Below are positions 1-64,000 of a DNA stretch of 64,000 nucleotides, in pieces. Both the position numbers and the translations under genes were made by a program. Each line of letters starts with the position of its first letter. Position 1 is the stretch's first letter. This DNA comes from an uncultured bacterium (GTDB lineage: Bacteria; Hydrothermota; Tepidihabitantia; Tepidihabitantales; DTDR01). Under the pieces are notes generated by a model. The model was given only the letters and a program-made list of their open reading frames with translations, ran no database searches and was not told the DNA's origin. The stretch is from positions 13,729-77,728 of the forward strand of contig CALHQW010000015.1 of the NCBI GenBank assembly GCA_938040315.1, read 5' to 3'.

Positions 1-1
1 T

Positions 2-1303
2 TTTGGTTTAAAACAGGAAATTGGTGGCTATACTGGAACTTATTTTGGAATAAGTATTTTTATTTTATCAATTCTCGGAATAATTGGTTTAGGAATTTCC
101 CATTGGAAAAGTATTTTATGGCTAATTTCTTTATTATTAACTTTTTTATTACCCTTTTTGGAGAGATATACCGGATTTCTATCCGCTGGTTTACCACCCC
201 AAAGATTTTTAGTTTATCTTATCTTCTTTTCTGCTATTTTAATTCCTAATGGCTTTGAATATCTCTACAGCAAATTAAAATTATCTGAAAAGATTTTGTT
301 TTATTTCTTATCAATATTGATATTGCTTGATTGTCTACCATCAACAATTAAATTACGTTATGCCGAAAAAGAAAATTTTCTGGCAGTAAGAGAGGAAATA
401 TACGAATTGCTTTCTTATAAAAAGGTATTTAAAGTTTTAGATATTGATATCCCTGATGAAAAAATCGATAATTTTCGTAGACTTTGCCGTTATCCAGCCT
501 GTAATTTTCTTTATGGAAATCTACCTTCTCCTTTAGGACCTCCTTACCACCAATTTGCTCCTAAAAATATGCTCTATACCTACCCTTTTGTAAATTATTT
601 ATCAAAAGAATTAACTGATACCCTATCCCGCTATTTAAGCAATGATTTCTTAAAAATCTCTACTCTTTTAGGTATTACTCAGATAATAACCCTTCCCACT
701 CTTTTAGGTAGTGGCGAAGAAGAAACTTATGTTTTACTTAAGAGTGGCATTGAATGGGATGATCAATTTTTGGTGGGAGGTGCCCAACCACCATTAGTAT
801 ATGGAGAGACAAAACTGCCAATAATTTTAATAAGTAATGTTAAAAAACCGATGAAAAGAGAGAAAATTATAAAAAAGGGAACTTTTTTTATTGCCTCAGA
901 TTGGCAAGATTTTTTAAAAAGTTTAACCATTGATTATGAAAAGGGAGAAATAAATTTTATTCCAATATTAGAAGAGGATGCTTACGAAAGTCTTCCTTTT
1001 AAAGGAGAAATAAAAATTTACGATTACTCTCTTAAACATAATGAAATTCAGATTGAATACGAACTAACTAATCCAAATTTTTTAAGATTGCCCATTAGTT
1101 ATTATCCTTATTTAAAAATATATCTTAATAACCAAGAAATTCCTTTTTATGAAACAAAAGACCATTTTATTTATTTAAAATCAAAAGAAGGAAAATATAT
1201 CCTTAGAGTTAAGTTTAACTTACCACCTTTGAGAAAATATACTTTGATTTTTTCTTTGATAAGTTTTATAATATTTCTCTTCTGGATAATTTTTAAGAAA
1301 TGA
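2..1303 (+). CDS. polytopic membrane protein, 5'-truncated at window edge; large extracytoplasmic domain plus C-terminal TM anchor (YfhO/GT-C-like architecture, unassigned)
   Basis: Frame is open from nt 2 with no stop until 1301-1303; the track ORF starts at an internal TTG at 158. N-terminal hydrophobic helices and a C-terminal helix TLIFSLISFIIFLFWIIF. No catalytic motif recognised. Confidence 0.35.
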   Translation, partial: FGLKQEIGGYTGTYFGISIFILSILGIIGLGISHWKSILWLISLLLTFLLPFLERYTGFLSAGLPPQRFLVYLIFFSAILIPNGFEYLYSKLKLSEKILFYFLSILILLDCLPSTIKLRYAEKENFLAVREEIYELLSYKKVFKVLDIDIPDEKIDNFRRLCRYPACNFLYGNLPSPLGPPYHQFAPKNMLYTYPFVNYLSKELTDTLSRYLSNDFLKISTLLGITQIITLPTLLGSGEEETYVLLKSGIEWDDQFLVGGAQPPLVYGETKLPIILISNVKKPMKREKIIKKGTFFIASDWQDFLKSLTIDYEKGEINFIPILEEDAYESLPFKGEIKIYDYSLKHNEIQIEYELTNPNFLRLPISYYPYLKIYLNNQEIPFYETKDHFIYLKSKEGKYILRVKFNLPPLRKYTLIFSLISFIIFLFWIIFKK

Positions 1304-2757
1304 AAAAGTACTACTTTTTAATAATTTTTTTGTATCTCTTACCTATCTTTTACTTAACTTATTTTCCTTTTGTTGACCTACCTCAGCATTTGCATTTTGC
1401 CTATGTTTTAAAAAATTTTTCTAACTATGAGGCTTATTTTGAAAAGAGATTATTTCCTATGCATAATACTTTTCATCTTTTTTTTAATACTTTTTTATCA
1501 AATTTTTTGCCTTTAGATATCACTAATAGAATTTATATTGGATTAATTATTCTTTTAACTTTCCTTTCTTTTTATTATCTCTTAAAAGTAGTCAATGGTG
1601 AGAAATCCTTTTCTCTTTTGAGTTTATTAATTGCCTATAATTATAATCTTTTTTGGGGATTTATGGGAATTGCTTTTGCTTTTCCTTTAATTATTTTTCT
1701 TTTTGCCTTAACAATAAATTTATTAAAAGGAAACAAAAAAGAGAATTTAATTATTCTTTTCCTTACTCTTCTCTTTATCCTCATTTTTCTTTGCCATTCT
1801 TTAACTTTTATTTATTCTTTTGTTAGTTATTTAATAATTATTTTTTTAAATAAAAAATCTTTTAAACTTAAACATCTTTTACCACCTTTAATTACCTTGA
1901 TATTTTTCTTTCTTCCTTGGCAAGCGCAACAATTTCAAAGAGAAGGTAGTGAACTTATCAGCCAGTTTAAAGAAAATATCTCTTTCAAAGCAATTTACCA
2001 AAATATTTTAGATTTTTGGGAAAGATTAGGAATAAAAAGCGACAACTTGATAATTTTTTTCTTTAAAATAATAACTTTATTAGGAATATTTGTTTTAATT
2101 ACCGATCGCCATCTTTTTAAAGAAAGTAAAATATTATCCACAATCTTCTTGGTCACCTTGGCTTTTTATTTCTTTTTTCCAGGAAGTTATACAGAAGCAG
2201 TATTTTTAAATGAGCGATTTGCTCCTTTACTTTTTCTTTTTTTAATTGTTTATATAAGTTTAAAAATTAAAAAATCAATTGTAAAATATATAATTTTGGC
2301 AGTATTAATAATAAATATAATTGATTTAAATCTCCGATTCTTAATGTTTGAAAAATATGCTCAAGAGTTTAAAAAAATTGTAGATAAATTAGAACCAAAT
2401 AAAAAGGTTGTGGGAATTTTCTATGATAAAAGACCAAAACCCGATCTATTTGGTTACGATATTTTTCTCCACTTTCCTTGTTATTACCAGTTAAAAAAAG
2501 GAGGTCTTATCGGTTTTTCTTTTGCCTATATCCGTTATTCACCCTTAATATTTAAAGAAAATTATCCTTTAGAAAGGATTGATGAATGGTTCCCCTATCG
2601 TTCCCTTTTCCCTTATCGTTATAAAGATTACGATTATCTTTTTATTACTGGTGAAATCAGATTGAGTGATGAAAAATATTTCCGAAAAATGACTTTAATT
2701 GATAGTATTTCTTTCTTCCGAGTTTATTCGCCAAAAAAAGAGGTTTTTAATTTTTGA
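1300..2757 (+). CDS. hypothetical polytopic membrane protein (about 10 predicted TM helices plus C-terminal soluble domain)
   Basis: ATGA overlap with the upstream ORF. Highly hydrophobic N-terminal two-thirds (FLIIFLYLLPIFY..., LIILFLTLLFILIFLCHSL...). Family not recognised. Confidence 0.4.
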   Translation: MKKYYFLIIFLYLLPIFYLTYFPFVDLPQHLHFAYVLKNFSNYEAYFEKRLFPMHNTFHLFFNTFLSNFLPLDITNRIYIGLIILLTFLSFYYLLKVVNGEKSFSLLSLLIAYNYNLFWGFMGIAFAFPLIIFLFALTINLLKGNKKENLIILFLTLLFILIFLCHSLTFIYSFVSYLIIIFLNKKSFKLKHLLPPLITLIFFFLPWQAQQFQREGSELISQFKENISFKAIYQNILDFWERLGIKSDNLIIFFFKIITLLGIFVLITDRHLFKESKILSTIFLVTLAFYFFFPGSYTEAVFLNERFAPLLFLFLIVYISLKIKKSIVKYIILAVLIINIIDLNLRFLMFEKYAQEFKKIVDKLEPNKKVVGIFYDKRPKPDLFGYDIFLHFPCYYQLKKGGLIGFSFAYIRYSPLIFKENYPLERIDEWFPYRSLFPYRYKDYDYLFITGEIRLSDEKYFRKMTLIDSISFFRVYSPKKEVFNF

Positions 2758-4215
2758 TAAAATTTCTTGTAATTCTCTATCTTCTTCTAAATAGGGTATC
2801 TTCTCTTCAATAATTTTTACAATTTTTGGTTTTTCTTTAAAATTAAGTTCTGTTAATCTTAAAATTTGACTTATACATAAAATTTCTATTGCTAAAATCG
2901 TTTTAGTATTTTCAACAATTTTCTCTAATTTTAATAAACTATTCATCCCCATACTAACAATATCCTCCTGATTAGCCGAAGTGGGTAAAGAAGTCACTGA
3001 AGCCGGATAAGAAAGGATTTTATTTTCACTTGCTAAAGCAGTTGAAATAATTTGGGGCATCATTAAACCAGAGTTTATTCCTGGCTCTTTTATCAAAAAT
3101 ATTGGCAAATCCGGATGTCTTCCCGAAGTTAAATAAAAAATCTTTCTTTCTGATAATAGAGATAGTAGAGTAATTGAAATACCTAATAAATCTGCGGCTA
3201 ATGCTAAACTGGTACCCATAAAATTTCCTCCGCTAAAAATCTCATTATCAATAATAACTGGATTGTCCGTTATGGAATTGATTTCAATTTCTAATATTTT
3301 TTGTGCAAAATCAACGGTCTCACCTATTGAACCAAAAATTTGGGGCTGACATCTTATTGAATAAGGATCTTGTAAAGCAGTTTCCTTAAAATCACAAAGA
3401 TTTAAATAATCATAAATTATCTTCGCGGTTTCAATTTGATGAGAATAAGGTTTTAATTGATGTAACCTTATATCAAACTCTTTTTTGTTGCCTTTAATCA
3501 ATAAGGTTGTTAAACCAGAAATCTCTTTTGCCAAATTAAAGATATGTTCAATATCGATCAAAAGATAACCTAGAAAGGCCGACATCATTTCAGTGCCATT
3601 AATTAAAGATAATCCTTCTTTAATATCTAAAACAAAAGGTTTTAATTTTTCTTTTTTAAACACCTCTTTTGTAGGTAATATTTTATTCTTATAAAATACC
3701 TTTCCCTTTCCTAAAAGGACTAAACCAATTTGTGCCAATGGCGATAAATCACCGGAAGCACCTACCGAACCTTTTTTTTGGACACATGGAATAATATCTT
3801 TGTTGATTAAATTTAATAAGGCATCAATTAACTCTACTCTTACTCCGGAATATCCCTTACTAAGCATATTTGCTCTTAAAAAGATTGCCAAACGGATAAT
3901 ATCTTTATTAAAATATTCACCTTCTCCTAAAGCATGAGAGACAATTAAATTATATTGTAACTTTTTTATTTCTTCTTTTGAAATTCTTTTATTTACCAAG
4001 GCACCAAAACCAGTATTCACACCATAAACTAAATTTCCTTTCTCAATTATTCTTTCTAAACTATTCCGTGCTTTAGAAATTTTGCCTTTTTTCTTTTCGC
4101 TAATTTTGACAATACTTTTAGAAGACAAAAATTTTTTAATAAATTCTAAGTTTAAATTTTCAATAGGAATTTTAATAATCATCTTCACAAACAAAGTTAA
4201 TTTTTGGATTATCAA
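2695..4215 (-). CDS. hutH: aromatic amino acid ammonia-lyase family (histidine ammonia-lyase-like, MIO cofactor)
   Basis: Signature GSVGASGDLSPLA (the Ala-Ser-Gly triad that forms MIO). Length of about 500 aa with YGVNTGFG near the N-terminus. No hutU or hutI nearby, so substrate (His, Phe or Tyr) is unresolved. Confidence 0.75.
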   Translation of the reverse strand: MIIQKLTLFVKMIIKIPIENLNLEFIKKFLSSKSIVKISEKKKGKISKARNSLERIIEKGNLVYGVNTGFGALVNKRISKEEIKKLQYNLIVSHALGEGEYFNKDIIRLAIFLRANMLSKGYSGVRVELIDALLNLINKDIIPCVQKKGSVGASGDLSPLAQIGLVLLGKGKVFYKNKILPTKEVFKKEKLKPFVLDIKEGLSLINGTEMMSAFLGYLLIDIEHIFNLAKEISGLTTLLIKGNKKEFDIRLHQLKPYSHQIETAKIIYDYLNLCDFKETALQDPYSIRCQPQIFGSIGETVDFAQKILEIEINSITDNPVIIDNEIFSGGNFMGTSLALAADLLGISITLLSLLSERKIFYLTSGRHPDLPIFLIKEPGINSGLMMPQIISTALASENKILSYPASVTSLPTSANQEDIVSMGMNSLLKLEKIVENTKTILAIEILCISQILRLTELNFKEKPKIVKIIEEKIPYLEEDRELQEILSKIKNLFFWRINSEERNTIN

Positions 4216-5233
4216 TATGACCTATCGTTTCTTTCAATGCTTCTTTCATTCGAAAGATATTCTCTTTAGTTAAATAATTAATTTTCCCTTCTTTATAAAG
4301 TCTTAAAAATTTTTTTATCGGTAAAATTTTAAATTTATATTTTTCTTTTTCCTTATATTTCGCTATCCAACAAGGAATATAACTCACTCTTTTTAAGAAA
4401 GCCGTACCATCTTTTTTATCAATAATATATTTAAGCATAATTCCTGTATCGGTATATCTTTTTCTCTGACCACAAAAGAAATTACCTAAGGAATAGGCAA
4501 CAAATACTTTTTTATCATCTATTTCAATTATTTCTACCGGTTGGATAACATGGGGATGGGAGCTAATTATCATATCAGCACCAAATTTACTAATCTCTTT
4601 TACAATCTTTTTCTGTTCGCTATTTGGAAATCTTTCGTATTCCTTACCAAAATGTAAAGCAACAATTACAAAATCACTTATTCTTTTTGCTTTTTCAATA
4701 TCCTTTTTTATTTTTTCTAAATCAATAAGGTTAACCATCCAAGGTTTGGGAATTGTTATCCCATTTGGACCATAAGTATAACTTAAAAAAGATATTTTAA
4801 TATTATCTTTCTCAAAAACATAAATCTCTTTAATTTCATCCTCGGTAATATAGGCACCAATTTGTATTAAATTATATTTTTTTAAAATAGAAGTGGTTAT
4901 TCTTAGTCCCCTTTCTCCGTAATCCAAAGTATGATTCGTTCTAAAAATTATTTTAAAACCAACTTTTTTTAATACTTCCGCAAGATTTTCGGGCGTTTTA
5001 AAACAAGGATAACCAGTATAAGGTCCAACAGTATCCAACACACCACCAAACCAACAAGTCACAACATCTGCTGAGTTTAAATAAGTTTCTAATTCTTCAA
5101 AGCAAGGATAAAAATTATAACTTTTTGTCTCTTTCTGATAGATACTTTTTAATACTGATTGATGAATAAAAATATCGCCAACAGAAATAATTCTTATCTC
5201 GTTTAAAAATAAGAATATTAATAAGAAATTCAA
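4172..5233 (-). CDS. CapA/PgsA-family metallophosphatase (poly-gamma-glutamate/capsule synthesis protein-like)
   Basis: Calcineurin-like motifs VIVALHFGKEY, ISSHPHVIQP, AYSLGNFF. N-terminal signal/TM segment. Confidence 0.6.
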   Translation of the reverse strand: MNFLLIFLFLNEIRIISVGDIFIHQSVLKSIYQKETKSYNFYPCFEELETYLNSADVVTCWFGGVLDTVGPYTGYPCFKTPENLAEVLKKVGFKIIFRTNHTLDYGERGLRITTSILKKYNLIQIGAYITEDEIKEIYVFEKDNIKISFLSYTYGPNGITIPKPWMVNLIDLEKIKKDIEKAKRISDFVIVALHFGKEYERFPNSEQKKIVKEISKFGADMIISSHPHVIQPVEIIEIDDKKVFVAYSLGNFFCGQRKRYTDTGIMLKYIIDKKDGTAFLKRVSYIPCWIAKYKEKEKYKFKILPIKKFLRLYKEGKINYLTKENIFRMKEALKETIGHIDNPKINFVCEDDY

Positions 5234-6301
5234 TTACTCGATAACCTCACCTTCCAAACTTCCTTTTGCTCTCAAATATAATATCAAACCGGAAGAAAAA
5301 TCTTTACTTAAAATATGAAGATTCTCTAAGAGAGCAACAGTACTTTTATAATCTTTATTCTCAAAATATCTTAAAGCATTCGCATAATATGCTTTCGTTT
5401 TCTCCTCAATCTTTGGTAAATTATTTGTTAACTCTTTTGCCAAATAATTCTCAATTCCCTTTTTTAATTCTAAAAGATAATCGTTCAACTTGTCGATATT
5501 AATACTAACTTCCCTTAATGCTTTTCTCTGCGCCTCTTCTTTAGAATTGCTAACACCTTTTCCTTCAGAAGAAGATATCTTACCAATAATATTTCCTTTT
5601 TTATCTTTTAGATAAATAATATATTGTCCCTTAACTGTCCAAAGAGGACCAGCAAGTGATGCTAATTTACTAACTACTTCATAAGAAGGAATACCAACAA
5701 TTTGGGCAAAATATCTTTCATTATCAACAATAAAATTATTACCTTCTAAAATTGATTTAATCTGCTCATAATAATCGGAAGAAACTCTTACTCGATAAAT
5801 CTCCTTATTTTCCTTTAAAAAATTAATAAGATTTTCTTTCTCATAAATTTTTGTCAACTCTTCATTAAGCATTTTTAAAAGTCTTTCTGATTGGATCCCA
5901 CCAAGGATATAATATTTTTTTTCTCTTTTATTCTCATATTTATCCCGAATCTCAAAATATTTATTTGCTTCATCAAGAACACTTTTAATCTCTTTTTCTA
6001 TCAAATCTTTTAAAATAAAATCAAACTCCGTTTTAACTGGTGGATTTAGTCTACTTAAATATTCACTTGTTAAGTTATAAATCAAGGCATTTAATTCTTC
6101 TTTACATTTTTCTTCAGCGTCCCTAAGAGAATTTTGGGAAACAGAAACAGTAGTAAAATAACCTTCACTACCAATTCCTAATTTCTTAGTGGGCAATTTT
6201 ACCCAATTTGGTTCTTTTGTTTGAGAAATTTTTTGAGCGCAAGAAAAATCTAACTTCTCACAAAAAATAAAAATCAAAATAATAAAAAATATTTTTCTCA
6301 T
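5234..6301 (-). CDS. hypothetical secreted lipoprotein
   Basis: Signal peptide MRKIFFIILIFIFC with Cys. Charged, coiled-coil-like mature part. Ends directly at the capA-like start. Confidence 0.45.
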   Translation of the reverse strand: MRKIFFIILIFIFCEKLDFSCAQKISQTKEPNWVKLPTKKLGIGSEGYFTTVSVSQNSLRDAEEKCKEELNALIYNLTSEYLSRLNPPVKTEFDFILKDLIEKEIKSVLDEANKYFEIRDKYENKREKKYYILGGIQSERLLKMLNEELTKIYEKENLINFLKENKEIYRVRVSSDYYEQIKSILEGNNFIVDNERYFAQIVGIPSYEVVSKLASLAGPLWTVKGQYIIYLKDKKGNIIGKISSSEGKGVSNSKEEAQRKALREVSINIDKLNDYLLELKKGIENYLAKELTNNLPKIEEKTKAYYANALRYFENKDYKSTVALLENLHILSKDFSSGLILYLRAKGSLEGEVIE

Positions 6302-6430
6302 AATTCCTCCTTAATTTCTTTGACCTTAACATTTTAAAAATATAATAAAAATTTTCAAAATGTCAACAAATGATTTTAAAGTAATTTCTCTTAAAATTGA
6401 CTTCTCCAATTTAATTATTAAAATTATTTT

Positions 6431-6907
6431 ATGAAAATTACACCTTTAGATATTAGAAGAAAGGATTTTTTAATTCGTTTTCGGGGTTATGATAAGAAGG
6501 AGGTGAAAGAATTTTTAGAAATTATTGCTCGGGAATTAGAAGAGATGATTAAAGAAAAAGATGAATTACTTAATAAAATCTCTGTTTTAGAAGAAATAGC
6601 AGCCACTTATCAAAAACAAGAGAAACTTTTACAAGAAACTTTAATGACTGTTCAAAAGCAAGCGGAAAATTTAAAAAATAATGCTCAAAAAGAAGCCGAA
6701 AACATCGTTCAAAAGGCAAAATTAGAAGCAAAGGAAATCCTGATGAAAACCCAAAAAGAAGTTGACAAATTAAGGGGAGAGTTAAACACACTAAATTCGA
6801 AAAAGAAAGTCTTCGTTGCTAATTTAAAAGGATTAATAGAAGGCTTAAATAACTTTATTAAAGAATGGGAGAAGGAAAATGAAAGAGAAAATAAAGAAGG
6901 CAGTTGA
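6431..6907 (+). CDS. divIVA: DivIVA-domain cell-division/polarity protein
   Basis: N-terminus MKITPLDIRRKDF...RGYDKKEV followed by a long coiled coil. Confidence 0.65.
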   Translation: MKITPLDIRRKDFLIRFRGYDKKEVKEFLEIIARELEEMIKEKDELLNKISVLEEIAATYQKQEKLLQETLMTVQKQAENLKNNAQKEAENIVQKAKLEAKEILMKTQKEVDKLRGELNTLNSKKKVFVANLKGLIEGLNNFIKEWEKENERENKEGS

Positions 6908-7697
6908 GTTTATTAAAGAAGAATGCGATTTCAAACCTAAAATTGGCATTATTTTAGGGACTGGCTTAGGAAGGCTTGCTGAGGAGATTGAGGTTGAAAA
7001 GGTTATACCCTATTCAAAAATTCCCAATTTTCCAATGCCAACAGTAGTTACTCATGAAGGAAAACTTATTTTTGGTTATGTGAATAAGAAGAAAGTTTGT
7101 GCTTTTCAAGGTCGTTTTCATTATTATGAAGGTTATTCAATGTTTGAAATTACTTTGCCGGTAAGAGTAATGAAAGAATTAGGTGTAGAGATTCTTATTG
7201 TTTCTAATGCCAGTGGTGGTTTAAATCCGTTATTCTCACCGGGCGATATTATGATAATTACTGATCATATTAATTTCCTTTGTGATAACCCTTTAAGGGG
7301 TTTAATCGATCCTGATTTTGGACCCCGTTTTCCAGATATGTATAATTGTTATGATAAAAATTTAATTAAACTTGCTGAAGAAGTTGCTTTGGATTTAAAA
7401 ATTTCGGTAAAAAAGGGAGTTTATATTGCTGTGATGGGACCCAATTTAGAGACCGCTGCTGAATATCGAGCCTTCAGAATTTTAGGTGCTGATGCTGTTG
7501 GAATGTCTACAGTTCCAGAAGTAATTGTCGCTAGGCAAGCGGGAATAAAGGTAATTGGCTTCTCAGTAATAACTGATATGGGACTACCAGATGCTTTGAA
7601 ACCAGTTAACTTAGTAGAAATATTGAAAGTTGCTAAAGAAACCGAACCAAAATTAACTATGTTAATAAAAGAACTTATCAAAAGGTTGAATGTATAA
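6879..7697 (+). CDS. purine nucleoside phosphorylase (PNP/MTAP family, trimeric type)
   Basis: GIILGTGLG, SNASGGLN, GMSTVPEVIVARQAGIKVIGFSVITD. Confidence 0.8.
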   Translation: MKEKIKKAVEFIKEECDFKPKIGIILGTGLGRLAEEIEVEKVIPYSKIPNFPMPTVVTHEGKLIFGYVNKKKVCAFQGRFHYYEGYSMFEITLPVRVMKELGVEILIVSNASGGLNPLFSPGDIMIITDHINFLCDNPLRGLIDPDFGPRFPDMYNCYDKNLIKLAEEVALDLKISVKKGVYIAVMGPNLETAAEYRAFRILGADAVGMSTVPEVIVARQAGIKVIGFSVITDMGLPDALKPVNLVEILKVAKETEPKLTMLIKELIKRLNV

Positions 7698-8427
7698 GAG
7701 ACTTTTTATATTTCTTCTATTTTTTATTCTTAGTTGTACCAAAAGAAATATGGTAGAACTAAAAGAGAAAAATGTAGAAGAGTTATTTAAAACCGGACTT
7801 AAATTAATGAACGAAAGTAAATATGAGAGGGCAATAAAGTATTTTAATAAAATTGTTAACGAATACCCTCACTCTGGTTATCTTATTAAATCTCAGTTTC
7901 TTTTAGCCGAGTGTTATTTTCAAAAAAAGGATTATGAAAAGGCTAAATTGGAATACGAATTTTATATGAAAACTTTTCCTTATGCCGAAGATTACGAAAA
8001 TGCTTTTTACAAAAGTTTAATTTGCAATTTAAAGTTATTTAAAAAATCACAAAGAATCTCAATCTTAGAGGAATTGAAAGAAAATTTTTTAGCCTTTAAG
8101 AAAAGTTATCCCGAAGGGCAATTTTCTAAAGAAATCCAAAGTTATGTAAATACTATTGATTCCTTAATAGCCAAAAATTTTTTTGATATTGCCTTTTTAT
8201 ATTACAAAAATGGTGAGTTAAATCCAGCAAAAATCTATTTTGAATATGTAATAAATAATTTTCCTAATACTTCTTTTAAATTTCATTCTTTATATTATTT
8301 AGCCGAAATTTCTTATAAAAATAATGAGAGAGAAAAAGTAGAAAATTATCTAAAAGAGATTATTAAAGAAGGAAAGGATAATTTGAAATTGAAAGCCCAA
8401 AAATTATTAACAAAATGGAAAAAATAG
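7690..8427 (+). CDS. TPR-repeat lipoprotein, BamD/YfiO-like outer-membrane assembly factor
   Basis: Lipobox FFILSC. TPR-like helical repeats (AECYFQKKDYEKA...). Size and position are typical of BamD. Confidence 0.45.
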   Translation: MYKRLFIFLLFFILSCTKRNMVELKEKNVEELFKTGLKLMNESKYERAIKYFNKIVNEYPHSGYLIKSQFLLAECYFQKKDYEKAKLEYEFYMKTFPYAEDYENAFYKSLICNLKLFKKSQRISILEELKENFLAFKKSYPEGQFSKEIQSYVNTIDSLIAKNFFDIAFLYYKNGELNPAKIYFEYVINNFPNTSFKFHSLYYLAEISYKNNEREKVENYLKEIIKEGKDNLKLKAQKLLTKWKK

Positions 8428-9011
8428 GAATTTTCGGTGGCACTTTTGACCCACCTCATATCGCCCATTTAATAATCGCTGAAGAAGTGCTTTTTTCTCT
8501 TTCTTTATCAAAAATCCTTTTTATTCCTGCTTACTATCCGCCTCATAAAACAACCGTAACTTCTTTTGAACATCGTTTTAAAATGCTCACTTTGGCAATT
8601 GAAAATAACGAAAAATTTACTATCTCCGACATTGAAAAAAAGATAAAAGAGAATTATAATATTAAAACTTCTTATAGTATTTATACAATAAGGGAATTGA
8701 AAAAAATCTATTTTAGGGATAAGTTATATTTTATTATTGGCTCTGATCAATATATAGAATTTAAGAATTGGTATAAACCAGAAGAAATTTTGAAGGAGAT
8801 AAAGATTTGTGTCTTTTTGCGCTATGGGTATCCTCTAAAGGAAGAAGTAAAAGAAGAGTATAAAGAAAATTTAATATTTTTACAGGTTTCCCAACTAGCA
8901 ATTAATTCAAGCGAAATTAGAGAAAGAATTAAAAATAATAAACCTTTTAGATATTTTTTGCCTGAGAAGGTTTATAAGTATATTATTGAAAACAAATTAT
9001 ATTTAACTTAA
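8415..9011 (+). CDS. nadD: nicotinate-nucleotide adenylyltransferase
   Basis: GIFGGTFDPPHIAHL (the HxGH nucleotidyltransferase motif), ...GSDQ. Confidence 0.8.
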   Translation: MEKIGIFGGTFDPPHIAHLIIAEEVLFSLSLSKILFIPAYYPPHKTTVTSFEHRFKMLTLAIENNEKFTISDIEKKIKENYNIKTSYSIYTIRELKKIYFRDKLYFIIGSDQYIEFKNWYKPEEILKEIKICVFLRYGYPLKEEVKEEYKENLIFLQVSQLAINSSEIRERIKNNKPFRYFLPEKVYKYIIENKLYLT

Positions 9012-9023
9012 AGGAGGAAAAAA

Positions 9024-9317
9024 ATGTTTGATTTCCTTTATGCTCAAAATACTCCTCAACAAGTTAATCCTTTGATTTCTTTTTTGCCATTAATTTTAAT
9101 TATTTTAGTTTTTTATTTCTTATTAGTCATTCCTCAGCAAAGAAGACAAAAGAAACATCAAGAAATGATAAATAGTTTAAAAAGAGGCGATAAGGTAGTA
9201 ACAACCGGTGGAATCCACGGCATCATTTCAGACATCAAAGAGACTACTTTTATTTTAAAAATTGATGAAAATACTAAAATTGAAATCGAAAAAAACTCCA
9301 TAGCTTATAAAAAATAG
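9024..9317 (+). CDS. yajC: preprotein translocase subunit YajC
   Basis: 97 aa with a single TM. C-terminus VVTTGGIHGIISDI...ENTKIEIEK matches the YajC family. RBS aaggaggaaaaaaATG. Confidence 0.75.
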   Translation: MFDFLYAQNTPQQVNPLISFLPLILIILVFYFLLVIPQQRRQKKHQEMINSLKRGDKVVTTGGIHGIISDIKETTFILKIDENTKIEIEKNSIAYKK

Positions 9318-9322
9318 TTAAA

Positions 9323-9814
9323 ATGGAAGATAAACCCAAATTGATACTATATCCCAATCCCTTTCTTAGAAAGAAAGCATCAAAGATTAAAAAGATTGAT
9401 GAAAAAATTTTCCAATTAGTAAAAGAGATGGAAAGAACTCTTTTATATTACGAAGGTTTGGGATTAGCAGCCAACCAAATAGGTATTTTAAAATCCCTTT
9501 TTATTGTTAATCTTAGCAGCAATAAGGGAAAACCAAAAATTCTATCGATAATCAATCCGGAAATCCTTCACCAAGAAGGAGAAATTGAAGATTACGAAGG
9601 TTGTCTCTCTATTCCTAATATTCGGGAAATTATTTTAAGACCTAAAATTGTAATTATTAAAGGAATTACTTTAGAAGAAAAAGAGATAACTTTAGAGGGT
9701 AAAAATCTTCTTGCTCGATGTTTTCTTCATGAATATGAACATCTTTGCGGAATTCTTTTTATTGACCATTTAAGTGAACTGAGAAAGAAATTTATTTTTA
9801 ATCAGAGTGAATGA
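9323..9814 (+). CDS. def: peptide deformylase
   Basis: GLGLAANQIG, EGCLSIP, HEYEHL (the three PDF motifs). Confidence 0.85.
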   Translation: MEDKPKLILYPNPFLRKKASKIKKIDEKIFQLVKEMERTLLYYEGLGLAANQIGILKSLFIVNLSSNKGKPKILSIINPEILHQEGEIEDYEGCLSIPNIREIILRPKIVIIKGITLEEKEITLEGKNLLARCFLHEYEHLCGILFIDHLSELRKKFIFNQSE

Positions 9815-10749
9815 GGATTGTTTTTTTTGGCAGTGATGAGTTAGGAATACCGGGGTTAGAGGTTTTATTAGAAAATAATTACGAAATTATCGGAATAATC
9901 ACAACTCCCGATAAACCAAAAGGAAGAGGATTAAAAATTTTACCAAATCCAATAAAAGAAAAAGCAGAAAAACTCTCCTTAAAAATTTTTCAGCCGGAAG
10001 ATCCAAATAATAAAGATTTTATTCTTATTTTAAAAGAGTTAAAACCCTTTTTAGGAATATTAATTAGTTACGGAAAAATTCTAAAGAGAGAATTAATAGA
10101 AATTTTTGAAAAAGGAATTATTAATATTCATTTCTCTCTTTTGCCAAAATATCGAGGTGCCGCACCAATTCAAAGAGCCTTAATGAATGGTGAAAAAGAA
10201 ACAGGCCTTTCTGCTTTTCTTTTAAATGAAAAATTAGATGCTGGACCAATTATTTATCAAGAGAAAATTATAATAAAAGAAAATGACGACTTTGGCAGTC
10301 TTAAAGAAAAATTAAAAGAATTAAGTAAGAGTTTTCTTATTAAAGCAATTAATAAATATCTAAATAATGAGCCCCTTATTTACCAAAACGAAGAATTGGC
10401 TACTTATGCTCCCAAAATCAAAAAAGAAGAGAGAAAAATAAATTGGGAAAAAGAAAAAAAGAGGATTTTTAATCAAATCCGTGCCCTCTCACCAGCGCCT
10501 GGTGCTTATACTTTTTTTCGTAATGAGCAATTAATTATATTAAAATCAGAAATTCCAGAAAAAGAACCGATAGAAAATTCCGAATTTCCTTGCGGAGGAG
10601 TTTTAATCTTTAATAAGAATCTTTATGTAAAATGTGCTGATTCCTTTTTGATAATCAAACAACTAAAACCAAGCGGGAAGAAACCTATTAACGATAAGGA
10701 TTTTATTAATGGCTATCGGGTAAAAACAGGCGATGCGTTTGTTAATTAA
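9811..10749 (+). CDS. fmt: methionyl-tRNA formyltransferase
   Basis: MRIVFFGSDELG..., NIHFSLLPKYRGAAPIQRALMNGEKETG. ATGA overlap with def. Confidence 0.85.
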   Translation: MRIVFFGSDELGIPGLEVLLENNYEIIGIITTPDKPKGRGLKILPNPIKEKAEKLSLKIFQPEDPNNKDFILILKELKPFLGILISYGKILKRELIEIFEKGIINIHFSLLPKYRGAAPIQRALMNGEKETGLSAFLLNEKLDAGPIIYQEKIIIKENDDFGSLKEKLKELSKSFLIKAINKYLNNEPLIYQNEELATYAPKIKKEERKINWEKEKKRIFNQIRALSPAPGAYTFFRNEQLIILKSEIPEKEPIENSEFPCGGVLIFNKNLYVKCADSFLIIKQLKPSGKKPINDKDFINGYRVKTGDAFVN

Positions 10750-11455
10750 AATCCTAATAGTCCCTTTGATGATATTTTTCGGATTTATCCTTAATCTATT
10801 TTTATATGGATTTTTAATCCTACCAATATTTGTTAAAACTTCTTGGGAAGTGAGGGTTCCTAATTTAATTGGTTTAACCCCTAAAGAAGCAAAAGAATTG
10901 CTTAAAAAAGTTAATTTAAAATTAGATGAAAAAATTATCTATGAAGAAAGAAATTTTCCTGAAGGAAGAATCTTTAAACAAAAACCTGAACCCAATAGCA
11001 AAATAAAAAGAGGTCAATATGTGAAAATAATTGTTTCTTCTGGACCAAAATTTATTAAAATACCAGAAATCTATGAAACCGATTTAGAAAAAACTATTCA
11101 ACTTTTAACCCAATATGATTTAAAGGTAAAAGTAGAATCAATTTATAACTCCCAACAAGAAGAAAAAATTATCAAAGTGGATCCTCCCCCTAATACCAAA
11201 GTTCGTCAAGGAAGTACAGTAAAAATTTATTTTGCCACTAAAGAGACTAAAATTTTCCCGATGCCTAATCTTTATAGTTTAGTAATTAATGAAGCAAGAA
11301 AAATTCTTGAAGAATATTCCCTTTATATCAAAGAAATTAGAGAAACGAAAAGTAATGAAAAAAGAGGTGTTGTGATTTTCCAATATCCTGAAGAAGGAAC
11401 CCTTGTAAAACCAGGAGATTCAGTTATAATAATTATTTCTAAAGGAAACGAATAA
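10733..11455 (+). CDS. membrane-anchored PASTA-repeat protein
   Basis: N-terminal TM, then about 70-aa repeats of the type IGLTPKEAKELLKK...KIIVSSGP and PNLYSLVINEARKILE (PASTA-like). Confidence 0.4.
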   Translation: MRLLIKILIVPLMIFFGFILNLFLYGFLILPIFVKTSWEVRVPNLIGLTPKEAKELLKKVNLKLDEKIIYEERNFPEGRIFKQKPEPNSKIKRGQYVKIIVSSGPKFIKIPEIYETDLEKTIQLLTQYDLKVKVESIYNSQQEEKIIKVDPPPNTKVRQGSTVKIYFATKETKIFPMPNLYSLVINEARKILEEYSLYIKEIRETKSNEKRGVVIFQYPEEGTLVKPGDSVIIIISKGNE

Positions 11456-11457
11456 TT

Positions 11458-12108
11458 ATGCATATTTCTGCCTCAATATTAAATTGTAATTTTTTAAAAT
11501 TAGAAGAAGAAATTAAAAAAGTAGAAGCGGCAGGTATTGATTCTTTTCATTTAGATGTGATGGATGGGCATTTTGTTTCTAATCTCAGTTTTGGAACACC
11601 AATCTTTAATGCTTTAAAAAAGATAACACAAAAACCTATTATTACTCATTTAATGGTTTTTTCGCCAATAAAAATGGTTGAATGGTTCATTCCTGGTTCT
11701 TTAGAAATAATTTTTCACTATGAAGCAATGAAAGATGAGAAAGAGTTAAAAGCAACGATTAATAAGATTAAAAATAATAATTTGAAATGCGGAATCGCCT
11801 TAAATCCGCCAACACCGATTGAAAATATTCTCCCCTATCTTTCCGAATTTAACGAAATTCTAATAATGAGCGTCAACCCTGGTTTTGGCGGGCAAAAATT
11901 TATTCCCGAAACAATAAAAAAAATTGAGCAATTAAGAAATCTGATTAATAAAGAAAATTTAAAAATTACGCTTTCAGTAGATGGTGGTGTAGGACCGGAA
12001 AATAGTAAATTATTAATCACTGCCGGTGTTGACAAATTAGTAGTCGGCAGTGCCATTTTTAGAGAAAAGGATTATTCTTTAATAGTGAAAAAACTTAAAA
12101 ATGTTTGA
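11458..12108 (+). CDS. rpe: ribulose-phosphate 3-epimerase
   Basis: FHLDVMDGHFVSNLSFG, MSVNPGFGGQKF, SVDGG. Confidence 0.85.
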   Translation: MHISASILNCNFLKLEEEIKKVEAAGIDSFHLDVMDGHFVSNLSFGTPIFNALKKITQKPIITHLMVFSPIKMVEWFIPGSLEIIFHYEAMKDEKELKATINKIKNNNLKCGIALNPPTPIENILPYLSEFNEILIMSVNPGFGGQKFIPETIKKIEQLRNLINKENLKITLSVDGGVGPENSKLLITAGVDKLVVGSAIFREKDYSLIVKKLKNV

Positions 12109-13381
12109 TATAATTGCTGACCGATTTATAAAATTACAAAGAAAAATTCTCGGTTATGGTCGTCTTTCTCAAAAGGAAATTTCTGATACTTTAAGAGAAA
12201 TTAGAATTTTACTCTTGGATGCCGATGTTAATTACAAAGTAGTTGGAGAATTCCTGCGTTCTTTAGAAGAAAAATTGAAATCAGAAAAAATTGCCTCTTC
12301 TTTGAAACCTGGTGAATTAGTAATTGTTGAATTATATAAAGAAATAGTAAAATTACTTGGCGAAAAACCAACAAAACTTAATTTAACTAACCAATTTAAT
12401 ATCCTTTGTTTATTCGGTCTCCAGGGCACCGGAAAGACCACTACTGCGGCAAAATTGGCTTATTATTATAAAGAAAAAAAACCTTTATTAGTTGCTTGTG
12501 ATCCAAAAAGACCAGCTGCCTCTTTACAATTACAAAAATTAGCAGAAAGGGTAAAAGTTGATTTTATTCCGGTAAAAGAAGATATATTTACAACTGCCAA
12601 AGTGGCTTTAGAATTTGCTAAAAAGAATAATAATCAATTAGTCCTTTTTGATACCGCTGGCCGACTGCATATCGATGAAGAATTAATGAAGGAACTAAAA
12701 GAATTCAAAGAAAAAATAAAACCTAATTATAATCTTTTAGTAGTTGATGGAATGGTTGGCCAGGATGCGGTTAATCAGGCAAAAGAATTTAACGAAAAAA
12801 TTGGAATTGACGGTGTAATTATCACTAAAATGGATGGCGATGCTAAAGGTGGTGCTTGTCTTTCTATAAGAGCAGTAAGTAAGGCACCGATAATCTTTAT
12901 TGGCATTGGCGAAAAAATCGATGATTTACAAGAATTTCATCCCGATCGAATTGCTAGTCGTATTTTAGGAAGGGGCGATATAAAAACTTTGATAGAAAAA
13001 GTCGAAAGCGCAGTAAATAGAGAAGACCAAGAAAAACTAACTAAGAAATTTTTAAAAGGCGAATTTAATTTAGAAGATTTTTTAAATCAACTAAAAATTA
13101 TTAAAAAAATGGGAAGCTTACAAAAAATTCTCTCTATGATGCCTATCCCGGAACTGAAAGTAATAAATTTTGATGAAAAGGAAATTATAAAAATGGAAGC
13201 AATTATTTTATCAATGACAAAAGAAGAAAGAAGAAATCCTAAAATTATTGATGGAAGTAGGAAAAAAAGGATTGCTTTGGGTAGCGGAACAACTGTTGCC
13301 GATGTCAATCGGCTACTTAACGATTTTTTTCAAGCCCAGAAATTAGCAAAACTTTTTAAGGATAAAAGGAAAATATTTTAA
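12101..13381 (+). CDS. ffh: signal recognition particle protein Ffh
   Basis: GLQGTGKTTTAAKLA, DTAGR, TKMDGDAKGG, and a Met-rich M-domain. Confidence 0.9.
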   Translation: MFDIIADRFIKLQRKILGYGRLSQKEISDTLREIRILLLDADVNYKVVGEFLRSLEEKLKSEKIASSLKPGELVIVELYKEIVKLLGEKPTKLNLTNQFNILCLFGLQGTGKTTTAAKLAYYYKEKKPLLVACDPKRPAASLQLQKLAERVKVDFIPVKEDIFTTAKVALEFAKKNNNQLVLFDTAGRLHIDEELMKELKEFKEKIKPNYNLLVVDGMVGQDAVNQAKEFNEKIGIDGVIITKMDGDAKGGACLSIRAVSKAPIIFIGIGEKIDDLQEFHPDRIASRILGRGDIKTLIEKVESAVNREDQEKLTKKFLKGEFNLEDFLNQLKIIKKMGSLQKILSMMPIPELKVINFDEKEIIKMEAIILSMTKEERRNPKIIDGSRKKRIALGSGTTVADVNRLLNDFFQAQKLAKLFKDKRKIF

Positions 13382-13396
13382 GAAGGAGGAAAAAAA

Positions 13397-13876
13397 ATGA
13401 TTTTTTATTCAATAAATGAAGTATTAGAAATGGCTATCCAAATTGAAAAAAGTGGTTATCAGTTTTATTTAAAATCAAAAGAAAAAACTAATGATAAGAA
13501 ATTAAAAGAACTTTTTAACTTCTTATCTATTGAAGAATTAAGGCACAGGGAAACCTTTGAAGGAATTAAAAACAAATTAAAAACAACTCCCTATACTTTA
13601 CCTTATAACTGGGAAGAAGCCAAATTATACTTAAAAGCAATTACCGACTCCCATTTTTTTAAAGGAGAAGATAAAGTTTTAAATCTAATGGAAAAAACCG
13701 AAAATGAAAAGGAATTAATCAATTTGGCAATTGCTTTTGAAAAAGAAACTTTAATTTTCTATTATGAAATATTAAATCTGGTTGGGGAAGAAGAAAAATC
13801 AACAGTTTTAAAATTAATTCAAGAAGAAAAAAACCATATTAAAAAATTAGAAACAATAAAGGAAGAAAAGATATGA
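13397..13876 (+). CDS. erythrin/rubrerythrin-like diiron ferritin-like protein (paralog 1 of 3)
   Basis: Four-helix-bundle ligand pattern E(IEKSG)...EELRHRE...E(FEKET)...EEKNHIKKLE. No rubredoxin domain. Confidence 0.6.
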   Translation: MIFYSINEVLEMAIQIEKSGYQFYLKSKEKTNDKKLKELFNFLSIEELRHRETFEGIKNKLKTTPYTLPYNWEEAKLYLKAITDSHFFKGEDKVLNLMEKTENEKELINLAIAFEKETLIFYYEILNLVGEEEKSTVLKLIQEEKNHIKKLETIKEEKI

Positions 13877-14376
13877 ATGAAATTTTTAAATTGGCGATCG
13901 ACTTAGAAAAAGAAGCTTTGCTTTCCTATCTTCGTTTTGGACACCAAATAAAAGATTTAAGAGGTAAAGACCTTTTTATCCGTTTAGCAATGGACGAATT
14001 TGAACATATCGAAATCTTAGAGAAAGAATCCCAATATTTTGAGAAAGAGAAAGGATTTAAAGAATTAGAAATTCCTCTAACGGAAATTGAAAAAATTGTA
14101 GATAATTTAAAACCCTTGCTACCAAAAGAAAAAAAAATATCTGATTTAAAGGAGTTAAATATTTTACAAATGGCCTTAACATTAGAGAAAAAAAGTATCG
14201 ATTTTTATCAAAACCAAGAAAAAGCAAGCAAAGAAGAAGTATCTAAGAAGATCTGGAAAAGATTAAAAGAAGTTGAAGAAGGTCATTATCGACTTATTCA
14301 AGCAGAAATTGATTATTTAACAAAAACTGGTTTTTGGTTTGATTTTCGGGAATTTAGTTTAGAAGTGGAGAAGTAA
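13873..14376 (+). CDS. erythrin/rubrerythrin-like diiron ferritin-like protein (paralog 2 of 3)
   Basis: AIDLEKEA...DEFEHIEILE...ALTLEKKSIDFY...EEGHYRLIQAE. ATGA overlap with paralog 1. Confidence 0.6.
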   Translation: MNEIFKLAIDLEKEALLSYLRFGHQIKDLRGKDLFIRLAMDEFEHIEILEKESQYFEKEKGFKELEIPLTEIEKIVDNLKPLLPKEKKISDLKELNILQMALTLEKKSIDFYQNQEKASKEEVSKKIWKRLKEVEEGHYRLIQAEIDYLTKTGFWFDFREFSLEVEK

Positions 14377-14394
14377 TTTGAAAAGGAGGAATTT

Positions 14395-14886
14395 ATGGAA
14401 GAAACTTTGACTTCTTTAGAAATATTACAAAAAGCAATAAAATCAGAGGTCGAAGCCTTCCAATTTTATAATAAACTGCAAGAGGTAGTTGAAAATAAAG
14501 TTTTAAAAAAGAAGTTGAATTTTTTAAAAAGGGAAGAAAAAAAACATGAGAAATTATTAAGAAATATTTTCAAAAATCAGTTTCCTAAAGAAAAAATAAA
14601 ATTGCCCAAAAAAGGCTTTACTCCTTTACCAACAATTGAGAAAATAGAAAAATTATCTTTAGAATCCCTTTTGGAAGCAGCAATGGAAGCCGAAGAGATT
14701 TCTGAAAAATTCTATCGGGAAAATTCAATATTAATTAATGATGAAAATAGCAAAAGATTATTAATTTATCTATCTTCAATGGAGAAATCACACTACCAAA
14801 TTTTGAAAACAGAATACGATTTATTAACTAGTTTTACTTCTTACGAGGCTTATAAAAAATTCTCCTTAGAGCATTTAGGACCATGA
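14395..14886 (+). CDS. erythrin/rubrerythrin-like diiron ferritin-like protein (paralog 3 of 3)
   Basis: AIKSEVEAFQFY...REEKKHEKLL...AMEAEEISEKFY...MEKSHYQILKTE. RBS aaaggaggaatttATG. Confidence 0.6.
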   Translation: MEETLTSLEILQKAIKSEVEAFQFYNKLQEVVENKVLKKKLNFLKREEKKHEKLLRNIFKNQFPKEKIKLPKKGFTPLPTIEKIEKLSLESLLEAAMEAEEISEKFYRENSILINDENSKRLLIYLSSMEKSHYQILKTEYDLLTSFTSYEAYKKFSLEHLGP

Positions 14887-16046
14887 AAAAAATATATCTT
14901 GATCATCAAGCTACGACGCCTATCCATCCTGAAGTTCTTTCTTTAATGGAGAATATTCAAAAAGAAATATTTGGCAATCCCCAAAGTTCTCATTATTTCG
15001 GTTTTGAAGCTAAAAAACTGTTAGAAGAGGCAAGAGAAAATATTGCTTCCCTTTTAAATGTTTCTCCTTCGGAAATTTATTTCACTTCCTCTGGGGCTGA
15101 AAGTAATAATTGGGCAATCAAGAAGGTTGCCTTTGCTAACCAAAATAAAGGCAATCATATCATTATTTCCGCAATCGAACATCCTTCAGTAATTCAACCA
15201 GCAAAAAGATTAGAAAAATTGGGGTTTGAAATCACCTATTTGCCAGTTGATAAATATGGTACCATTGATTTAGAAGAGTTAAAAAAGAAAATAAAAAAAG
15301 AAACAATTCTTATTTCTATAATGCATGCCAATTATGAAGTTGGTACAATTGAACCAATCAAAGAAATTGCCGAAATTGCTAAAGAAAATAAAATTATTTT
15401 TCATTCGGACGGTGTGGCAGCAGCAGGTCAATTAAAAATTGATTTAAAAGAACTCGGTGTGGATCTTTATACGATTTCCTCCCATACCTTCTACGGTCCC
15501 AAAGGAGTAGCATTATTATATATCAAAAGGGGAACAAAAATTCAACCATTAATAGAAGGCGGTATTCAAGAAAATAATCGTCGAGCAGGAACCGAAAATT
15601 TGATTGGTATTATTGGTATGGCAAAGGCTTATGAAATTGCCATAAAAGAAATGGAAGAAAGAAAAAATAAGTTAGAAAAATTAAGAAATAGGTTGATAGA
15701 AGAATTACCTAAAAAAATTGATAATATTTATTTAACCGGTCATCCCCAAAATCGTCTACCTAATCATGCTAGTTTTTGTGTTGAGTATGTAGAAGGTGAA
15801 GCAATGGTTTTATATTTAAATCAATATGGAATCGCCTGTGCCTCTGGTTCTGCCTGTTCTTCTAAACAATTAAAGGCTTCTCATGTCCTTTTGGCAATGG
15901 GTATTTCACCAGTCTTAGCCCAGGGTTCTGTTATTTTCACTTTAGGGATCAATAACACTGAAGAAGACATTGACTATCTTTTAGAAGTATTTCCACCAAT
16001 TGTAAAAAGATTAAGAGAAATCTCACCTTTATATAAAATTTCTTGA
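14883..16046 (+). CDS. cysteine desulfurase (IscS/NifS class V aminotransferase)
   Basis: SSHTFYGPKGVALLY (PLP lysine), catalytic-loop Cys in ASGSACSS. ATGA overlap with ferritin-like paralog 3. Confidence 0.85.
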   Translation: MKKIYLDHQATTPIHPEVLSLMENIQKEIFGNPQSSHYFGFEAKKLLEEARENIASLLNVSPSEIYFTSSGAESNNWAIKKVAFANQNKGNHIIISAIEHPSVIQPAKRLEKLGFEITYLPVDKYGTIDLEELKKKIKKETILISIMHANYEVGTIEPIKEIAEIAKENKIIFHSDGVAAAGQLKIDLKELGVDLYTISSHTFYGPKGVALLYIKRGTKIQPLIEGGIQENNRRAGTENLIGIIGMAKAYEIAIKEMEERKNKLEKLRNRLIEELPKKIDNIYLTGHPQNRLPNHASFCVEYVEGEAMVLYLNQYGIACASGSACSSKQLKASHVLLAMGISPVLAQGSVIFTLGINNTEEDIDYLLEVFPPIVKRLREISPLYKIS

Positions 16047-16073
16047 ATCAACTTTATATAAAATTTCTTGAAT
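16027..16073. repeat. perfect tandem duplication of a 22-mer ctttatataaaatttcttgaat (25-bp period) spanning the desulfurase stop codon
   Basis: Copy 1 about 16027-16048, a caa spacer, copy 2 about 16052-16073. Read directly. Confidence 0.7.
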
Positions 16074-16207
16074 TAAAAATTATTTTAAATTATAATAAAA
16101 TAAAATATGAAAAAAGAGAAATTATTTTTCTTTATCGATATTTCTAATTTTATTTTTTTAATATTTTTCTATGTTTTAAAAAACAAACATCAAAGAGGAG
16201 ATGAACG

Positions 16208-16729
16208 ATGAAATTAAAAAATTTAATTTTTATCTTAGTTTTATTTATTTTTATTCCTACCCAAGAAAAAAGGGATACTTTAAAATCTTATAAAAAAGCA
16301 CCGAGCTTTTCTCTTTATAATATTAATAAAGAAAAAATTTATCTTGATTCTCTACTAAATAAAGGACCAATTTTTATTAGTTTTTGGGCGTTGTGGTGTA
16401 AACTTTGTATTCAAGAACTTGATGCTTTTAAAAAAATATATGACCAATATGAAACCTTAGGGCTTAAAGTTTTAGCAATTTCAGAGGACGGACCAAGAGC
16501 AGTAAATAATATAAAATCTTTTGTCAAAGGGAAAAAATGGAAATATGAAATTTTATTAGACCCGGACGGAAAAATAAGAGAACTCTTTGGTGTTGGTTCA
16601 ACTCTGCCAACAAGTTTTATCCTTGATAAAGAAGGAAATATCCGTTTGATTTCGCGAGGTTATAAAAAAGGTGATGAAAAAAAATTTGTAAAAGTTATTG
16701 AAGAGATAATTAATGAAGCGAAAGAGTAA
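16208..16729 (+). CDS. secreted TlpA/redoxin-family thiol-disulfide oxidoreductase (thioredoxin fold, CxxC)
   Basis: Signal peptide MKLKNLIFILVLFIF. Active site FWALWCKLC. RBS aagaggag 8 nt upstream. Confidence 0.65.
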   Translation: MKLKNLIFILVLFIFIPTQEKRDTLKSYKKAPSFSLYNINKEKIYLDSLLNKGPIFISFWALWCKLCIQELDAFKKIYDQYETLGLKVLAISEDGPRAVNNIKSFVKGKKWKYEILLDPDGKIRELFGVGSTLPTSFILDKEGNIRLISRGYKKGDEKKFVKVIEEIINEAKE

Positions 16730-18179
16730 ATTTGTTTTATTTATTCTTCTCTTCTTTTATCTTTATTCCCAAGAAGAAACACCGATTGAAAAAAAGTTAA
16801 ACCTTTCTGGCGAAATAAAAGGAGAGTATTGGCTTTGGACAAAAGAAAATAAAGATAAAAGTTTTAAATTTTCCGACCATTTTGAAGGAAAATTCCGTTT
16901 TTTAATCAACTATGAAAACATTTATTTACGAACCGGTATTTTTCTTTATCAACCAAGTTTACCTAAGAAATCTTTGAAAGAATATTATTATAATTTTGAA
17001 TATTGCCATCCCCAAGCAGAATTTTTAATAGGTAATTTTTATCAGGTTTTTGGTCGGGGTCTTACTTTTCGTTCTTATTTTAATGAAGACTTTCGTTATG
17101 ATAAAGTTTTATTTGGTGGTAGGGCTATCCTCCATATTTTTAAATCTGATATTCTTCTCTTTGCTGGAAAAATGAAAAATATTATCTTTCAAGAAAATAA
17201 ATACCAATATGAAAATGATACTACCGATCAATTAAGGGGTGGAGAAATCGTTATCTATCCTTTTCCCCACTTAGAAATTGGTGGTCGTTATATAAGATTA
17301 AATAAAGAAAAAGATATAACACCTCGAGCTTTTGCAGAAATATTTGGACCAAGTATTTCTTTTACTTATAATTTTTTTGATCTATATTATGAATTTTGTG
17401 AAAAACTTTCTACCCGAGAAGTGCTTGGTGGCAGAAAAAAAGGATACGGTCATTATTTAGTAACTTCTTTTACTTTTACTGGCTTCGGCCTCAGTTTAGA
17501 AGGAATGAAATATGATAGCATCGATTTTGGTGGTGAAGGATATCGCTATAATGATGTACCGACACCAAGTAGAGAGGGAATATCAATTAATCGGGGAAGA
17601 GACGAAAAAGGAGGTAGTATTTCCTTAAATTTCACACCTTTTGATTTCTTAAATTATGATGGTAGTTACGGGTACTTACAAACTTATAAAAAAGATAAAT
17701 ATCTTAAAGAACTCATTAATAAAATTAATTTTAAAAAGAATGAAGATTTTAATAATACCTTTATTTTTGAATACCTCCAGAAAAAAGGGATAGAAATAAA
17801 AGTAGAGTTAACAGAGGAGTTAAAATTTATTAATGAAACTAAATTGTCCTTTAATAATCATACCTTTAATTTAGAGATACCTTTAAATTTTGTTTCTGAT
17901 GATACTTTGAAATACAAAGATTTTGGAGTAATTTTTGAATATCAAAACAATCCCTATTTTACATTAACTATGAATTATCAAAAAACAACTACAAAGATTC
18001 CTAAATATGATTATGAAGATAAATGGTTATTATTTGAAGGGACTTTTTTTATAACCCAAAATATAACTTGGCGAATAAGAGTTGGGCAAGAAAGAGGTGG
18101 ACTTATTTGTTCCGGTGGTGTCTGTCGTTATGAAGCACCTTTTAATGGAATGAAAATTTCTCTACAAGCGAGATTTTGA
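16713..18179 (+). CDS. hypothetical outer-membrane beta-barrel protein
   Basis: Signal peptide MKRKSKFVLFILLFFYLYSQE. Alternating aromatic/polar beta-strand pattern throughout. C-terminal ...SLQARF (terminal Phe, OMP-like). 17-nt overlap with the redoxin gene. Confidence 0.4.
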   Translation: MKRKSKFVLFILLFFYLYSQEETPIEKKLNLSGEIKGEYWLWTKENKDKSFKFSDHFEGKFRFLINYENIYLRTGIFLYQPSLPKKSLKEYYYNFEYCHPQAEFLIGNFYQVFGRGLTFRSYFNEDFRYDKVLFGGRAILHIFKSDILLFAGKMKNIIFQENKYQYENDTTDQLRGGEIVIYPFPHLEIGGRYIRLNKEKDITPRAFAEIFGPSISFTYNFFDLYYEFCEKLSTREVLGGRKKGYGHYLVTSFTFTGFGLSLEGMKYDSIDFGGEGYRYNDVPTPSREGISINRGRDEKGGSISLNFTPFDFLNYDGSYGYLQTYKKDKYLKELINKINFKKNEDFNNTFIFEYLQKKGIEIKVELTEELKFINETKLSFNNHTFNLEIPLNFVSDDTLKYKDFGVIFEYQNNPYFTLTMNYQKTTTKIPKYDYEDKWLLFEGTFFITQNITWRIRVGQERGGLICSGGVCRYEAPFNGMKISLQARF

Positions 18180-18313
18180 TGAGAAAATATCTCTTTTTTA
18201 TTTCTTTAGTTATTGGCGTTATTTTCTTAATTATAGCATTAAGATCAGAACAGATTAAAGAAGTATTTAATACTGGCATCTTGCTTTGCCTTTCTTGTAT
18301 TGGTTTAGGATGA
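18179..18313 (+). CDS. 44-aa single-TM membrane peptide with C-terminal CxxC (not in the ORF track)
   Basis: ATG shares a base with the barrel gene stop (TGATG), and its TGA overlaps the ATG of the downstream polyferredoxin (ATGA). Translation MRKYLFFISLVIGVIFLIIALRSEQIKEVFNTGILLCLSCIGLG. No strong RBS. Confidence 0.35.
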   Translation: MRKYLFFISLVIGVIFLIIALRSEQIKEVFNTGILLCLSCIGLG

Positions 18314-19269
18314 GACCCTTTAGAATTTCCCAAATAATTTTTACAATATTAATTAACAGTTATATTTTAGTATTCTTTCAAAAAACTTTAATTTATACTG
18401 GTTATTTAAAGAGTTTTTTAGTGCCAATATTAAATTGTTGGTCAGCACCAACTACTTGGTTTTCTTGTCCCTTAGGTGCCTATCAACATTTTATAATAAT
18501 TAAAGATTTTCCTTTTTATGTACTTGGTCTATTTTTAATAATCGGTGCTTTTATTGGTAGAATGGCTTGTGGCTGGTTATGTCCTTTTGGACTTTTTCAA
18601 GATCTTCTTTTTAAAATAACAAAGAAAAAAATCTCCCTTCCCCAACTTGCTCCTTTATTTACAATTATACTATTTCTATTCTCTTATCTTTTTATCTGGC
18701 TTAAATTCAATTATCTTTCTTTAACTATCAAAATTTTAATTATCTTAATCTCTACAATTATTGGTTTTCTTTTAGATATTTTTTTAAAAATCCGTATAAA
18801 AATTTTTGATCTTACTTTTCTAAAATATTTTTTTCTTTTATTTTTAGCAACTTTTATTGTTTTTTTTACTAATGAACCCTGGTTTTGTAAAGTTTGCCCC
18901 CAAGGTACCTTAGAAGCCGGTGTTCCTTTAATATTATACGACCCCGAAAATAGTTTAAAGACGATGGCTGGTTTATTTTTCTACTTCAAAATTTTAATAT
19001 TTATCATTATTTTTATTTTAGCAATTTTTATAAAAAGAATATTCTGTAAACTTATCTGTCCGATTGGCGCAATCTATTCTTTCTTCAATAAAATAAGCCT
19101 CTTTCATTTAAAAGTTGATAAAGAAAAATGTGGTAAATGTAATATTTGTGTAAAAGTTTGTCCAACTGATATAAATGTCTACGAGAATGCCAATCAAACT
19201 GATTGTATAAGATGTTTGGAATGCTATTATCAATGCCCCAAAAAAGTAATTAAATTAAAATTTTCTTAA
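18310..19269 (+). CDS. NapH/MauN/NosR-type membrane polyferredoxin (4 CX3CP motifs plus two 4Fe-4S ferredoxin motifs)
   Basis: CPLGAYQ, CGWLCPFGLFQD, CKVCPQGTLEAG, CKLICPIGAIYS, then CGKCNICVKVCP and CIRCLECYYQCP. Multiple TM helices. Start placed at MRPF (ATGA coupling); the track start is 18286. Confidence 0.6.
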   Translation: MRPFRISQIIFTILINSYILVFFQKTLIYTGYLKSFLVPILNCWSAPTTWFSCPLGAYQHFIIIKDFPFYVLGLFLIIGAFIGRMACGWLCPFGLFQDLLFKITKKKISLPQLAPLFTIILFLFSYLFIWLKFNYLSLTIKILIILISTIIGFLLDIFLKIRIKIFDLTFLKYFFLLFLATFIVFFTNEPWFCKVCPQGTLEAGVPLILYDPENSLKTMAGLFFYFKILIFIIIFILAIFIKRIFCKLICPIGAIYSFFNKISLFHLKVDKEKCGKCNICVKVCPTDINVYENANQTDCIRCLECYYQCPKKVIKLKFS

Positions 19270-19365
19270 ATTAACGAATATTTTGAGAAATTAACTAATG
19301 TTGATTGTAGTTTCTTTTTAATTTTCTTGATTTTATCTTAATTTTTACTAAAATTTAAAAATCTT

Positions 19366-20496
19366 ATGAAATTATTTGAATATCAGGCAAAAGAGATATT
19401 TAGAAAATTTAATATTTTAACACCTAAAGAAAAATTGGCAAATAATGAATATGAGGCAATAATCTTTGCTAAAGAGATTGGTTTTCCTTGTATATTTAAG
19501 GCACAAGTTCTGGTTGGCGGTCGTGGTAAAGCCGGGGGAATTAAAAGAATAGAAAATGAAGAAGAAGCTAAGAGATTTGCAAAAGAAATGTTCCTTTTAA
19601 AAATAAAAGATATTCCTGTTGAGAAATTATTAATAAGTAGTTTTGTTGATATAAAAAAAGAATTATATCTTTCAATCACTATTGATAGACAAGAAAAAAT
19701 TCCAATTATTATTGCCTCAAAAGAAGGAGGAATAGAAATTGAAGAATTGGCAAAGGAAAGACCGGAAACTATTTTAAAAATAAATATTGATCCCCTTTTA
19801 GGATTTAAAAATTATCAAGGAAGGAATCTCTGTTTAGAATTATTTGGTGATTTATCCTTAGTTAATCAATTTAATGAACTTTTACAAAAATTAACCACTA
19901 TTTTTTTTCTTTACGAACTCCAATTAGTAGAGATTAATCCTTTGGCTTTAACCAAAGATAATAACTTTTGCGCAATTGATGCAAAAATAATTATTGATGA
20001 TAACTCTCTTTTCCGCCATCCAGAATTTAAAAATTATGTAACCCAAGAGATTAAAAATAAAATTGAAGAAGAAGCAAAAAGTTTAGGATTCTCTTATATA
20101 AAATTAGAAGGAAAAGTTGGTTGTATTGTGAATGGCGCTGGTTTAGCAATGGCAACATTAGATTTAATAAAAAAGTACGGCGAAAATCCCGCAAATTTTT
20201 TAGACATTGGCGGTTCAACCAATAAAGAAAGAATTGAAAAGGCATTAAAATTATTAATCCAAGACAAAGATATCAAGGTAATTTTAGTAAATATTTTTGG
20301 TGGAATTACTCGTTGTGATGATGTTGCTTATGGTTTGCTATCGGTTATTAAAGAGATAAATATTCCAATCGTCGCTCGTCTTATTGGTACAAACCAGGAT
20401 AAGGCTTACGAAATATTGAAAGATACTAATATAATTTTGATTGATAATATGAAAGAAGCAATTAAAAAGGCTGTTGAAATAGCAGTAAAATCATGA
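19366..20496 (+). CDS. sucC: succinyl-CoA synthetase (ADP/GDP-forming) beta subunit, ATP-grasp
   Basis: MKLFEYQAKEIF..., KAQVLVGGRGKAGG, CIVNGAGLAMATLD. Confidence 0.8.
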   Translation: MKLFEYQAKEIFRKFNILTPKEKLANNEYEAIIFAKEIGFPCIFKAQVLVGGRGKAGGIKRIENEEEAKRFAKEMFLLKIKDIPVEKLLISSFVDIKKELYLSITIDRQEKIPIIIASKEGGIEIEELAKERPETILKINIDPLLGFKNYQGRNLCLELFGDLSLVNQFNELLQKLTTIFFLYELQLVEINPLALTKDNNFCAIDAKIIIDDNSLFRHPEFKNYVTQEIKNKIEEEAKSLGFSYIKLEGKVGCIVNGAGLAMATLDLIKKYGENPANFLDIGGSTNKERIEKALKLLIQDKDIKVILVNIFGGITRCDDVAYGLLSVIKEINIPIVARLIGTNQDKAYEILKDTNIILIDNMKEAIKKAVEIAVKS

Positions 20497-21377
20497 GTAT
20501 TTTAATTAATAGAAATACAAAGGTTTTGGTTCAAGGAATAACTGGTAGAGATGGTCAATTTCATACCCAAAGAATGATAAATTTGGGAACTAAAATCCTT
20601 GCCGGTGTTACTCCCGGAAAGGGTGGTCAGAAAATTAAATTTCCAAATAGTGAACCAGTACCGGTTTTCAATTCTATTTATGAAGCCAAAAAATATTTTG
20701 AATTTGATGCCAGTGTCGTGTTTGTCCCGGCTACTTTTGCTACTGATGCAATTTATGAAGCGATAGACGAAAATATTTCTTTGATTGTGGTGATTACAGA
20801 AGGTATACCAGTCCATGATATGATAAAGATTAATGCCTATCTAAAAAATAAAAAATCTAAATTACTCGGACCTAATTGTCCAGGTATTTTAGTTCCTGAA
20901 GAAGTAAAAATTGGCATTATTCCTCATGAATATTTTAAAAGAGGTATAATTGGAGTGGTATCAAGAAGTGGAACTTTGACTTATGAAATCTCTTATTATA
21001 TTTCTCAAACTAAATACGGAATATCAACAATTGTTGGTATTGGTGGCGATCCCATTAAAGGAATGGATTTTGTTGATATCTTAAAACTTTTTAATAAGGA
21101 TGAAGAGACCAAAGTGATTGTAATTATTGGTGAAATTGGTGGTTTAGATGAGGAAGAGGCAGCAAAATTTGTAAAAAGAAATATTAAAAAGCCAGTATTT
21201 GGTTTTATTGCTGGGAAAACCGCACCGCCCGAAAAGCGAATGGGTCATGCAGGCGCAATAATTGAACAGGGAAGAGGAACTGCTCAAAGTAAAATTGAAG
21301 CCTTTATCAGTGCTGGTATTGAAGTTTTCGAAGAACCTCAAGAAATCATTAATTTATTAGAAAAAATAAATTTGTGA
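20493..21377 (+). CDS. sucD: succinyl-CoA synthetase alpha subunit
   Basis: VLVQGITGRDGQFHT, GIVSRSGTLTYE, MGHAGAII (phosphohistidine loop). ATGA overlap with sucC. Confidence 0.85.
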   Translation: MSILINRNTKVLVQGITGRDGQFHTQRMINLGTKILAGVTPGKGGQKIKFPNSEPVPVFNSIYEAKKYFEFDASVVFVPATFATDAIYEAIDENISLIVVITEGIPVHDMIKINAYLKNKKSKLLGPNCPGILVPEEVKIGIIPHEYFKRGIIGVVSRSGTLTYEISYYISQTKYGISTIVGIGGDPIKGMDFVDILKLFNKDEETKVIVIIGEIGGLDEEEAAKFVKRNIKKPVFGFIAGKTAPPEKRMGHAGAIIEQGRGTAQSKIEAFISAGIEVFEEPQEIINLLEKINL

Positions 21378-21616
21378 AAAAATTTTTAAAAGAAGAACCT
21401 CAAATTTATTTTTCTAACGATAATAAAAAGATAATAAAAGTTATAAAATATTTCTGTAAAGGATGTGGCATTTGTATTCATTTTTGTCCAAAAAAAGTAT
21501 TGGATTGGGATAAAGATTTTAAAGTATTTGCTAAAAATCCTAACGATTGTATTGCTTGTTATCTCTGTGAATTAATGTGCCCTGATTTTGCTATTTTTGT
21601 TGAAAAAGAAAAATAG
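21374..21616 (+). CDS. korD: 2-oxoacid:ferredoxin oxidoreductase delta subunit (2x[4Fe-4S] ferredoxin)
   Basis: 80 aa. CKGCGICIHFCP and CIACYLCELMCP. Confidence 0.7.
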   Translation: MKKFLKEEPQIYFSNDNKKIIKVIKYFCKGCGICIHFCPKKVLDWDKDFKVFAKNPNDCIACYLCELMCPDFAIFVEKEK

Positions 21617-22723
21617 ATGCGTCAATTATTATCAGGAAACGAAGCCACGGCAATCGGAGCAATAAAGGCGGGAATAAGATTCTTTGCCGGCTACCCAATC
21701 ACCCCTTCTACGGAAATTGCTGAATATATGGCACGGGAATTACCGAAAATTGGCGGAGTTTTTATCCAAATGGAAGACGAAATTGCTTCCATCAATGCGG
21801 TAATTGGTGCCAGTGCCAGTGGCATGAAGGCAATGACTGCAACTTCCGGACCAGGTTTTTCCTTAATGCAAGAAGGAATTGGTTATGCTTGTATGGCAGA
21901 AATACCCTGTCTTATTGTAAATGTTCAAAGAGGAGGTCCAGCCACTGGCTTACCAACAAAACCCTCTCAAAGTGATGTGATGCAGACCAGATGGGGTACC
22001 CACGGAGACCATCCGATTGTCGTTTTTTACCCTTACAATGTTTTAGAAAGTTTTTATTTAACAGTTAAAGCAATCAATACTGCCTATTTTTTACGAGTAC
22101 CGGTAATTTTACTTACTGATGAAATAATTGCTCACATGCGGGAAGCCGTTGAATTACCAGAAGAAGTTGAAATTTATCAACCAAAAAGAAAGAAAAAAAG
22201 TCCTGAAGAATTCCTATATTATTCAGAAGAGACAATCTATGATAGTGAAGTTGCCTATTTTGGCGAAGGCTATCGGATTCATATTTCTGGACTAACCCAT
22301 CGAGAAGATGGGTTTCCAACTAATAAGCCTGAGGTAATTAAAAGAAAATTAGATAGGCTAAAAAGAAAAATTGAAGATAATAAAGAAAAATTATGGGATT
22401 TAGAATATCAAGATATTGGTGCGGAAGTTTGCCTTATCTCTTACGGAATTTCTGCCCGAACCGCTTTAGAGGCAAAATATATTTTTGAAAAAGAAGAGAA
22501 AAGAGCATTAGGTTATATCCGCCTTAAAACAATCTGGCCTTTCCCAGATAAACCATTGAGAGCTCTATTAAAAAGTGCTAAAAAGGTTATTGTCGTGGAA
22601 ATGAACCAGGGACAATTAATCAACGAAATTGAAAGAGCAATAAGTCCAGAGATTGAAATTATTGGTGTCCAAAGATATGATGGTGAAATAATAACACCGG
22701 AAGAAATATTAGCAGTGATATGA
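21617..22723 (+). CDS. korA: 2-oxoglutarate/2-oxoacid:ferredoxin oxidoreductase alpha subunit
   Basis: LSGNEATAIGAIKAG, GYPITPSTEI, TSGPGFSLMQEGIGYA. Confidence 0.8.
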   Translation: MRQLLSGNEATAIGAIKAGIRFFAGYPITPSTEIAEYMARELPKIGGVFIQMEDEIASINAVIGASASGMKAMTATSGPGFSLMQEGIGYACMAEIPCLIVNVQRGGPATGLPTKPSQSDVMQTRWGTHGDHPIVVFYPYNVLESFYLTVKAINTAYFLRVPVILLTDEIIAHMREAVELPEEVEIYQPKRKKKSPEEFLYYSEETIYDSEVAYFGEGYRIHISGLTHREDGFPTNKPEVIKRKLDRLKRKIEDNKEKLWDLEYQDIGAEVCLISYGISARTALEAKYIFEKEEKRALGYIRLKTIWPFPDKPLRALLKSAKKVIVVEMNQGQLINEIERAISPEIEIIGVQRYDGEIITPEEILAVI

Positions 22724-22733
22724 AAGAAGAAAT

Positions 22734-23555
22734 ATGAAAGAAGAAATAAAAAATTATTTAAGATTAGATGAAAGATTTCCTCACATTTTATGCCCTGGTT
22801 GCGGTATTGGAACAATCGCTAATATTCTTATAAGAACTTTTAATGAATTAAATTTAGATAAAAATAATATTTGTTTAGTTTCTGGTATTGGCTGTTCCTC
22901 CCGAATTCCCGGATATATTGATTGTGATACTTTTCATACACTCCATGGCCGAGCAATCCCTTGCGCAATTGGAGTAAAATTGGCAAGACCGTATTTAAAA
23001 GTGATTATTATTGGCGGAGACGGCGATATTTTAGCGATTGGTTTAAGTCATTTTATCCATGCGGCGAGAAGAAATATTGATTTAACTGTAATAATTGTTA
23101 ATAATTATAATTACGGAATGACCGGTGGTCAAGTTTCACCCACTACTCCTAAAGGTAAATTTACTTACACTACCCCTTACGGTAATCTTGAAGAAGAATT
23201 TAATATTTATGAAATATCAAAAAGCGCTGGCGCAATTTTCTTTGCTCGCTCCACTACTTATCATGTTACTCATTTAAAAAAAGTGCTTAAAAAAGCACTT
23301 ACTAAAAAAGGGTTTTCAGTGGTTGAAATCCTTTCCCAATGCCCTACTCTTTATGGTCGTTTGAATAGATTAGGAGATGCTGTTAAAATGTTGGAGGAGT
23401 TCAAAAACAGGACAATTGATATTTCTCTTATTAAAGAACCTGGAGAAATACCTTCTGATAAAATTATAATTGGCATCTTATTGGATAGAGAAAGAGAGGA
23501 GTATTGTGAAAAATATGAAAGATTAAGAAAAGCAATAAATGAGAAAAGAGATTAG
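22734..23555 (+). CDS. korB: 2-oxoacid:ferredoxin oxidoreductase beta subunit (TPP-binding)
   Basis: CPGCGIG, GIGCSSR, IIIGGDGD (TPP motif). Confidence 0.8.
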   Translation: MKEEIKNYLRLDERFPHILCPGCGIGTIANILIRTFNELNLDKNNICLVSGIGCSSRIPGYIDCDTFHTLHGRAIPCAIGVKLARPYLKVIIIGGDGDILAIGLSHFIHAARRNIDLTVIIVNNYNYGMTGGQVSPTTPKGKFTYTTPYGNLEEEFNIYEISKSAGAIFFARSTTYHVTHLKKVLKKALTKKGFSVVEILSQCPTLYGRLNRLGDAVKMLEEFKNRTIDISLIKEPGEIPSDKIIIGILLDREREEYCEKYERLRKAINEKRD

Positions 23556-24072
23556 AATTGCTGGAACAGGTGGACAAGGGATTATTTTTGCGGCGATTGT
23601 TTTAGCCGAGGCAGCGGGTATTTATGAAAATAAATACGTTACCCAAATTCAATCTTACGGTCCGGAAGCACGAGGAGGCGCCAGTAAAGCGGATATAATT
23701 ATTAGTGACCAACCTATCTATTTTCCCCAAACTCAAGAGTTAGATATTTTAGTTTGTCTCAGCCAACAATCCCTTGATGAATATGTTAAAAAATTAAAAG
23801 AGAAAGGTACCCTTTTTATTGATTCTTATTATTGTAAAAACTTCAATAAGGAGAAAATAAAAACCTACGCTTTTCCTTTTTCATTGGTTGCTAAAGAGAA
23901 ATTGGGAAGGGAATTATTTGCTAACATAATTCTTTTAGGCTCCCTTGCTCGTTTTACTAAAATTGTAAGTATTGAATCATTAAAAAAGGCAATCTCCCAC
24001 CGAGTGGCTCCCCAATTTTTAGCAATTAACGAAAAAGCACTAATGTTGGGTTATGAGATCGATCAATTATAA
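23539..24072 (+). CDS. korG: 2-oxoacid:ferredoxin oxidoreductase gamma subunit
   Basis: IRIAGTGGQGII...GPEARGGAS. Confidence 0.7.
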   Translation: MRKEIRIAGTGGQGIIFAAIVLAEAAGIYENKYVTQIQSYGPEARGGASKADIIISDQPIYFPQTQELDILVCLSQQSLDEYVKKLKEKGTLFIDSYYCKNFNKEKIKTYAFPFSLVAKEKLGRELFANIILLGSLARFTKIVSIESLKKAISHRVAPQFLAINEKALMLGYEIDQL

Positions 24073-24226
24073 AGTACCAAAACTGCTTCAAGAAATAAGA
24101 TTATTGCCTTTTTGATAAAAAAATTATAAAAGAAGCAATAAAAAGAATAAAGTTATAGAATAGAACTTTTATTAATTCTCTCTTTTTTTATTTTTTAAAT
24201 TCGATAATAAGGTATAAAAAAGACCA

Positions 24227-24312
24227 TATAGGAGAAGCGTTATAAGGTTATCCCTATACCCCCAAAAAATCTTTAATTTATAAAAACCAAGAAGCCTATA
24301 CCTCTCCCCTTA
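24227..24312 (+). ncRNA. conserved intergenic element, copy A (homologous to 59248-59337); function unknown, candidate structured RNA or regulatory module
   Basis: tataggagaagcgttataaggttatccctatacccccaaaaaatctttaatttataaaaaccaagaagcctatacctctcccctta. Two GC-rich blocks shared with copy B in the same order and spacing. Confidence 0.4.
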
Positions 24313-24336
24313 TTCCTCATAAAATACTATAAGTTA

Positions 24337-24365
24337 TTGACAATAATTATGTTTTATGGTATAAT
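24337..24365 (+). promoter_or_regulatory. consensus sigma70-type promoter TTGACA-17-TATAAT upstream of the ZIP transporter
   Basis: ttgacaataattatgttttatggtataat read directly, about 120 nt upstream of the 24488 start. Confidence 0.55.
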
Positions 24366-24487
24366 AAATTTTAAAATTTATATGGCAAAGGAGTTATTTA
24401 GAACCCTGATTCATTTTAAGGTAAGAGAATGTTTTGTAACACAATAGGAGAAAATACTAATGTTTAAGTTATTAAATTGATTAAATT

Positions 24488-25228
24488 ATGTTTTTATTTA
24501 TTTTATTTTCTTCTATCATTATTAGTTTAATTTCTCTTATTGGTATATTCTTTCTATTTTTTAAAACAAACCTTTTTGAAAAGATTATTTATTATTTAGT
24601 AGCATTTGCCGGTGGTGTCCTTTTTGGCATTGTTTTTTTTCATATTTTAGAAGAAGCAACTGAACTTTTATCTACTTATTTTTTTTCTCTTTTTTTAATA
24701 ATTGGTTTTTCTATCTTTTTTATTTTAGAAAGAATTATTCGTTGGCGCCATTGCCATTTACTCTCAAAATGTGAAATCCATCCAGTTGCTTCTCTTACTC
24801 TTATTGGCGATTCTCTTCATAATTTTATTGATGGCTTAATAATTGCTGCTGGTTATTTAACTTCCTTAAAAACTGGCTTATTAATAACCTTAGGAGTAAT
24901 CTTTCATGAAATACCTCAAGAAATGGGAGATTTCGCAATTCTTATCTATGGTGGTTACAGCAAAAAGAAATCATTAATTTATAATTTTCTTACCGCCCTA
25001 ACTGCTGTTGGTGGCGCAATCGGAGGTTACTTTTTTTTAGAAAAATTTCAATCTTTTTTACCTTTCCTTTTGGCTATTGCCGGTGGTAATTTTCTTTATA
25101 TTGCTTCTTCTGATATTATTCCCGAACTGCATCGAGAAATTGAATTAAAAAAAAGCATTTATTCTTTAATTATTTTTATCTTCGGCATATTTTTAATAGC
25201 AATTTTAACAGAAATTTTTCATCCATAG
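24488..25228 (+). CDS. zupT: ZIP-family divalent metal (zinc) transporter
   Basis: HNFIDGL, HEIPQEMGDFAIL, 8 TM helices. Confidence 0.8.
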   Translation: MFLFILFSSIIISLISLIGIFFLFFKTNLFEKIIYYLVAFAGGVLFGIVFFHILEEATELLSTYFFSLFLIIGFSIFFILERIIRWRHCHLLSKCEIHPVASLTLIGDSLHNFIDGLIIAAGYLTSLKTGLLITLGVIFHEIPQEMGDFAILIYGGYSKKKSLIYNFLTALTAVGGAIGGYFFLEKFQSFLPFLLAIAGGNFLYIASSDIIPELHREIELKKSIYSLIIFIFGIFLIAILTEIFHP

Positions 25229-25744
25229 ATGAGTTATCAAATTTTTAACCAGTTTTTAACCGGACAATTTTTAGTTAAAATAAAAGAAGATTTGCTTTCC
25301 TGGCGTCTCTTTTCGAAAGAAGATTTAAAAGTAATTGCTTATTATCATGCTCGACGCTATTTTTTAACATTACCTAATTGGTTAGTTCGAGCCGGTTTAA
25401 ATATCAAGGGAAGAATAGTTGACTTGGGTATCTTTTATCAAGGAGAACTTAAAACCTTAATCCAATGTGATTGGGGTATTTTTCCAAACCAACCCGATTA
25501 TTTTCCCGAAGATAAGTTCAACCAATCATTAAGAAACTTGATTGAATTAATTGAATTATTAGATAAAAAAGTGATGGGTTATTTATTAACTGTTTACGAA
25601 TCAACCACAAAATATTATTTACCTCTTTTACCCGAGAAAAATTTTTATCAGTGGTTAGCAATAAATATTGCCGAATTTCCTGAGCCTCAAAAATGGCGTA
25701 AAAATTTTGAAGATTTAATTAATAAATTTATTGATAAAATTTAA
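25229..25744 (+). CDS. hypothetical cytoplasmic protein, translationally coupled to the ZIP transporter
   Basis: Start codon abuts the zupT stop. No recognisable motifs. Confidence 0.4.
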   Translation: MSYQIFNQFLTGQFLVKIKEDLLSWRLFSKEDLKVIAYYHARRYFLTLPNWLVRAGLNIKGRIVDLGIFYQGELKTLIQCDWGIFPNQPDYFPEDKFNQSLRNLIELIELLDKKVMGYLLTVYESTTKYYLPLLPEKNFYQWLAINIAEFPEPQKWRKNFEDLINKFIDKI

Positions 25745-25763
25745 TTGCGAAAGATTTTTATAA

Positions 25764-26267
25764 ATGAAAAAAATTGTTTTATCTTTCGGTAGTAATATTG
25801 GAAACCGCGTGAGAAATATTGAAAAAGCGTTACATCTTTTAAAGAAATTCAATATTTATCCTAAAGAAATTTCCTCTTTTTACCTTACCGAACCGATTGG
25901 TTTTGTTTTTCAACCTTCTTTTATTAATGCTGTCGGAATATTTCAAACCAACCTTTCACCCCAACAAGTTTTAAAAATTATCAAAAAAATTGAGAATAAA
26001 TTTTACCGCTTAAGATTTTTTAAAAATGCACCTCGGCTCTTAGACATTGATATCCTTTTTTATAATTCAGAAATTATTAACGAAAAAAATTTAAAAATCC
26101 CTCATCCCCAAATTTTAAAAAGAAATTTTGTTTTAATCCCTCTGTTAGAAGTGGCTTCCGATCTATATCATCCTGTGGCTAAAAAACCATTAAAAGAACT
26201 GGTGAAAGATATCAAAAAGAACGGTATAAAAATATGGAAAAAAGGGAAATTGAATATATCGCAATAG
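25764..26267 (+). CDS. folK: 2-amino-4-hydroxy-6-hydroxymethyldihydropteridine pyrophosphokinase (HPPK)
   Basis: LSFGSNIGNR, LLDIDILFY, HP...RNFVLIPL. Confidence 0.8.
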   Translation: MKKIVLSFGSNIGNRVRNIEKALHLLKKFNIYPKEISSFYLTEPIGFVFQPSFINAVGIFQTNLSPQQVLKIIKKIENKFYRLRFFKNAPRLLDIDILFYNSEIINEKNLKIPHPQILKRNFVLIPLLEVASDLYHPVAKKPLKELVKDIKKNGIKIWKKGKLNISQ

Positions 26268-26869
26268 AGGGTATTATGGGAGTTGGTAAAACTGCTTTGG
26301 CTATTAAATTAGCCAACTATTGGAAAGCCGAATTAGTAGTGGATAAATTAGAAAATCCCTTTTTAAGAAATTTTTATGAAAATAAAAGAGCCTGTGCTTT
26401 TCAAACTCAACTTTTTTTTCTTCTTACCCGCTATCAACAACAATTAAATTTAAATCAACTCTCTTTATTTTCCGAGAAAAAAATTGTTAGCGATTATATT
26501 TTTGAAAAAGATAAGATTTATGCCAGTGTTAATCTATCCGAAAGCGAATATTATCTTTATGAAAAAATCTTCCGACTTTTAGAGAAAAATCTTAGTTTTA
26601 AACCGACAAAAATAATTTTTTTACAAACTAATTTAGAAACAATTTGGAAACGTCTTAAAAAAAGTGAACGAGAATATGAAAGAAAAATTGATTGGGAATA
26701 TTTAATAACGCTCAATGATTCCTATAATAAATTTTTCTTTCATTATTCGCAATCACCTATTTTAATCGTGAATACGGAAAGTTATAATTGTTTAGAAAAT
26801 CAAAAAGCTTTTAGCGATTTAATAATTACGATTGAAAATTTAAAAGAAGGAAGAAAGTTTTTAGCCTAA
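26234..26869 (+). CDS. deoxynucleoside kinase (dAK/dGK/dCK family)
   Basis: P-loop IAIEGIMGVGKTALA. ...FQTQLFF...R (ERS-like) region. Confidence 0.65.
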   Translation: MEKREIEYIAIEGIMGVGKTALAIKLANYWKAELVVDKLENPFLRNFYENKRACAFQTQLFFLLTRYQQQLNLNQLSLFSEKKIVSDYIFEKDKIYASVNLSESEYYLYEKIFRLLEKNLSFKPTKIIFLQTNLETIWKRLKKSEREYERKIDWEYLITLNDSYNKFFFHYSQSPILIVNTESYNCLENQKAFSDLIITIENLKEGRKFLA

Positions 26870-26870
26870 T

Positions 26871-27677
26871 ATGAAAGTAACGATTGATTTATTGTTAAAA
26901 ATGAAAGAGAAAAAGGAAAAAATTGTGGCTCTTACTGCCTATGATTATCTTACCGCAAAAATTTTAGATGAAATAGGCATAGATTTAATATTAGTTGGTG
27001 ACTCTGCTGCTAATGTAATTTTTGGTTATGAAACTACTTTACCTATTAATCTTTCAGAAATGTTAATATTTACTTCCGCGGTGGCTCGGGGAGTAAAAAG
27101 AGCGTTTATTGTCGGTGATATGCCTTTTTTATCTTATCAAATATCTAAAGAAGAGGCGTTAAAAAATGCTGGTTTATTTTTAAAAGCCGGTGCTCAAGGA
27201 GTAAAATTAGAAGGAGGTGAGCAGGTTTTACCAATTGTTGAACATTTGGTTAAATTTGGAATTCCTGTTATGGGACATTTAGGATTAACACCTCAGTTTG
27301 TGTATCAGTTAGGCGGATACAAATTACAAGCCCGAACAAAAGAGGAACAAGAAAAATTATTAAAAGAAGCCCTTTTATTGGAATCGGCTGGCTGTTTTGC
27401 AATAGTTTTAGAAAAAATTCCGATGGAAGTAGCTAAAAGAGTTACGGAAAAATTAAAAATCCCAACAATCGGTATTGGTGCTGGTCCTTATTGTGACGGT
27501 CAAATTCTTGTTCTTCACGATATGTTGGGACTTAGTGAAAAGAAATTCAAATTCGTTAAAAGATATACCGATTTATCGACAATAATAAAAAAAGCAGTAA
27601 AAGAATATTTAGAAGATGTAAAAAGAGGAGAATTTCCTCAGGAAGAACATAGTTTTAAAGCCGATGAGAGTTGTTAA
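26871..27677 (+). CDS. panB: 3-methyl-2-oxobutanoate hydroxymethyltransferase
   Basis: LTAYDY, VGDSAANV, KLEGG, GHLGLTPQ. Confidence 0.85.
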   Translation: MKVTIDLLLKMKEKKEKIVALTAYDYLTAKILDEIGIDLILVGDSAANVIFGYETTLPINLSEMLIFTSAVARGVKRAFIVGDMPFLSYQISKEEALKNAGLFLKAGAQGVKLEGGEQVLPIVEHLVKFGIPVMGHLGLTPQFVYQLGGYKLQARTKEEQEKLLKEALLLESAGCFAIVLEKIPMEVAKRVTEKLKIPTIGIGAGPYCDGQILVLHDMLGLSEKKFKFVKRYTDLSTIIKKAVKEYLEDVKRGEFPQEEHSFKADESC

Positions 27678-28512
27678 AAAAATAAAAGAGATGAAAAAGA
27701 TTGCTGACCAATTAAGAAAGGAAGGGAAAATCATTGGCTTTGTGCCAACAATGGGATATCTCCACGAAGGACACTTAAGTCTAGTTAAAATTGCTAAAAG
27801 AAAAAGCGATGTTTGTGTTGTCAGTATTTTCGTGAATCCTTTACAATTCGGTCCAAAAGAAGATTATCATACTTATCCAAGAAATTTTAAAAGAGATAAA
27901 AAATTATTAACTGCTTTAGGCGTTGATATTATTTTTTATCCTAGTGAAAAAGAGATTTATCCGGAACCTTGTTTAACCTCTGTGCAAGTTAAAAAACTTT
28001 CAGAAGGACTTTGTGGTCGTGTTCGCCCTGGCCATTTTGAAGGAGTAGCAACAATCGTTACCAAATTGTTTAATATTGTAAAACCCCATATTGCGGTTTT
28101 TGGTCAAAAGGATTATCAACAAGCGATTATTATAAAAAAAATGGTAAAGGACTTAAATTTTGATATCAAAATTATCATTGCTCCAACAATTCGCGAAAAA
28201 AATGGCTTAGCTTGCAGTTCTCGAAATATTTATCTTAATGAAAAAGAAAGAAAAGAAGCAACGGTACTTTATCAGTCATTAAGATTAGCAAAAAAAATGA
28301 TAAAAGAAGGTGAAAGAAATTCAGAAAGAATAATTAAAGAAATGAAAAAACTTATTACTACTAAAAGTTCTGGTAAAATTGATTATATTGAAATTGTTGA
28401 TGCAAAAACGTTAGCACCGGTAAAAAAAATTAGTGGTAAAGTTTGTATCGCCCTGGCAGTCTTTTTTGGGAAAGCCCGTCTAATTGATAATATCTTAGTT
28501 CAATCGGGATAA
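27664..28512 (+). CDS. panC: pantoate--beta-alanine ligase
   Basis: GFVPTMGYLHEGHLSL, FGQKDYQQ. Confidence 0.85.
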   Translation: MRVVKKIKEMKKIADQLRKEGKIIGFVPTMGYLHEGHLSLVKIAKRKSDVCVVSIFVNPLQFGPKEDYHTYPRNFKRDKKLLTALGVDIIFYPSEKEIYPEPCLTSVQVKKLSEGLCGRVRPGHFEGVATIVTKLFNIVKPHIAVFGQKDYQQAIIIKKMVKDLNFDIKIIIAPTIREKNGLACSSRNIYLNEKERKEATVLYQSLRLAKKMIKEGERNSERIIKEMKKLITTKSSGKIDYIEIVDAKTLAPVKKISGKVCIALAVFFGKARLIDNILVQSG

Positions 28513-29480
28513 CCAAAAGGAAAATTTTTCTGCCATTCAAAAGTATCTTTAATAATTATTTTTAAGTCACCCCTCTCTCTTTTCCATCCCAATTCTTTTT
28601 TTATCTTTTCTGAGGAAGCAATCAATATTGGCACATCTCCCGGCCTCCTTTCCACGATTTCGTAAGGAATCTTTTTACCAATAACCTCACAAGCCGTTTC
28701 AAAGACTTCCTTTACTGAATAACCCTTTTCACTACCCAAATTGTAAACTTCGCTTTTCTCTTCTTTAAGAAGTTTTTTTAATGCTAAAATATGAGCAATT
28801 GCTAAATCGTACACATGGATATAATCTCTAATGCAGGTCCCGTCTTTTGTTGGATAATCATCACCATAAATTTTAAAAATCCTTTCTTTTCCCAATGCTG
28901 CTTTCACAATTAAAGGGATTAAATGAGTCTCTGGTCGATGGTCTTCTCCTAAATTGTCATAAGCACCAGCCACATTGAAATATCTTAAGGAAATAAATTT
29001 TAAACCACAATATTTTTCATATGAAAAAAGCAACTCCTCAATTAATCTTTTGGTTTCTCCATAAGGGTTTATTGGCAATAAAGGATGATTTTCCCTAATT
29101 GGCAGAGAAAGTGGCTCACCATAAACCGCTGCCGAAGAAGAAAAGATTATTTTATAACATCCATTTTCGCACATACTATTAAGTAAATTTATACAATTTT
29201 TCACATTATTATCAAAGAAAATAGTAGGATATTTTACTGATTCACCCACTTCAATATAAGAAGCAAAATGGAGAACCGCTTCTATTGGATATGTTTTAAA
29301 AACTTCCAAAAGCAAATCTTTGTCAGCCAAATCACCTTTAATAAAAATTGCTCTTTTATCAATCGCTGATAAATGTCCCCGTGATAGATTATCGTAAACA
29401 ATTACTTCATAATCATTTTCAACCAACAATCTAACGACTACTGAACCTATATACCCACCACCACCAGTAACAAAAATCAT
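28500..29480 (-). CDS. galE: UDP-glucose 4-epimerase (extended SDR)
   Basis: MIFVTGGGGYIGS, YGETK (YxxxK), NVAGA. Confidence 0.75.
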   Translation of the reverse strand: MIFVTGGGGYIGSVVVRLLVENDYEVIVYDNLSRGHLSAIDKRAIFIKGDLADKDLLLEVFKTYPIEAVLHFASYIEVGESVKYPTIFFDNNVKNCINLLNSMCENGCYKIIFSSSAAVYGEPLSLPIRENHPLLPINPYGETKRLIEELLFSYEKYCGLKFISLRYFNVAGAYDNLGEDHRPETHLIPLIVKAALGKERIFKIYGDDYPTKDGTCIRDYIHVYDLAIAHILALKKLLKEEKSEVYNLGSEKGYSVKEVFETACEVIGKKIPYEIVERRPGDVPILIASSEKIKKELGWKRERGDLKIIIKDTFEWQKNFPFGYPD

Positions 29481-29483
29481 CTA

Positions 29484-30110
29484 CTAATACGCTCCGTTTC
29501 CCGAAAAAAGCACTGAGATAGTTTTTAAGATAATTTTTATATCTAAACGCAAACTTTTTTTACGAATATATTCCATATCTAAAGCTACCCTTTCTTCATA
29601 AGATAAATTATTTCTGCCAGAAACCTGCCAAAGTCCAGTTAATCCAGGTTTTTCTTTTAAGAGCAATGGTAAGTATTTCCCATATTTCACCTTCTCTTCT
29701 TCCACAATTGGTCTTGGTCCTACAAAACTCATTTCACCTTTCAAGATATTTATTAGTTGCGGCAACTCATCCAGACTAGTTTTTCGTAATATTCTTCCAA
29801 TTGGTGTTACCCTTGGGTCATTTTTTAATTTATATCCATTTTCAAATTCTTCTCGGGCTTGGGCATCCTTTTTTAAGATTTCCGGCAAAAGTTTTTCAGC
29901 GCCATCCAACATTGTCCGAAATTTATATAAATAAAAAGGTTTGCCATGTTGCCCGACCCTTTTGTGTTTATAAAAAAGTGGACCCGGAGAAGTAAGTTTA
30001 ATTATTAAAAAAATTATTAAAAAAAGAGGAAAAGCAAATATTGAAACAATAAAAAGTAATAATAAATCTAAATACTTTTTATATTTATAATAGATTTCTT
30101 CTTTTCCCAT
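29484..30110 (-). CDS. minimal (PglC-like) polyprenyl-phosphate phosphoglycosyl transferase
   Basis: 208 aa, one N-terminal membrane helix. Bacterial sugar-transferase motifs KFRTM, LDELPQLINILKGEMSFVGPRP. Confidence 0.8.
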   Translation of the reverse strand: MGKEEIYYKYKKYLDLLLLFIVSIFAFPLFLIIFLIIKLTSPGPLFYKHKRVGQHGKPFYLYKFRTMLDGAEKLLPEILKKDAQAREEFENGYKLKNDPRVTPIGRILRKTSLDELPQLINILKGEMSFVGPRPIVEEEKVKYGKYLPLLLKEKPGLTGLWQVSGRNNLSYEERVALDMEYIRKKSLRLDIKIILKTISVLFSGNGAY

Positions 30111-30268
30111 ACAAAACCTTTATATTCTATAAACCCTCCTTTTTAAACCTTCAAACACTAAAATTATGATATCAAAATTTTTTGAAAAGTCAAGAAAAAA
30201 ATAATAGTGTTTTACATTAGAACAAATATTATTGACTTTAAATTTTATCAAAATTAAAATTTTATTTA

Positions 30269-33250
30269 ATGAATATTTTTTTCCTTTGTTTTTATTTATC
30301 TTCCAATTTGAAAATTGAAGAGACTTTTATAATAAAGGATAGTTGTGTCACAATCTATTTAAAAAATTATCCAATTATTAAAAATTCGGAAACCCTTTAC
30401 TTTCGTAAAGAATTTATTAAAAAATTAAATTATTTTATTAACTATGAAAAGGGAGTTATCGAACTCAAAAGAATATGGCCTTCCCTTCCTTGTACTATTA
30501 AAATTACCTATTTTTATTTACCCTTTTCTAAATCTTTTTTATCTTTTCCTATTATAAAAAAGAAGATAAAAACTGATTCCTTTTTAATCTCTCCTTCAAT
30601 TAATGAAACTACTTTTAATACTTCCTCTTCTGATATTACTTTTGGTGGAGAAAAGGAGATTAAATTAAATTACCATAATAAAGAGGGAATAAACCTTGTC
30701 CAACAGACAAATTTCTCTTTAAATGGTAATATTAATGGTATAAATTTTGAAGGCTTCCTTTATGGTAAAGAAAATAAAGAAGAAGGTTTTTCAGTAAAAG
30801 AATTAGATAATTCTTATTTAAAAATGAAAACAAGAAACTTCTTTTTAACCTGGGGAAACCAATCCAAAGAAATAGATTTTTTTCCTTTCGGAAAATTTTA
30901 CTCTCAAGGTCAAGGGGCTTCTCTTTTACAAACAAATACTTATGAAACTATTTATTTCCATTATTTAACAACTCCTTTCAAATATGAAAAAATCCAATTT
31001 TACGGCAAAGATTTCATTCAAGGACCTTATTATTTGAAAGAAAATAAATTAATAAAAATTTTACCTAATAGTGAAAGGGTATATTTAAATGGTAAGTTAT
31101 TAAAAAGAGGTATGGATGGTGATTATTTAATTGATTACGAATTTGGGTTTATAACTTTTACTAATCGCCAGATCATTACTTCCCGGAATTTTATTGAAAT
31201 AGATTTTTTATATGAAGAAGAGATTTATGAAAAAGATAATTATTGTTTAAATTTCTTAACTGCTCGTTTACCAATAAAAACTAATATAAGTTGGTATTGG
31301 GAAAAAGATAAAGTTAAAAGAGAACTTTTTGATGAGGAAACAAAAAATTATCTTGTAAAAATTGGTAACGACACAGCAAAGGCTTATGTGAATTCTGCTC
31401 GCTATGTTGGTAAAAATAATGGTGATTATGAAAAAGTCAATGAAATATTTTTCTATGTGGGCGAAAATAAAGGAAGTTATTTGGTAAATTTTACCTTTGT
31501 TGGCGAAAGTGTAGGAGATTATGAATACGATAATATTAAAAATTGTTATTACTATGTAGGTAAAAGTAAAGGGAAATATCTTCCTTATTCTAAGATAAAT
31601 TTGCCAAAAGAAAATCTTTTTACTTTAATTAATTTTGAAATCCCATTTAATGAAAATTTAAATTTTCAATTTGGCGGAATTATTAATAAAAAAGATGAAA
31701 ATATTTTTTCACCTTACGGTGATACAAATTGTTATAGTTACGGAAGTAATCTTGCTCTTTCTTATCGCCGAGAGAAAATCTTTTGGTCTCTCCAAAATTT
31801 TAACCTATTTAAAAATTACCAAATTCTTTCTCAATTAAAAAATGAAGAATTTATTAATTTTTCTCTGAAAAACAAAACATCTCTTCAAATAGATTTTTCC
31901 CCTAATAAAGATTTAAGTTTTTTTAATAAATTAGAATTAATAAAAAAAGGGAAAGATTGGAATTATTTTGGAACAAGCGAAGTTAACTTCTTTTTTAACA
32001 AAATCATTTTAAAAAAAGACCATTATAATAAAAATTTTTTTTCTTTCTTAATATCGCCAATTTATCACTTTTTTAATCTAACTTATTCTTTTGCCTATCA
32101 AAGAGATAGTAATGATAAATATTTTTTAATTCATTTCTTAGGTACCGATTTTTATTTTAAGGAAAGTAAATTTTTTTTAAGTTATGAAATAGAGAGGGGG
32201 AGAGAGAAGCAAAGTCTAAATAAAAAAAAGAAAATTGTTAAATTTGGTATCACTAACAAAAATAATCCCCAAGGTTCCTTCATTATCGGCTTTTTAGAAA
32301 AATCGTTTTTTTCTGATTTTGACTTTAATTATTCTTTTAAAAATATTTTCCAATTTGTTTTTTCTCAAAGATTTACCAATGAAGAAGAGGTGATTAAAGA
32401 AATAAGATTTATCAAGGTAAAAAAGGGAGAAGGTAACTATTCAAAAGATACTCTAACTAATCAATATTATCCCGATTCTCTCGGTGAATATCGGAAAGAA
32501 ATTATTCCTTTAAGGAAAGAAAAAAGAATTTCAAAAATGGAATTCAATAATAATTTTATTTGGCTACCAATTAAAAAAGTAAAATTAAGTTTTTCTTCAA
32601 ATTTTGCTTACCCTCAAAATTTGGATTATCAATTTTTAACAGATTATTTCCTTAGAGAAAATTTGGTAATAAATTATAAAATAAATTATTTTCAAAAAGA
32701 AAATAAAGATTTGGTATTTGAAAATTATAAAACCAAAAAGATAGAAAATTTTTTTTCCATTAAAAAAGAAGTATCAAAATTGTTAAACCTTACAGGCCTT
32801 TTTCTATTTGAGAAAGGAGAAAAGAAAAAGAGTGAAATTTATTACCGAAAAGAAAAGAATTATGGGTTTTTTAATCTTTTTGAATTCAAAGAAAACTATA
32901 ATTTAAGTATAAAGCCAAACGTTTTTTTCCTCTATTATCAATATCTTTTACCTTTTAAAAAAGATTATTTAATCAAAAAAATTGGTCTTAATTTAGAAAA
33001 AAATAACGAAATTTTAAAAGATTTCTGTTTGACTATCTCTTTAGAAATAGTCTATCGAATCTATCAAAAAGAAAGTTTACCTTTAGAATTAGTTCATTAT
33101 GAACCAAAAGGAATTTCTCGTAATCTCTCTATTTCGCTTACAAAAAATTTAAATCAAAACTTTTTCTTTAATTGGGAATTTAGTTATTTAAAAGGGGGGT
33201 TTAAAGAGAAAGAGCTAAAAATCAGTTTTTCTTCTCGGCTTTTTTTATAA
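30269..33250 (+). CDS. large (993 aa) beta-strand-rich hypothetical protein, probable cell-envelope/outer-membrane protein, with internal YVGxxxGxY tandem repeats
   Basis: Short hydrophobic N-terminus. Asn/Tyr/Phe/Lys-rich with alternating aromatic pattern. Four about 16-aa tandem repeats (YVGKNNGDYEKV / YVGENKGSYLVN / FVGESVGDYEYD / YVGKSKGKYLPY) at about aa 378-440. No catalytic motifs. Confidence 0.4.
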   Translation: MNIFFLCFYLSSNLKIEETFIIKDSCVTIYLKNYPIIKNSETLYFRKEFIKKLNYFINYEKGVIELKRIWPSLPCTIKITYFYLPFSKSFLSFPIIKKKIKTDSFLISPSINETTFNTSSSDITFGGEKEIKLNYHNKEGINLVQQTNFSLNGNINGINFEGFLYGKENKEEGFSVKELDNSYLKMKTRNFFLTWGNQSKEIDFFPFGKFYSQGQGASLLQTNTYETIYFHYLTTPFKYEKIQFYGKDFIQGPYYLKENKLIKILPNSERVYLNGKLLKRGMDGDYLIDYEFGFITFTNRQIITSRNFIEIDFLYEEEIYEKDNYCLNFLTARLPIKTNISWYWEKDKVKRELFDEETKNYLVKIGNDTAKAYVNSARYVGKNNGDYEKVNEIFFYVGENKGSYLVNFTFVGESVGDYEYDNIKNCYYYVGKSKGKYLPYSKINLPKENLFTLINFEIPFNENLNFQFGGIINKKDENIFSPYGDTNCYSYGSNLALSYRREKIFWSLQNFNLFKNYQILSQLKNEEFINFSLKNKTSLQIDFSPNKDLSFFNKLELIKKGKDWNYFGTSEVNFFFNKIILKKDHYNKNFFSFLISPIYHFFNLTYSFAYQRDSNDKYFLIHFLGTDFYFKESKFFLSYEIERGREKQSLNKKKKIVKFGITNKNNPQGSFIIGFLEKSFFSDFDFNYSFKNIFQFVFSQRFTNEEEVIKEIRFIKVKKGEGNYSKDTLTNQYYPDSLGEYRKEIIPLRKEKRISKMEFNNNFIWLPIKKVKLSFSSNFAYPQNLDYQFLTDYFLRENLVINYKINYFQKENKDLVFENYKTKKIENFFSIKKEVSKLLNLTGLFLFEKGEKKKSEIYYRKEKNYGFFNLFEFKENYNLSIKPNVFFLYYQYLLPFKKDYLIKKIGLNLEKNNEILKDFCLTISLEIVYRIYQKESLPLELVHYEPKGISRNLSISLTKNLNQNFFFNWEFSYLKGGFKEKELKISFSSRLFL

Positions 33251-33295
33251 TCTAAAAATTGATTTTTTTAAGAAAGGAGGGTAAAATTTACTTAA

Positions 33296-33368
33296 GCGCC
33301 TGTAGCTCAGTGGATAGAGCGGCGGACTCCGGATCCGCAGGTCGCGCGTTCAAATCGCGTCAGGCGCT
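33296..33368 (+). tRNA. tRNA-Arg (anticodon CCG)
   Basis: gcgcctg ta gctcagtggatagagc g gcgga ctCCGga tccgc aggtc gcgcg ttcaaat cgcgt caggcgc t. Perfect 7-bp acceptor stem, anticodon loop CTCCGGA, T-loop TTCAAAT. CCA is not encoded. Confidence 0.85.
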
Positions 33369-33386
33369 TTTAATAAATTAAAAATT

Positions 33387-33905
33387 ATGGAATTTTATGA
33401 AATAATTAAAAAAAGGAAAAGCATAAGAAGTTATAAACCTGATCCTATTCCTAAAGAAGTTTTAGAAAGAATCTTAGAAGCCGGACGCTTAGCCCCATCT
33501 GCAAAGAATATTCAACCTTGGAAATTTATTGTAATCGATGATCAAAAAATTAAAGAAGAATTAGTTACTGCTTGTCGAAATCAGAAATTTATTGCGGAAG
33601 CGCCAATTGTTATATGCATCGTCGCCTTAGAAAAAATTGCTTGGGGAAGAATGGGAGGCTATTGGAGTTCTTACCCGGTTGATTGTGCAATTGCTATGGA
33701 ACATATTATTTTGGCAGCCACTAATGAAGGTTTAGGAACTTGTTGGATTGGTGCGTATGACGAGAAGGAAGTAAAAAGAATCTTAAAATGTCCCGAGGAT
33801 GTAAAAATTATTGCTTTAACTCCTTTAGGATATCCTAACGAAGACCCGCCACCTCGAAGCAGAAAAGCTCTCTCAGAAATCGTTTGTTATAATCAGTATC
33901 AATAA
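33387..33905 (+). CDS. nitroreductase-family flavoprotein
   Basis: RKSIRSYKPDPIPKEVLERILEAGRLAPSAKNIQPWKFIVI. Confidence 0.75.
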   Translation: MEFYEIIKKRKSIRSYKPDPIPKEVLERILEAGRLAPSAKNIQPWKFIVIDDQKIKEELVTACRNQKFIAEAPIVICIVALEKIAWGRMGGYWSSYPVDCAIAMEHIILAATNEGLGTCWIGAYDEKEVKRILKCPEDVKIIALTPLGYPNEDPPPRSRKALSEIVCYNQYQ

Positions 33906-33908
33906 TTT

Positions 33909-34349
33909 TTATATATCTTTTTCCATTATCCAGGCATCTTCACCATCCCTATAATAACCTTTTCTTAAATAACTATATTTGAAACCTAATTTTTGGTAAA
34001 ATTTTTGAGCACCAATATTGGAAACTCTCGTTTCTAAATAAATTTTTTTTATTTCTCTTAAATGAGCAATGGAAATTATTTCTTTCATTAACTTTGTACC
34101 CACTCCTTTTTTTTGATAATTTCTATCAACTGAGATATTTGCTAAATGTAACTCATCAATTATCTCCCAAGCAATAAGATAACCTACTACTTTGTTATTA
34201 ATTTCGGCAACTAAACAATAAGTATTAGGTCTTCTTAAATCATAAACAAAATAACTTTTTTTCCAAGGAAATTTAAAATTTTCTTTTTCAATTCTTAAAA
34301 CTTCTTCTAAATCTTTATCTTTCATCCATCTAATTTTTATTTCTTCCAT
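33909..34349 (-). CDS. GNAT N-acetyltransferase (RimI-like ribosomal-protein-alanine acetyltransferase)
   Basis: Acetyl-CoA motif QKKGVGTKLM (Q/RxxGxG/A). Confidence 0.6.
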   Translation of the reverse strand: MEEIKIRWMKDKDLEEVLRIEKENFKFPWKKSYFVYDLRRPNTYCLVAEINNKVVGYLIAWEIIDELHLANISVDRNYQKKGVGTKLMKEIISIAHLREIKKIYLETRVSNIGAQKFYQKLGFKYSYLRKGYYRDGEDAWIMEKDI

Positions 34350-34443
34350 ATTATGCTTTTATTTTATAATATGATATAATAACCGTGGTGAAAATTCAAA
34401 TTATTATCTTGATAAATTTTATAATTTTGTTAAACTTTATTTT

Positions 34444-35100
34444 ATGAAAATAATATTATTTGGTCCACCAGGAAGCGGCAAAGGGACACAAGCTGAATTG
34501 TTAAAAGAAAAAGAAGGATTTTACCATTTTTCTACCGGCGATTTTTTTCGACAAGAAATTGCTAAACAAACTTCTTTGGGCGAAAAAGTGAGATACTACT
34601 TAGAAAAGGGTTTATTAATTCCTGATGAAGTTGTCATTGAAATTGTAGAAAATTTTTTGGAAAGAAATTATGATAAAAAAATTGTTTTTGATGGTTATCC
34701 CCGAACTATCTCTCAAGCTGTTTCTTTAGATCAATTTCTTTTACAAAAAAATAAAAAAATAAATTTTTGTTTTCTTATTGAGTTAAGTGAAGAAGAGATT
34801 ATTAAAAGATTAACTGCTCGAAGGATTTGTGAAAATTGTGGAGCAATTTATAATTTAAATTTTAAGAGACCAAAGATAGAAAATTTTTGCGACTTTTGTA
34901 ATAACAAATTAATCCAAAGAGAGGATGATAAAGAAGAAATAATTAGGGAAAGAATTGCTGTTTATTATAAAAATACTTTACCTTTAATAGAGTATTACGA
35001 AAAGAGAAATAGTTTATATCGGATAAACGGCGATTTAGGAAGAGATTATGTACATTTTGAAATTATGAAGATAATTAAAAATTATGGCGATTTATATTAA
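34444..35100 (+). CDS. adk: adenylate kinase (zinc-lid type)
   Basis: IILFGPPGSGKGTQA. Lid CENCGAIYN...CDFCNNKL. Confidence 0.85.
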   Translation: MKIILFGPPGSGKGTQAELLKEKEGFYHFSTGDFFRQEIAKQTSLGEKVRYYLEKGLLIPDEVVIEIVENFLERNYDKKIVFDGYPRTISQAVSLDQFLLQKNKKINFCFLIELSEEEIIKRLTARRICENCGAIYNLNFKRPKIENFCDFCNNKLIQREDDKEEIIRERIAVYYKNTLPLIEYYEKRNSLYRINGDLGRDYVHFEIMKIIKNYGDLY

Positions 35101-35839
35101 ATCAAAAAGGGAAATTGATAAAATAAGAGAAGCAGGGAAAATTGTGGCAAAGACTTTTAAATTAATTGAAAAAGAGATAAAACCGGGAATAAGTTTAAAA
35201 GAAATAGAAAAAATTTGTGCCGATTTTATTTACTCTCAAAAGGCCTATCCAGCATTTTTAGGATATAAAGGGTTTCCTTCTGCCATATGTATTAGTTTAA
35301 ATGAAGAAGTTGTCCATGGTATTCCGGATGATCGGATTTTAAAGGAAGGCGATGTTGTTAAAATTGATATTGGTGTAAAAAAAGATGGTTACTATGCGGA
35401 TGGAGCAAAAACTTTTATATGTAAAAAAGTCCCTAACCAAATTAAAAAATTGATCGAAGTAACCGAAAAAGCCCTTTATTTAGGAATTGAAGAGGCTTAC
35501 GAAAATAATCCTCTATTAGCAATTAGTAAAAAAATTCAAAATTATGTAGAAAAAAATGGTTTTTTTATTGTTCGTGAATTATGCGGCCACGGCGTTGGCT
35601 TACAACTTCATGAAGACCCCATAATACCTAATTATTATTCTCCTCAAATGAATGGATTAATTTTAAAAGCTGGAATGACTTTGGCAATCGAACCAATGGT
35701 AAATTTGGGAACAGAGAAGGTTGTTACTAAAAAAAATGGTTGGACAGTTGTTACTGCTGATAGCAGCTGTTCAGCTCATTTTGAACATACTATTTTAGTT
35801 GGTAAAAAAAGAGCAGAAATATTGACACTTAATGAGTAA
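35084..35839 (+). CDS. map: type I methionine aminopeptidase
   Basis: Metal ligands in [28 protein letters not shown]. Confidence 0.85.
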
Positions 35840-36062
35840 AGAAGAAAAAAAGAAAAATGTTATTCAAATGGATGGTACAGTTATCGAAGTATTACCTAAT
35901 GCTTTCTTCCGTGTTCAATTAGATAATGGTCATATTGTCTTGGCACATGCTTCCGGGAAAATGAGAATTCATTTTATTAAAGTAGTAAAAGGCGATCGTG
36001 TCACTGTCGAACTTTCTCCCTACGATTTAACTCGGGGGCGAATTATTTACCGCTATAAATAA
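35832..36062 (+). CDS. infA: translation initiation factor IF-1
   Basis: [29 protein letters not shown]...[18 protein letters not shown]. Confidence 0.9.
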
Positions 36063-36063
36063 A

Positions 36064-37170
36064 TTATAATAACATTCTAAGTATCGTTGGCAAAGTTAAA
36101 TTATTTTTATTTATCTTTTTTTCTATTGGATGAGGTAATTTTAATTCCTTTTCTATTTCGCCCTCTTGCAATTTTTCTAAAATCACATCTTTTTCCCATT
36201 CCTCAATCGCTTCTTTAAAAAATCCAGAAGCTAAAAATCCTACTCGTATCTTTTTCATATTTTTATCCTTTAAAAAGGTAAATTGAATTTTCGCATTATT
36301 ATTAACTTTCTTAGAAATTTTTTCACAGATATCGCTTACTACTTCCAAGGTTATTAGTTCATTCCCACAAACCCAAATGAGAAAGTTTTTGGCATATTTA
36401 ACATTATTATCAAATAAAGGTGAATTAAATAATGCTTCACAAATCCTTTCTTGATTTTCCTCTTCACCGTAAACAATTATTCCTCTTCCTTTTTCACTGA
36501 TTATATTTTTAATATTAGCCAAATCTATTCCGGTTAAATGAGAATTATCAATTACTTTTATTAAATCCGTAACACCAACAGCCACCATATAATTTATCAT
36601 TTGAAATACTTCTTCCATTTTTACATTACCTATTTTCTTTTTTATCTGATTATTAGAAATAACAATTACTGAAGAAAAGAAGTTCTCAATTTTTTCTAAA
36701 GAATTCTTAGCAATCATATTTATCACGTTGCCTTCGTAATTGAAGGGTTTAACAGTTATTATCAAAGTCAATGTATTTTCTTCTTTTGCCCACTCAGCAA
36801 TCTTCGGAGTGGCTCCGCTGCCAGTACCTTTTCCCAAACAAGAAATTAATATTAATAAATCGGTGCCATTAATTTTTTCTCGTATCTCTTTCTCATTTTC
36901 TAACACTGCCTGCTCTCCAATTTCCGGTTTTCCTCCTGAACCAAATCCCTGGGTTAAATTTTTTCCTAATTGAATTTTATTTTTTGCCAAAGAGTACTCC
37001 AAAGACTTTATATCAGTATTAAGTGCCAAGTATTCCAAGCAAATATTATTTGGTTGAAAATTTAATTGAAGATGATAATTTATCAAACTATTTAAAATGT
37101 TAATTCCACCTCCTCCAATTCCTAAAATTTTTATTTTCAATTTACTTATTTTTTCGCAAGGATAAATCAT
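36064..37170 (-). CDS. ftsZ: cell division GTPase FtsZ
   Basis: GIGGGGINILN, GKGTGSGATPKIA (tubulin signature), NEAV-like T7 region. Stop lies 1 nt from the infA stop. Confidence 0.8.
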   Translation of the reverse strand: MIYPCEKISKLKIKILGIGGGGINILNSLINYHLQLNFQPNNICLEYLALNTDIKSLEYSLAKNKIQLGKNLTQGFGSGGKPEIGEQAVLENEKEIREKINGTDLLILISCLGKGTGSGATPKIAEWAKEENTLTLIITVKPFNYEGNVINMIAKNSLEKIENFFSSVIVISNNQIKKKIGNVKMEEVFQMINYMVAVGVTDLIKVIDNSHLTGIDLANIKNIISEKGRGIIVYGEEENQERICEALFNSPLFDNNVKYAKNFLIWVCGNELITLEVVSDICEKISKKVNNNAKIQFTFLKDKNMKKIRVGFLASGFFKEAIEEWEKDVILEKLQEGEIEKELKLPHPIEKKINKNNLTLPTILRMLL

Positions 37171-37183
37171 TTTCTCCTCCTTT

Positions 37184-38422
37184 TTATTCTTCTCCCAACA
37201 ATAAGGTCAACCTTTTTTTTAGCCAATTTTTTATTTTATCAAAAAAATCCATCTCTTTCACTGGCAAGTAGTTCTTCTTTTTTAATTTATACTTAATTAA
37301 TCCAATTAAAGTAGCGTATCTAGGATTCACAAAATTACTTGGGGAAATTTTTTCTTTTATTAATTGATGAAATCCTACTCTGGTGGGCAAAGAAAAAATC
37401 TCTTCTACCAATTTGGCAATTCCCGGAGTATTAGCTACTCCTCCGGTAATCACAATGTTTAAAGGAAGAATTGCCTCCTCTTTTATTTTTTCATACTCTT
37501 GCTTTACTAAATATAAAATTTCTCGCAATCGATATTCAATCACCTGTGATAACTGACTGAGAGTTATTCGCTTCCTTATTTCTCCGGAATGATTAATTAT
37601 TTCTATTGGCAAATCATCATTAATTGCTTCACTAAAAGCCACACCATATTCTTTTTTAATTTTCTCAGCATAATAAAAGGGAGTTAAAAATACCATGGCA
37701 ATATCATTAGTTATTGAAACGCCACCTAAATTTAAATTGAAACCAATTTGGTATTCACCATTTTTATAAATCCCAAATTTTACTCCACCGCCAATATCTA
37801 AAACTGCTACTCCCCTATCCAATTCTTTTTCTTCACAAACTCCTAAACCAATTACCGCATTCTGAAAAATTAATTCAAATTTTCTAACTTCTAATCCTTC
37901 AAGAATCTCAACAATTGTTTTTAAACTGCTCCGCGGAATAGTTAAAAGTAATGCTTTTAAAGTCAATTTATTATAAACAGACATTTTTAAAGGTTGTTTT
38001 ATACCTCTCATTCCATCAATTGTGTACTCTAAAGGAATTAATTGCCATATCACTAACTCCGCAGGTAATGAGATTCTTTGAGCTTTTCTTTTTACCTCTA
38101 TTAAATCCTCTTCTTGCACAGGCCGTACAAAATCATCTTTACTACTTTCGCTATGCAATTCTTTTATGTAGTCACTTTGTAAACCAATAATTACGTTTGT
38201 TTTTTTAACTTTTATCTGCGCTTTTTGTTCAGCTTCCGTAACTGCTAATCTAAGAGACTCATAGGCTTTTTCACTATCAACCACAATCCCTTTATTAAAA
38301 CCTTCTGTTTCTGATTCGCCAAATCCCAAAATGTTTATCTTTTCTTGTGCATCAATTTCACTAATTAAACATTTCACAGTAGTAATTCCTAAATCTAAAG
38401 TAGTAATTATTCTTTTTTTCAT
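37184..38422 (-). CDS. ftsA: cell division protein FtsA (actin fold)
   Basis: LDLGITTVKCLISE..., VLDIGGGV, ITGGVANTPG. Confidence 0.75.
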   Translation of the reverse strand: MKKRIITTLDLGITTVKCLISEIDAQEKINILGFGESETEGFNKGIVVDSEKAYESLRLAVTEAEQKAQIKVKKTNVIIGLQSDYIKELHSESSKDDFVRPVQEEDLIEVKRKAQRISLPAELVIWQLIPLEYTIDGMRGIKQPLKMSVYNKLTLKALLLTIPRSSLKTIVEILEGLEVRKFELIFQNAVIGLGVCEEKELDRGVAVLDIGGGVKFGIYKNGEYQIGFNLNLGGVSITNDIAMVFLTPFYYAEKIKKEYGVAFSEAINDDLPIEIINHSGEIRKRITLSQLSQVIEYRLREILYLVKQEYEKIKEEAILPLNIVITGGVANTPGIAKLVEEIFSLPTRVGFHQLIKEKISPSNFVNPRYATLIGLIKYKLKKKNYLPVKEMDFFDKIKNWLKKRLTLLLGEE

Positions 38423-38423
38423 A

Positions 38424-39308
38424 TTAAATATTTGCTATTTTTATTTCTTCCTCCAATAGAATATTAAATTTTTTATACACTTTTTCTTTAACAATATGAA
38501 TTAATTCATAAACATCTAAAAATTTAGCCCTTTTCATATTAATAATAAAATTTGCGTGCTTATCAGAAATAATTGCATCACCGACACGAAAATTTTTTAA
38601 ACCAGCGTTTTCAATTAGTTTACCAGCAGGAAGATTGTTAGTAGGATTTTTAAAAATACAGCCTAAAGATTTTCCTTTAGGAAACTTTTCATTTCTTATT
38701 TTTAAATATTTTGTAATTAAATGTTTCTGACTTTCTTTTTTTAGTATTAAAATTACACTCACTATCAACTCATCATCTTTGATAGAAGAATAACGATATC
38801 CAAAATTAATTTCTTCTTTTTTTATGATTTTAAAACCTTCTCTAAATGAAAAAACTTCTATTTCTTTTATAAAATCTGCTATGGAGACGCCAAAAGCTCC
38901 GGCATTCATTTTAATCGCACCTCCCAAACTGCCTGGAATCCCAATTAAAGGTTCTAAACCAGAAAAGGAAAATTTTTGGAGTTTTAAAATCAAATTTGTT
39001 AAACTTATACCAGCCCCAATTTTTACTATTGGAGGATTTTCCTCTAAGTGTTCGAAAGAATTATCCTGGTATTGAATTGCTATTCCATTTAAATACCAGT
39101 CAGGAAAAAGAAGATTAGTAAGTTTCCCAATAAAAACATATTTATTTTTTTCTTTTTCAATAATTTCTTTTAAAATTGGTAAAGAATTTTTATTTTTAAT
39201 TTTCAATAAATATTTAATTTTTCCTCCAATACCAATTGAAGATATTTTATTTAAAGAAAAATTTTCTCTTATCACAACTTCTTCTATCTCTCCAAAAATT
39301 TTTCGCAT
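38424..39308 (-). CDS. murB: UDP-N-acetylenolpyruvoylglucosamine reductase
   Basis: IGIGGKIKY, GIPGSLGGAIKMNAGAFG, C-terminal RxxKxP region. Confidence 0.8.
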   Translation of the reverse strand: MRKIFGEIEEVVIRENFSLNKISSIGIGGKIKYLLKIKNKNSLPILKEIIEKEKNKYVFIGKLTNLLFPDWYLNGIAIQYQDNSFEHLEENPPIVKIGAGISLTNLILKLQKFSFSGLEPLIGIPGSLGGAIKMNAGAFGVSIADFIKEIEVFSFREGFKIIKKEEINFGYRYSSIKDDELIVSVILILKKESQKHLITKYLKIRNEKFPKGKSLGCIFKNPTNNLPAGKLIENAGLKNFRVGDAIISDKHANFIINMKRAKFLDVYELIHIVKEKVYKKFNILLEEEIKIANI

Positions 39309-40681
39309 AATTCTTTGATATTTCCTGCACCTAAAGTAATTACTACATCTCCTTTTTTTAGTTTTTTCATTATTGTGTTGTATATCTCCTCAAAGGTTTC
39401 TAAATAATAAACTTCTTTATTTTTTTCTTTAGCAGTTACTCCATCATAAATTAATTTTCCACTTACTCCTGGTATTGAAGTTTCATTTGCTGGATAAATC
39501 TCTGTTATCACAACAATATCCGCCTCATCAAAAACGTCACTAAAATTTTTCCAAAGATAAAAAGTTCTTGTATATCTATGAGGTTGAAATATAGCAATTA
39601 CTCGATTAGTAGGATGTTTTTGTCTCAAAGCTTTTAAAGTCATTTTTATTTCGGTAGGATGATGCGCATAATCATCGTAGAAAATTATTCCGGCTTTTTC
39701 TCCTTTTTGCTCTAATCGTCGTTCAATACCTTGAAAAATTTTTAATGCTTTTTTAATTTTCTTTTTATCTATCCTTAGTTCTTTTGCTACAATTACAGCA
39801 GCAGTAGCATTGAAAATATTGTGAATTCCTAACAAAGGAATTTTTAAAGATATAAACCTTTGATTTTTATGAAGTATATCAAAAGACGAAAAATTTTTGT
39901 ACAATTTTACATTCTTAATTTGAAAATCTGCCTTTTCTGAAAAACCATAACTTAAAACTCTTCTTTTTATTAAATTTTTTATTTCCCTTAAATTAATATC
40001 ATCTTCATTAATTATACATAATCCAAAAAAGGGAGGTTTGTTTAAAAATTCTAAAAAAGCGTTCTTTAAAGTATTCAAATTTTTATAATAGTCTAAATGT
40101 TCTGGTTCAATATTTGTAACCACTACAATTGTTGGGAAAAGCATTAAAAAACTTCCGTCCGACTCGTCAGCTTCACAAACCAAATAATCACCTTTTCCTA
40201 ATTTAGCACCACTATCCATACTTAATATTTTTCCTCCAATGATTACTGTGGGATCTTTTTTAGCATATTCTAAAATATGAGCGATTAAAGAGGTAGTTGT
40301 TGTTTTTCCATGAGTACCGGAAACAGCAATTGAATATTTCATCCGCATTAACTCACCCAACATTTCTGCTCTAGGAATTACAGGAATGCCTAACTCTTTT
40401 GCACAAATTAACTCAGGATTAGAAGGAGGTATTGCAGAAGAAAAAATTACTAGCTCCACACCTTTTATATTTTCTTTAGAGTGGGAATAATATACTTTTA
40501 TTCCATTTTTTTTTAGAAATTCTGTTAAGGGAGTTTTTTTTATATCTGAACCAGAAATTTCAAAACCCAAATTTTTTAAAACCAATGCTAACCCAGACAT
40601 TCCGCTGCCACCAATACCAACAAAATGAATTTTTTTTATTTGCCATCTTTTTTTAATAAAAATCAAATTGTTTTTTTTCAT
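39284..40681 (-). CDS. murC: UDP-N-acetylmuramate--L-alanine ligase
   Basis: HFVGIGGSGMSGLA, GTHGKTTTTSL. Confidence 0.85.
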   Translation of the reverse strand: MKKNNLIFIKKRWQIKKIHFVGIGGSGMSGLALVLKNLGFEISGSDIKKTPLTEFLKKNGIKVYYSHSKENIKGVELVIFSSAIPPSNPELICAKELGIPVIPRAEMLGELMRMKYSIAVSGTHGKTTTTSLIAHILEYAKKDPTVIIGGKILSMDSGAKLGKGDYLVCEADESDGSFLMLFPTIVVVTNIEPEHLDYYKNLNTLKNAFLEFLNKPPFFGLCIINEDDINLREIKNLIKRRVLSYGFSEKADFQIKNVKLYKNFSSFDILHKNQRFISLKIPLLGIHNIFNATAAVIVAKELRIDKKKIKKALKIFQGIERRLEQKGEKAGIIFYDDYAHHPTEIKMTLKALRQKHPTNRVIAIFQPHRYTRTFYLWKNFSDVFDEADIVVITEIYPANETSIPGVSGKLIYDGVTAKEKNKEVYYLETFEEIYNTIMKKLKKGDVVITLGAGNIKELCEKFLER

Positions 40682-41721
40682 TTTTTAATTTTCTCAATAA
40701 TAAATTTAGCAATTAAAGTTGCCGCATCTCTTTTTACAAATTTCTCCATCCTCTTTTTTATTTTCTCTCGGATATTTTCATTATTAATTAATAAAGAAAC
40801 CTTTTCTTTTATCTCTTCCCAATTTTCTTCGTTAGAAAAAAAAACTCCAGTATATTGAGCCACATATTGAGCATTCTTTTGTTGATGATTATCTTTAGCC
40901 AGAGGATAGGGAATAAAAATTGTAGGAATATTGAAACATAAAATTTCAGAAATAGTTATTCCTCCTGCCCGAGCGATAGCCACTTTAGCCTTTTTTAAAT
41001 ATTCTTGAATATTTACTTCAAAATTGAAAATTTTCACATTTTTTCTCTCTATACCGCTTTCTTTTTTTCCTTTCCCCACCTGGATTAAAAAAAACTCATT
41101 GGGAAACTCTTCCGCCAACCTCATACCTATTTCAACCAATTTTTTAGCTCCTAAACTTCCTCCCAAAATTAAACAAATTTTTTCTTCTTTGTTTTTTAAA
41201 CTTTCTTCTAAAATTTCTTTTCGCAAAGGGTTTCCTGTATAAACAAATTTCCATTTTTTTGATAATCGTTGAGTGGAAATTGGAAACCCTAAAAAAACTT
41301 TTTCTGCAAAAATCGAAAAATATTTCACTGTTCTACCTAAAACTGCATTCTGCTCTAAAAGATACACTGGTTTAAAAAATATTTTAGCAATTAAAATTGG
41401 CAATATGCAAAAATAATTTCCAGTAGCAATTAGAGCCTTTGGCTTAAAATACCAAAAAAGATATAATAATTTTATTATAGTATAAACTAATGTTAAAAAA
41501 AACAGCAACATTTCTTTTAATCCTTTGGCAAAAGGATGGTATAGAGGTAGTAAATAATAAAAGACATTATAATTTTTATATATTTTTTCCTCAATTCCTC
41601 CTTTTTTACCTAAAAAAATACAATTAAAACCAAATTTTTTTAATTCTTCATAAATACTTATACCTGGCATTATATGACCCCCTGTTAAAGCTGCACTAAT
41701 AAAAATATTATATTTCTTCAT
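40678..41721 (-). CDS. murG: undecaprenyldiphospho-muramoylpentapeptide beta-N-acetylglucosaminyltransferase
   Basis: FISAALTGGHIMPGISI, LILGGSLGAKKL, GGITISE. Confidence 0.75.
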   Translation of the reverse strand: MKKYNIFISAALTGGHIMPGISIYEELKKFGFNCIFLGKKGGIEEKIYKNYNVFYYLLPLYHPFAKGLKEMLLFFLTLVYTIIKLLYLFWYFKPKALIATGNYFCILPILIAKIFFKPVYLLEQNAVLGRTVKYFSIFAEKVFLGFPISTQRLSKKWKFVYTGNPLRKEILEESLKNKEEKICLILGGSLGAKKLVEIGMRLAEEFPNEFFLIQVGKGKKESGIERKNVKIFNFEVNIQEYLKKAKVAIARAGGITISEILCFNIPTIFIPYPLAKDNHQQKNAQYVAQYTGVFFSNEENWEEIKEKVSLLINNENIREKIKKRMEKFVKRDAATLIAKFIIEKIKK

Positions 41722-42775
41722 AAGAGATTCTTCCTGTATGCGAAATATTTAATACTACTCCACTTGCAAAAAGATTACTAATTAAAGCACTACCCCCATA
41801 AGAAATAAAAGGTAAAGGCTGCCCAGTCACTGGAATTAGAGCGAAAGCGGAAAAAATATGCAAAAAAATATAAAAAGAAATCATAATAATAAAACCTGTG
41901 GCGAAAAATTTACCAAAATTACTATCAGCATTTTGGGCGATGGTTATTCCTCTAATTAAAATAAAACTATAACTAAATAATAAAAATAAGATTCTAATAA
42001 ATCCTAATTCTTCGGCTATTCCTGCAAAAATGAAATCAGTATGAATTTTAGGAATAAATTTAAATTTCTGTTTACCGTAACCTAATCCTTTCCCAAATAA
42101 ACCACCAGAACCAATTGCTATCCTAGAGTGATATTGCTGCTCAATTTTACCTTCTTTAAATTTTTTTAATCTTTCTCGAGCATGAGGAAAAATATTCATT
42201 GCAGCAAAAATAAAAGGTAAAATAATTATTAAAAAACAAAAAATAATAGAAAGTTTTATTCCAGCAAATAATAACATTATAAAAACAGTTAAAAATAAAA
42301 TTGCTGCGGTACCAATTGCCGGTTGAAAAAGAATTAATAAAATTAATAAAACTATCAACAAAAGTTCTTTATGAAATTTGCTTAATTCTCTTTTTTCTTT
42401 TACTTTCGCTAAAAAATCAGCAACAAAAAAAAGTAAAAAAATTTTACAAAATTCCTGGGGTTGAAATTTCAAGAAAAGAAAAGAAAATTCTCTAATTGTT
42501 TTAGAGGATATTTTAGAGAAAAAGACTGTTAAAAAAAGAAAAATTAAAGAAAGAGTATATAAAATTTTTGCTCTTCGTTCACCCCAAAAATCATAAGGAA
42601 TAAGAATACCTAACAAAAGTGCTAAAAGGCCTAAAAGGATTCTTAAAAAATGTTTTTTAAAATAAATCGAATTCCCAATCATGGTGGAAGAATAAATCGC
42701 TAAGAGAGAAAAAAAAGTAAGAGATAAGATAATTTCTAAAAAGATTAAATCAATTTTTATCTTTTTCAATTTCAT
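41708..42775 (-). CDS. ftsW: SEDS-family peptidoglycan glycosyltransferase FtsW
   Basis: 10 TM helices. ...PVTGQPLPFISYGGSALISN. Start placed at the MKLKKIK Met (aa 22 of the track ORF, which begins with TTG at 42838) so it no longer overlaps murD. Confidence 0.7.
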   Translation of the reverse strand: MKLKKIKIDLIFLEIILSLTFFSLLAIYSSTMIGNSIYFKKHFLRILLGLLALLLGILIPYDFWGERRAKILYTLSLIFLFLTVFFSKISSKTIREFSFLFLKFQPQEFCKIFLLFFVADFLAKVKEKRELSKFHKELLLIVLLILLILFQPAIGTAAILFLTVFIMLLFAGIKLSIIFCFLIIILPFIFAAMNIFPHARERLKKFKEGKIEQQYHSRIAIGSGGLFGKGLGYGKQKFKFIPKIHTDFIFAGIAEELGFIRILFLLFSYSFILIRGITIAQNADSNFGKFFATGFIIMISFYIFLHIFSAFALIPVTGQPLPFISYGGSALISNLFASGVVLNISHTGRISYEEI

Positions 42776-44093
42776 ATACAAATTTTTTAAATTTTTCTCC
42801 TCGTTCAATAAAATCTTGAAAATAATCAAAACTTGCAAAAGCAGGAGAAAAAAGAATTATATCTCCTTTTTTACTTATTTCTTTAGCCTTTACCACCGCT
42901 TCTTTAAGTGACTCAACTAATAAAAAGTTTTGATAGTTAATTTTTAAAAGTTCTTCTTTTAATTTTTCCTTATTTTCACCAAACAATATTACATATTTTG
43001 CTTTTTTAGAAATAACTTTAATATAATCTTCTAAAGGTAAATTTTTTTCCTTTCCACCTGTAATCAAAATTACTTTTTGGTTAAAAATAAGCAACGAATT
43101 AATACCTGCTGTTGGGTTGGTACACATTGAATTATTAATATATCTAATTCCTTTATTCTCTATTACTAATTCTAACCGATGAGGTAGACCTTGAAAATTT
43201 TTTAAACCATCTATTAAATTTTCTTCTCTAACTCCTAAAATTTTGCTAACCAAAATAGCAGCTAAGATATTTTCAGAATGAGTTTTTCCAATAAATTTTA
43301 ATTCTTTCATATTTATAACCGGAAGCGAATAACCATTAAAATTTACAAAAAATTTCTTTTTTATTTTATCATAATAAGCATCACTAAATTTATCGTCTGT
43401 AGAAAAAATTTTTATTATTGGCCGATAAACATTAAAATAAGGATTAAAGATTAAATTTTTATTTATAACACAAAAGTCTTTTTTTGTCTGGTTTTCAAAG
43501 AGCCTCATTTTACTTCTTTGATAATCCTCGAAACTCTTATGCCAATCTAAATGATCATAATTAATGTTTAACAAGACACCGATATTCGGTTTAAAACTTT
43601 TTATTCGTGCTAATTGAAAAGAAGAAACTTCTAATACATTAAACTCTTTTTTTTCTCGCACTGCCTCAATAGCTGGTTTCCCGGGTGTAAGATTGCCTCC
43701 ATAAAAAACATTTTTTTTATCCCTCAATAAAATTTCTCCTATTAAACAAGTAGTAGTTGATTTTCCATTTGTACCAGTAATAGCAATTATGACTGTATTT
43801 TTTATGAAAGAATAAACAAATTCAATATCAGAAATAATTGAATGAGAATTATTTATCATTTTTACTACTGGATTTTCATCATTGATTCCGGCACTTACTA
43901 TCACAATTAAATCTTTTATGTTTTTCAATTTCTTAATATCTTCTTCTCTCACCAATTGAAAAGTTTTATATTTTAAAAACTCTTTGCCTTTTTCTTCATT
44001 TTGATCATATCCATATACAATTTCGTTATTTTCCAAAAGAAATTCAGCAATCCCCTTTCCTTGTCTTCCTAATCCTAATATTAAATATCTCAT
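42750..44093 (-). CDS. murD: UDP-N-acetylmuramoylalanine--D-glutamate ligase
   Basis: MRYLILGLGRQGKG (Rossmann), ITGTNGKSTT. Start placed at Met19 of the track ORF, which gives an ATGA overlap with the mraY stop. Confidence 0.8.
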   Translation of the reverse strand: MRYLILGLGRQGKGIAEFLLENNEIVYGYDQNEEKGKEFLKYKTFQLVREEDIKKLKNIKDLIVIVSAGINDENPVVKMINNSHSIISDIEFVYSFIKNTVIIAITGTNGKSTTTCLIGEILLRDKKNVFYGGNLTPGKPAIEAVREKKEFNVLEVSSFQLARIKSFKPNIGVLLNINYDHLDWHKSFEDYQRSKMRLFENQTKKDFCVINKNLIFNPYFNVYRPIIKIFSTDDKFSDAYYDKIKKKFFVNFNGYSLPVINMKELKFIGKTHSENILAAILVSKILGVREENLIDGLKNFQGLPHRLELVIENKGIRYINNSMCTNPTAGINSLLIFNQKVILITGGKEKNLPLEDYIKVISKKAKYVILFGENKEKLKEELLKINYQNFLLVESLKEAVVKAKEISKKGDIILFSPAFASFDYFQDFIERGEKFKKFVYEIEKDKN

Positions 44094-45169
44094 CTTATTT
44101 TTAAACTTGCCAATGCAATTATTCCTAAAAGAATACCGATGAGCCAAAATCGGACTACAATTTTACTTTCCTTCTCACCTCTCATTTCATAATGATGATG
44201 CAGCGGAGCCATTCGAAATATTCTTTTACCTTTAGTAAAGTGAAAATAGATTACTTGTAAAAGAACCGAAAAAAATTCTAAAAAAAACACACCACCAGCA
44301 AAAATAAATAATATTTCCTGTTTACTAGATAATGCTAAATAACCTAACATCATTCCTAAAGGCAAAGAACCTACATCACCCATAAAGATTTCTGCTGGAT
44401 AAGCATTAAACCATAAAAATCCTAAGCAAGCACCCATTAAAATTAAAGCAAAAATACTTAATTCACCAACTTCTTTAATGTAGAGTAAATTTAAATAATG
44501 CGCAATTTTGAAATTACCACCACAATAAATTAGAACTGCATACACTCCGCTACAAATCGCAATCAATCCCGCTGCCAACCCGTCTAGTCCATCAGTAAGA
44601 TTTATTGCATTACTTACTATCAACATAAAAATAAAAGCAATTATTGGATAAAAAACTCGGAAATTAAGAAAAATATTTTTAAAAAAAAGTATCTGGGTTA
44701 TTCCTCTTAATCCTTTATCTTCTACCCAAAAATAAAATACCAAGATTAAGAGTAAAATCATTATGCTTTGCGATATTAATTTTGTTTTAATATCTAAACC
44801 TTTTTTTCTTTTAACTTTATAATAGTCATCAAAAAAACCCAAAATAGCAAAGGCAATAAAAGATAAAATGCCTAAGATTATATACCGATTTGTGATATCA
44901 GCAAAAAGTAAAAAAGAAATTACACTAGCCGTCACAATTAAGATTCCACCCATAGTGGGGATGTTCTTTTTCAGATGGTCTTCCGGCATAAATTCTTTTA
45001 TTGGTTGTATGAAATTTTTATTTCTTAAATAATTAATAATTTTTTTCCCTAATAATAATACTAAAATAATTGCTAATGCACTACCACAAAAAGCTCGAAA
45101 AGTTATATAACGAAAAAGATTAAAACCTATCCAAACGTCTTTTAAAGGATAAAAAATTAGGAACAACAT
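44090..45169 (-). CDS. mraY: phospho-N-acetylmuramoyl-pentapeptide-transferase
   Basis: PTMGGILI, NAINLTDGLDGLAAG, HHH motif LHHHYE. Confidence 0.85.
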   Translation of the reverse strand: MLFLIFYPLKDVWIGFNLFRYITFRAFCGSALAIILVLLLGKKIINYLRNKNFIQPIKEFMPEDHLKKNIPTMGGILIVTASVISFLLFADITNRYIILGILSFIAFAILGFFDDYYKVKRKKGLDIKTKLISQSIMILLLILVFYFWVEDKGLRGITQILFFKNIFLNFRVFYPIIAFIFMLIVSNAINLTDGLDGLAAGLIAICSGVYAVLIYCGGNFKIAHYLNLLYIKEVGELSIFALILMGACLGFLWFNAYPAEIFMGDVGSLPLGMMLGYLALSSKQEILFIFAGGVFFLEFFSVLLQVIYFHFTKGKRIFRMAPLHHHYEMRGEKESKIVVRFWLIGILLGIIALASLKIR

Positions 45170-46650
45170 TTTTCCAAGGCTTTTTTTAATTCTTCCCGAT
45201 CATTAAAATGTAAAACTTGGTTTCCAATAATTTGATAATCTTCGTGTCCCTTTCCGGCTACTAAAATAGTATCTCCTGGCTTAGCTAAAGAAACTCCTTT
45301 TTCAATTGCTTTTCTTCTATCTTCTTCCACTATTACTTCTTTATTATTTATACCCATTAAAATGTCGCTCAAAATATTTTCAAAATTTTCTCCTCGACTA
45401 TTATCTTGAGTAATAATTATAATATCAGCGAATTCGCAAGCTATTTTCCCCATTAAGGGTCTTTTTTCCTTATCTCTTTCGCCTCCACATCCAAAAATTA
45501 AAATTAACTTTTTACCAAAAGGCCGAAGAGTTTTAAGAACTTCTCTCAAACTTTCTGGAGTATGAGCAAAATCTACAAAAGCGTTGATTCCTAAATTGTT
45601 ATTTACTTTTTCTAATCTTCCCCGCACTCCTTCAAAATTCTCAATATTTTTTAAAATACTTTCTTCATCGAATCCTAAAATTTTTGCAATTCCAAAACTT
45701 AATAGAATATTATACAAATTAAATTTTCCAAAAATTTTTGTTTTTCCTTTTATTTCTTTTTTATTAATTTTGACAATAAATTCCATTTTATTTAAATCTA
45801 TTTTTAAGACTTCGCCTTTTATGTAAGCGTCAGAATTAACTCCATAAGTAAGTATGTTTACATTTTTTTTATTTAAATTTTTAAAATTTTCAATTAATTC
45901 TTTCCCAAAACTATCGTCCATATTAATAATTGCCCATCCATTATTTTTTATATATTCAAATAATTTTTTTTTGCTTTTTTTGTAATCTTCAATATTTTTA
46001 TGAAAATCTAAATGATCATGTCCTAAATTTGTTAATCCTGCTATCCAAAAATTCAGTCCATACACTCTATCTAATGCTAATGCGTGGGAAGAGACTTCCA
46101 TTACACAATATTTGATATTTTTTGTATATAATTTATTAAGTAAAAAATAAATAAACTCGCTCTCTGGAGTAGTATTTAAAGACTTTATCCAATTTTCTCC
46201 ATCAAAATGATTAATAGTCCCTATTAAACCAGTGGAAATATTAAAAGAATTTAAAATATGTTTAATCAAATAGGTTACAGTAGTTTTGCCTTGAGTTCCA
46301 GTAATTCCGATTAACACAAGATTGTCATCTACTTGGCGATAATAATTTTTACAAATAAGTGAGTATACCTTTCTTATCTCATCAGTGTAAAGATAGGTAA
46401 AAGCATTTTTTGGGATTAAATCTTTTCTTCTTTCTTTAGGTAATAAAAAAGCATTCGCCCCTCTTTTCATTGCCTCTTCTAAATAAAGAAAACCATCGGT
46501 TTTAAAACCTGGAATAGCAGCAAAAAGATAATTTTTCTTTACATTTTTAGAAAAAGCCGTAATTCCTTCAATTATAATATCTTTTTCTCCAACAATTTCT
46601 AAATTATTTATTTCTTTAATTAATTCTATTAATTTCATTTCTAAAATCAC
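45157..46650 (-). CDS. murE: UDP-N-acetylmuramoyl-tripeptide ligase, MurE type (DNPR-like DNSR motif)
   Basis: ITGTQGKTTVTYL, HLDFHKNIEDY, IITQDNSRGE. Confidence 0.75.
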   Translation of the reverse strand: MILEMKLIELIKEINNLEIVGEKDIIIEGITAFSKNVKKNYLFAAIPGFKTDGFLYLEEAMKRGANAFLLPKERRKDLIPKNAFTYLYTDEIRKVYSLICKNYYRQVDDNLVLIGITGTQGKTTVTYLIKHILNSFNISTGLIGTINHFDGENWIKSLNTTPESEFIYFLLNKLYTKNIKYCVMEVSSHALALDRVYGLNFWIAGLTNLGHDHLDFHKNIEDYKKSKKKLFEYIKNNGWAIINMDDSFGKELIENFKNLNKKNVNILTYGVNSDAYIKGEVLKIDLNKMEFIVKINKKEIKGKTKIFGKFNLYNILLSFGIAKILGFDEESILKNIENFEGVRGRLEKVNNNLGINAFVDFAHTPESLREVLKTLRPFGKKLILIFGCGGERDKEKRPLMGKIACEFADIIIITQDNSRGENFENILSDILMGINNKEVIVEEDRRKAIEKGVSLAKPGDTILVAGKGHEDYQIIGNQVLHFNDREELKKALEKCCS

Positions 46651-48346
46651 TTATTCCATTCCTAATACACAATAATTTATAAGCAATATTTCGAAAAATC
46701 GGACATACTCCATCAGAAGCAAACTTGCTTTTTTGTGGTTCATCTATTAAAATGGCAATTAAAAATTTTGGTTTTTCCATCGGAAAAAAGCCAATAAAGG
46801 AAATTGTAGATTTTACCATAGAATATTTTTTGGTTTGTTTATCAAATTTTTGAGCAGTTCCTGTTTTTCCACAAATTTTAATATCCTCTGAAAAAACAGC
46901 TAATTTTCCGGTACCCTTACTGCAAACATTATATAAAATTTCTTTTATTATCTCTACTTTTTTTTCATCGATAACTTTTTCCACAGTTTCCGGTTTAAAA
47001 ACTTGTTCACCAATTTTTTTAATAAGAATTGGTTTTACCAAATAACCATTTTGAGCAATCACCAAATAAGCTAAAGCAATTTGTAATAAATTTGTTTTAA
47101 GGCCTTGACCAAAAACATTGTTGCAAAAATCAATATCAGGAAGATATTTTTTTTTAAAATAAGGAATAACTCCAGCATCTTCATTAGGAATCCCAATATC
47201 TACTTTCTTACCAAAACCGAGTTTTCTAACCATTTTATAAAAATCTTCTTTTTTTATTTTTAAAGCTAACTGAGAAACACCAATATTAGAAGAATAAATA
47301 AAAATATCAAAAAAATCAACGATGCCTAATTTTTTTCTTTCAGCATCATAAATTTTTCTTTTTCCTATTTGTAAATATCCGTTTTGTAAATCATAACGTT
47401 CTTTCAAAAAACTCTCTTTTTCATAAAAATTCAAAATAGTTGTTAAAATTACCAATTTAAAAATTGAACCTGGCTCAAAAGATTCACAAATACTGGCAGG
47501 AGTCAAGTAGAAAAAGTTGGGATTAATCTCTGGATAATCGACCATTGCTAAAATCTCTAAACTTTCACAATCAATAATTATACAACTTCCGCGTCTCGCT
47601 GATTCTTTCTTAATCGCTTTTTTTAACTCTTCATAGACTAATTTTTGAATACCCAAATCTATTGTGAGATAAATATCTTCTCCATTAACCGGGGATATTT
47701 TAGGATAATTAGGATAAGAATAAAGATTACCGTAAGCATCTTTTTGTAAATATTCATAACCTTCTTTCCCTTTAAGAAGTTGGTCAAATTTTTTTTCAAT
47801 ACCAAATACACCTTCCTTCTGATTATTAAGAAATCCCAATATATTAATAATTTCTTTATAAGGGTACCTCCGTTGAAGATTTTCTCTTAAGTATAAAACT
47901 TTTTGTAAGCCTCGTTGATATATTTCTTTTTCTAAAATTTTTCCGATTTCATAATCCAAATTTTTAGCAAAATAAAAAAAATACCTTTTCATCAATTGTT
48001 GATAAATTTGTTCAAAAGAATATTGAGGAAAAAATTTTAAAAGTAACGAACATGCCGATACTCTCTTTTTTTCGTCCAAATATTGAGGATAAATTTCCAA
48101 GTCAAAATTAGGTGAAGTATAGGCTAAAACCCTTCTTTTTTTATCATAAATTTCGCCACGTTTAGGAGAAAAAATAATTTTTTTAAAATGATAAAAATTA
48201 GCTTCCTGCTGATATTTTGGGAACTCGATAATTTGATATTTAATTAATAACAAAATTATAATAACAAAAGTTATTAAAAAATATATCTTTATTAATCTGA
48301 ATTTCCATAAATCATTTCTCACCATTTTCTTTCTTAGCAATTTCAA
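46616..48346 (-). CDS. ftsI: penicillin-binding protein transpeptidase (FtsI/PBP2 class B)
   Basis: N-terminal TM. SxxK as PGSIFK, SSN as YSSNIG, KTGT as CGKTGTA. Confidence 0.8.
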   Translation of the reverse strand: MKLLRKKMVRNDLWKFRLIKIYFLITFVIIILLLIKYQIIEFPKYQQEANFYHFKKIIFSPKRGEIYDKKRRVLAYTSPNFDLEIYPQYLDEKKRVSACSLLLKFFPQYSFEQIYQQLMKRYFFYFAKNLDYEIGKILEKEIYQRGLQKVLYLRENLQRRYPYKEIINILGFLNNQKEGVFGIEKKFDQLLKGKEGYEYLQKDAYGNLYSYPNYPKISPVNGEDIYLTIDLGIQKLVYEELKKAIKKESARRGSCIIIDCESLEILAMVDYPEINPNFFYLTPASICESFEPGSIFKLVILTTILNFYEKESFLKERYDLQNGYLQIGKRKIYDAERKKLGIVDFFDIFIYSSNIGVSQLALKIKKEDFYKMVRKLGFGKKVDIGIPNEDAGVIPYFKKKYLPDIDFCNNVFGQGLKTNLLQIALAYLVIAQNGYLVKPILIKKIGEQVFKPETVEKVIDEKKVEIIKEILYNVCSKGTGKLAVFSEDIKICGKTGTAQKFDKQTKKYSMVKSTISFIGFFPMEKPKFLIAILIDEPQKSKFASDGVCPIFRNIAYKLLCIRNGISDFRNEINRIN

Positions 48347-48617
48347 TTAAAGAAGAATCTTCAAAAAAATCAATAATTTCCTTAGAAAAATTTAAACTAT
48401 CTACTTTTATTTTTAATTCCTTATCTAAAAAAGAATAAGGAAAAAGAGACAAACTATCTAAATGAATATCTTCCTTTTTAATTTTTGTTATTAATAAATT
48501 TCTTTTTTCTTCCAAATGAGTAATTTTTTTCATTAAATAAAAATTTTTATAAAACAAAAATAGTTGAAAAAATCCAAATAAGAAAATAAAGAAAACGATT
48601 AAATTAAATTTTTTCAT
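48312..48617 (-). CDS. ftsL: FtsL-like small bitopic division protein
   Basis: 101 aa. N-terminal TM (LIVFFIFLFGFFQLFLFY) followed by a coiled coil. Canonical position between rsmH and ftsI. Confidence 0.5.
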   Translation of the reverse strand: MKKFNLIVFFIFLFGFFQLFLFYKNFYLMKKITHLEEKRNLLITKIKKEDIHLDSLSLFPYSFLDKELKIKVDSLNFSKEIIDFFEDSSLIEIAKKENGEK

Positions 48618-49626
48618 ATTTTAAAAATACTCTTAGTTTTCCGCTACGAGCTGCAAGATTATTTTTAATTTCTTCTAACGAGGAAGTTACTGGTTTAGGG
48701 GTAAGTACCCTACCTTTCCCTTCTTTTTCGCAATAATTAAAAAATTCTTTAACTATTCGATCTTCTAAAGAATGATAAGTAATCACTGCTAATCTACCTT
48801 TATTTTTTAAAAGTAAAAAAGCTTCCTCTAAACCAATTTTTAAATTTTCCAATTCATTATTAACCGCTATTCGTAAAGCTTGAAAAACCCGAGAAACACT
48901 TTTCTTTCCACTTATTGAAAGAATTAGCGATTTTAAATCATAAGTAGTTTTAATTTCTCTTTTTTTCTGAAAAATTTTTTTAGCAATTTTTTTTGCTTTA
49001 GCCTCTTCACCAAATTCTCTTAAAATTCTTTCCATTCTTTCCAAATTTGACTCTCTAATAATATCTAATGCACTTTTTCTTTGAGAAACCTGGTCAAATC
49101 GCATATCAATTATTCCCTCATTATCAAAAGAAAACCCTCTTTCAGGGATCTTCACTTGATGAAAAGAAACGCCCAAATCAAATAGAATTCGGCAAGGTTT
49201 TTGGGGAAAGTAAATTTCAGCAAATAATTTTCTTATATTTACATAATTTTCCCAATAAATAAAAAGGTTATTTATTCCGAATTTTTTTCTTTTTTCTTCC
49301 AAATAGTGAACAGCGTCTTTATCAATATCTAATCCGATAAAAATTGCATTTTTAAATTTTTTAGGAAAGATTTTTTGATAATAATTAATTAAAGAAAATA
49401 AATGCCCTCCACCGCCTGCGGTAGTATCCACAAAAATTTCTGGAACTTCCTCTATATCAATCATAATTGGCTTTTTTGAGAAATATTTCCTCATTAATTC
49501 CCGAGGAGCAAAGAAAAAAAAATCAATTAATTCTCTCAACATAACAGGCACATGAAAAATCCTTTCAACGAATCTTGCCATTTTCGTATAATTTTTTAAT
49601 AAAACTTTCAAAATTAGTCTCTCCAT
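48604..49626 (-). CDS. rsmH: 16S rRNA (cytosine1402-N4)-methyltransferase RsmH/MraW
   Basis: HVPVML, DTTAGGGGH, ...SLEDR. The true start may be the internal MARFVERI Met near 49581. Confidence 0.8.
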   Translation of the reverse strand: MERLILKVLLKNYTKMARFVERIFHVPVMLRELIDFFFFAPRELMRKYFSKKPIMIDIEEVPEIFVDTTAGGGGHLFSLINYYQKIFPKKFKNAIFIGLDIDKDAVHYLEEKRKKFGINNLFIYWENYVNIRKLFAEIYFPQKPCRILFDLGVSFHQVKIPERGFSFDNEGIIDMRFDQVSQRKSALDIIRESNLERMERILREFGEEAKAKKIAKKIFQKKREIKTTYDLKSLILSISGKKSVSRVFQALRIAVNNELENLKIGLEEAFLLLKNKGRLAVITYHSLEDRIVKEFFNYCEKEGKGRVLTPKPVTSSLEEIKNNLAARSGKLRVFLKYEKI

Positions 49627-50089
49627 GTCTTTTTATCTCTTGATATTTTTCTTCGTTACAAATCACAAAATAAGAGATAGAACCAATAATAACCGCTACT
49701 TTTGATAAATTTGCCCATTTTCTTAATTCTTCAGATAAAAGTATTCGACCTTGATTATCTATTGAAACTTCAAAAGTATTTAGAGTTATCCACCACAAAG
49801 TTTTTCTTTCATTCTCTTCAAAATGAGAAAAAAAGGACAGGACGCGATTCCGAAACCTTTCCCATTCATGGGTGGGATAACAAAAGATTGTTTTACTGAG
49901 GCCTGGGCTAATAAATAATTTATCTCGTGATTCTTGTGGAAGGGATAAACGAAAAGGCAACGGAATCGCAATCCTGCCCTTATCATCAATATTATGAAAA
50001 TATACTCCAGTAAAATTATAATTCCATTCATCACCATTTAAATTATTAAATTCACCATTTATATTTATTTTATCACCATCCATGCCCAA
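49565..50089 (-). CDS. mraZ: division/cell-wall cluster transcriptional regulator MraZ
   Basis: Two DxxGR boxes (DDKGRIAIP, DNQGRILL). N-terminal extension in the track ORF is uncertain. Confidence 0.75.
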   Translation of the reverse strand: MGMDGDKININGEFNNLNGDEWNYNFTGVYFHNIDDKGRIAIPLPFRLSLPQESRDKLFISPGLSKTIFCYPTHEWERFRNRVLSFFSHFEENERKTLWWITLNTFEVSIDNQGRILLSEELRKWANLSKVAVIIGSISYFVICNEEKYQEIKRHGETNFESFIKKLYENGKIR

Positions 50090-50257
50090 AATATAATAAA
50101 ATTTTAATAAAATGTCAAACGATTTTTTATTTTAATTTTTTTTTTATAAGTTATTGAAATTGCGTCATTTATAAAAAAAATTACTTAGTTTTTGAAAATT
50201 TAAAGATAAAAAATTATTGAAATTTTTTAAAAAAAATGTATTATTTTAATATATATA

Positions 50258-51586
50258 ATGAATTCTTATAAAAAAGCTATTAATTTTTTGTCAAGTTTAG
50301 TAAATTATGAAAGAAAAAAAATAAATTATAATGATTTTAAATTAATTCGATTTTTAAATTTTCTTTCCGAAATTGGTAATCCACATCTCTTTTTAAAAAA
50401 TCCAATTTTAATTGCAGGAACAAAAGGGAAAGGCTCTACTGCTTTGATATTAGGAAGTTGTTTAAAAGAATGTGGATATAAAGTTGGAATTTATACTTCT
50501 CCCCATCTCTTAAGTATGCGAGAAAGAATTCAGTTTCAAAATTATCCCATTAAAAAAGAGGAATTTACTGAGTTAACCTTTCAATTAAAAAAACTAATAG
50601 AAAACCATAAACTTACTTTTTTTGAATCTTTAACAGCTATTGCTTTTTTGTTTTTTTTAAAAAAAGATCCTGATTTCACGATTTTAGAAGTGGGATTGGG
50701 CGGTAGATTAGATGCTACTAATGTTGTTAATCCAATTTTTTCAATTATTACTCGCATTGACTACGATCATACAGAAATTTTGGGAAATACTTTATCAAAA
50801 ATTGCCGTAGAAAAAGCAGGAATTATTCATCAGGGAGTGCCCTTAATAACTTTTCATCAAAAAAAATCTGTTGATAAAATTTTTCAAAAGGTCTGTGTCA
50901 AAAAAAATTCTAAAATTTTTTATTCCGATGATTATTTCTCTTTCCAACTAATAAATATTTCACCAAATGGAACCTCTTTTGTTGTTAATTTTTTAAAAAA
51001 AACCTGGGAAAACGATCTAAAAAAAGATATCATTCATACTAATCTTATTGGCGAATTCCAGAAAGAAAATCTTGGTCTAGCATTTACTGCTCTTTCTCTT
51101 TTAGCCAAAGATTATAAATTGATTAATTATCTAAGTATTAAAAAAGCAATCAATAATATTCCGCTTTTAGGAAGAATTTCTTATATTTCTTACAATGGTA
51201 GTTTTATTATTGTTGATACTGCGCATAATCCAATTTCTATTAAATGTCTTAAAGATACTTTAGTAAAAATTAATAACATAAAAAAGTATTATTTTCTTTT
51301 TGGTATATCAAGAGACAAAGATAGTTACCGAATTCTTAAAATTTTAAAACCTATCTGCCAAGAAATTGCTTTAACTAAAGCTAAAACAAAAAGAGCAGCG
51401 TCTTTAAATAAGTTAAAAAAAATCGCTCAACAACTAAAATTAAAATATTCTGTCTTTTCTTCAGTTAAAAAAGCTTTCAATTATATTTTTAAAAAAGCCA
51501 ATAAAGCAAAAAGGTTATTAGTAATAACTGGCTCTTTTTATCTAGCAGGAGATGTTTTAAAATTACTCAAACTTAATAAAAAATGA
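50258..51586 (+). CDS. folC: folylpolyglutamate synthase/dihydrofolate synthase
   Basis: IAGTKGKGST, Mur-ligase fold, ...DTAHNP. Confidence 0.8.
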   Translation: MNSYKKAINFLSSLVNYERKKINYNDFKLIRFLNFLSEIGNPHLFLKNPILIAGTKGKGSTALILGSCLKECGYKVGIYTSPHLLSMRERIQFQNYPIKKEEFTELTFQLKKLIENHKLTFFESLTAIAFLFFLKKDPDFTILEVGLGGRLDATNVVNPIFSIITRIDYDHTEILGNTLSKIAVEKAGIIHQGVPLITFHQKKSVDKIFQKVCVKKNSKIFYSDDYFSFQLINISPNGTSFVVNFLKKTWENDLKKDIIHTNLIGEFQKENLGLAFTALSLLAKDYKLINYLSIKKAINNIPLLGRISYISYNGSFIIVDTAHNPISIKCLKDTLVKINNIKKYYFLFGISRDKDSYRILKILKPICQEIALTKAKTKRAASLNKLKKIAQQLKLKYSVFSSVKKAFNYIFKKANKAKRLLVITGSFYLAGDVLKLLKLNKK

Positions 51587-52275
51587 AAGGAACTTTTTAT
51601 TTGGTCGCTACGCCAATTGGTAATTTAAAAGATATTACATTAAGAGCCCTAGAAATATTAAAAGAAGTTTCTTACATTATTTGTGAAGATACTCGTCAAA
51701 CAAAAATTTTACTTAATCATTATCAAATCAAAAAACCGCTTATTTCTTATAATGAATATAATAAATTTGTTAAAACTCCACAAATTATTCAGCTTTTAAA
51801 AGAAGGAGAGAATTTGGCTTTTGTTTCTGATGCTGGAACACCAATAATTGCTGACCCTGGTTATTATTTAGTAAGAGAAGCCATTAAAGAAGGAATAAAA
51901 ATAACGCCAATTCCTGGACCAGCAGCGATGATTGCCGGATTAATTGTTTCTGGTTTGCCATCCGATCGATTTGTTTTTGAAGGATTTCTACCAAAAAGAG
52001 AAGGCAGGAAAAGAAAAAGACTTCTAAATTTAATAAATGAAGAAAGAACTATGATTTTTTATGAGTCTCCATATCGAATAATGAAAACCCTTAATACTTT
52101 TTTAGAAATTTTTGGTGACCGAGAAATTGCTGTATGTCGGGAATTAACAAAAAAATTTGAAGAAGTCTTACGGGGTAAAATTAGTGAAATAATCGAAAAT
52201 TTAAAAAAAAGATTAGAAAAACAAAAAAGAGTAAAAGGCGAAATTGTTCTTGTTTTAAAAGGTAAAGAAAAATGA
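51583..52275 (+). CDS. rsmI: 16S rRNA (cytidine1402-2'-O)-methyltransferase RsmI
   Basis: LYLVATPIGNLKDITLRALEIL, ICEDTR, tetrapyrrole-methylase fold. Confidence 0.8.
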   Translation: MKGTFYLVATPIGNLKDITLRALEILKEVSYIICEDTRQTKILLNHYQIKKPLISYNEYNKFVKTPQIIQLLKEGENLAFVSDAGTPIIADPGYYLVREAIKEGIKITPIPGPAAMIAGLIVSGLPSDRFVFEGFLPKREGRKRKRLLNLINEERTMIFYESPYRIMKTLNTFLEIFGDREIAVCRELTKKFEEVLRGKISEIIENLKKRLEKQKRVKGEIVLVLKGKEK

Positions 52276-52838
52276 AAGAAAGAACCAAAAGGAAATTAGT
52301 GAATTTCCTCTCTTTTCTTATTAATTTTTTTATTTATCTAAAAATCTCTCCTACTTTAATCACTTTAAGCGGTCTACTTTTTTCCATCTTCACCAGTTAT
52401 TTTTATTTTAAAGGAAATTTTTTAATTGCAGGAATTTTCCTTGTTTTTATTGCTTTAGCCGATACTGTTGATGGCGAACTAGCACGAAAGGGAGAAAAGG
52501 TAAGTAAAAAAGGAGCTTTCTTAGATTCAATTATCGACCGATTGACAGAATTTTTTATCTTTTTTGGTCTTTTTCTTTATTATCCAAAATTACCAATTTC
52601 TCTTCTTCCTTTTTTAGCATTGGCTACTTCTTTTTTTGTAAGTTACACTCGTGCTCGAGCAGAAGGGATGGGAATTGAATGTAAAACTGGTGTATTTGAA
52701 AGGCCAATAAGAATGTTATTTTTAATAATCGGTTCTTTCTTTTTAAAAAAATATTTCTATTATCTATTAATAATTTTAATAATTGGCAATTTTTTTACAT
52801 TTTTACAAAGAATATTTTATTCTTTAAAAAAACTATGA
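52272..52838 (+). CDS. CDP-alcohol phosphatidyltransferase-family protein
   Basis: DTVDGELARKGEKVSKKGAFLDSIIDR (D-G-x2-A-R...G-x3-D-x3-D). Confidence 0.7.
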   Translation: MKERTKRKLVNFLSFLINFFIYLKISPTLITLSGLLFSIFTSYFYFKGNFLIAGIFLVFIALADTVDGELARKGEKVSKKGAFLDSIIDRLTEFFIFFGLFLYYPKLPISLLPFLALATSFFVSYTRARAEGMGIECKTGVFERPIRMLFLIIGSFFLKKYFYYLLIILIIGNFFTFLQRIFYSLKKL

Positions 52839-54070
52839 AAGAAAGAGTAATTTTAATTGCCTTAGCAAAAAACTCTAAAGAGAAATACGAAAAAATTAAT
52901 GACTTAGAAGAATTAAAAGCCCTAGCTGAAACAGCTGGTGGTGAAGTAATTGGTAGTTTTATCCAAATAAAAGAAAACCCATCACAAAAGACCCTTTTAG
53001 GAAAAGGTAAGATTGAAGAATTAAAAAAAATTTGTCAACAACATAAAATAGATTTATTAATCTTTGATAACCAACTAACCCCTTCACAAATAAGAAATAT
53101 TGAAAATATAATCAATGTGCGAACTATTGATCGAAGAGCCTTAATTTTGGATATTTTTTCTCGCCATGCCCGAACTGCTGAAGCAATGCTACAAGTAGAA
53201 CTTGCTCAGCTTTCTTATCAATTAACAATGCTTACGGGAAAAGGTAAAATTCTTTCCCAATTAGGTGGCGGCATCGGTACCCGAGGACCTGGTGAGAAAC
53301 AATTGGAAGTTGATCGAAGAAAAATAAAAAAGCGAATTCATTTTCTAAAGAAAAGTTTAGAAAAATTAAAAAAAACAAAAGAAATTCAAAGAACCAAAAG
53401 GGAGTATTTTTTTAGAATTGCCTTAACCGGTTATACTAATTCCGGAAAATCCACTCTTTTTAAGACATTGACAAAAGAAGATGTTTATATTTCTGAAAAA
53501 CTTTTTGCTACTTTAGATGCTACTACCAAGGCTTTTGAAATTTTTCCCAATATTAAAATTTTAATTACAGACACAGTAGGTTTTATCAAAAATCTACCTC
53601 CCCAATTGATTGCTGCTTTCCACGCTACTTTAGAAGATGTTAAGATAAGCGACTTAATTATTCATTTAGTAGATGCTACTACTGAAAATGTATCGGAAAA
53701 AATTAATATTGTCAAAGACATACTAAAAGAAATTGGTTGTGATGAAAAAAAAATTGTGTTGGTTTTTAATAAGATCGATCTCCTTTTTGAAAAAACTCAA
53801 TTATTAAGATTAAAAAAAGAATACCCTAATGCTATTTTTATTTCTGCCCTTAAAGGAACAAATTTAAATTCTTTAAAAAATCTAATAAAAAAAAGAATTA
53901 AAAAAGTTTTAAAAAGAAAAACCTTAAAAATCCCAAAAGAGAAAGGATATCTTTTAAGAGAAATCTATCAAAAGACATATGTTATTAATTTTAAAGAAAA
54001 TGAAAAAGAATATAGGATAAAAGTTCTAAGTTATCCTAACATCCTTTATTCTTTGTTATCAAAAATATAA
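52835..54070 (+). CDS. hflX: GTPase HflX
   Basis: HflX N-domain (IFDNQLTPSQIRNIE). G-domain GYTNSGKSTLF, DTVGF, NKID. Confidence 0.8.
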   Translation: MKERVILIALAKNSKEKYEKINDLEELKALAETAGGEVIGSFIQIKENPSQKTLLGKGKIEELKKICQQHKIDLLIFDNQLTPSQIRNIENIINVRTIDRRALILDIFSRHARTAEAMLQVELAQLSYQLTMLTGKGKILSQLGGGIGTRGPGEKQLEVDRRKIKKRIHFLKKSLEKLKKTKEIQRTKREYFFRIALTGYTNSGKSTLFKTLTKEDVYISEKLFATLDATTKAFEIFPNIKILITDTVGFIKNLPPQLIAAFHATLEDVKISDLIIHLVDATTENVSEKINIVKDILKEIGCDEKKIVLVFNKIDLLFEKTQLLRLKKEYPNAIFISALKGTNLNSLKNLIKKRIKKVLKRKTLKIPKEKGYLLREIYQKTYVINFKENEKEYRIKVLSYPNILYSLLSKI

Positions 54071-54090
54071 TTATATTTTTATTGATTTTT

Positions 54091-54130
54091 CAATATTTTG
54101 TATTATAATTTTAAAAATAACAATATATTG
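54091..54130 (+). promoter_or_regulatory. two NrdR-box-like palindromes (caatattttg and caatatattg) with 30 bp between centres, overlapping the nrdR 5' end
   Basis: Read directly. The second is a perfect 10-bp palindrome matching the core of the NrdR box consensus acaCwAtATaTwGtgt. attataat lies between the two boxes. Confidence 0.45.
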
Positions 54131-54133
54131 ATT

Positions 54134-54595
54134 ATGAGATGTCCTAATTGTAATATGGATAAAGATCGAGTAATTGATTCGAGGCCTGTATTAAATGGAG
54201 AAGCAATTAGAAGAAGACGAGAATGCCTAAATTGTGGGCAACGATTTACTACTTTTGAGTATATTGAACAGATTCCTTTAATGGTAATAAAATCTGATGG
54301 AAGGAGAGAGCCTTATGCTCGAGAAAAATTAATTAAAGGAATTATCCTTGCTTGCCGAAAGAGACCAATTTCCCAAGAAAGAATTCAAGAGATTGTTAAT
54401 CTAATTGAAAAGGAAATGATTGATAATAATCAATTAGAAGTAGAGTCTAAATATTTGGGTGAAAGGGTTTTAGATTATTTGAAAAAAATTGATGAGGTGG
54501 CTTATGTAAGATTTGCCTCTGTCTATAAAAATTTTCAAAGTATCGATGAATTTATCAGCGAAATAAAAAAGATCAAAAAGGAGGAAAAAAAATGA
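54134..54595 (+). CDS. nrdR: transcriptional repressor NrdR (zinc ribbon plus ATP-cone)
   Basis: MRCPNCN...CLNCGQRFTTFE, ATP-cone KRDGRREPY. Start placed at MRCP (internal ATG of the track ORF that begins with TTG at 54098). Confidence 0.8.
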   Translation: MRCPNCNMDKDRVIDSRPVLNGEAIRRRRECLNCGQRFTTFEYIEQIPLMVIKSDGRREPYAREKLIKGIILACRKRPISQERIQEIVNLIEKEMIDNNQLEVESKYLGERVLDYLKKIDEVAYVRFASVYKNFQSIDEFISEIKKIKKEEKK

Positions 54596-56994
54596 AGAAA
54601 GTAAAAAATGATATTATTTATGTTAAAAAAAATGATAAAAGAAGGGAATTTTTTTCTTTTAACAAAATTTTACAAAGTATTTATAACGCTGCCTGTGAAG
54701 TAGGTCAATTTGAAAAAGAATCTTTTAAAAAATTAACTAAAGAAATTGTAAATTTATTAAAAGAAGAAAATATAAAAAATGGAATTGTTGATACCTCAAC
54801 AATCAGAGAGATAGTTAAGAGAGTTTTAAGTTATTATCATTATTTTGATGTATTAAACGCATATAACGAATTCTATAAACGAAAACTATTTTTAAAAGAA
54901 GCTACCCAAACTCATTTTTCTTTTATAAAGGAAGCAAAGGAATCAACGGATTTTGCTTTATTTGTGCAAACCTCACAAGAATTAATTGAGAAATGGGATA
55001 AAAATAAAATTGTGAAAGCTTTGATTCGAGAAACTTCTTTAGATGAAGAAAATGCTCAAGAAATTGCTTTAGAAATAGAAGAATTTATTAAAAAAGCTCA
55101 GCCTAAAATAATAACTACTAATTTAATTAGAGAATTAGTCAACGCCAAACTGATTGAAAAAGGATTATTTGAAGCAAGAAAAAAACATCAAAGATTAGGA
55201 ATTCCTTTATATGATGTAGAAAGGATTTTATTTTATCGGAACAAAGAAAATGCGAATACTCCTCATTGTCCAGAAGGAACTAATCTAACTTTAGCAGAAG
55301 CAATCAATAAACAATATGCTTTAGAAATGGTATATAGTCAAGACGTTGCTGAAGCCCACATTCGTGGTGATATTCATATTCATGATTTAGGATTCATTAA
55401 TCGACCCTATTGTTCTGGACAATCGGTAGAATATGTAAAGAAATATGGACTTTCTTTACCCGGCGCTTTATCAATTGCGAAACCTGCTAAACATCCAGAA
55501 ACTCTTTTAGCTCATATGGTGAAATTTTCTGCAGCATTACAAGGTCATTTTGCTGGTGCAATTGGTTGGGATGCGGTGAATATTTTTTTCGCTCCTTTCT
55601 TAGTAGGAATGTCTGAGAAAGATTTATATCAACTCGCTCAAATGCTTATCTTCGAATACTCTCAGCAAAATGTTGCCCGTGGTGGTCAAGCAATTTTTTC
55701 TGACTTAAATTTATATTGGGAAATCCCTAGGCATTTTGAAAATACACCTGCAATCGGACCGGGCGGCGAATACACCGGCAAGTCTTATAAAGAGTATTTA
55801 AAAGAAGCTCAAAAATTCTTAAAAGCCATTTTTTATGTTTATTTAGACGGCGATGGAAGTGGTAGACCGTTCTTTTTCCCAAAGCCTTTAGTTCACATCA
55901 CAGAAAGATTTTTTCAAACGGATGGTTATAAAGAATTTTTATTTTTGATTTCGGAAGTAGCTAGTGAAAAGGGAAATACCTATTTTGTTTTTGATCGAGG
56001 AGAAACTGCAAAAATTTCAGAATGTTGTCGGTTAGCTTTTAAATTAGATGAAAATGACTTAAAAGATGCCACTCAACCTTGGAAAATGCGTTATTGTGCT
56101 CTCCAAAATGTTACCTTAAATTTACCAAGAATAGCCTATCTTGCTAATCATAATGACGAGATACTTTTTAATAAAATAAAAGAATTCTTTGAATTTGCGA
56201 TCCGTGCTCATCTTCAAAAAAAGAAATTTTTAGAAAGTCTATTAAGATTGAAAGATGAGGGTCCTTTAGCTTTATTAGCAATGGAAAGAGACGGTGAACC
56301 TTATTTACGAATGCATCGAGTTACTTATCTTATTGGAATTTTAGGATTAAATGAAATGGTTCAATATCATTTGGGAAAAGAATTATCTGAGGACGATGAA
56401 GCTTTCAAGTTTGGATTAAAAGTAATTGCTTATCTTAAATTTCTATGTGATAAATATTCAAAAATTTTTAATATGCGTTTTGTTTTAGAACAAACACCAG
56501 CAGAAAGTTGCGCCTATCGTCTTGCTAAATTAGATATGGAATATTATCCGAATCAAACAAAAATGGTTGTTAAAGGCAGTATTACTAAAGATAGTGTTTA
56601 TTATACTAATTCCACTTATTTAAATATTAGTTTACCAATTCCTCCTTTTGAAAGAGTTTATAAAGAAGGTAAATTCCACGATTTGATTGAAGCCGGTGCT
56701 TTAACACATATTTGGTTAGCAGATGCTAAACCACCAAAAGAAAGTATTGCTAATTTTGTAACTAAAACTTTCTACCATACAAGAAATGCCCAAATTGCTT
56801 TTTCTCCAGAATTTACTACCTGTAATATCTGTCTAAAGATCAGCCGGGGTTTACGACATATCTGTCCTTATTGCCAATCAAAAAATGTTGACCATATAAC
56901 AAGAGTGACCGGTTATTTTTCTCGAGTTTCGGCTTGGAATAAAGGTAAAAAACAAGAGTTAAAAGATCGCTATAAAGGAATGGAAATTATTTAA
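54592..56994 (+). CDS. nrdD: anaerobic ribonucleoside-triphosphate reductase (class III, glycyl radical)
   Basis: N-terminal ATP-cone. C-terminal Zn ribbon CNICL...CPYCQS, then glycyl-radical loop RVTGYFSRV. ATGA overlap with nrdR. Confidence 0.85.
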   Translation: MKKVKNDIIYVKKNDKRREFFSFNKILQSIYNAACEVGQFEKESFKKLTKEIVNLLKEENIKNGIVDTSTIREIVKRVLSYYHYFDVLNAYNEFYKRKLFLKEATQTHFSFIKEAKESTDFALFVQTSQELIEKWDKNKIVKALIRETSLDEENAQEIALEIEEFIKKAQPKIITTNLIRELVNAKLIEKGLFEARKKHQRLGIPLYDVERILFYRNKENANTPHCPEGTNLTLAEAINKQYALEMVYSQDVAEAHIRGDIHIHDLGFINRPYCSGQSVEYVKKYGLSLPGALSIAKPAKHPETLLAHMVKFSAALQGHFAGAIGWDAVNIFFAPFLVGMSEKDLYQLAQMLIFEYSQQNVARGGQAIFSDLNLYWEIPRHFENTPAIGPGGEYTGKSYKEYLKEAQKFLKAIFYVYLDGDGSGRPFFFPKPLVHITERFFQTDGYKEFLFLISEVASEKGNTYFVFDRGETAKISECCRLAFKLDENDLKDATQPWKMRYCALQNVTLNLPRIAYLANHNDEILFNKIKEFFEFAIRAHLQKKKFLESLLRLKDEGPLALLAMERDGEPYLRMHRVTYLIGILGLNEMVQYHLGKELSEDDEAFKFGLKVIAYLKFLCDKYSKIFNMRFVLEQTPAESCAYRLAKLDMEYYPNQTKMVVKGSITKDSVYYTNSTYLNISLPIPPFERVYKEGKFHDLIEAGALTHIWLADAKPPKESIANFVTKTFYHTRNAQIAFSPEFTTCNICLKISRGLRHICPYCQSKNVDHITRVTGYFSRVSAWNKGKKQELKDRYKGMEII

Positions 56995-59083
56995 ATAATG
57001 AATAACGTAAAATAAAACCTAAAAAAACAATCGAAATCATTGACATTAATTTAATTAAAATATTAAGCGAAGGACCAGCGGCGTCCTTAAAAGGATCGCC
57101 AACAGTATCGCCCACTACTGCTGATTTATGAGCTTGCGAACCTTTACCCCCAAAATTCCCCTTTTCAATATATTTCTTTGCATTATCCCAAGAGGCACCG
57201 GCATTCGCCATCATTACGGCACACACAAACCCAGCAGTTAATGCACCTACTAAAAGGCCACAAACTCCTTCTACTCCTAAAAAAATACCGATAATAATTG
57301 GCACAATGATCGCTAATAAAGCTGGTAAAATCATCTCCTTTTGAGCTGCTTTTGTACAAATAGCAACTGCTTTTCCATAATCAGGCTTTGCTTTTCCTTC
57401 TAATAAACCCACTATTTCTCTAAATTGTCTCCTTACTTCTTCCACAATCTTTTGAGCTGCTCTACCCACTGCTTTCATAATCATAGAAGTAAAAGCAAAA
57501 GGAAGCATTGCACCAATAAATATTCCAACTATCAATCGAGGATTTAAAAGAAATAAATCCAATATTTTCTTACCATCACTTACAATTCTCACTTCATCCC
57601 GATAAGAAGCGATTAATGCTAAAGCAGTTAATGCTGCTGAACCAATAGCAAATCCTTTACCGGTTGCGGCAGTAGTATTTCCCAACGCATCTAATGCATC
57701 AGTTCTTTCTCTCACATAAGAGGGCTGATTAGACATCTCAGCATTTCCTCCAGCGTTATCTGCTACCGGACCATAAGCATCGCTGGCTAAAGTTATTCCT
57801 AAGGTAGAAAGCATACTAACTGCTGAAAGTCCAATTCCATAAAGCCCTAAAGAAAAATTATAAAAACCCCTACTCAAATAAAAACTACCGATTATTCCGC
57901 AAGCGATAATAATTACAATTGGTAAAGTAGATAACATTCCAACCGAAATACCTTCAATAATCACTGTGGCTGATGAAGTAGTAGCAGAGGATGCTAAACT
58001 TCTTGTGAAAGTATAAGCATCCGAAGTAAAAACTTCAGTAAAAAAACCAATCCCCACTCCTACTAATAAACCAATTAAAATTGCCCAATAGAGATATAAA
58101 TAATTATTGCCCAGAACTAATTTTACTAGAAAATAAGAAAATAAAGCTACTAAAAAAGTAGTCAAATAAATTCCTCTTCGCAAAGCAGCAAGTAAAACTT
58201 TTTGACTTGCTTTTTCTTCGGCTCTAACAACAAAATAACCAATAATTGAAGAAATGGTCCCAATACCTGCGATTACTAAGGGTAGCAGCACTCCATTTTC
58301 TTTTAATCCTGCAGACACTGAAAGTGCCATTGTTGCAACAATTGAACCTACGTAAGATTCATACAAATCAGCTCCCATACCAGCGATATCGCCTACGTTA
58401 TCACCCACATTATCGGCAATAACTGCCGGATTTCTTGGATCGTCTTCGGGAATTCCTACTTCTACCTTACCAACCAAATCAGCACCAACATCAGCTGCTT
58501 TAGTATAAATTCCTCCGCCCACTCTTGCAAATAATGCTTGCGATGAAGCACCGATACCAAATCCTAACATTGTAGAAGTAATCTTTTCCATTCGGGTAGC
58601 TACTTCTAACGATTGATAAAACTTAGAAAGAATAAAATACCAAATTGCTAAATCTAACAGAGCTAACCCCACTACTATTAAACCCATTACCATTCCAGCA
58701 GAAAAAGCAATTCTTAACCCGGAATTTAAAGATCTTTTACAAGCATTCGTCGTTCTTGCTGAAGAACGAACTCCGATAGACATTCCAATGAATCCAGATA
58801 AACCTGAGAAAAAACCACCGGTAATAAAAGCAAAAGGAACAAATATTGGTAACATTTTATTTAAAGCCAAATAAAGCAAAATGAAGAAAAGAAGTAAGAA
58901 ATAAAGACCAACAACCTGATATTGTCTTTTGAGATAAGCAGTTGCACCTTCTCTAACTGCTTCCGCAATTTTGCGCATTTCAGGTTCACCCTCACTTTCC
59001 TTAAAAATCTTAAAAATTAAAAAAATTGTAAATAAAATTGCGATAATTGAACTTAGGGGAGCAAAATAATACCAAACGTTCAT
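56987..59083 (-). CDS. hppA: membrane-integral H+/Na+-translocating pyrophosphatase
   Basis: GGGIYTKAADVGADLVGK, DNVGDNVGD, about 16 TM helices. 3' end overlaps the nrdD stop convergently. Confidence 0.85.
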   Translation of the reverse strand: MNVWYYFAPLSSIIAILFTIFLIFKIFKESEGEPEMRKIAEAVREGATAYLKRQYQVVGLYFLLLFFILLYLALNKMLPIFVPFAFITGGFFSGLSGFIGMSIGVRSSARTTNACKRSLNSGLRIAFSAGMVMGLIVVGLALLDLAIWYFILSKFYQSLEVATRMEKITSTMLGFGIGASSQALFARVGGGIYTKAADVGADLVGKVEVGIPEDDPRNPAVIADNVGDNVGDIAGMGADLYESYVGSIVATMALSVSAGLKENGVLLPLVIAGIGTISSIIGYFVVRAEEKASQKVLLAALRRGIYLTTFLVALFSYFLVKLVLGNNYLYLYWAILIGLLVGVGIGFFTEVFTSDAYTFTRSLASSATTSSATVIIEGISVGMLSTLPIVIIIACGIIGSFYLSRGFYNFSLGLYGIGLSAVSMLSTLGITLASDAYGPVADNAGGNAEMSNQPSYVRERTDALDALGNTTAATGKGFAIGSAALTALALIASYRDEVRIVSDGKKILDLFLLNPRLIVGIFIGAMLPFAFTSMIMKAVGRAAQKIVEEVRRQFREIVGLLEGKAKPDYGKAVAICTKAAQKEMILPALLAIIVPIIIGIFLGVEGVCGLLVGALTAGFVCAVMMANAGASWDNAKKYIEKGNFGGKGSQAHKSAVVGDTVGDPFKDAAGPSLNILIKLMSMISIVFLGFILRYSLFK

Positions 59084-59247
59084 AGTTTTTTATTATAATA
59101 AATTTTATTGAATTTTGCAAATAAATTTTTATAAATATTTTTACTTTATTACTTATTTTAAATTCTAGAAATTTGAAGAAGATTAAAGATACTTATTTCT
59201 CTTGATGATTCTTTTCTTTATAGTGAGAGAAAATAATTAAGAAACTG

Positions 59248-59337
59248 TATAGGAGACCGTTATAGGATTACCCCCCCCTATGACTAAAAATTTCCTTGAT
59301 TTATAAGAATTTATACTCATATACCCCTCCCCCTAGC
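59248..59337 (+). ncRNA. conserved intergenic element, copy B (homologous to 24227-24312)
   Basis: tataggagaccgttataggattaccccccccctatgactaaaaatttccttgatttataagaatttatactcatatacccctccccctagc. Confidence 0.4.
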
Positions 59338-59563
59338 AATTTTATTTTTTCTATTTTTAATTTTTAAAGTATCAAGGCCCTTCCAACGGTTTTAATTCCA
59401 CCAACTTTAAAAGGAGAAAAATTAGAGATTAAAATGGAAATATTAATCAAGATAGTAATTTGGATTTAATTTCTATCAGCGACCATAATTCTCCTTATAG
59501 GCACACCGATCAGTTGAAATAAGGATTTGGTTTGGCAATAGAAGAGAAAATTGGCAGGTTTAT

Positions 59564-59809
59564 ATGAAAAGTGATTCCAGCTATGATAGTATTGCTTACG
59601 ATGATGTGAATAATGATGGTATTATAGATTTAGGTTTTATTACCCCCCCCCAAGGTGGAATTGAAAATGGAATTTTTAATGATGAAAAAGATAGTTGGAA
59701 AAATTTTTTAAGCAATTTTACCACCTACTTGTTCTTACCAAAGGATATAACTTTTTTGATATGGATTTTGATCGCTTTATTGATGTTACCCAAGGAAAAG
59801 GTGTTTTAA
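59564..59809 (+). CDS. small hypothetical protein with a DxNxDGxxD calcium-binding-type loop and a C-terminal TM helix
   Basis: AYDDVNNDGIIDLGF (FG-GAP/EF-hand-like loop). C-terminal FLIWILIALLMLP. Possibly a gene remnant. Confidence 0.3.
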   Translation: MKSDSSYDSIAYDDVNNDGIIDLGFITPPQGGIENGIFNDEKDSWKNFLSNFTTYLFLPKDITFLIWILIALLMLPKEKVF

Positions 59810-59927
59810 AAATTTATTTAGGTAATGATAGGCGATTGACAAGATACGATAACAATTAAATAAGATTAAAAAACTTAAAAAGTAGTTAAATATTGATTTT
59901 TAAATAATTTATTTTTAAAATTATTTA

Positions 59928-61376
59928 ATGTATTATGAAGATTTTTTAAATATTTTAGGTAATTCTTTACAATTTGGTTTTATTTATTTTAATAAAGAGG
60001 GAATAATAAAATTTGTGAATAACCAATTTCTTTCTCTCTCTCAGTTATCAGAGGAAAATGTAATAAATAAAAATTGGTCAGAAATAATTGTTGAAGAAGA
60101 TAAAAGATGGGTAGAAGAGTATTTTCGAGAAAATCATAATCAAAATTTTTCTCTCGATTTTCGTATTAAAACAAATTATCTACCTATTCGCTGTTTCTTT
60201 TCACCCGTATTAAAAGAAAAAGAATTGTTAGGCTATGTGCTCACTTTTTTAAGTTTAGAAAAAGAGAAAGAATTAGAAAAAGAAGTGGCAATTTCAACAA
60301 ATATTTATCACGAAATTATGGAAAATGCTATTGATGGGATCTGTATATTAAAAGAAAAAAAAATTGTTCTTGCTAACCGTCGGTTAGAAGAATTAACTGG
60401 TTATTCAGAGGAAGAACTAAAAAAAATAAATTTTTTAGAATTAATTAGTTCTCAAGATAAAGACAAAATAATTTCAATAATTAATAAACCAGAAAATATT
60501 TTTTTACCTCTTCATTTTGGAGTAAAAATCATCCATAAAAATAAATTTGAAGTTGATACCGAATTGAGAATTGTTCCGGTTACAAAAAATGGTATTGATT
60601 CTTTAATTTTATTTTTCCGTGATATTACTCATTTAAAGGAATTAGAAAAATTAAAAACTGATTACTTTGCTATGGTTTCCCACGATTTAAGAACTCCTTT
60701 AACAACCATTAAAGAAGCTGTGACAATTATTAAAGAAATGACAAAAGATAAATTACCGAAAGAAGGGGAAAGATTTTTTAATATTATTTTAGAAGAGATA
60801 ATGCGCCTTTTTCATTTAATCGATAATTTAATTGAAGTTTCTCGTTTAGAAACTGGAAAAATAAGATTAAATTTTCAACTTATTGATATTCAACAGTTAA
60901 TTAACAAAATAATAGAACGTTTTAATATTCTTCTTCAAAAAAAGAATATTAAAATTGAAAAAAAATATCCTGCCTACCAAATAAAAGTAGAAGTTGACTT
61001 TGACCGTTTCTCTTCAGTAATTAGTAATCTTTTAGATAATGCTATCAAATATTCGCCAGAAAATGATAAAATAACATTTTTATTGCAAAGAATTGAACCC
61101 AATTCATCAATTTTAAAGGAAAAAAAGGTAAACTCTAATCTCTCTTATTTACTTATTGGAATTAATAATCGAGGACCAATTATTCCAAAAGAATATCAAG
61201 AAAAAATTTTTGAAAAATTTGAAAAGATTGAATTTAAACCAGGAGTTAAAGGAATTGGCTTAGGGTTAACAATTGTTAAAAATATTATCAAATTGCATAA
61301 AGGAGAAACCTGGGTAGAAAGTAATGAGGAAAAAGGAACAACTTTTTATATTTTGATACCATTAAATCAAAAATAA
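59928..61376 (+). CDS. cytoplasmic PAS-domain sensor histidine kinase
   Basis: Two PAS-like segments. HisKA AMVSHDLRTPLTTI. HATPase N-box/G-boxes (DNAIKYS, GIGLGLTIVKNIIKLHKG). Confidence 0.8.
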   Translation: MYYEDFLNILGNSLQFGFIYFNKEGIIKFVNNQFLSLSQLSEENVINKNWSEIIVEEDKRWVEEYFRENHNQNFSLDFRIKTNYLPIRCFFSPVLKEKELLGYVLTFLSLEKEKELEKEVAISTNIYHEIMENAIDGICILKEKKIVLANRRLEELTGYSEEELKKINFLELISSQDKDKIISIINKPENIFLPLHFGVKIIHKNKFEVDTELRIVPVTKNGIDSLILFFRDITHLKELEKLKTDYFAMVSHDLRTPLTTIKEAVTIIKEMTKDKLPKEGERFFNIILEEIMRLFHLIDNLIEVSRLETGKIRLNFQLIDIQQLINKIIERFNILLQKKNIKIEKKYPAYQIKVEVDFDRFSSVISNLLDNAIKYSPENDKITFLLQRIEPNSSILKEKKVNSNLSYLLIGINNRGPIIPKEYQEKIFEKFEKIEFKPGVKGIGLGLTIVKNIIKLHKGETWVESNEEKGTTFYILIPLNQK

Positions 61377-61386
61377 AATTAAAATT

Positions 61387-61785
61387 ATGGATGAGAAGAA
61401 ATATAAAATCTTATTGGTAGAAGATGAAGAAAATTTAAGAGAACTTTTAAGATATCAATTGGAAAGTGCTGGTTATCAAGTAGTTACTGCTAATGATGGT
61501 TTAGAAGCATTAAATCTTGCCCGGAAGCACAAAATTGATTTAATTATTTTAGATCTAATGCTGCCAAAACTTGATGGTTATACTGTCTGCCGGCTTTTAA
61601 AATTTAGTGAACAATATAAAAAAATTCCATTAATTATGGCAACTGCAAGAACAAATCCAGAAGATAAAGAAAGAGGATTAGAAATGGGGGCCGATTTTTA
61701 TTTAACAAAACCATTAAATAGTAAAGAACTTTTAGATAAAATTAAGGAACTTTTAAAACAAAAAGAAATTCCAAAAGAGACATAA
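61387..61785 (+). CDS. single-domain (CheY-like) response regulator
   Basis: ILLVEDEENLR, DLIILDLMLPKLDG (phospho-Asp), ATAR, K in YLTKP. No output domain. Confidence 0.8.
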   Translation: MDEKKYKILLVEDEENLRELLRYQLESAGYQVVTANDGLEALNLARKHKIDLIILDLMLPKLDGYTVCRLLKFSEQYKKIPLIMATARTNPEDKERGLEMGADFYLTKPLNSKELLDKIKELLKQKEIPKET

Positions 61786-62089
61786 TTTTTTGTTTTATTT
61801 TTTTTGTTTTGATTTACTCTTTTTCTCTTTTTATTCGATCTTTTATTTTCAATGCTTTTTCTATTTCTATATGAAAAAAGGTGAACTTAAGCAAAAATAA
61901 AATTTCTCTATCAAATTAAAAAAGCAACAGTAAAAAAGAGAGTCGGAATAAAAATTTGGACGGAAATAAAAATACAAAGAAGATATGATTTTTGGAATAT
62001 GAAAAGTAAGAAAAGAGAAAGAAGTAACTAAAGGAATTGTTGAAAGAAAAAAAGGATTTATTACAATTATCAAATAAAAAGGAGTTAGT

Positions 62090-62836
62090 ATGTTCAACTT
62101 CAAAGAGAAAAAAATAATTATTACGGGAGCAGGCCAAGGAATTGGTAAAGCCATTGCTAAAAAATTTGCTGAATTTGAAGCTCTTATTGCGGTTTGTGAT
62201 ATTAATGAAGAAACTGCCCGTTTAACCGCTAAAGAATTAGAAATCATTGGAGGTAAAAGTCTTTCCTATAAAGTGGATGTAAGTAATTACCAAGAAGTGA
62301 AAGAGATTGTCAAAAAAATTGCCCAAGATTTCTCAGGTATAGACATTCTTATCAATAATGCTGGAATTGTTCGAGATAAACTCTTGATAAAGATGGAAGA
62401 GGAAGATTTCCAAAAGGTAATTGATGTCAATTTAAAAGGCACTTTTAACTTTACAAAGGCAGTATTACCATATCTTTTAGAGAAACGTTGGGGCAGGATA
62501 GTAAATATTGCTTCAGTAATTGGTGAAATGGGAAATATTGGTCAAGCTAATTATGCTGCAGCTAAAGCTGGGATTATTGGGTTTACTAAAAGTGTTGCTA
62601 AAGAAGTGGCTAGTAAAAATATTACAGTAAATGCTATTGCTCCTGGGTTTATTGAAACACCGATGACCGAAAATTTAAAACAAGATATTAAAGAGAAGTA
62701 TTTGTCATTAATTCCTTTGAAAAGATTTGGTAAACCTGAAGAGGTCGCTTATGTTTGTTTATTTTTGTGCAGCGAAATGGCAAGTTATATCACTGGCCAA
62801 TTAATCAGAGTTGATGGTGGACTTTTAATGGGGTAA
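62090..62836 (+). CDS. fabG: 3-oxoacyl-[acyl-carrier-protein] reductase (classical SDR)
   Basis: ITGAGQGIGKAIA, NNAG, YAAAKAG (YxxxK). RBS aaaggagttagtATG. Confidence 0.75.
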   Translation: MFNFKEKKIIITGAGQGIGKAIAKKFAEFEALIAVCDINEETARLTAKELEIIGGKSLSYKVDVSNYQEVKEIVKKIAQDFSGIDILINNAGIVRDKLLIKMEEEDFQKVIDVNLKGTFNFTKAVLPYLLEKRWGRIVNIASVIGEMGNIGQANYAAAKAGIIGFTKSVAKEVASKNITVNAIAPGFIETPMTENLKQDIKEKYLSLIPLKRFGKPEEVAYVCLFLCSEMASYITGQLIRVDGGLLMG

Positions 62837-62848
62837 AGTTTTAATAAA

Positions 62849-63415
62849 TTAAGTAGTAGCCACTGCCTTTTTGCCTGGTTTTAATTTCACTATTTCTCCT
62901 TTATACCTTATTCCTTTTCCTTTATATTTATCCGGTGGTTTAATCTTTCTAATATTAGCAGCGACTTGCCCAACAAGATACTTATCAATTCCTTTAATAA
63001 CAATTTCTGTTAAAGGTGTTTTAGGATCATCGGGATTAGGAGCCTGTCGAACATCTACTTCAATACCTTTTGGTACCATAAAATCTACTGGATGAGAAAA
63101 ACCAATAAAAAGTTGAATACCTTCCTTTGTTTTCTGCACTCGGTAGCCCTGACCTCTTACTTCTAATATCTTTTCAAATCCTTTGGTAACCCCGATTATC
63201 ATATTATTTATCAAAGCCCACATTAGACCACGAAATTTTTTTGCCTTGGGGAATTTCTCTTTCACCATAATCTGGTGATTATCTAAAATCACATCCACTT
63301 GTGGATGAATTTTCATATTTAATTGTCCTAAAGGACCTAAAACGAATATTTCATCATTTTTTAATTCTATTTTTACATTTGTTGGTATTATTATTGGTCG
63401 TTTACCAATCGGCAT
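62849..63415 (-). CDS. rplF: 50S ribosomal protein L6
   Basis: MPIGKRPIIIP, GVTKGFEKILEVRGQGYRV, IGFSHPVD, KYKGKGIRYKGEIVKLK. Collinear with E. coli L6. Confidence 0.8.
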   Translation of the reverse strand: MPIGKRPIIIPTNVKIELKNDEIFVLGPLGQLNMKIHPQVDVILDNHQIMVKEKFPKAKKFRGLMWALINNMIIGVTKGFEKILEVRGQGYRVQKTKEGIQLFIGFSHPVDFMVPKGIEVDVRQAPNPDDPKTPLTEIVIKGIDKYLVGQVAANIRKIKPPDKYKGKGIRYKGEIVKLKPGKKAVATT

Positions 63416-63709
63416 ATATAAAATTATATTAAAAATTATTTTAAAGTCAATAATTTGTATTATTAGATTTTTGAATATGTAAACAAAAAGATATAGAAAA
63501 ATTTTGCTGTTCCTGATTTTATACTAATATCACAACTTTTTCCATCTTTTTCTTTTTCAATTATTCTAACAACTGATTATTATTAAATATTTATTTTTGT
63601 TTCGGTAATATCCTTTAATATATAAAATTTTTTAAAGTTATGAAATCGATACTTTTCTTATTGACTTATTTAAAAATTTCTATTATATTAAAATTAACAA
63701 TGAGAAAGA

Positions 63710-64000
63710 TAATTGCAGTAGCTAATCAAAAAGGTGGCGTTGGTAAAACTACAACCGCTATTAATCTATCAGCAGCCTTATCAATGAGAAAAGAAAAAAT
63801 ATTACTTTGTGATTTAGATCCTCAAGCTCATGCTACCTTGGGTTTAGGCATTGATAAAAAAAACCTAAAACTTTCTATTTACGATATTTTATTAAAGAAA
63901 GCCAATATTAAAGAAGTTATTATTAATAATGTTTTTGAAAATCTTGACTTATTACCTGCTAACATCGATCTTGCTGGTTGTGAAGTAGAACTTCCTTTTA
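63710..64000 (+). CDS. ParA/Soj-family partition ATPase, 3'-truncated at window edge
   Basis: [24 protein letters not shown] (deviant Walker A KGGxGKT). Open to the end of the window. Confidence 0.75.

Follow-up and report, generated by a model that had tools for sequence, protein, structure and literature searches.

We report that a 64,000-nt stretch of a WOR-3 genome (hereafter the window) holds two look-alike segments of about 90 nt, copies A and B, and that each lies in DNA that is inserted relative to the orthologous site in related genomes. The similarity between the two is real. In the interpretation that we favor, with about even confidence, A and B are paralogous relics of a small, non-coding, MITE-like insertion element and not a conserved RNA or regulatory site. 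The repeat comprises:

24227..24312, + strand: core of repeat copy A, 86 nt, TATAGGAGAAGCGTTATAAGGTTATCCC...CCTATACCTCTCCCCTTA
59248..59335, + strand: core of repeat copy B, 88 nt, TATAGGAGACCGTTATAGGATTACCCCCCCC...CATATACCCCTCCCCCTA

The preliminary description of this DNA had placed two blocks in the same order and at the same spacing on the + strand of both loci, and we found them there. Its coordinates for copy A (24227-24312) were exact, while copy B ends at 59335 (...CTCCCCCTA), two bases short of the proposed 59337. The estimate of about 70% identity over about 90 nt also holds, with 64 of 93 columns identical (69%) in a gapped global alignment. Plain BLASTN finds the match between A and B only marginal (E=0.14), so we retested it with a log-odds matrix derived from the base composition of the window (A 36.5%, T 35.0%, C 14.6%, G 13.9%). 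Local alignment of the two intergenic regions then had a top score of 99.2, which none of 1000 dinucleotide-preserving shuffles of both regions attained (41.3 ± 5.3, maximum 77.9). When copy A was scanned against both strands of the whole window, copy B scored 96.6 and the runner-up site 53.8. Because the observed score exceeds all shuffles and all other sites in the window, the similarity survives composition correction, and the earlier judgment that chance was an unlikely explanation stands. Both copies are rich in C on the + strand (24-27% C, 10% G), with 35-38% GC as against about 29% for the window. Runs of C are indeed rare in this low-GC DNA, as had been remarked: the window has nine runs of C5 or longer (3.6 expected), and three of the nine fall within the two copies. 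No ORF spans copy A or copy B, and past the repeat core the similarity between the two insertions extends for only about 13 nt, on the left side.

Copy A lies between the genes of a 2-oxoacid oxidoreductase (POR) and a metal transporter (ZIP), in the following arrangement:

End at 24072: left neighbors, alpha, beta and gamma subunits of a pyruvate/2-oxoacid:ferredoxin oxidoreductase
24031..24070, + strand: left copy of the duplicated target, formed by the 3' end of POR-gamma
24071..24447, + strand: lineage-specific insertion of about 377 nt, holding copy A, a promoter and a 21-codon small ORF
24337..24365, + strand: consensus sigma-70 promoter, TTGACA-17-TGgTATAAT, 12/12 positions, extended -10
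24448..24489, + strand: right, degenerate copy of the duplicated target, running into the ZIP start codon (24488)
Start at 24488: right neighbor, ZIP metal transporter

In six related loci (L034-L038 and L049), the stop of POR-gamma overlaps the start of the next gene by 4 nt (ATGA) with no spacer, the next gene being identified as ZIP only where it was called; the spacer between POR-gamma and ZIP in the window measures 415 nt. The last 40 nt before the insertion (24031-24070) recur behind it (24448-24489), with about 31 of 42 columns matching, and 15 of 2000 shuffles reach an equal score. Both target copies align to a single ancestral junction in L034 and L038, and only partly so in L037. Since the target recurs and both of its copies align to one ancestral junction, we interpret the spacer as an insertion of about 377 nt accompanied by a target duplication of about 40 nt that left both genes intact. 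The duplication brackets the 377-nt insert and not the 86-nt repeat. Near the ends of the insert there is also a weak inverted repeat that matches at 10 of 16 positions (GTACCAAAAC... at 24074-24089 and ...GTTTTGTAAC at 24424-24439). We did not judge it significant: both arms are missing in the sister genome described below, and the pairing may be a chance product of AT-rich DNA.

The promoter is situated inside the insertion, 25 nt downstream of copy A; locus B lacks an equivalent. The sister genome retains it at 94% conservation, with the last base of the -35 element changed from A to G (TTGACG, contig L033). Because the locus A insert carries this consensus promoter, ZIP has probably been transcribed on its own since the insertion. 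Overlapping the -35 element is the box TGACAATAATTATGT (24338-24352), which agrees at 11 of 14 positions with TGATAATNATTATCA, which we take to be the Fur-family 7-1-7 consensus. The box is conserved in the sister contig L033 except for the same A-to-G change at the last -35 base, and it could be a candidate Zur/Fur operator for the metal transporter. Downstream, a 21-codon ORF (MAKELFRTLIHFKVRECFVTQ, 24382-24447) starts about 10 nt past the predicted transcription start and ends exactly at the duplicated target. Its N-terminal half is kept in the sister genome (MVKRLFRTPIDFEI...), and it could encode a leader peptide or be the stump of the promoter's former gene.

Copy B occupies a second, unrelated site, at the 5' end of a decayed gene for an FG-GAP protein:

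56987-59083, - strand (divergent): left neighbor, H+/Na+-pyrophosphatase
59205..59859, + strand: remains of the FG-GAP gene (pseudogene)
59222..59345, + strand: lineage-specific insertion of about 125 nt (boundaries ± 8 nt), holding copy B, within the FG-GAP signal-peptide codons
From 59928: right neighbors, PAS histidine kinase and response regulator

Proteins from metagenome-assembled genomes of candidate division WOR-3 match the pyrophosphatase at 85-91% identity, which assigns the window to a low-GC (29%) WOR-3 bacterium. Four related genomes (L001, L003/L004, L005 and L006) carry an intact FG-GAP gene of 545-549 aa located 57 nt from the pyrophosphatase gene, and a fifth related contig (L002), which stops about 100 nt into the FG-GAP gene, has the same junction. 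Global alignments to L001, L002 and L003 each contain one large gap, from 59216-59223 to 59345-59353, and this single gap in all three identifies a ~125-nt insertion, with copy B, within the signal-peptide codons. The gene has since collapsed: translation from the remnant ATG at 59205 halts after 11 codons, tblastn recovers pieces in three frames that cover only residues 14-105 and 247-330 of 549, and the pseudogene has internal deletions of about 450 and 600 nt along with several frameshifts. Copy B had been described as intergenic and upstream of + strand genes, as copy A is, but it sits at the 5' end of this pseudogene and the nearest intact + strand gene begins about 590 nt downstream, at 59928. 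A possible target duplication at locus B is T-rich, ambiguous and 12-17 nt long. An 11-nt inverted repeat around copy B was dismissed as chance, its right arm being ancestral signal-peptide sequence. The pseudogene also contains the longest C run of the window, a C9 homopolymer at 59643-59651. Past the response regulator (61786-63415), gene order departs from that of the relatives, which have a Peptidase_M6 gene there; the window has instead a short-chain dehydrogenase (62090-62836, + strand) and ribosomal protein L6 (62849-63415, - strand), and this segment may be a rearrangement breakpoint.

At both loci, then, relatives with 72-91% protein identity have an empty orthologous site. The closest relative (Logan assembly SRR23854657), with a ZIP protein of 90% identity, shares the locus A insertion and is occupied by an orthologous copy, A'. 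This copy is split across two contigs: L050 (4249-4286) ends in ...TATAGGAGACCGTTATAGGGTTACCCCTATACCCTAAA and L033 (1-49) begins with AAAACTCCTTAATTTATAAGCACCAACAAGTATATACCCCCTCCCCCTA..., with a 3-nt overlap, and we obtained the A' sequence by joining the end of L050 to the start of L033. That the break falls mid-element suggests a sequence, either the element itself or its C and A runs, that occurs repeatedly in the sister genome or is difficult to assemble there. Pairwise identity is 80% between A and A', 77% between A' and B and 69% between A and B. A' and B are identical over 19 nt at the left end, and over the 17 nt of the right end their sole difference is one extra C in A', whereas the ~12 nt that precede the right end are unrelated; the paralogues are therefore best conserved at their two ends. 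The private changes of copy A are mostly C to T (TTAC to TTAT, CCCC to CCTC and CCCTA to CCTTA). Near-identity of the A' and B ends, together with these private changes, indicates that the ancestral copies were more alike than the present ones. Copy A is decaying toward AT, its ends being the best-kept part.

The rate of this decay can be set against other classes of sites compared between the window and the sister genome. Identity is 73% at fourfold-degenerate sites (n=583), 82% at third positions of conserved codons and 79-86% in alignable flanking spacer, and it is 84% for the ungapped comparison of A with A'. Because the element is comparable to these site classes, its substitution rate is near neutral, and the repeat copies drift at a roughly neutral rate. 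Indels are fewer in the element than in its flank, with 83 of 86 element positions aligned as against 81 of 154 in the left flank. This scarcity, which could reflect weak constraint, is the sole hint of constraint.

The preliminary description had offered three candidates for the repeat: a small structured RNA, a shared transcription-factor region and a degenerate miniature repeat element. One hairpin, TATAGG(G)...CC(C)TATA, is common to A, A' and B:

24239..24259, no strand assigned: imperfect hairpin or palindrome in copy A, GTTATAAGG-TTAT-CCCTATAC
59259..59284, no strand assigned: hairpin or palindrome in copy B, GTTATAGG-ATTACCCCCC-CCTATGAC, an 8-bp stem that includes a single T.G pair when read on the + strand

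Its counterpart in A' has a perfect 7-bp stem, TATAGGG/CCCTATA. In copy A the stem contains an A.C mismatch that becomes G.U only on the - strand, and in copy B a U.G pair that becomes C.A on the - strand; as the mismatches of A and B favor opposite strands, the variation supports neither. Across the whole window at the gathering score, the only Rfam match was a tRNA elsewhere, none being on the element, and no match at E≤10 overlapped either copy when both loci were searched. A tRNA/tmRNA scan of the window returned only tRNA-Arg at 33295. Relative to dinucleotide shuffles, the + strand had fold z-scores of 0.0 and -1.8, and the - strand had -1.4 and -0.5. For A, A' and B, the RNAalifold consensus of the + strand (-4.4 kcal/mol) has 9 pairs, none with a double change, and that of the - strand (-12.8 kcal/mol) has 26 pairs with 2 double changes; the covariation terms are -0.11 and +0.57 kcal/mol, respectively, three sequences giving little power. 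The covariation check proposed at the outset thus yielded nothing meaningful in the A/A'/B consensus. We found no terminator-like site at locus A or locus B, and copies A and B share no promoter. A structured RNA family is unsupported rather than excluded by these data, three sequences having little statistical power.

A small RNA gene of about 90-110 nt that spread on inserted DNA would take the form either of C-rich, anti-Shine-Dalgarno-like single strands on the + strand (CCCCC, CUCCCC) or of a G-rich three-helix fold on the - strand. The conservation of C-rich tracts in a genome of 29% GC speaks for it, as do the hairpin present in all three sequences, a small central hairpin (CTTAATTTATAAG) with one C-G to T-A double change, the 26-pair consensus fold of the - strand and the low number of indels in the element relative to its flanks. 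We nonetheless consider such a gene distinctly unlikely, given the empty Rfam results, the near-zero covariation, the unremarkable fold z-scores, the hairpin mismatches that are tolerated only on the - strand in copy A and only on the + strand in copy B, the missing terminators and common promoter, a substitution rate near neutral and the confinement of the element to one narrow lineage in our searches. A cis-regulatory module, in which four hexamers of the TATAGG/CCTATA type form an operator array upstream of ZIP and of the pyrophosphatase or histidine-kinase operon, strikes us as very improbable. The order of the recurring TATAGG-like hexamers is indeed the same in all of A, A' and B, and copy A ends 25 nt upstream of the ZIP -35 element. 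The geometry differs between loci, however: copy A lies on the same strand as its promoter at 25 nt, whereas copy B is about 130 nt from a divergent - strand promoter with no + strand promoter near it, an arrangement that also counts against the proposed transcription-factor region. That divergent promoter is present in relatives without the element, relatives express the same genes without it, copy B is inside a dead gene, and the genes of the two loci are functionally unlinked.

The degenerate miniature repeat is the only one of the three candidates that fits, with insertions that are absent in relatives, conserved ends and near-neutral drift. At each of two unrelated loci the site is filled in the window and empty in relatives, and this makes a decaying mobile repeat the most likely origin of the copies. 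The disrupted FG-GAP gene, the target duplication and the conserved ends with a divergent interior lead to the same insertion-element reading, as do the assembly break, the narrow phylogenetic range and the near-neutral decay. Against it stands the count of two copies in a 64-kb window, which makes this a candidate family only. There is also no arm of 6 nt or more between the ends that could serve as a terminal inverted repeat, the inverted similarity being limited to GGAG(A)/(T)CTCC plus a TA pair at the termini. The long duplication around the larger locus A insert, the ambiguous one at locus B, the failure to find a transposase among 40 ORFs and the scarcity of indels weigh in the same direction. 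It is unlikely, in our estimate, that a ~90-nt segment was copied just once from one locus to the other, or to both from a lost third site, by illegitimate recombination or by a repair event that also made the insertions, with no mobile family involved. Such a one-off templated copy would accord with a total of just two copies across the window and with their absence from about 100 kb of related loci, with the lack of clear terminal inverted repeats and short target duplications, and with insertions that differ in size (377 versus ~125 nt) and in their other content. It sits poorly with two independent insertions that share one segment whose identity is best at its ends, and with a sister assembly that breaks inside the element, which suggests more copies there; templated filler insertions of this size are also unusual in bacteria. 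Least probable among the readings considered is that the locus A insert is an intact promoter-delivering cassette of a previously undescribed kind, with its ~40-nt duplications, its Fur/Zur-like box and the repeat as a recognition or recombination module, copy B being a stripped-down derivative. If it were true, the cassette would have split two overlapping genes without killing either, and set a metal-regulated promoter before the downstream gene.

The preliminary description had called for a search for more copies: it yielded one orthologue, A', and nothing besides A, B and A' in the sequences covered. The refuting conditions named in that description had a mixed outcome: significance held under composition correction, and neither covariation nor copies other than this orthologue were found. 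An nhmmer profile of A, A' and B detected only copies A and B within the 64-kb window, and no additional copy in about 100 kb of related WOR-3 loci. A three-part pattern that matches all three copies (TAGGAGAN{1,2}CGTTATAN{45,75}CTCCCC) gave 8 matches in GTDB representative genomes (596 Gb) and 9 in JGI metagenome contigs, all of them chance occurrences in unrelated sequence from Nostoc, Streptomyces, Bacteroidia or high-GC contigs. In IMG/VR, the left-end 16-mer had 18 matches, none with the remainder of the element, and a pattern for the middle plus the right end had 17 chance matches, including an unrelated GGGGAGAGGG hairpin in L062. When the locus A insert was compared with phages and plasmids by BLASTN, the only matches were AT-rich chance segments outside the element. 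The element sequence is therefore new: it had no match in Rfam or among phages and plasmids, and the GTDB, JGI and IMG/VR pattern scans added none. No transposase, recombinase, RAYT or TnpA was found among 40 ORFs of the window scanned against Pfam, where all the identified ones are housekeeping genes, in agreement with the earlier remark that transposase context is absent. A DnaA box, an integron attC site, a dif site, a tRNA fragment and a CRISPR repeat were rejected on sequence.

If the copies are relics of an insertion element, an element of about 90-125 nt would have arrived in recent ancestors of this WOR-3 lineage or been active in them. At locus A, the presence/absence pattern indicates that a copy landed in the 4-nt overlap of POR-gamma and ZIP, where duplication of about 40 nt of target would have kept both genes intact. 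At locus B, the same kind of pattern indicates that a copy interrupted the FG-GAP gene within its signal-peptide codons, after which the gene would have decayed. A non-coding element would need a transposase or recombinase supplied in trans, and such an enzyme would be expected to recognize the conserved ends together with the TATAGG/CCTATA motifs. Conserved ends around a diverged interior, as seen in the aligned copies, are the pattern that recognition ends would be expected to leave. The copies now drift near the neutral rate, and the repeat itself is probably without present function.

The phenomenon is an ordinary one, a small dispersed repeat that marks recent insertions, and the effects of the insertions on genes are the more interesting biology. 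At locus A, the overlap of POR-gamma and ZIP was separated, uncoupling ZIP from the POR operon and giving it a consensus promoter of its own; at locus B, the insertion probably triggered the loss of a gene for a secreted FG-GAP protein. In WOR-3, an uncultivated phylum that has been little studied, the element is useful for marking recent genome change, and it accounts for assembly breaks in related metagenome bins. If the full genome holds more copies, it would provide a first handle on mobile-element activity in the lineage.

Several known systems offer points of comparison. Under the strict definition of MITEs, which we took from Delihas 2011 (PMC3184786) with Correia/NEMIS, RUP and bcr1 as examples, the element falls short of a MITE. 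It resembles them in being shorter than 200 nt, without an ORF, intergenic or at the 5' end of a gene, near a promoter and able to disrupt a gene, as well as in having orthologous sites that are occupied or empty in close relatives and ends that are kept better than the interior. It differs in that its terminal inverted repeats are 5 bp at most, a short target-site duplication of constant length is not evident, the stem-loop is not significantly stable at the RNA level, two copies have been seen and no partner transposase is known. With REP/BIME sequences and with IS200/IS605 derivatives, which are hairpin-ended, it shares an imperfect hairpin near one end, a lack of terminal inverted repeats and a strand-asymmetric composition. 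REPs, however, are GC-rich palindromes of 20-40 nt that occur in tens to hundreds of copies and are associated with RAYT, as compared with about 90 nt, 35-38% GC and two copies here, and unlike either group the element has one weak hairpin and none at its second end, is accompanied by no RAYT or TnpA gene and shows no conserved tetranucleotide at its target. IS1634 and IS1549 generate long direct repeats of variable length, 8-514 bp (PMC2266710), which recalls the unusually long ~40-nt target duplication that flanks the locus A insert and the shorter possible one at locus B. Those are autonomous insertion sequences of 1.5-2 kb with a DDE transposase, in contrast to the present insertions, in which neither a transposase nor matching ends were found, and the link may best be treated as a lead from the literature. 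The element also departs from putative mobile promoters in that the shared 86 nt do not include the promoter, which locus B lacks; as with these systems, however, inserted DNA has set a new consensus promoter before ZIP (Matus-Garcia et al. 2012, PMC3488235), a gene that in relatives is co-transcribed with the operon upstream.

Follow-up and report, generated by a model that had tools for sequence, protein, structure and literature searches.

A candidate low-copy, MITE-like dispersed repeat in one clade of candidate division WOR-3

Introduction

Prokaryotic MITEs are shorter than 500 bp, have terminal repeats of 4-30 bp and occupy AT-rich intergenic targets, often just 5' of genes; their direct repeats fade with age, and they disrupt genes in a strain-dependent manner (PMC10969869). 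Some of them carry IHF sites or promoters (PMC10969869, PMC2649163, PMC2229807). Among the described families, the Correia/CREE elements of Neisseria have terminal repeats of ~26 bp, a TA target duplication and more than 100 copies per genome, whereas the WOR-3 element described here has ends of ~7 nt, no visible target duplication, few copies and no promoter at its ends. The REP/BIME families differ from it in being GC-rich stem-loops with a GTAG head, served by RAYT transposases and present in hundreds of copies; a GC-rich palindrome of 20-40 nt, a GTAG head and a high copy number were sought in the sequence of the WOR-3 element and not found. RIP/BIME-1 consists of two inverted motifs around an IHF site. 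Multicopy families also exist among small RNAs, such as the csRNAs of streptococci and RsaE/RoxS, which carry C-rich or anti-Shine-Dalgarno motifs.

The window, by which we mean the whole 64-kb stretch of DNA analysed, has a G+C content of ~28% and holds two copies of a short element, designated A and B. The proteins encoded in their neighbourhood assign the window to candidate division WOR-3. We propose that they belong to an 85-bp family of low-copy, MITE-like dispersed repeats restricted to one WOR-3 clade, a tentative reading whose probability we place slightly below even. This most likely identity is of an ordinary kind, but the family itself would be new, and it would come from an uncultivated phylum.

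Results

A discrete unit of nearly constant length

The two cores of the window are ~70% identical and represent two copies of one discrete unit (Table 1). A sequence-only reading of this DNA had already placed a two-copy element here, with copy B at 59248-59337; the shared blocks are indeed present, and the limits of copy B are now refined to 88 bp. Three blocks are common to both copies, namely a left one (TATAGGAGA..GTTATARG..CCC), a central one (ATTTATAA) and a C-rich right one (ATATACCYCTCCCCYTA). Composite patterns over the three blocks match copies A and B only in the 64 kb and gave no match in 100 shuffles, and no third copy was found in the window by an nhmmer profile or by short-word blastn. 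Core length is 85-86 bp in five of the six full copies known; the remaining one, copy B, is longer because of its C8 tract. The right limit of conservation is sharp, and the flanks of different copies are unrelated.

Table 1. Positions in the window of the two copies, their parts and the neighbouring features
Feature	Position	Strand	Remarks
Left copy of ~57-nt direct duplication	24014..24070	+	genuine por-gamma 3' end; score 34, 0/1000 shuffles
Lineage-specific insert, ~354 bp	24073..24426	+	between por-gamma and ZIP; core A in the middle
Copy A of core repeat	24227..24312	+	86 bp; degraded, CCTCTCCCC where the consensus has CCCCCTCCCCC
Right copy of duplication	24428..24484	+	decayed por-gamma 3' end, directly 5' of the ZIP start codon
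hppA, membrane pyrophosphatase	56987..59083	-	promoter TTGCAA-17-TATAAT at 59120-59092
Putative relic FG-GAP promoter, TTGAAT-16-TATAAA	59108..59135	+	homologous to TTGAAT-17-TATAAT of L046
Copy B of core repeat	59248..59335	+	plus strand defined as TATAGGAG...CTCCCCCTA
Left terminal block of copy B, TATAGGAGA	59248..59256	+	ATAGGAG against ATAGGGG at the right end, imperfect inverted, 6/7
Internal palindrome/hairpin of copy B	59259..59284	+	GTTATAGG-loop-CCTATGAC
Central conserved block, TTTCCTTGATTTATAAGAA	59291..59309	+	apex of central imperfect hairpin; most conserved block
Right terminal C-rich block, CATATACCCCTCCCCCTA	59318..59335	+	rearrangement junctions recur at the right end
FG-GAP_3 pseudogene, secreted protein	59364..59832	+	tblastn, codon comparison and intact orthologues
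PAS histidine kinase and response regulator	59928..61785	+	directly 3' of the FG-GAP gene in relatives

The ends of the element, T-ATAGGAG ... CCCCTAT, form short imperfect inverted repeats of ~7 nt. The left terminal block is invariant in five of the six copies; the exception is copy F, which reads TAAGAAG at its left end and whose right end has changed as well, to TAAGGGAG; we count the short inverted ends and this paired change in favour of a MITE-like repeat. TA stands at both ends of the core as part of the conserved sequence, and a target-site duplication around the core was seen at none of the six copies. The element has four ATAGG-like motifs, of which two are in direct and two in inverted orientation; they include a 6-4-6 palindrome. 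This palindrome is ATAGGG-N4-CCCTAT in the copies other than B, where the C8 tract (59271-59278) widens the loop and the half-sites are 10 nt apart instead of 4; ATAGGG-N4-CCCTAT occurs nowhere outside the element in ~350 kb of WOR-3 DNA (the window together with related loci that add up to ~290 kb). By our own reading, the reverse complement of the central block, AATCAAAGACTTA, fits the IHF consensus WATCAANNNNTTR in copies C, D and E; in copy B the fit is only partial. By our own count, the sense strand is rich in C and poor in G over the 3' 60 nt of the element.

A unit of this size could conceivably be a gene for a small hydrophobic peptide, comparable to those of type I toxin-antitoxin systems, and a frame MVIGISLS..KSLIYK..YTPSPY is present in copies C and F and, truncated, in copy E, with a few synonymous-looking changes. 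However, the variable sites number 12, 10 and 13 at codon positions 1, 2 and 3 and thus show no periodicity, a start codon is missing from copy D, in copy E a stop interrupts the frame at codon 19 and the sequence beyond it is still conserved, the frames are broken in copies A and B, and nothing separates AGGAG from the ATG. The absence of codon periodicity led us to reject the peptide gene, which we regard as extremely improbable. Several other candidates were set aside as well. An internal promoter, TTGATT-16-TATATA, has a constant spacing that matches the constant length of the element, and its second hexamer is without the final T. A DnaA box, a CsoR-type operator, a G-quadruplex and attC were dropped for misfit to the consensus or want of conservation.

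Copies in other WOR-3 genomes

Pattern scans of species-representative genomes and of metagenome contigs returned 36 loci, two of which (L010 from the genomes and L027 from the metagenome contigs) are true homologues and the rest chance matches; the copies in L086-L089 were reached by following the flanking genes of L027 into relatives. The six distinct full copies known are designated A to F. Copy C (L010 6198-6282, 85 bp) belongs to a WOR-3 MAG and lies between the genes for a Kelch protein and a secreted protein of no known kind. Copies D (L027 3690-3774, 85 bp), E (L086, L087 and L088, mutually identical) and F (L089 5199-5283, 85 bp, diverged) all occupy a DsbD_2/selD locus. The core is therefore found at four non-orthologous loci: por-gamma/ZIP (in the window and in L037), hppA/FG-GAP (in the window), Kelch/secreted protein, and DsbD_2/selD. 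Copies are few in the DNA compared: two lie in the 64-kb window, and four or more other genomes carry at least one apiece. That the element might be unique to its two loci in the window was also checked, and the homologous copies at further loci of other WOR-3 assemblies confirm the earlier suggestion of a genuine conserved unit.

Pairwise core identity is 85% for C-D, 86% for C-E and 82% for D-E, so that D and E, which are orthologues, resemble each other (82%) no more than they resemble their paralogue C (85-86%). Copy F shares 66-71% with C, D and E, and copies A and B, at ~70%, are more decayed than C, D and E. A half copy, orthologous to copy A, lies at positions 1-50 of L037, a contig from a public-run assembly whose first base falls precisely at the element's midpoint. 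Such a break would be expected if the element were repeated in that genome or metagenome, and as assemblies do break at repeats, we count it in favour of a repeat.

The core is absent from ~245 kb of syntenic DNA of relatives, and partial core matches were found neither elsewhere in the window nor elsewhere in the compared loci. Searches of plasmid and phage collections by blastn gave chance matches only (E >= 0.2). No viral contig with the element was found; a scan for a C-rich 17-mer gave 35 loci and no carrier. About half of these 35 loci are one unrelated phage family, a viral contig family of ~60% G+C (L054, L058, L059, L062 and ~15 other loci) in which the position of the 17-mer TATACCCCCTCCCCCTA is conserved and the 17-mer follows a complementary G-rich stretch. 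The viral 17-mer may be one arm of a GC-rich hairpin, in a family unrelated to the WOR-3 element.

Copy B lies in the remains of a secreted-protein gene

In four related loci (L046 and L048-L050, with hppA 87-91% identical), hppA stands ~56 nt from a divergent and intact FG-GAP_3 gene of 545-549 aa, which is followed by the PAS kinase, the response regulator, an M6 peptidase and a short-chain dehydrogenase. In the window, the FG-GAP gene carries a stop codon, frame shifts and deletions. With the intact protein as query, tblastn aligns residues 14-63, interrupted by a stop, to 59364-59513, residues 66-105, in a different frame, to 59519-59638, residues 247-294 to 59579-59725, and residues 303-330 to 59752-59832, the remainder of the protein being missing. 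Since this gene is intact in relatives and decayed in the window, the small "Ca-loop ORF" of the sequence-only reading (59564-59809) is a fragment of a pseudogene and not a gene of its own. The 480-nt gap that had been described between hppA and this ORF does exist in the sequence, but it consists of FG-GAP pseudogene remains and is not a non-coding regulatory region. The same holds for two motifs within it, both present as reported: the aaaaggag at 59410 and the 11-codon ORF at 59435, which together span 59410-59470, lie inside the pseudogene, and the ctccttatagg at 59492-59502, taken for a second inverted motif, corresponds to S-P-Y codons, for which L046 has TCTCCTTATATC. The annotation upstream of the PAS kinase is accordingly corrected, from a Ca-loop ORF and a regulatory gap to a dead gene.

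Copy B is absent from the orthologous sites of the four related loci. The divergent promoter region is conserved with respect to them up to ~59140, and the right flank of the core aligns to them again from FG-GAP codon ~3, with the junction at 59338-59341. Between the putative relic promoter and the core, a segment of ~105 nt (59141..59247) is also absent from relatives, and neither the FG-GAP 5' end nor the right flank resembles it significantly; this additional new DNA to the left of the core counts against the MITE-like reading. A long target duplication around copy B was not significant. Since copy B lies inside a wrecked secreted-protein gene, the locus looks like the site of a small insertion element and not like a dedicated regulatory region. 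The statement that the context is not that of an ordinary promoter holds insofar as the core itself is no ordinary sigma-70 promoter; the argument drawn from that context for an RNA-coding or regulatory region falls away. The relic FG-GAP promoter would transcribe core B in the C-rich sense, and then the pseudogene, towards the kinase gene. The kinase/regulator pair is probably still driven from this old promoter, through ~790 nt of debris that includes the repeat.

Three further features of this region were observed. Only two homopolymers of at least eight C or G occur in the 64 kb, the C8 of core B and a C9 at 59643-59651 in the pseudogene; they are on the same strand and within 380 nt of each other, and local slippage, mutational bias or an assembly artefact are possible explanations. 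The M6 peptidase gene, which in L046 and L048 encodes 541 aa with a type IX secretion sorting domain and lies between the response regulator and the dehydrogenase, is missing from the window, where 304 nt are left (61786-62089); it is the second secreted-protein gene lost at this locus. Lastly, hppA, the relatives' FG-GAP gene, selD and an SBBP-repeat gene near copy D all have their ATG 6-8 nt after a good -10 and no Shine-Dalgarno sequence (window 59092-59083, minus strand; L027 ~3639-3660; L046 9944-10000), which suggests that leaderless mRNAs may be common in the clade.

Copy A and the separation of por-gamma from ZIP

At the second locus of the window, por-gamma and the ZIP transporter gene overlap by 4 nt (ATGA) in eight loci of five relative assemblies (L038-L045), one of which carries copy C at another site. 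An intergenic region between the two genes is found only in the window, where it measures 415 nt, and in L037. Because its last ~57 nt before ZIP are a duplicate of the por-gamma 3' end, the inserted DNA proper amounts to ~354 bp; the right copy of the duplication matches the por end of L042 with a score of 37 (0/1000 shuffles). A perfect TTGACA-17-TATAAT promoter lies at 24337-24365, 24 nt 3' of core A. Between the window and L037 this promoter is ~95% conserved and the half core present in L037 ~78%. Copy A has drifted from the family consensus, which its orthologue in L037 still keeps.

The new ZIP leader (24366-24487) is ~115 nt long. Within it lies an ORF of 21 codons that begins ATGGCAAAGGAG and is conserved in L037, where it reads ATGGTAAAGAG. 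The first 12 nt of this ORF resemble the start of selD, ATGGCAAAAGAG; similarity tests were not significant. In L043 (1-1885), genes for RAMP and CARF-domain proteins, which are type III CRISPR-associated, lie ~8 kb upstream of the por operon.

The promoter next to core A raises the question of a protein-binding regulatory module placed upstream of promoters, such as an ATAGG operator or activator array or a bending site for a nucleoid protein, or else of an insulator or a Rho-loading site between transcription units. Beyond the core, copies A, C, D and E each have a strong sigma-70-type promoter that points the same way; this promoter, the four ATAGG-like motifs with their 6-4-6 palindrome, the fit of the central block to the IHF consensus in C, D and E, and the C-rich, G-poor 3' 60 nt would all suit such a role. 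Nevertheless, the distance from core to -35 is 15, 15, 24, 40 or 49 nt, so that the geometry of core and promoter is not fixed. The downstream genes are unrelated (ZIP, a protein of no known kind, SBBP and selD), the palindrome is confined to the element in the ~350 kb considered above, and copy B has the wider half-site spacing and no good promoter downstream. Moreover, the orthologous genes of relatives manage without the element. We consider a binding module quite unlikely.

The DsbD_2/selD locus and the right end of the core

At the DsbD_2/selD locus, the core stands just after the DsbD_2-family gene in at least three genome lineages (L027; L086-L088; L089), and it has been kept in copies D, E and F while the flanks diverged. 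In L087 and L088 the selD promoter follows 49 nt after the core. In L027, a segment of 1.75 kb separates the core from the same selD promoter and is absent in L087 and L088; at most a few nt lie between the core's right end and this segment, which comprises its own promoter and the SBBP-repeat gene, with a type IX secretion sorting domain. An indel also lies directly after the core when the window is compared with L037. With copy B added to these two cases, junctions coincide with the core's right end at three loci.

The recurrence of junctions at one end would be explained if the core were an att-like site, at which site-specific or illegitimate recombination adds or removes segments at the C-rich right end. 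The three junctions (59338-59341, the L027 segment and the window/L037 indel) are consistent with this, as are the nature of the segments, often a promoter with a secreted-protein gene, and the right-side neighbours of B, C and D, which are secreted or type IX secretion cargo; the ~57-nt duplication of a gene 3' end around the insert at locus A is also of the kind that integrases leave. That duplication, however, excludes the core, and three junctions are a small sample in regions that are variable anyway. The gene tables of the loci show no recombinase or integrase gene adjoining any copy, the far end of the SBBP segment carries no second or partial core, and RYYYAAC and GTTRRRY are absent from the sequence. 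We therefore hold an att-like site to be distinctly unlikely. The retention of the core amid diverged flanks could reflect selection for a host function, not selfish persistence. Of equally low probability, in our estimation, is the more general proposition that the core is a functional module under selection, whether as a strand-specific structured RNA or as an att-like cassette site.

Other resemblances at this locus were pursued and rejected. The inserts at A or B as copies of the DsbD_2-selD intergenic region were suggested by a similar promoter and ATGGCAAARGAG; flank alignments and profile searches were not significant, and a comparison of the left flanks of B and E was borderline (2/300 shuffles) and was not confirmed by nhmmer. 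The selD gene beside the core (L087 ~7840-7930; L027 ~1881-1960, minus strand; L086) encodes an AIRS-domain protein. Its reading frame contains a TGA (..LCPG-TGA-..), after which comes a stretch able to form a hairpin, for which reason SelD is probably a selenocysteine-containing protein whose true start is missed by gene callers. The 5' end of selD in L089 looks decayed.

Folding of the two strands

The same conservation of the core at DsbD_2, where the flanks diverge, would also be expected of a gene for a structured small RNA of ~90-110 nt, transcribed from the minus (G-rich) strand and duplicated a few times. The minus strand can be folded into a three-way junction in which the ends are paired, with a central hairpin and an ATAGGG/CCCUAU hairpin, and the four-copy consensus fold reaches -14.2 kcal/mol on this strand against -4.1 kcal/mol on the plus strand; with six copies, the minus-strand consensus fold reaches -10.5 kcal/mol. 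The end-to-end helix contains 31 Watson-Crick pairs, 14 G-U pairs and 9 mismatches on the minus strand and 31, 5 and 18, respectively, on the plus strand, and copy F keeps this helix with a different sequence. By our own reading, a TANNNT hexamer stands 3-11 nt beyond the 5' end of the minus strand, on its upstream side, in six of seven copies.

On the other hand, single-sequence folds are no better than those of shuffled sequences (z 0 to -1.9), compensatory pairs number only one or two, the excess of G-U pairs comes from invariant positions, and the central hairpin has no strand preference. Most copies have no -35 and the promoter-like matches are weak, although TTTAAA-18-TAAAAT adjoins copy B; no intrinsic terminator follows the window copies on either strand. 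RNA genes, furthermore, are not usually found inside the first codons of other genes. With Rfam 15, searched on both strands, no match extended past the first five bases of copy A or B at E <= 10, and one tRNA only attained the gathering score in the window. A small RNA thus appears unlikely. The suggestion of the sequence-only reading that this is a regulatory or RNA-coding region fares poorly on the same points, namely the Rfam result, the scarcity of compensatory pairs and the missing terminator, and on the confinement of the palindrome to the element.

Discussion

We tentatively favour the reading of the element as a low-copy, MITE-like dispersed repeat, most likely non-autonomous. In its favour are the discrete non-coding unit with short inverted ends and inner palindromes and no counterpart in Rfam, the copies at non-orthologous AT-rich sites that are empty in relatives, the one copy that breaks into a coding sequence, the decay of older copies and the contig break in L037; these traits agree with published accounts of MITEs (PMC10969869, PMC2649163, PMC2229807). 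We propose the following course of events. On a few occasions, AT-rich non-coding DNA would have received a copy of the unit, presumably by transposition with an enzyme acting in trans. The copy at DsbD_2/selD would be old and common to several genome lineages, and both copies in the window would be additions specific to its own lineage. Copy B may have landed at codon ~3 of the FG-GAP secreted-protein gene, now a pseudogene, where it would probably be read through in the C-rich sense from the relic promoter and would contribute to a long leader for the kinase/regulator pair. At the other locus, the ZIP transporter gene would have lost its coupling to the por operon through the insert that contains copy A. 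The C-rich right end, finally, would behave as a breakpoint.

Several properties of MITEs can be compared with these observations. The element is small and non-coding, with 85-88 bp, no codon periodicity and no ORF common to all copies. Presence/absence polymorphism is evident in the empty sites of L038-L045 for copy A and of L046 and L048-L050 for copy B. Terminal inverted repeats are limited to ATAGGAG and ATAGGGG, which agree at six of seven positions, with the parallel change of both ends in copy F. No target-site duplication is seen at the core. The ~57-nt duplication at locus A surrounds the whole insert of ~354 bp, so that either at least two events took place or the core is only a part of what moved. 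No transposase with matching ends was seen in the window or in the compared loci. This, the short ends, the missing target-site duplication, the extra inserted DNA at both loci of the window and the very low copy number in the DNA compared count against a MITE in the strict sense.

If the main reading is true, candidate division WOR-3 here gains its first described family of small dispersed repeats. The element would mark recent rearrangements in these genomes, which are reduced and uncultivated, and would show both the splitting of an overlapping por-gamma/ZIP pair into two transcription units and the loss of a secreted-protein gene. Its broader interest would be limited unless the RNA or the recombination-site reading is true; in the latter case, it would represent a new cassette-exchange system for surface proteins, made of a promoter and type IX secretion cargo, in an uncultivated phylum.

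Among known systems, integron attC and other att sites offer a likeness in form, as imperfect palindromes of 57-141 bp placed after a stop codon in constant orientation, with junctions at one end. The WOR-3 element differs from attC in having neither RYYYAAC/GTTRRRY, nor an integrase nearby, nor a cassette array in which each cassette ends in a site. The csRNAs and RsaE-type RNAs resemble it in their ~90-100 nt, their few dispersed copies and a single-stranded CCUCC segment on the sense strand. These RNAs have their own conserved promoter, an intrinsic terminator and covariation, whereas in the WOR-3 element no promoter or terminator was found and it is the G-rich strand that folds better. The comparison with Correia/CREE is limited by a terminal repeat that is too short, by the lack of a demonstrable TA duplication and by the restriction of the IHF-like WATCAANNNNTTR to C, D and E. 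There is no sequence similarity to Correia elements, the blastn search of plasmids having given a chance 31-nt match to a record labelled Neisseria gonorrhoeae (E = 0.2). In its organisation, however, the element recalls Correia/CREE in many respects: both are small, non-coding and located in AT-rich intergenic DNA, with inverted ends beginning TATAG, both are often directly 5' of genes, lineage-dependent and able to disrupt coding sequence, and both have a central IHF-like motif and a possible hairpin fold (PMC10969869, PMC2649163, PMC2229807). With RIP/BIME-1 and ERIC it shares the form of an intergenic, imperfect palindrome of ~100 bp whose orthologous sites are filled or empty among related species (for ERIC, PMC10969869).
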